In this document: one piece after another, positions 1 through 5,121 of the stretch
Layout: each line of letters starts with the position of its first letter
Position numbering within the stretch: the stretch's first letter is position 1
IMG/VR virus record: IMGVR_UViG_3300045988_009087
Span: 1 to 5,121 of that record
Length of the DNA stretch: 5,121 bases
DNA from: a virus
Direction: 5' to 3' (one strand)
The notes under the pieces: generated by a model
Databases searched by the model: none
Told to the model about the DNA's origin: nothing
What the model saw: the letters and a program-made list of their open reading frames with translations, nothing else
Made by a program: the position numbers and the translations under genes

Positions 1-55
1 GCAGTTCTTTTCATCGAAATCAGTAGAGATTAATCCAGCCTGTAACTTATCCAGA
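1..55. repeat. Terminal direct repeat, copy 1. It is identical to 5067-5121 and marks a circular genome written out linearly.
   Basis: I compared 1-55 (gcagttcttttcatcgaaatcagtagagattaatccagcctgtaacttatccaga) base by base with 5067-5121 and all 55 positions match. A 55-bp end overlap is the usual result of a k=55 de Bruijn assembly closing a circle. Confidence 0.95.
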
Positions 56-252
56 ATCACAGCCATATCACATCCGGGAGCAAAACTGTTAATATATGCG
101 GATATATCAATATCACGAATCTTAGTAAGACATTTACGACCATCTTTACCTACGGATAACTTATACTCTTCACGGGTGGCTGTTCCGGGGTTACTTTCCA
201 CCGGAACAGGATTTTCATATACATCATACATTGTCAACCACTTTTTCGACAT
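1..252 (-). CDS. Internal scaffolding protein VP3, N-terminal 84 codons. The gene wraps the circular junction as complement(join(4800..5066,1..252)), 172 aa in total.
   Basis: I translated the minus strand by hand. The frame of ORF 4800..5066 stays open through 5067-5121 (=1-55) and on to an in-frame TGA at 265-267. The first ATG is at 252-250, preceded by GAGGTGAAGAGT-ATG (an SD with 6-nt spacing). A second ATG lies at 231-229. The N-terminal sequence is MSKKWLTMYDVYENPVPVESNPGTATREEYKLSVGKDGRKCLTKIRDIDISAYINSFAPGCDMAVILDKLQAGLISTDFDEKNC... The later segment ...FRESFSEFPSEVQELFNYDSNLFIQSF resembles the conserved core of gokushovirus/Chlamydia-phage VP3 scaffold proteins, as I recall it. Confidence 0.75.
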   Translation of the reverse strand, partial: MSKKWLTMYDVYENPVPVESNPGTATREEYKLSVGKDGRKCLTKIRDIDISAYINSFAPGCDMAVILDKLQAGLISTDFDEKNC

Positions 253-520
253 ACTCTTCACCTCTCAGAATTTCTGGTACAGGAATAGCAACTTCATTAG
301 CTTCCATCATAACTTTCTCAGCATCCAAAAACATAAGACCATCAAAACGACCAACCAAACGGAACGAATATTCTTTAGGTTCACCAACAGCGATTTGAGC
401 CACAAGGTTCTTGAATACACGTTCTGCCCATTCAACACCAGGCAGAACATAATACTGCATAGCGTTATTACTTACTTCATCATAGAAACAATACACTACA
501 TCAACAATTCCATTTCTCAT
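224..520 (-). CDS. Conserved microvirus non-structural protein, VP5-like (98 aa)
   Basis: The ATG is at 520-518, preceded by AGAGGAGGTATAAGATT-ATG (a GGAGG SD). Its start overlaps the stop of the upstream small basic ORF as ATGA, and its 3' end overlaps the VP3 start by 29 nt. It sits between rep and VP3, where gokushoviruses carry VP5. The pattern VYCFYDEV...A.RVF...EYSFRLVGRFD resembles VP5-type proteins from memory only. Confidence 0.6.
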   Translation of the reverse strand: MRNGIVDVVYCFYDEVSNNAMQYYVLPGVEWAERVFKNLVAQIAVGEPKEYSFRLVGRFDGLMFLDAEKVMMEANEVAIPVPEILRGEEYVEKVVDNV

Positions 521-636
521 AATCTTATACCTCCTCTGTATAACAACGGGCGCACATTCATTTTTTTTGTGCGATCAGCAGTTTTACGAAAAACCTGCCT
601 ATCTTTAGTTTTTGACTTCATAGGTTTACCAGCCAT
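517..636 (-). CDS. Small, highly basic putative DNA-binding/packaging protein (39 aa), analogous to phiX174 J or gokushovirus ORF8. It is below the size cut-off of the supplied ORF track.
   Basis: Hand translation of the minus strand gives MAGKPMKSKTKDRQVFRKTADRTKKMNVRPLLYRGGIRL*. It has 13 K/R against 2 D/E. The ATG at 636-634 follows GAAAGGATGTGTTTTT-ATG (an AAAGGA SD). Its TGA stop at 519-517 overlaps the next gene's ATG as ATGA, which suggests translational coupling. It lies directly downstream of the predicted promoter. Confidence 0.7.
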   Translation of the reverse strand: MAGKPMKSKTKDRQVFRKTADRTKKMNVRPLLYRGGIRL

Positions 637-672
637 AAAAACACATCCTTTCTTTATATTATTTATAAACAT

Positions 673-700
673 ATTATACCATATTAAATTATATTATCAA
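673..700 (-). promoter_or_regulatory. Sigma70/SigA-type promoter with an extended -10, reading on the minus strand into the J-like, VP5-like, VP3 and VP1 genes
   Basis: The minus strand reads TTGATA (700-695), then a 16-nt spacer ending in TGG, then TATAAT (678-673). This gives a 5/6 match at -35, a perfect -10 and a TGn extended -10. It lies in the non-coding gap 8 nt after the rep stop codon and about 37 nt before the next gene's SD. Confidence 0.55.
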
Positions 701-707
701 TAAAAAT

Positions 708-1730
708 TTAAATTTCTGGACGTAAAAGCATACGACTCTTAAATTGTTTTGATTGCTCATCAATCGCCAATTGTTCGAAATAATCTAATTCAGTACTATA
801 TTCTTTAATTTTCTGTAACATCTTAGCAGTCTCAACACGATTTTCAGACATTTTTTCAAATTCTTTCGGATAATCAAGTTCAAAGAACGGGTCAAAGTAT
901 CTAGGAACAGGAGCAGTCAAACCATCAGGCAATTGCACATAACCTGAATCTAACATATCTTTAGCATGAGTATCATAATACTCTTTGCCGATACCGGGCT
1001 TTCTTGACATGCGAGAGAACTCAGGAATAATCCCTAGATCCTCATACACATTATAATCTGTACCTTTATGCTTTTTTAATATATAACGAGCAACATAAGC
1101 ACATGATTTCCAGCATACATCAGCTACAACATTATAACCGTATTTCCAAATTTTGTTAAGAGTAAGCGAATACCAATATTTATTGCCAGAAAAACTATTT
1201 TTTAAAAAAACCAAATCATTTTCAGGCGGTATCCAATCGAATAAAATCAAATGATAGTGTGGACGATGAGTTTGAGAACCATATTCACCAGCAAGGAAAA
1301 AACGAATTTTAATATCTGTCCTTGTAGACTGTTCTTTCCTCAAGCGTTTCATAAAAAGCTGAACATCATCAGGATCTAAAGTATAAGCAAGTTTAGAACC
1401 TCGCTTAATATGATCATCGTCATAAGTCAATGTAACAAAAAATGCAGATTCATGGCATTGCAACTCAAGCATCAAGCGAGTAGCCCAACGACGAGAATAA
1501 TCTAATCTACAACCAATACACTGACCACAGGGAATAAGAAATGTATCAAGTTTACGCCAAGTACCAATATCAAATAAACGATCTGATGTGGTAAACACAT
1601 CTGGTTTAGCACGATTTTGATACACGAATTTATTATCAGTAGTAGCAGACGGAAAAACTTTAACTTTACGTTTACCAGAATCTGTCAAAACATTAGTATA
1701 AGCACCACGCAAAGGATGATAACAAGCCAT
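708..1730 (-). CDS. Replication initiation protein VP4 (rolling-circle HUH endonuclease, phiX174 gene A-like), 340 aa
   Basis: The ATG at 1730 is preceded by AAAGGAGAAAAAT-ATG (a strong SD). Rolling-circle Rep motifs are visible: FFVTLTYDD (motif 1), HRPHYHLILF (the HUH motif, here HYH) and YVARYILKK (a two-tyrosine catalytic motif, as in phiX174 A YVAKY). The microvirus-typical cysteine cluster PCGQCIGCRLDYSRRWA is also present. Confidence 0.93.
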   Translation of the reverse strand: MACYHPLRGAYTNVLTDSGKRKVKVFPSATTDNKFVYQNRAKPDVFTTSDRLFDIGTWRKLDTFLIPCGQCIGCRLDYSRRWATRLMLELQCHESAFFVTLTYDDDHIKRGSKLAYTLDPDDVQLFMKRLRKEQSTRTDIKIRFFLAGEYGSQTHRPHYHLILFDWIPPENDLVFLKNSFSGNKYWYSLTLNKIWKYGYNVVADVCWKSCAYVARYILKKHKGTDYNVYEDLGIIPEFSRMSRKPGIGKEYYDTHAKDMLDSGYVQLPDGLTAPVPRYFDPFFELDYPKEFEKMSENRVETAKMLQKIKEYSTELDYFEQLAIDEQSKQFKSRMLLRPEI

Positions 1731-1750
1731 ATTTTTCTCCTTTCTGATTA

Positions 1751-1996
1751 CTAATGATCTTCATTTTCATTGAACATAGATTTTAATTCTTCAATTCTAT
1801 TAATATTATCAATATTTTCTACAGGAACATAATCAATAATAATACAGAAAAGTCGAAAAACATAATATGGCATACAATTCTTACTATCCCAGTTACGAAC
1901 AGTACCAATAGGAATACCAAATGCACGAGCAAATTCTGACTGACTCATACCAAGCGCACTTCTAATTCCATGAGAAGATATTTTTATTTTTGACAT
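1751..1996 (-). CDS. XRE/Cro-C1-type helix-turn-helix DNA-binding protein (81 aa). This is an accessory gene outside the canonical gokushovirus core.
   Basis: I prefer the start at ATG 1996-1994, which follows GAAAGGAGTTTTAT-ATG (a strong SD), over the track's upstream ATG at 2023, which has no SD. The sequence is MSKIKISSHGIRSALGMSQSEFARAFGIPIGTVRNWDSKNCMPYYVFRLFCIIIDYVP... It fits the pattern IR..LG(M/L)SQ.EFA..(F/L)G(I/V)...TV..W(E/D).....P......L...I...P, typical of short HTH_3-like regulators of the YiaG / MqsA C-terminal / HigA antitoxin style. The tail is acidic (NENEDH). Confidence 0.8.
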   Translation of the reverse strand: MSKIKISSHGIRSALGMSQSEFARAFGIPIGTVRNWDSKNCMPYYVFRLFCIIIDYVPVENIDNINRIEELKSMFNENEDH

Positions 1997-2020
1997 ATAA
2001 AACTCCTTTCTAAAGCAAAT

Positions 2021-2048
2021 CATCCGACAAGCTAACGCTCATCGGATG
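2021..2048. repeat. Inverted repeat / stem-loop 1 in the VP2-HTH non-coding region
   Basis: catccga (2021-2027) pairs perfectly with tcggatg (2042-2048). The 14-nt loop can form a further 3-bp stem (agc/gct) around a 4-nt loop. On the minus strand it is followed by ATTTGCTTT and then the SD of the HTH gene. Confidence 0.7.
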
Positions 2049-2060
2049 GCTATAGTTTGA

Positions 2061-2079
2061 GTTATCCAGAGCGGATAAC
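2061..2079. repeat. Perfect 7-5-7 palindrome / stem-loop 2
   Basis: gttatcc (2061-2067), agagc (2068-2072), ggataac (2073-2079). The arms are exact reverse complements. Confidence 0.75.
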
Positions 2080-2097
2080 TGCTTTTGGTGTCACTCC

Positions 2098-2126
2098 GAC
2101 CAGTTACATCAAGTAAGTAACTGGTC
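2098..2126. repeat. Stem-loop 3, with a perfect 10-bp stem and a 9-nt loop. This is the strongest hairpin in the genome.
   Basis: gaccagttac (2098-2107) pairs perfectly with gtaactggtc (2117-2126). The loop is atcaagtaa on the plus strand and TTACTTGAT on the viral-sense minus strand. It begins 11 nt after the VP2 stop codon. Confidence 0.8.
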
Positions 2127-2136
2127 TGCGTATCGG

Positions 2137-2808
2137 CTACCCGAAAATTTTGCCAAGCAATCCAGCAGCTGAACCAGCAAGACTACCAAGAAGACTCATA
2201 TTCTGACCACGCTTTGTAGTCTTAGAATTGACATTGGTAGCATAACGAGAAGCGCCAGAACTCTTATTACTAGAATACTTAGTACTAGCATAACCCATCT
2301 GAGAAGCATAACGAGATGCGGCAGAACTCATATTAGCCGCATAACGAGAAGCGTTGGCAGAATTAAGACTAGCGAAGCGAGAAGCCTCAGCTTGAATATT
2401 AGCAGCTTGTAAAGCTGTAGCTTGATTAATACGAGCAGCTTCCAAAGTAGCATCACGTTGCATCTGAGCAATAGCTTGTTGATTAGCATTATTCTGCTGA
2501 TTAACAATAATACTTGTCAATGCAGGAACAACGGAATTATCAGTTTCACCTTTGGCACCGGATGCAGTCGCACCGGATCCAGTTTGAGCACCAGAACCGC
2601 CAGCACTAAGAACAGGATTAAGCCCTGCTTTTTGAAGATCGAGAACCTCTCTTTGATGAGCGGTTGCAGACTGTTGAGCTTGCCAGTCTCTGTTTTTTTG
2701 TGCTTCGGAAGCATTGAAACGCATTTCTTCACGAGCAAATTCTTGAGACTTAGCAGTATTTTGCGAAGCAATGTTGGAAAGCTGTGCAGTAAGTTGATCA
2801 GTATTCAT
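2137..2808 (-). CDS. Minor capsid / DNA pilot protein VP2 (223 aa)
   Basis: I prefer ATG 2808-2806, which follows GAAAGGCGATACT-ATG (an SD), over the track's GTG at 2859. The N-terminal region EEMRFNASEAQKNRDWQAQQSATAHQREVLDLQKAGLNPVL matches the hallmark gokushovirus VP2 motif (AHQRE..DL..AGLNP.L). A Gly/Ser/Ala linker follows, then a Q/A-rich helical region, then 11-residue repeats, then a C-terminal glycine-zipper-like hydrophobic tail LLGSLAGSAAGLLGKIFG. Confidence 0.88.
   Translation of the reverse strand: MNTDQLTAQLSNIASQNTAKSQEFAREEMRFNASEAQKNRDWQAQQSATAHQREVLDLQKAGLNPVLSAGGSGAQTGSGATASGAKGETDNSVVPALTSIIVNQQNNANQQAIAQMQRDATLEAARINQATALQAANIQAEASRFASLNSANASRYAANMSSAASRYASQMGYASTKYSSNKSSGASRYATNVNSKTTKRGQNMSLLGSLAGSAAGLLGKIFG
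2218..2382 (-). repeat. Five tandem 11-codon (33-nt) repeats inside VP2
   Basis: The protein register is SRFASLNSANA / SRYAANMSSAA / SRYASQMGYAS / TKYSSNKSSGA / SRYATNVNSKT. At the DNA level the core gcataacgaga(a/t)gcg recurs at about 2239, 2305 and 2339, with spacings of 66 and 33-34 nt. Confidence 0.8.
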
Positions 2809-2858
2809 AGTATCGCCTTTCGTGGGGAAGTAGTACAAGCCATTCAGCCTGTAAACCA

Positions 2859-2880
2859 CCTTTTTTTATACAAAAAAAGG
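2859..2880. repeat. A/T-rich hairpin in the VP1-VP2 intergenic region
   Basis: ccttttttt (2859-2867), atac, aaaaaaagg (2872-2880). This is a perfect 9-bp stem made of 2 GC and 7 AT pairs, about 50 nt upstream of the VP2 start on the minus strand. Confidence 0.6.
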
Positions 2881-2920
2881 AAGTTGACAGACTGCCTGTC
2901 TCGTACTAAATAGTAATCAA

Positions 2921-2942
2921 GGACAGATGTGATCATCTGTCC
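2921..2942 (-). terminator. Candidate intrinsic (probably leaky) terminator downstream of VP1
   Basis: A perfect 9-bp stem, ggacagatg (2921-2929) with catctgtcc (2934-2942), encloses a 4-nt loop. On the minus strand it is followed by TTGATTACTATTT (T-rich but interrupted). It begins 48 nt after the VP1 stop codon. Confidence 0.4.
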
Positions 2943-2990
2943 CTTCGTGACATATAATTAAGCATGAACATTACACAATGTTGTACGATA

Positions 2991-4703
2991 TTACAGAGTG
3001 TGCAAGCCTGGAATAGAATGTACTGGCATAACTCTGGTGGTCAAATTCTTGACATAGAAATCACCAAAAATCTGGTCAGCCAACTTCGAAGTAACAGCCA
3101 GTGTCCTATCCACATTCGTCTTATCTTCCTGAATCCATGCACTACTTAACGTAGGCTTCTTAGCATAATAATCTGCAAAATGCCAAGATTGTAAACTATT
3201 AGTAATACCAGATCGCATCTCACCAGTTACAATAGAAGTCTTATATCTGTAATCAGCCCAGGCTTCCTGATAGCCGAAAACATTATCAAGACTGCCAAAA
3301 CCGTCATTCTCATAATAGATTTCACGAGAATATATCGGCTGTTCACCAATGTTAGCCAAAATCGGAAAATAGTAGTCAAGACGATTCTTACGAGACCACA
3401 TACGCTGTAAGCCTTGCTGATATGTATGATTATATCTTGCACACATCACACCAATCACATAACCGTGTTCCGTAAAAGACTTCGTGAAACTATTATCTGT
3501 ATTAGAAGTCAGAGACATAGCCGCGGTAGTACCAAGCGGAGTCTCACCGGACTCTGACTGCTGAACAATCTGATGAACATTGATTCTTGTACGATTAGCA
3601 GACAATAACTCAGGTCTCTGTAATCTTCCATCGGGAGATATAACACCAAAATGACCTCGAAGCAACTCTACATAACGAGATCCAGAGCGAGCATCCGTTT
3701 CAAGCATCTGCTGAGTAGCGAAAGCTAAGCGAAGACTATTCACCGTCAATGGATCAGAAGCAGACGGATCAGCATAAAGATTATTAAAATAAATTCCAGA
3801 ATCATCTGCAATCTGACTATCAAGCGGAAATTCAGTAGTACCAAAATTAAGAGAAGTATAACTTTCAGGACGAGAAGGCAACCGAGGAACATTAGAAGCA
3901 GCATACATAGAACGATATTTTCCTTCAGTAATAGGATAACCGTTCACATTAACAAGAGACACAGCGGGATGCTTACCAGTCATACTAACTTTATCACGAG
4001 TAACCACAGGAATATCGCCAAAAATACTTGAAATCGTCACATCATCACCCTTTTGAGGTTGAGGAAGCGCGCTGGTAAAATAATCATGCAACTTATTAAC
4101 TTTAAGTAACTTACCACCTTTGGCAGAATTATTCTTATCGAACTCTACATTACCATCATCAATATCAACCAATACCTCATCCTGAAGATTCTCATCACGG
4201 AACCACTCATTCCAGATCAAGTTATATGCATTGATCGGAAGCCTACTTATAGACAAAACACCATCGGGATTAATTGGAACACCGAAATAGTCAAGCAGAG
4301 ATTTCTGCAAAACGGTCTTATCAGACTTAGAGAACGTCAACTGTGGAACCTGATATTCTACATCAGAAGTCCACGCAGAAGTGGATTCTCCCATGAATTC
4401 TTTCCAATGCGTCCAGCAAAGTCTGGACGGAACAAAGAAGTAATACATATCAAGAAAAAGATCATCCATAGGAGGTGTGATAAGCGTTTGTAATCTAGTT
4501 ACGAAAGAAGTCTCTACATCGAACGTATCACCGGGTAGAACCTCATCAAGATAAAACGGCACTAAGTCACCAACATTAAACGAAGTCTTGATCGAAGACG
4601 ATCTATCAAACCGGGAACGAGGTCTTTCCAGATCGCTCTTATACGTTGAAAAATAACTGTTAGCATCAATCAGATTTTTTGAAAATGCCAACTTAATCAC
4701 CAT
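2991..4703 (-). CDS. Major capsid protein VP1 (phiX174 F-like, Microviridae jelly-roll capsid), 570 aa from ATG 4703
   Basis: This is the longest ORF. The N-terminal block RPRSRFDRSSSIKTSFNVGDLVPFYLDEVLPGDTFDVETSFVTRL...YYFFVPSRLCW is the signature opening of gokushovirus VP1 / phage F capsid proteins. The start is uncertain. The track's start at 4724 is a TTG with no SD. ATG 4703 directly abuts the SD-like AGAAAGG (zero spacing). In-frame GTG 4700 and TTG 4691 are alternatives. Confidence 0.93.
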   Translation of the reverse strand: MVIKLAFSKNLIDANSYFSTYKSDLERPRSRFDRSSSIKTSFNVGDLVPFYLDEVLPGDTFDVETSFVTRLQTLITPPMDDLFLDMYYFFVPSRLCWTHWKEFMGESTSAWTSDVEYQVPQLTFSKSDKTVLQKSLLDYFGVPINPDGVLSISRLPINAYNLIWNEWFRDENLQDEVLVDIDDGNVEFDKNNSAKGGKLLKVNKLHDYFTSALPQPQKGDDVTISSIFGDIPVVTRDKVSMTGKHPAVSLVNVNGYPITEGKYRSMYAASNVPRLPSRPESYTSLNFGTTEFPLDSQIADDSGIYFNNLYADPSASDPLTVNSLRLAFATQQMLETDARSGSRYVELLRGHFGVISPDGRLQRPELLSANRTRINVHQIVQQSESGETPLGTTAAMSLTSNTDNSFTKSFTEHGYVIGVMCARYNHTYQQGLQRMWSRKNRLDYYFPILANIGEQPIYSREIYYENDGFGSLDNVFGYQEAWADYRYKTSIVTGEMRSGITNSLQSWHFADYYAKKPTLSSAWIQEDKTNVDRTLAVTSKLADQIFGDFYVKNLTTRVMPVHSIPGLHTL

Positions 4704-4779
4704 CCTTTCTGTAATCTGATGCAATCAACACTAAACTATAAATATTAAGTCCAAGATCCATAAGGATCAGGAAAAACAT
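4693..4779 (-). CDS. Hypothetical 28-aa hydrophobic peptide ORF in the VP3-VP1 spacer (weak call)
   Basis: Hand translation gives MFFLILMDLGLNIYSLVLIASDYRKDGD*. The ATG is at 4779-4777 and the TAA at 4695-4693. It overlaps the VP1 ATG by 11 nt. The only SD-like element (GGAAGG, 4798-4793) is 13 nt from the ATG, which is long. It could be a chance ORF in T-rich spacer. Confidence 0.2.
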   Translation of the reverse strand: MFFLILMDLGLNIYSLVLIASDYRKDGD

Positions 4780-4799
4780 AGCAAAAAGTAAACCTTCCA

Positions 4800-5121
4800 C
4801 TATTCATCACCAACTTTCTTACCAGAGCCAGAATCCGGCTTAGGATCCGGCTTAGGATCCGGCTTAGGATCCGGCTTAGGATCCGGCTTACGAAGAGAAT
4901 CAAGAGCAGAATCGAGCGAACCATCGAGAAAACTCTGAATAAACAGATTAGAATCATAGTTAAACAACTCCTGAACCTCAGACGGAAACTCAGAGAAACT
5001 CTCACGGAACTGCCTTGTCTTCTGCATTGCATCCACAACATCTTTCGGCATCATAGACAGATCCACGCAGTTCTTTTCATCGAAATCAGTAGAGATTAAT
5101 CCAGCCTGTAACTTATCCAGA
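4800..5121 (-). CDS. Internal scaffolding protein VP3, C-terminal part. The true unit is 4800-5066. The frame stays open through 5067-5121, which duplicates 1-55.
   Basis: The TAG stop is at 4802-4800. The track's 'M' at 5066 is a GTG inside a longer open frame, not the real start. The sequence is ...CVDLSMMPKDVVDAMQKTRQFRESFSEFPSEVQELFNYDSNLFIQSFLDGSLDSALDSLRKPDPKPDPKPDPKPDPKPDSGSGKKVGDE*. Confidence 0.8.
   Translation of the reverse strand, partial: LDKLQAGLISTDFDEKNCVDLSMMPKDVVDAMQKTRQFRESFSEFPSEVQELFNYDSNLFIQSFLDGSLDSALDSLRKPDPKPDPKPDPKPDPKPDSGSGKKVGDE
4833..4890 (-). repeat. Perfect 12-bp tandem repeat (about 4.8 copies) encoding the (KPDP)n tail of VP3
   Basis: The unit atccggcttagg occurs at 4833-4844, 4845-4856, 4857-4868 and 4869-4880, plus 10 of 12 nt at 4881-4890, with no mismatch. 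On the coding strand it reads AAG CCG GAT CCT. The repeat creates four GGATCC sites at 4843, 4855, 4867 and 4879. Confidence 0.95.
5067..5121. repeat. Terminal direct repeat, copy 2 (identical to 1-55)
   Basis: See copy 1. The match is exact over 55 nt. Confidence 0.95.

Follow-up and report, generated by a model that had tools for sequence, protein, structure and literature searches.

A predicted XRE-type helix-turn-helix protein encoded beside Rep in a gokushovirus-like microvirus

Background

To our knowledge, phiX174 and the phages of Chlamydia, Bdellovibrio and Spiroplasma use constitutive promoters and terminators, and have no dedicated transcription factor. In a survey of microviral diversity, methyltransferases and lysis genes were the only recognisable accessory functions and no regulators were listed (PMC9239249), and in the literature on Microviridae regulators we found no description of the helix-turn-helix (HTH) family that is the subject of this report. 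Microvirus AZ-2020 (ON111452; PMC9584320) has a small ORF upstream of its gokushovirus Rep that was named a 'putative transcription regulation protein' and proposed to bind DNA; we rejected homology between this protein and ours (hhalign probability 0.1%) and regard it as a positional analogue only.

Other small ssDNA phages also encode an HTH protein beside an HUH Rep, namely TLC-phi (TlcR) and CTX-phi (RstR), and TlcR has been described as a transcriptional repressor of cri, the Rep gene (PMC6744903). Unlike microviruses, which are considered lytic, both phages have a chronic or integrative lifestyle, and the HTH gene examined here differs from theirs in being co-directional with Rep. The similarity to TlcR and RstR is at the XRE level only; weak RstR-family matches were obtained with two other members of our family (P0066, E 5e-3; P0128, E 6.4e-3). 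XafT (VC1465) likewise has an N-terminal XRE HTH, but its activation of XerD resides in DUF3653 (PMC6744903), and neither this functional domain nor a dif-like attP is present here. The anti-CRISPR-associated (Aca) regulators give a weak fold match (Aca2, E 0.24); our gene has no acr upstream, its neighbours being VP2 or intergenic sequence on the upstream side and Rep or the origin on the downstream side.

Cro, P2 C, C.BclI and C.Kpn2I resemble the protein in size (60-85 aa) and in their XRE fold. As with Cro, P2 C and the restriction-modification controller (C) proteins, the gene stands first in an operon, with a nuclease gene that could be toxic right behind it, and several members of the family have dyads at their promoters. 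Unlike the C proteins, it has no C-box-like operator pair, and the dyad of its own subclade has no recognisable promoter; no sequence match to this group is significant by itself. The best matches in both sequence and fold are the HTH domains of the HigA2/MqsA/NadS/YiaG type (PDB 5j9i, 2ppx; TIGR03830, NF041265, PRK10072), which have in common with our protein an XRE core of four to five helices as well as the pattern LGMSQSEFA..FGIP.GT(V/L)RNW(D/E)....P. The protein differs from them in scoring below the family cut-offs, in lacking both an N-terminal domain for toxin binding or zinc and a neighbouring toxin gene, in the turn that follows helix 3 (D[SA][RK]xCMPxY) and in its setting, a 5-kb ssDNA phage.

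Results

The window, by which we mean the whole stretch of 5,121 bases that was analysed, is a single circular genome of 5,066 nt whose termini overlap by 55 nt. It belongs to a gokushovirus-like microvirus, a gut ssDNA phage, and all of its genes lie on the minus strand (Table 1). Megablast against GenBank phages returned fragments only, with no close DNA-level relative of the genome. A further small ORF encodes a 35-aa hydrophobic peptide. The ORF between VP2 and Rep takes up 4.9% of the genome; its stop codon lies 20 nt from the ATG of Rep, the two genes are co-oriented, and Rep carries an AAGGAG Shine-Dalgarno sequence of its own at 1737-1742. ORF, Shine-Dalgarno sequence and position are all as the preliminary description of this DNA had them. 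In placing the HTH gene just upstream of an HUH Rep, the geometry resembles that of C-protein loci; there is one dyad (2061-2079), with no promoter matching at least 9 of 12 consensus positions adjoining it.

Table 1. Positions of genes, predicted helices and intergenic elements in the window
Feature	Position	Strand	Remarks
VP1 major capsid	2991-4724	-	Phage_F, E 3e-144
VP2 pilot protein	2137-2808	-	pilot-protein PHROGs
Origin-like stem-loop	2096-2128	-	12-bp stem, 9-nt loop TTACTTGAT on the coding (viral) strand
Palindrome A	2060-2080	none	AGTTATCC-N5-GGATAACT; dyad GTTATCC-N5-GGATAAC at 2061-2079; candidate operator
Hairpin B	2021-2048	-	12 pairs, then ATTTGCTTTA; terminator-like
Shine-Dalgarno sequence of HTH gene	2003-2008	-	AAGGAG, 6 nt ahead of ATG; motif shared with relatives
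81-aa HTH ORF	1751-1996	-	between VP2 and Rep
Predicted helices of the 81-aa protein	residues 8-15, 19-26, 30-39, 44-56, 59-80		AlphaFold2
Rep/VP4 rolling-circle initiator (HUH)	708-1730	-	PF23343; phrog_942, E 1e-108
51-aa basic protein	517-672	-
ORF5-like protein	224-520	-
Chlamydia-phage-type scaffold protein	spans genome ends	-

The protein of the ORF begins MSKIKISSHGIR. A 90-aa version starting from the ATG at 2023 was discarded, as the homologues never use this start and all begin MSK or MTS. Searching with the 81-aa protein, we obtained 43 homologue clusters at 62-96% identity, nearly all of them 79-84 aa long and every one on contigs of at most 5.2 kb, and the order VP2-HTH-Rep was found in every complete microviral locus examined. 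By the Nei-Gojobori method, six of the seven pairs give a dN/dS of 0.22-0.37 over the HTH core (residues 1-58), substitutions being few in the closest pair; over the tail (residues 59-81) it is about 1 in divergent pairs, while closer pairs have too few synonymous changes for an estimate. The same comparison gave 0.06-0.19 for Rep and VP2. In close pairs the HTH gene has a lowered dS, of which we made no use, since it rests on about 48 synonymous sites and has no echo in sliding-window identity. With homologues in this number, a core dN/dS below 0.4 and a gene order that is kept, the survey of homologues and synteny that had been suggested earlier came out in favour of the gene: ORF 1751-1996 is a real gene under constraint.

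Taken alone, the window protein gives sub-threshold Pfam matches to HTH_28 (E 1e-3) and HTH_3 (E 7e-3; 16.8 bits against a gathering cut-off of 23). HTH_3 is matched at E<0.01 by 17 of 28 family members (best 3.4e-6), and the family profile finds 2ppx among the PDB sequences at E 4e-5. The AlphaFold2 model, built with a 60-sequence alignment, has five helices and a pLDDT of 85.8, up from 72 once the alignment had been made more diverse. The predicted recognition helix is that of residues 30-39, IGTVRNWDSK, and the last helix (residues 59-80) is a variable amphipathic tail. In Foldseek comparisons with the PDB, the Vibrio HigA2 antitoxin ranks first, through its C-terminal DNA-binding domain, and Atu1735 second, with P2 C, CylR2, SinR and C.BclI coming next; nearly all the top matches are HTH DNA-binding proteins, and most are of XRE type. 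The NCBIfam matches are below threshold: NadS with 24.9 bits against 60, over profile positions 37-70 of 94; MqsA with 18.5 against 61.8, over positions 73-115 of 127; and PRK10072 with 23.9 against 110. The last is listed in the NCBIfam table as an HTH-type transcriptional regulator without a gene name, and we take it to be YiaG. Libraries of defence systems gave one weak generic HTH match (mad1, E 5e-5). Profile searches and structure prediction thus agree on a helix-turn-helix core, and the family-profile match to 2ppx, the HTH_3 matches of family members and the modelled core together identify the protein as an XRE-type HTH protein, as had been proposed. The label 'antitoxin-style' attached to it earlier is fair as far as fold lineage goes, the nearest relatives being the DNA-binding domains of MqsA, NadS and HigA2.

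An exhaustive profile search over 1.84 billion representatives returned 938 proteins at E<=1e-3. The best single-domain matches among them are short, mostly 58-110 aa, and have one distinctive motif in common, (T/S)(S/T)HxIRxxLGx(S/T)QxxFAxxFxIPLxTV(R/Q/K)NWD(S/A)(R/K)xCMPxY. These were outscored by a handful of long multi-repeat HTH proteins (several hundred residues), each matched over several stretches. When the subfamily alignment was used in a second search, which was word-indexed, it yielded 99 clusters, all of them on contigs of at most 9 kb. Only seven IMG/VR contigs carry the signature, six of which are about 5.1-5.3 kb long; among GenBank phages, tblastn found a homologue in Dulem virus 137 alone, where it is annotated as hypothetical; and UniProt holds a viral protein 94% identical to ours, with no name attached in the tables consulted. 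Judged by sequence, the protein falls within an XRE subfamily that is restricted to phages and marked by the motif TVRNWDxRxCMPxY. Members are found in gokushoviruses, two small inovirus-like genomes and one temperate dsDNA phage fragment. In the inovirus-like genomes, the family member has Zot and Rep_OBD genes in its context (L086) or Rep_trans and a Zot-like protein (L076); the HTH gene adjoins Rep in one of the two, and a Zot-like gene is near in both. The dsDNA phage fragment (L078) has a CI-type S24 repressor together with its family member. Cellular relatives show 26-62% identity, mostly 35-45%, across some 26-64 residues, and come nearly all from Alphaproteobacteria. The matched part is the C-terminal HTH of MqsA/NadS-type antitoxins, and in four of the five cellular pairs scanned a RelE or BrnT toxin gene overlaps it or lies directly upstream.

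A sister genome, L091, whose Rep is 60% and VP1 74% identical, is arranged VP2, origin, hairpins, Rep, with no HTH gene. Since it has only the origin and hairpins between VP2 and Rep, the HTH gene is an insertion relative to this sister lineage, in line with its earlier description as an extra gene. The order is VP2, origin, HTH, Rep in the clades of the window and of L021; in the Dulem-type genomes (L001, L080, L083-85, L094-96) the VP2 stop is followed by a consensus promoter, HTH, origin and Rep. The HTH gene therefore always abuts an origin-like stem-loop, from the downstream side in the former clades and from the upstream side in the latter. The genomes of the window and L021 are 66-80% identical through origin, HTH, Rep and the small basic gene, compared with mostly 92-98% over ORF5-VP3-VP1-VP2, where identity is lower in a variable patch of VP1 and near the module boundary. 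Because the drop is confined mostly to the stretch from origin to small basic gene, the HTH gene recombines together with Rep and the origin; it is linked to Rep and co-inherited with it as one recombination module. Between microviral subgroups, identity in the HTH core is 42-62%, which is no higher than to the inovirus member (42-50%), against 69-87% for Rep and VP1 of the same genomes. The subgroups differ at the start of helix 2 and immediately ahead of T32 (G, N, A, P or S), with TVRNW fixed. These variable positions presumably align with the base-contacting residues of the 434 repressor, and the pattern fits diverging operator specificities.

Folded as ssDNA, the 140-nt spacer between VP2 and the HTH gene forms three hairpins (dG -27.7 kcal/mol, z -6.4). 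An explanation of the spacer as structured RNA was dropped when no Rfam match was found for the intergenic region. In the hairpin nearest to VP2, the loop core ACTTGAT is invariant across 12 genomes and is common to the annotated viral-strand origin of phiX174, AACTTG^ATA; five pairs of the stem show compensatory changes, and 95.8% of cells are paired, as against 19-37% with a slid partner. L091, without an HTH gene, conserves this stem-loop and the flanking sequence to the same degree. We read it as origin-like, that is, as a putative rolling-circle origin and not an operator of the HTH protein. Hairpin B probably ends the VP1-VP2 transcript, with HTH and Rep directly downstream; L021 has a clearer terminator at the matching position. 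Palindrome A occurs once in the genome. It is present in all seven close-clade loci with exact arms and a variable spacer, and in L022 and L024 the block holding hairpin B and palindrome A is duplicated in tandem. Of the three upstream palindromes it is the sole remaining operator candidate, and a plausible one; it is explained equally well as one of three ssDNA hairpins, for instance as part of a complementary-strand origin. The earlier proposal of autoregulation through the upstream palindromes is thus tenable in part only: 2061-2079 is a plausible operator, while of the other two elements one is origin-like, and found in L091 too, and one is terminator-like.

The distance from HTH to Rep is 17-32 nt in the window, L081, L082, L022 and L021. 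At nine loci of other microviral subgroups, the HTH gene comes first behind a near-consensus promoter, TTGAC[AT]-17-TA[TC]A[AC]T (the upstream region of L093 was cut off in this comparison), which is the arrangement usual for an autoregulated phage regulator. We found no sigma-70-like promoter of 9/12 or better between VP2 and HTH in the subclade of the window; by eye, the window spacer offers only a weak TTATCC-18-TATAGC, and its dyad has no recognisable promoter beside it. The scores of dyads at or near the promoter region were reached by 2 of 300 shuffles for palindrome A of the window, 0 of 300 for L096, 0 of 300 for L086 and 12 of 300 for L076, the dyads of L086 and L076 overlapping the -35. 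The same shuffle test gave no dyad above chance in L001, L083, L084 and L021. A universal operator for all HTH-bearing subgroups was rejected, as no dyad is common across them, and the likeness of the window and inovirus dyads ('ATAAC/GTTAT') was taken as chance, the half-sites having opposite orientation.

Discussion

From these observations, we hypothesize that the protein is a small Cro- or controller-like XRE autoregulator of the HTH-Rep unit, accessory to a module made up of origin, HTH, Rep and small basic protein; we give this reading a probability of about 0.45. The protein would dimerise, possibly via its C-terminal amphipathic helix, and the dimer would bind a dyad in the intergenic region between VP2 and Rep, for which the candidate here is GTTATCC-N5-GGATAAC, 65-83 nt upstream of the HTH ATG. 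Once bound, it would feed back on the transcription reaching HTH and Rep. The amount of Rep nuclease or the time at which it is made, and with it the speed of replication, would be set in this way. The C-terminal helix, the proposed part of the dimer, evolves at an omega of about 1, which we counted against an autoregulator.

The preliminary description had offered two further functions, an anti-defence decoy and a repressor for a temperate state. As an antitoxin mimic, the protein would stand in for a labile host antitoxin of HigA, MqsA or NadS type and block abortive infection. The closest cellular homologues are indeed antitoxin C-terminal HTHs beside RelE or BrnT toxins, and the C-terminal domain of HigA2 is the best fold match, but it is the DNA-binding domain alone that is matched: the HTH starts at about residue 8, with no N-terminal toxin-neutralising segment, where the relatives have an extension of 35-75 aa. 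The cellular matches weighed here are alphaproteobacterial rather than from gut bacteria, at 31-62% identity (mostly 35-42%) over some 26-58 residues, and the family, confined to contigs of at most 9 kb, has its own signature NWD[SA][RK]xCMPxY in place of NWEQGRRxP. With this phage-specific signature, never seen on a long bacterial contig, the gene does not have the appearance of a recently captured host antitoxin. Compared with type II antitoxins of the HigA2/MqsA/NadS kind, it has no adjacent toxin, no neutralising segment and no score reaching a curated cut-off. The earlier observation that no partner toxin is present stands: every ORF of the 5,066-nt genome is accounted for, those besides the HTH gene being canonical microviral, the 51-aa basic or the 35-aa hydrophobic one, and none is toxin-like. 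The decoy reading is weakened by these comparisons, and we consider it very improbable. A role in lysogeny, either as a classical prophage repressor or as an XafT-like Xer activation factor for integration at dif, draws on the sub-threshold NCBIfam matches of the window protein (E 1.8e-3) and of P0225 (E 4e-7) to VC1465/XafT and on a distant relative without the HTH gene, which is genuinely integrated as a prophage in a Firmicute-like contig. The XafT match, however, is limited to the HTH part (profile positions 5-48 of 111), and DUF3653, undetected at E up to 1, would be too large for the 23-aa tail. The genome contains no dif-like site, judged by matches to ATAATRTAYATTATGTHAANT at up to 3 mismatches, and no border palindrome of the L089 type; a search of 185,579 species-representative genomes (GTDB) turned up no integrated or close copy, and Rep clusters of at least 60% identity are all on contigs of at most 6.6 kb. 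The 6.6-kb contig itself (L088), with a Rep 92% identical, was rejected as a prophage, being a chimeric scaffold with a 100-N gap. The phage part, which comprises one complete circle with 52 nt of overlap, has a choline-binding-repeat gene on one flank of the scaffold and yqeY/rpsB on the opposite flank, and its junctions fall at unlike phage coordinates, one in the 35-aa ORF and the other 52 nt into Rep. With the HTH contigs so short, no dif-like site and no integrated copy, the reading as a temperate repressor or Xer activator is largely refuted, and we give it next to no weight.

A repressor that confers immunity or controls copy number in a non-integrated carrier (pseudolysogenic) state would extend the autoregulator reading and does not contradict it. 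Rep would be held low, the replicative form would persist, and superinfecting relatives of the same specificity would be excluded. Such a state, with superinfection immunity and without integration, is known from the enterogokushovirus EC6098 (PMC7062461). The family also occurs in the chronic-infection inovirus-like genomes and beside the CI-like repressor of L078, and the HTH core has diverged between subgroups more than Rep and VP1, as in the diversification of immunity regions. Against this, tblastn finds the gene in Dulem virus 137 alone, so that EC6098, if among the GenBank records, does without it and the gene is not needed for such a state; the absence of an integrated copy and of a dif site also counts against it. 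We regard this extension as possible but doubtful. A more specific form is unlikely in our view: a subgroup-specific repressor of the replication module, with 'immunity types', that would cap Rep, allow a carrier state with homo-immunity and be swapped together with origin and Rep. The position of the gene, always directly beside the origin-like stem-loop and co-inherited with it and Rep, would also suit an origin-binding accessory that influences nicking by Rep, priming of the complementary strand or the change to ssDNA packaging and has no part in transcription. Yet origin and flanks are as conserved in the HTH-less L091, so the origin works without the HTH protein, and XRE proteins of this size are known as transcription regulators; we hold such a function to be quite improbable. 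A regulator acting at host promoters, for example XRE or toxin-antitoxin operators or stress genes, instead of phage DNA would account for the several subgroups without a consistent phage dyad and for a tail (residues 59-81) as variable as host adaptation would predict, but it leaves the link with the replication module unexplained, and its probability is likewise low.

Conclusions

The gene belongs to a phage-restricted subfamily, uncharacterised and unannotated, within a very common class of proteins: XRE regulators are the commonest phage accessory genes, here in an unusual genomic setting. That the subfamily is shared with small inoviruses suggests a common pool of regulators among small ssDNA phages of gut Firmicutes. 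Since the characterised microviruses are not known to have a dedicated transcription factor and the diversity survey lists no regulators, a conserved HTH regulator linked to origin and Rep in a gut gokushovirus lineage would, for the first time, give access to regulated replication, or to carrier-state or immunity behaviour, in the family. If there were indeed a repressor with immunity types, it would amount to an unrecognised regulatory layer in gokushoviruses and could help to explain how microviruses persist in guts over long times without lysogeny.

A probable rolling-circle origin in the VP2-HTH spacer

The spacer between VP2 and the HTH gene contains a stem-loop (coordinates in the table) that recurs in eleven other loci: the HTH-bearing microviral loci L021, L022 and L082, the Dulem-type genomes L001, L080, L083 and L084, the scaffold L088 of the window's own clade, the HTH-less sister microvirus L091, and L015 and L025. 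Its loop shares ACTTGAT with the annotated nick sequence of the phiX174 viral-strand origin, AACTTG^ATA. The stem-loop is probably the rolling-circle origin of the window's gokushovirus lineage, for which we know of no defined origin. The same spacer measures 221 nt in L022 and L024, as compared with 140 nt in the window, and in both loci contains an 80-nt tandem duplication of a block comprising palindrome A and the terminator-like hairpin, such that GTTATCC-N5-GGATAAC is present twice.

Sequence features of the window
Feature	Position (window)	Strand	Location and details
Promoter-like site, TTGATA-16-TATAAT, TG upstream	673-700	minus	intergenic region separating Rep from the gene for the 51-aa basic protein
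Direct repeat, 19 nt	654-707		flanks the promoter-like site
Conserved stem-loop	2096-2128	minus	invariant loop core ACTTGAT; five compensatory stem pairs
Long inverted repeat, imperfect (arms of 37 nt with 78% complementarity)	2831-2908		VP1-VP2 spacer
Terminator-like hairpin	2919-2944		VP1-VP2 spacer
35-aa ORF, MEGLLFAMFFLILMDLGLNIYSLVLIASDYRKDGD	4693-4800	minus	between VP3 and VP1
Tandem repeat, 12-nt unit AGGATCCGGCTT x5	4830-4893		encodes (KPDP)n
VP1 low-identity patch	approx. 1675-1875 (origin-anchored coordinates, not window numbering)		inside VP1, 2991-4724

Promoter-like sites and HTH homologs in inovirus-like genomes

Among the coding-strand intergenic regions of the window, the best promoter-like site is the one downstream of Rep; no site resembling palindrome A occurs there. 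Members of the HTH subfamily are also encoded by two small inovirus-like genomes of 6.3 and 5.4 kb, L076 (5055-5267) and L086 (4855-5112), which carry Rep_trans or Rep_OBD together with a Zot-like protein. In these genomes long palindromes (AATAACATA|TATGTTATT) overlap the -35 element of the promoter upstream of the HTH gene.

An integrated relative and a rejected candidate

A gokushovirus lacking the HTH gene, with a Rep 40% identical to that of the window, is represented by L089 (7957-13042 of a 112.8-kb contig) and L090. Its sequence matches part of a Firmicute-like contig at 100% identity over 5,086 nt; CotJA/B and Cas1/Cas2 are encoded on this contig as well, and the gokushovirus is a genuine prophage. 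The prophage is opened upstream of Rep, within the spacer, and its borders carry palindromes of the type AATTGAACAAAAT-N4-ATTTTGTTCAATT, a type absent from the window. L088, a 6,570-nt ENA scaffold with a choline-binding-repeat gene on one flank and yqeY/rpsB on the other, was considered as a prophage of the window's clade and rejected, because its 100-N gap and two inconsistent junctions mark it as a chimeric assembly; its flanks, of Firmicute type, give no more than a weak clue to the host.

Variation in the structural module

The (KPDP)n repeat lies close to the C-terminal end of VP3, the scaffold protein. The 35-aa ORF, a candidate gene for a membrane or lysis peptide, has gene-called counterparts in L022, L023, L081 and L082; its product is strongly hydrophobic with a charged tail. 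Most of the structural module is 92-98% identical between the window and L021, as against only ~46% in one 200-nt patch of VP1. This patch represents a hypervariable loop of the capsid and may be the region that contacts the receptor.

Follow-up and report, generated by a model that had tools for sequence, protein, structure and literature searches.

The window analysed here is a DNA stretch of 5,121 nucleotides (positions 1 to 5,121 of the IMG/VR virus record IMGVR_UViG_3300045988_009087). Its minus strand carries the gene of the DNA pilot protein VP2 (2137-2859, matching the PHROG pilot-protein families), a gene for an HTH protein of 81 aa (1751-1996) and the gene of VP4, the rolling-circle replication initiator (708-1730; Pfam PF23343, E = 2.6e-20; PHROG 942, E = 1.2e-108). 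The VP4 translation contains the HUH motif HYHLILF and, in YVARY, two tyrosines at a distance of four residues, which is the spacing of Tyr343 and Tyr347 of the phiX174 protein A (bioRxiv 10.64898/2026.07.25.740675). The HTH protein matches PHROG regulator families, and its Pfam matches are weak and all under the cut-offs. This gene is accessory. It is missing in the closest relatives, and in L003 and L143 the VP4 gene directly follows the hairpins described below. The VP2 stop codon and the HTH gene are the upstream and downstream bounds of a non-coding island (1997-2136), whose previously reported length of 140 nt is correct provided that the HTH open reading frame starts at the ATG at 1996 (GGAG at 2003-2006). 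Another in-frame ATG of this frame, at 2023, falls within the hairpin H3.

When folded as single-stranded DNA, the minus (gene) strand of the island reached -27.7 kcal/mol (z = -6.36) and the plus strand reached -24.9 kcal/mol (z = -4.60). For either strand, none of the 200 shuffles folded as well. The three hairpins of the preliminary description were found in their places with small corrections. H1 (2098-2126, minus strand) has a perfect 10-bp stem, in which 2098-2107 pairs with 2117-2126 (arms GACCAGTTAC and GTAACTGGTC), and a 9-nt loop that reads TTACTTGAT on the minus strand and ATCAAGTAA on the plus strand. A scan of the whole window showed that H1 is its only perfect hairpin stem of at least 10 bp with a short loop. 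The 3' part of the loop is the heptamer ACTTGAT (2108-2114, minus strand), and a TGACAC box (2088-2093, minus strand), located within GAGTGACACC (2087-2096), begins 4 nt past the 3' arm. H1 and this box are referred to below as the module. H2 (2060-2080, minus strand) begins 7 nt downstream of the box with its A-run. It is indeed a palindrome, but its bounds had to be changed from 7-5-7 at 2061-2079 to 8-5-8. H3 (2021-2048, minus strand) consists of about 12 pairs including G-T and a 4-nt loop, is followed by ATTTGCTTTA and closely precedes the ribosome-binding site of the downstream gene.

The island had been treated as one unit, which turned out not to hold: only H1 is family-wide, whereas the conservation of H2 and H3 is confined to the clade of the window. 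In the relatives, the place of H2 is occupied by a hairpin with a different sequence (for example, AGTTGT.CGCG-CTA-CGCG.ACAACT or TGTCCGTC-GYA-GACGGACA), and H3 is shared by L002 and L143, but not by L003. A scan for terminator-like structures called H3 (12 pairs, 6 of them G-C, tail ATTTGCTTTA) and called H2 on the antisense strand only, and a promoter scan found no sigma-70-like site on the gene strand within the island. H3 looks like an intrinsic terminator or attenuator and is probably a leaky terminator that separates the structural genes from the HTH and VP4 genes. H2 is a candidate for an accessory origin element, a complementary-strand signal or a terminator. The best reading of both is that they are accessory hairpins specific to this lineage.

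Hundreds of microviruses that cannot otherwise be aligned with the window share nucleotide similarity with it at H1 and nowhere else. A megablast search with the whole window found almost nothing beyond 2083-2126, matched at 97.7% in Dulem virus 137. A sensitive blastn search with the island matched 339 phage records. Among the 60 matches listed of these 339, the alignment comprised essentially H1 only, and all but one were in unannotated DNA. An Rfam search with the whole window gave no family at the gathering score and one sub-threshold chance match located elsewhere in the window.

We also scanned IMG/VR with a pattern for the loop and the box, ACTTGATN{9,13}GAGTGACAC, in which the 5' arm of the stem is unconstrained. 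At least 120 stretches matched. Among the 120 matches listed, 113 were on contigs with VP1 and/or VP4 that measure 2-9 kb, in nearly all cases 4-6 kb, and in all of these the free 5' arm was complementary to the 3' arm despite their differing sequences. The same pattern applied to bacterial genomes as a control gave mostly chance matches without a stem. Six matches had stems of 9-13 bp; five of them adjoin VP1 and/or VP4 genes, and the sixth, L264, has no VP1 or VP4 match in the 8 kb covered. The bacterial scan also contained two likely prophages on large contigs, with flanking dif-like repeats shown for one of them, L240.

Compensatory changes in the stem and conservation of the loop had been suggested as checks of the hairpins, and H1 passes both. 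In the MAFFT alignment, 70.8% of the cells pair, compared to 34-42% with the partner slid, and double-sided changes are found in 177 cells, compared to 54-99 with the partner slid; none of the 500 shuffles reached the observed value. In contigs sampled independently of the motif, all 12 pairs have changed on both sides, 87.9% of the positions are paired (24-40% when slid) and the covariation score is 0.51 compared to 0.04-0.06, the alignment in this case being fitted to the covariance model. The H1 of the window itself scores 61.8 bits against the covariance model (E = 2.4e-16). The loop is kept throughout the subfamily, and its cultured reference phages are no exception. In close relatives, its ACTTGAT is invariant while the stems change. 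Across the family, the loop follows YCTTG(A/T)T, in most cases as ACTTGAT, and its variants retain CTTG. The box is kept as NNNTGACAC(C) in the contigs sampled independently of the motif and is degenerate in Chp2 (GTGATAGC) and SpV4 (TTGACGAC); in phiMH2K it was not seen and TCACAG is in its place. In 15 of 111 instances, GTCAC, the inverted partner of the box, follows at a distance of up to 35 nt, compared to 2.3% of control windows; it is an enriched, yet minority, feature.

Single-protein searches of IMG/VR gave 11 (VP4) and 15 (VP1) loci, and the broad sample of contigs was obtained with a VP1 alignment search. The module is present in 62 of the 74 gokushovirus contigs chosen by VP1 only. 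The other 12 do not contain it by the strict descriptor; some of these have variants and some are fragments. Apart from terminal redundancy, there is one copy per genome, and it is always in non-coding DNA although the neighbours vary: VP2 and HTH-VP4 in the window, VP3 and VP4 or VP3 and VP1 in other genomes, or a position after VP4. It usually adjoins VP4, at a median distance of 230 nt upstream of the VP4 start. In Chp2 (2904-2941, loop TCTACTTGAT), phiMH2K (about 3298-3335, loop containing CTACTTGTT), SpV4 (512-544, loop ATTACTTGTTATA) and an enterogokushovirus prophage of E. coli, the module is on the coding strand, which in the cultured references we take to be the packaged strand. The hairpin of EC6098, a cultivable gokushovirus of E. 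coli that can be reconstructed from synthetic DNA (PMC7062461), is CCTGGCACAGTG-CCTTACTTGAT-GTAACTGTGCCAGG-TGACACC. The same loop is found in phages of Chlamydia, Spiroplasma, Bdellovibrio, E. coli and gut bacteria.

Inverted repeats that adjoin an HTH gene, one of them a perfect 8-5-8 palindrome, could be double-stranded operators of the HTH protein or of another dimeric DNA-binding protein, as had been proposed. However, L003 and L143 are without the HTH gene and retain H1 and H2, and L143 also retains H3, so the HTH protein leaves H2 and H3 unexplained. For H1, the proposal is contradicted. Hundreds of genomes without an HTH gene contain H1, and its arms vary but stay complementary, which points to a folded strand rather than to a fixed protein site. 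We find it highly improbable that these repeats are operators.

Gokushoviruses can integrate via dif motifs in non-coding DNA (PMC7062461). With its imperfect palindrome around a central spacer, H1 could in principle be a XerC/XerD (dif-like) recombination site for integration or dimer resolution. Two prophages contradict this. In the E. coli prophage, the dif core is at the prophage edge, 1.7 kb away from the hairpin, and in a Balneolaceae prophage the hairpin is internal, separated by about 320 nt from the flanking dif-like repeats. Furthermore, no dif-like site (11-6-11, TTATGTTAAAT-like arm) was found in the window beyond chance. Hence, the recombination site was rejected, and we give it next to no credence.

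The sequence of the loop has a counterpart in phiX174, where the origin of viral-strand synthesis is annotated at 4306 and corresponds to CAACTTG|ATA (RefSeq NC_001422) and where cleavage falls between G4305 and A4306 (bioRxiv 10.64898/2026.07.25.740675). The two sources agree, and the nick heptamer ACTTG^AT given in the preliminary description was correct. The H1 loop TTACTTGAT is identical to the phiX174 decamer at 7 of 10 bases. The heptamer by itself is weak evidence as ACTTGAT is not rare: the window contains four copies, all on the minus strand, compared to 1.2 expected, and 7 of 200 shuffles reach four. Besides the loop copy, there are two in the VP4 gene and one in the VP1 gene. The true origin could therefore be inside the VP4 gene as in phiX174, with AAACTTGATAC at about 1543-1553 as the candidate and H1 being unrelated to it. 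The copy at 1545-1551 even shares AACTTGATA with phiX174. However, all three intragenic copies vary in close relatives, at synonymous sites too (CAGCTAGAT, AAGTTGGAA, GAGCGTGAC, AATCTGATT), whereas the loop copy never does, and no intragenic copy sits in a hairpin. An origin in the VP4 gene thus appears scarcely credible. By analogy with phiX174, VP4 would nick H1 between G2110 and A2109 of the minus strand. This analogy spans the 7-nt core only.

The packaged strand had been assumed to have the sense of the mRNA. This premise cannot be taken for granted across the gokushoviruses: the module of 44 of 185 genomes (about a quarter) is on the antisense strand and is inverted with respect to all genes. 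Recent substitutions show an excess of pyrimidine transitions on the strand that bears the motif. The coding-strand ratio was greater than 1 in 9 of 9 groups with the usual orientation and smaller than 1 in 3 of 3 inverted groups, the latter probably representing only two independent lineages. At 4-fold degenerate sites, the separation was not clean as three groups with the usual orientation had C>T/G>A of 0.57, 0.60 and 0.93. Polarised recent substitutions were used here in place of composition skew. The T-A skew had been tried as a marker of the packaged strand and was rejected: its coding-strand means at 4-fold sites were +0.31 (usual) and -0.53 (inverted), but about 30% of the usual genomes were A-rich (range -0.63 to +0.85).

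The location of H1 directly behind the VP2 stop codon and its good fold as RNA would also suit a transcription terminator or attenuator that follows the upstream gene and is conserved as an RNA structure. In the inverted clade, a coding-strand reading shows a T-run after the hairpin, directly past the VP4 stop. In the usual orientation, however, GAGTGACACC is found instead of a T-run, and the terminator-like scan calls H3 and H2, but not H1. Neither a conserved loop nor a 3' box is needed by a terminator, and the neighbouring genes vary among genomes. Termination is a very unlikely reason for the conservation of H1.

Another role to be considered is that of a complementary-strand origin, in which H1 would be a hairpin of the packaged strand that recruits the host PriA primosome, primase or RNA polymerase for double-strand conversion. 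Known origins of this type are the F-G intergenic hairpin of phiX174, the oric of G4 and the minus origin of M13. H1 is a strong hairpin in single-stranded DNA, is non-coding, and its orientation tracks the strand whose mutation bias is of the single-strand type. Islands with several hairpins are typical of such origins, and strong structure is found in the 90 nt upstream of H1 (mean z = -3.0 in 186 genomes). The phiX174 minus origin overlaps a terminator hairpin (bioRxiv 10.64898/2026.07.25.740675), and Olo Ndela et al. (PMC9865509) proposed this role for other conserved microvirus hairpins. On the other hand, the conserved letters are those of the phiX174 Rep nick site and of no known priming signal, and the sequence of the stem varies freely, whereas the loop and the box do not. 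The loop is identical across very distant hosts, whereas host priming signals vary among bacterial groups, which argues, albeit indirectly, for a phage-encoded reader rather than host priming proteins. The strand asymmetry fits a viral-strand and a complementary-strand origin alike and does not separate the two. On balance, we consider a complementary-strand origin at H1 unlikely.

Hence, the likely explanation is that H1 with its TGACAC box is the viral-strand rolling-circle origin, nicked by VP4. The preliminary description had proposed that H1 presents a nick sequence of the phiX174 type in its loop and marks this origin, and the covariation of the stem, the conservation of the loop and the lack of conservation of the intragenic heptamers support it. 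Several features of HUH origins in hairpin loops were found here, namely a compensated stem, an invariant, single-copy, non-coding loop motif and an HUH initiator (VP4) encoded in the same genome. Of the features of a phiX174-type origin, the core of the nick site is present on the presumed viral strand, and the full 30-nt origin inside the initiator gene is absent. VP4, an HUH endonuclease with two catalytic tyrosines and homologous to the phiX174 protein A, presumably acts on H1, and the box is a candidate Rep recognition element. In the supercoiled replicative form, the inverted repeat would extrude or the region would melt, making the loop TTACTTG|AT single-stranded. VP4 would dock on the stem and the TGACAC box, cut 3' of the G and remain attached to the 5' end, and a host polymerase would extend the 3'-OH. 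After one round, the hairpin regenerated on the displaced strand would be cut and rejoined, and the released circle would be packaged.

Since the nicked strand in such a mechanism is the displaced and encapsidated strand, the inverted clades would package the complement of their mRNAs, and the antisense module fits the origin reading only if they do so. Antisense packaging predicts a reversed strand bias of recent C>T substitutions, as observed in these clades. It is possible, and we propose it tentatively, that the module was inverted several times in gokushovirus evolution and that the inverted phages, for example a large clade of gut genomes of 5.3-6 kb to which KT264790 belongs, package the strand complementary to their mRNAs. 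Phages like phiCA82 are also among the inverted clades, and CTTG is present within the stems of these clades. To our knowledge, antisense-strand packaging by gokushoviruses has never been reported. If true, these phages would bring negative-sense genomes into the Microviridae for the first time. A question posed by the inverted clades, and one that can be tested, is whether the family has a fixed genome polarity. Nothing indicates an ambisense layout in the inverted clade: a PHROG family match was obtained for the sense frame 5209-5511 of KT264790, but for no antisense open reading frame of this genome.

Gokushoviruses are the most widespread microviruses of gut, marine and soil viromes. In the searchable literature, we found no description of the H1 motif and no mapped gokushovirus replication origin, and the rolling-circle origin that has long been missing for these phages is probably H1. 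The signature of 50 nt (stem, YCTTG(A/T)T, second arm, TGACAC) provides a defined substrate for VP4 biochemistry and a natural zero point for the coordinates of thousands of metagenomic genomes. As a nucleotide marker, it is very specific to the group, with microviruses making up 113 of the 120 IMG/VR matches listed. Replicons or packaging vectors based on gokushoviruses could use it as their minimal cis element.

Among the microviruses, hairpins resembling H1 in their description were reported for roodoodoo- and reekeekeeviruses (PMC9865509). They are located between the capsid and Rep genes, show compensatory changes and have a conserved loop. They differ in that they belong to other clades and are read there as possible minus-strand signals, and the passages considered report no link to the phiX174 nick sequence.

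The island as a whole resembles the complementary-strand origins (the PriA site of phiX174, the oric of G4 and the minus origin of M13) in being an intergenic hairpin cluster on the packaged strand. However, those origins are read by host proteins and are host-specific, whereas the H1 loop is constant from phages of Chlamydia to those of E. coli. Known HUH stem-loop origins include the TAATATT|AC nonanucleotide of geminiviruses, circoviruses and nanoviruses and the double-strand origins of pT181- and pMV158-type plasmids. Similar to H1, they combine a variable stem with a fixed loop motif and have a conserved element beside the hairpin that could serve initiator binding. The cut predicted for H1 leaves 2 nt before the 3' arm, as TAATATT|AC does. 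H1 differs from them by its loop sequence, by the clade of its initiator, which has two tyrosines as in phiX174, and by its single TGACAC box, and no iterated repeats were seen beside it.

The phiX174 (Bullavirinae) origin belongs to the same virus family, is cut by a homologous two-tyrosine HUH initiator and has the identical core ACTTG|AT. In both cases, a second conserved element is found 3' of the nick (known or predicted), which is the recognition sequence in phiX174 and the TGACAC box here. However, phiX174 has a linear origin of 30 nt within gene A, which includes an AT-rich spacer and lacks a hairpin, whereas H1 presents the core in the loop of a covarying hairpin in non-coding DNA. 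Downstream of the predicted H1 nick are the stem arm and TGACAC, whereas phiX174 has ATATTAATAACACTATAGACCAC, and the remainder of the 30-mer is not alignable. The common ACTTG|AT core would thus tie together the origins of two otherwise unalignable subfamilies.

An exact direct repeat of 55 nt, an assembly overlap, occupies both ends of the window (1-55 and 5067-5121), and the window is hence a complete circular gokushovirus genome of 5066 nt. All of its identified genes lie on the minus strand, namely those for the VP1 capsid protein (2991-4724), the VP2 pilot protein (2137-2859), an 81-aa HTH protein (1751-1996) for which every Pfam match was below the cut-off, and the VP4 rolling-circle initiator (708-1730), together with a VP5-like ORF (224-520) and the VP3 scaffold gene, which spans the junction of the window ends. 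VP4 carries the HUH motif (HYHLILF) and two tyrosines (YVARY), spaced as in phiX174 protein A. Towards its C-terminus, the VP3-like scaffold protein contains a (KPDP)x5 tandem peptide repeat (4800-5066, minus strand). Further hairpins are present in the VP1-VP2 intergenic region (2860-2990): a terminator-like 11-pair stem (2919-2944) and a 6-pair stem (2886-2900), both on the minus strand, as well as a long imperfect inverted repeat (2831-2908).

The three hairpins that the preliminary description had claimed for the 140-nt island between VP2 and the HTH gene (1997-2136) are all present, both in the sequence and upon ssDNA folding. H1 (2098-2126) is a perfect 10-bp stem with a 9-nt loop that reads TTACTTGAT on the gene strand, H2 (2060-2080) is an 8-5-8 palindrome, and in H3 (2021-2048) the gene strand forms about 12 pairs. 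Folded as ssDNA, the whole island reaches -27.7 kcal/mol (z -6.4) on this strand and -24.9 kcal/mol (z -4.6) on its complement, better on both than any of 200 shuffles. The heptamer ACTTGAT of the H1 loop is common enough by itself, with four copies on the gene strand versus 1.2 expected on both strands. Its likeness to the phiX174 nick site, pointed out in the preliminary description, is correct: the RefSeq origin of viral-strand synthesis at 4306 reads CAACTTG^ATA, and cleavage occurs between G4305 and A4306 (2026 preprint, bioRxiv 10.64898/2026.07.25.740675). An origin inside a gene, as in phiX174, is most improbable here, because the three copies of ACTTGAT in VP4 and VP1 vary in close relatives, synonymous sites included, whereas the copy in the H1 loop is invariant even though the stem of one relative (L142) differs.

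In nucleotide searches, H1 turned out to be the only widely conserved DNA of this genome. When the full 5121 bases were compared by megablast with 50,697 phage records, the only matches were a short piece of VP1 and the 44 bases 2083-2126, the latter shared with Dulem virus 137 at 97.7%. A sensitive search with the island matched 339 records of microviruses, whose sources span many animals and environments; among the 60 matches listed, essentially only H1 and its 3' flank were covered, and all but one lay in unannotated DNA. The genes around H1 vary, the order being VP2, H1, HTH-VP4 in the window and VP3-H1-VP4, VP3-H1-VP1 or VP4-H1 elsewhere. The IMG/VR collection was scanned with the pattern ACTTGATN{9,13}GAGTGACAC, in which both stem arms were left free, and at least 120 stretches matched. 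Of the 120 matches listed, 113 were on contigs that encode VP1 and/or VP4 and are 2-9 kb long, nearly all of them 4-6 kb. Several contigs (L056, L058, L065, L086, L088, L191, L205, L208 and L225) contain duplicate identical hairpins one genome length apart and are therefore terminally redundant or concatemeric, L208 being about 1.4 genome lengths long. The end of contig L002 (about 4880-4937) shows a Nextera adapter (CTGTCTCTTATACACATCT) followed by an inverted copy, an assembly artefact in the public IMG/VR record.

The stem is preserved by covariation. In all the matches listed the 5' arm complements the 3' arm while the sequences differ, for example GACCAGTTAC, GCACAGTTAC, GCCAAGTA, CCGCATATA, GCCAATTAC, CACACAGTTAAC and GCCCTTATA. 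When 91 distinct sequences were aligned with plain MAFFT, 70.8% of cells pair versus 34-42% with the partner slid, and both sides have changed in 177 cells versus 54-99; none of 500 shuffles reaches the observed values. As a control, 596 Gb of bacterial genomes were scanned with this pattern; the matches were mostly due to chance and had no stem, and the hairpin is therefore not created by the search pattern. Of the six bacterial matches with 9-13 bp stems, five adjoin VP1 and/or VP4 genes, and one (L264) shows no match to either within the 8 kb examined.

A motif-independent sample of 80 IMG/VR contigs was picked by VP1 alignment only. The covariance model from the first alignment scored E < 1e-4 in about 50 of them, and a descriptor scan found the module, that is, an H1-type hairpin with a TGACAC box 3' of its stem, in 62 of the 74 distinct contigs with both VP1 and VP4, with further variants visible by eye. 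Even without conditioning on the loop, it ends in YCTTG(A/T)T, by far most commonly ACTTGAT (also TCTTGAT, CCTTGAT, ACTAGAT, ACTTGTT and CCTTGTC). The stem ranges from 7 to 18 bp across modules, and three variable bases separate it from the TGACAC(C) downstream. In the alignment of this sample, which is fitted to the model, both sides change at 12 of 12 pairs and 87.9% of cells pair versus 24-40% when slid. At loci with a GAGTGAC box (e.g. L066, L084, L095, L129, L136; L014, L150), an inverted partner GTCACTC is frequent, lying either at most 35 nt downstream of the box (15 of 111 instances versus 2.3% of control windows) or just upstream, where it lengthens the main stem.

H2 and H3 have a narrower distribution. 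Within the window's clade (VP1 at least 77% identical), a hairpin at the H2 position is always present 3' of the box and an A-run, with differing sequences (AGTTGT.CGCG-CTA-CGCG.ACAACT; the same with CGCC/GGCG; TGTCCGTC-GYA-GACGGACA), and a second, at times a third, hairpin comes after it. This layout was not found in more distant genomes, which makes H2 and H3 accessory structures of the clade. The HTH gene itself is accessory, an insertion that L003 and L143 (the same as L061) lack: in these close relatives, the VP4 gene lies directly 3' of the hairpins. The earlier suggestion that the hairpins are operators for the HTH protein is thus hard to maintain and has very little probability, since both relatives lack the HTH gene, yet H1 and H2 are kept in both and H3 in L143. 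H3 has a T-rich tail directly ahead of the ribosome-binding site of the following gene, and its simplest reading is that of a leaky terminator. A terminator role had also been considered for H1; it is very unlikely, as no T-run follows H1 and the terminator scan called H3 but not H1. H2 contains GAGCGGATAAC (2068-2078, plus strand), an 11-nt identity to the lac operator core that is almost certainly a chance match; an H2 fragment cloned in E. coli could cross-hybridise or bind LacI. Over 186 genomes, H1 has its more structured flank upstream, with a mean folding z of -3.0 for the 90 nt there versus -1.2 downstream. Often the 15-30 nt directly 5' of the H1-type hairpin form a short, G+C-rich hairpin of their own with a loop of 4 nt (e.g. 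L020, L024, L025, L029, L071, L074; GCCCCGGAGGGGC, GTCGCAAAGCGAC, CGCGTCGTAGACGCG, CCCCTCGAAGAGGGG). The window lacks it because VP2 ends there.

All four cultured reference phages considered carry the module on the coding strand, which we take to be the packaged strand in each: Chp2 (2904-2941, CTAGCGTATAACAG-TCTACTTGAT-CTGTTATACGCTAG-GTGATAGC), phiMH2K (about 3298-3335, GTTCGGCTAC-GGACCCTACTTGTTGTAA-GTAGCCGAAC), SpV4 (512-544, TGGGGCATAT-ATTACTTGTTATA-ATATGCCCCA-TTGACGAC) and an E. coli enterogokushovirus prophage (CCTGGCACAGTG-CCTTACTTGAT-GTAACTGTGCCAGG-TGACACC). The latter adjoins hipBA in the E. coli E9 chromosome (NZ_CP104500.1, our L353), and its hairpin (within 4988-5038) lies between the VP3-like gene and VP1. 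A second integrated gokushovirus prophage, of 4594 nt, is found on a 626-kb contig of a Balneolaceae MAG (L240), flanked by dif-like direct repeats (867-904 and 5461-5498, 89% identical, TTATCCTATAA-TTTATA-TTATGTAAAGT), which suggests XerCD-type lysogeny outside the Enterobacteria. That H1 is itself a dif or attachment site is exceedingly unlikely: the E. coli prophage has its exact dif core (3315-3335) at one edge, with the hairpin 1.7 kb away, the Balneolaceae hairpin is about 320 nt inside the element, apart from the flanking repeats, and the window has no dif-like site beyond chance. In EC6098, integration by XerCD has been demonstrated (PMC7062461), and the prophage dif positions accord with it.

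Among 185 distinct genomes with the module, the coding strand carries it in 141 and the antisense strand in 44. The inverted modules belong to several lineages: a large clade, with genomes of 5.3-6 kb, whose hairpin lies 34-78 nt beyond the VP4 stop codon (e.g. KT264790, our L019, at 3640-3700; L035 and L041 are likewise inverted), the lineage L171/L172/L175/L182/L212 with the module near the VP4 start, and the loci L021/L208, L095, L127, L184 and L243. As an origin or a priming site must be on the displaced and packaged strand, these clades contradict a strand-specific role unless they package the antisense strand, which they may do. The antisense ORFs of KT264790 all lack matches to phage protein families. 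Base composition is no guide to which strand is packaged. CTTG occurs inside a stem arm in 19 of 33 distinct inverted hairpins (L019, L022, L171, L175, L212 and others; arms GCCAAGTA/TACTTGGC, CACAAG/CTTGTG) versus 0 of 110 in the usual orientation, so that in the former the coding strand also carries CTTG.

Recent substitutions bear on the orientation of the module. We grouped genomes at no less than 82% nucleotide identity, polarised singletons by the majority state and computed rates per site on the coding strand. The pyrimidine/purine transition ratio splits nine usual-orientation groups (1.06, 1.20, 1.44, 1.49, 1.59, 1.68, 1.71, 1.75, 4.19) perfectly from three inverted ones (0.65, 0.79, 0.93), for which the chance is 1 in 220, the inverted groups representing at most two or three independent events. 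Five of the usual-orientation groups have an A-rich coding strand. At 4-fold degenerate sites the pooled rates are C>T 0.244 versus G>A 0.133 in the usual orientation and 0.208 versus 0.426 in the inverted one, but the split is not clean, with three usual-orientation groups at C>T/G>A ratios of 0.57, 0.60 and 0.93. By tree-based parsimony, this ratio is 2.38 in the group that contains the window and 0.61 in the large inverted clade. There is thus moderate support for the motif-bearing strand being the one that spends time single-stranded. The bias fits both strand-specific roles and argues against orientation-free ones.

One of these roles, a complementary-strand origin, is unlikely for H1, though it deserves some weight. 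The loop is identical in phages of Chlamydia, Spiroplasma, Bdellovibrio and E. coli, which argues for a phage-encoded reader, and VP4 is the only conserved sequence-specific DNA enzyme of gokushoviruses. Judging from the sequence comparisons, H1 and its TGACAC box, a candidate Rep recognition element, are probably the gokushovirus viral-strand origin, with a predicted VP4 nick after the G of ACTTG^AT. Outside the subscription-journal papers on Chp1, SpV4 and phiMH2K, no description of the hairpin module was found in the searchable literature. While the nick core is common to H1 and the phiX174 origin, the architecture of the latter is not found in H1, which would instead work like the stem-loop origins of other HUH initiators.
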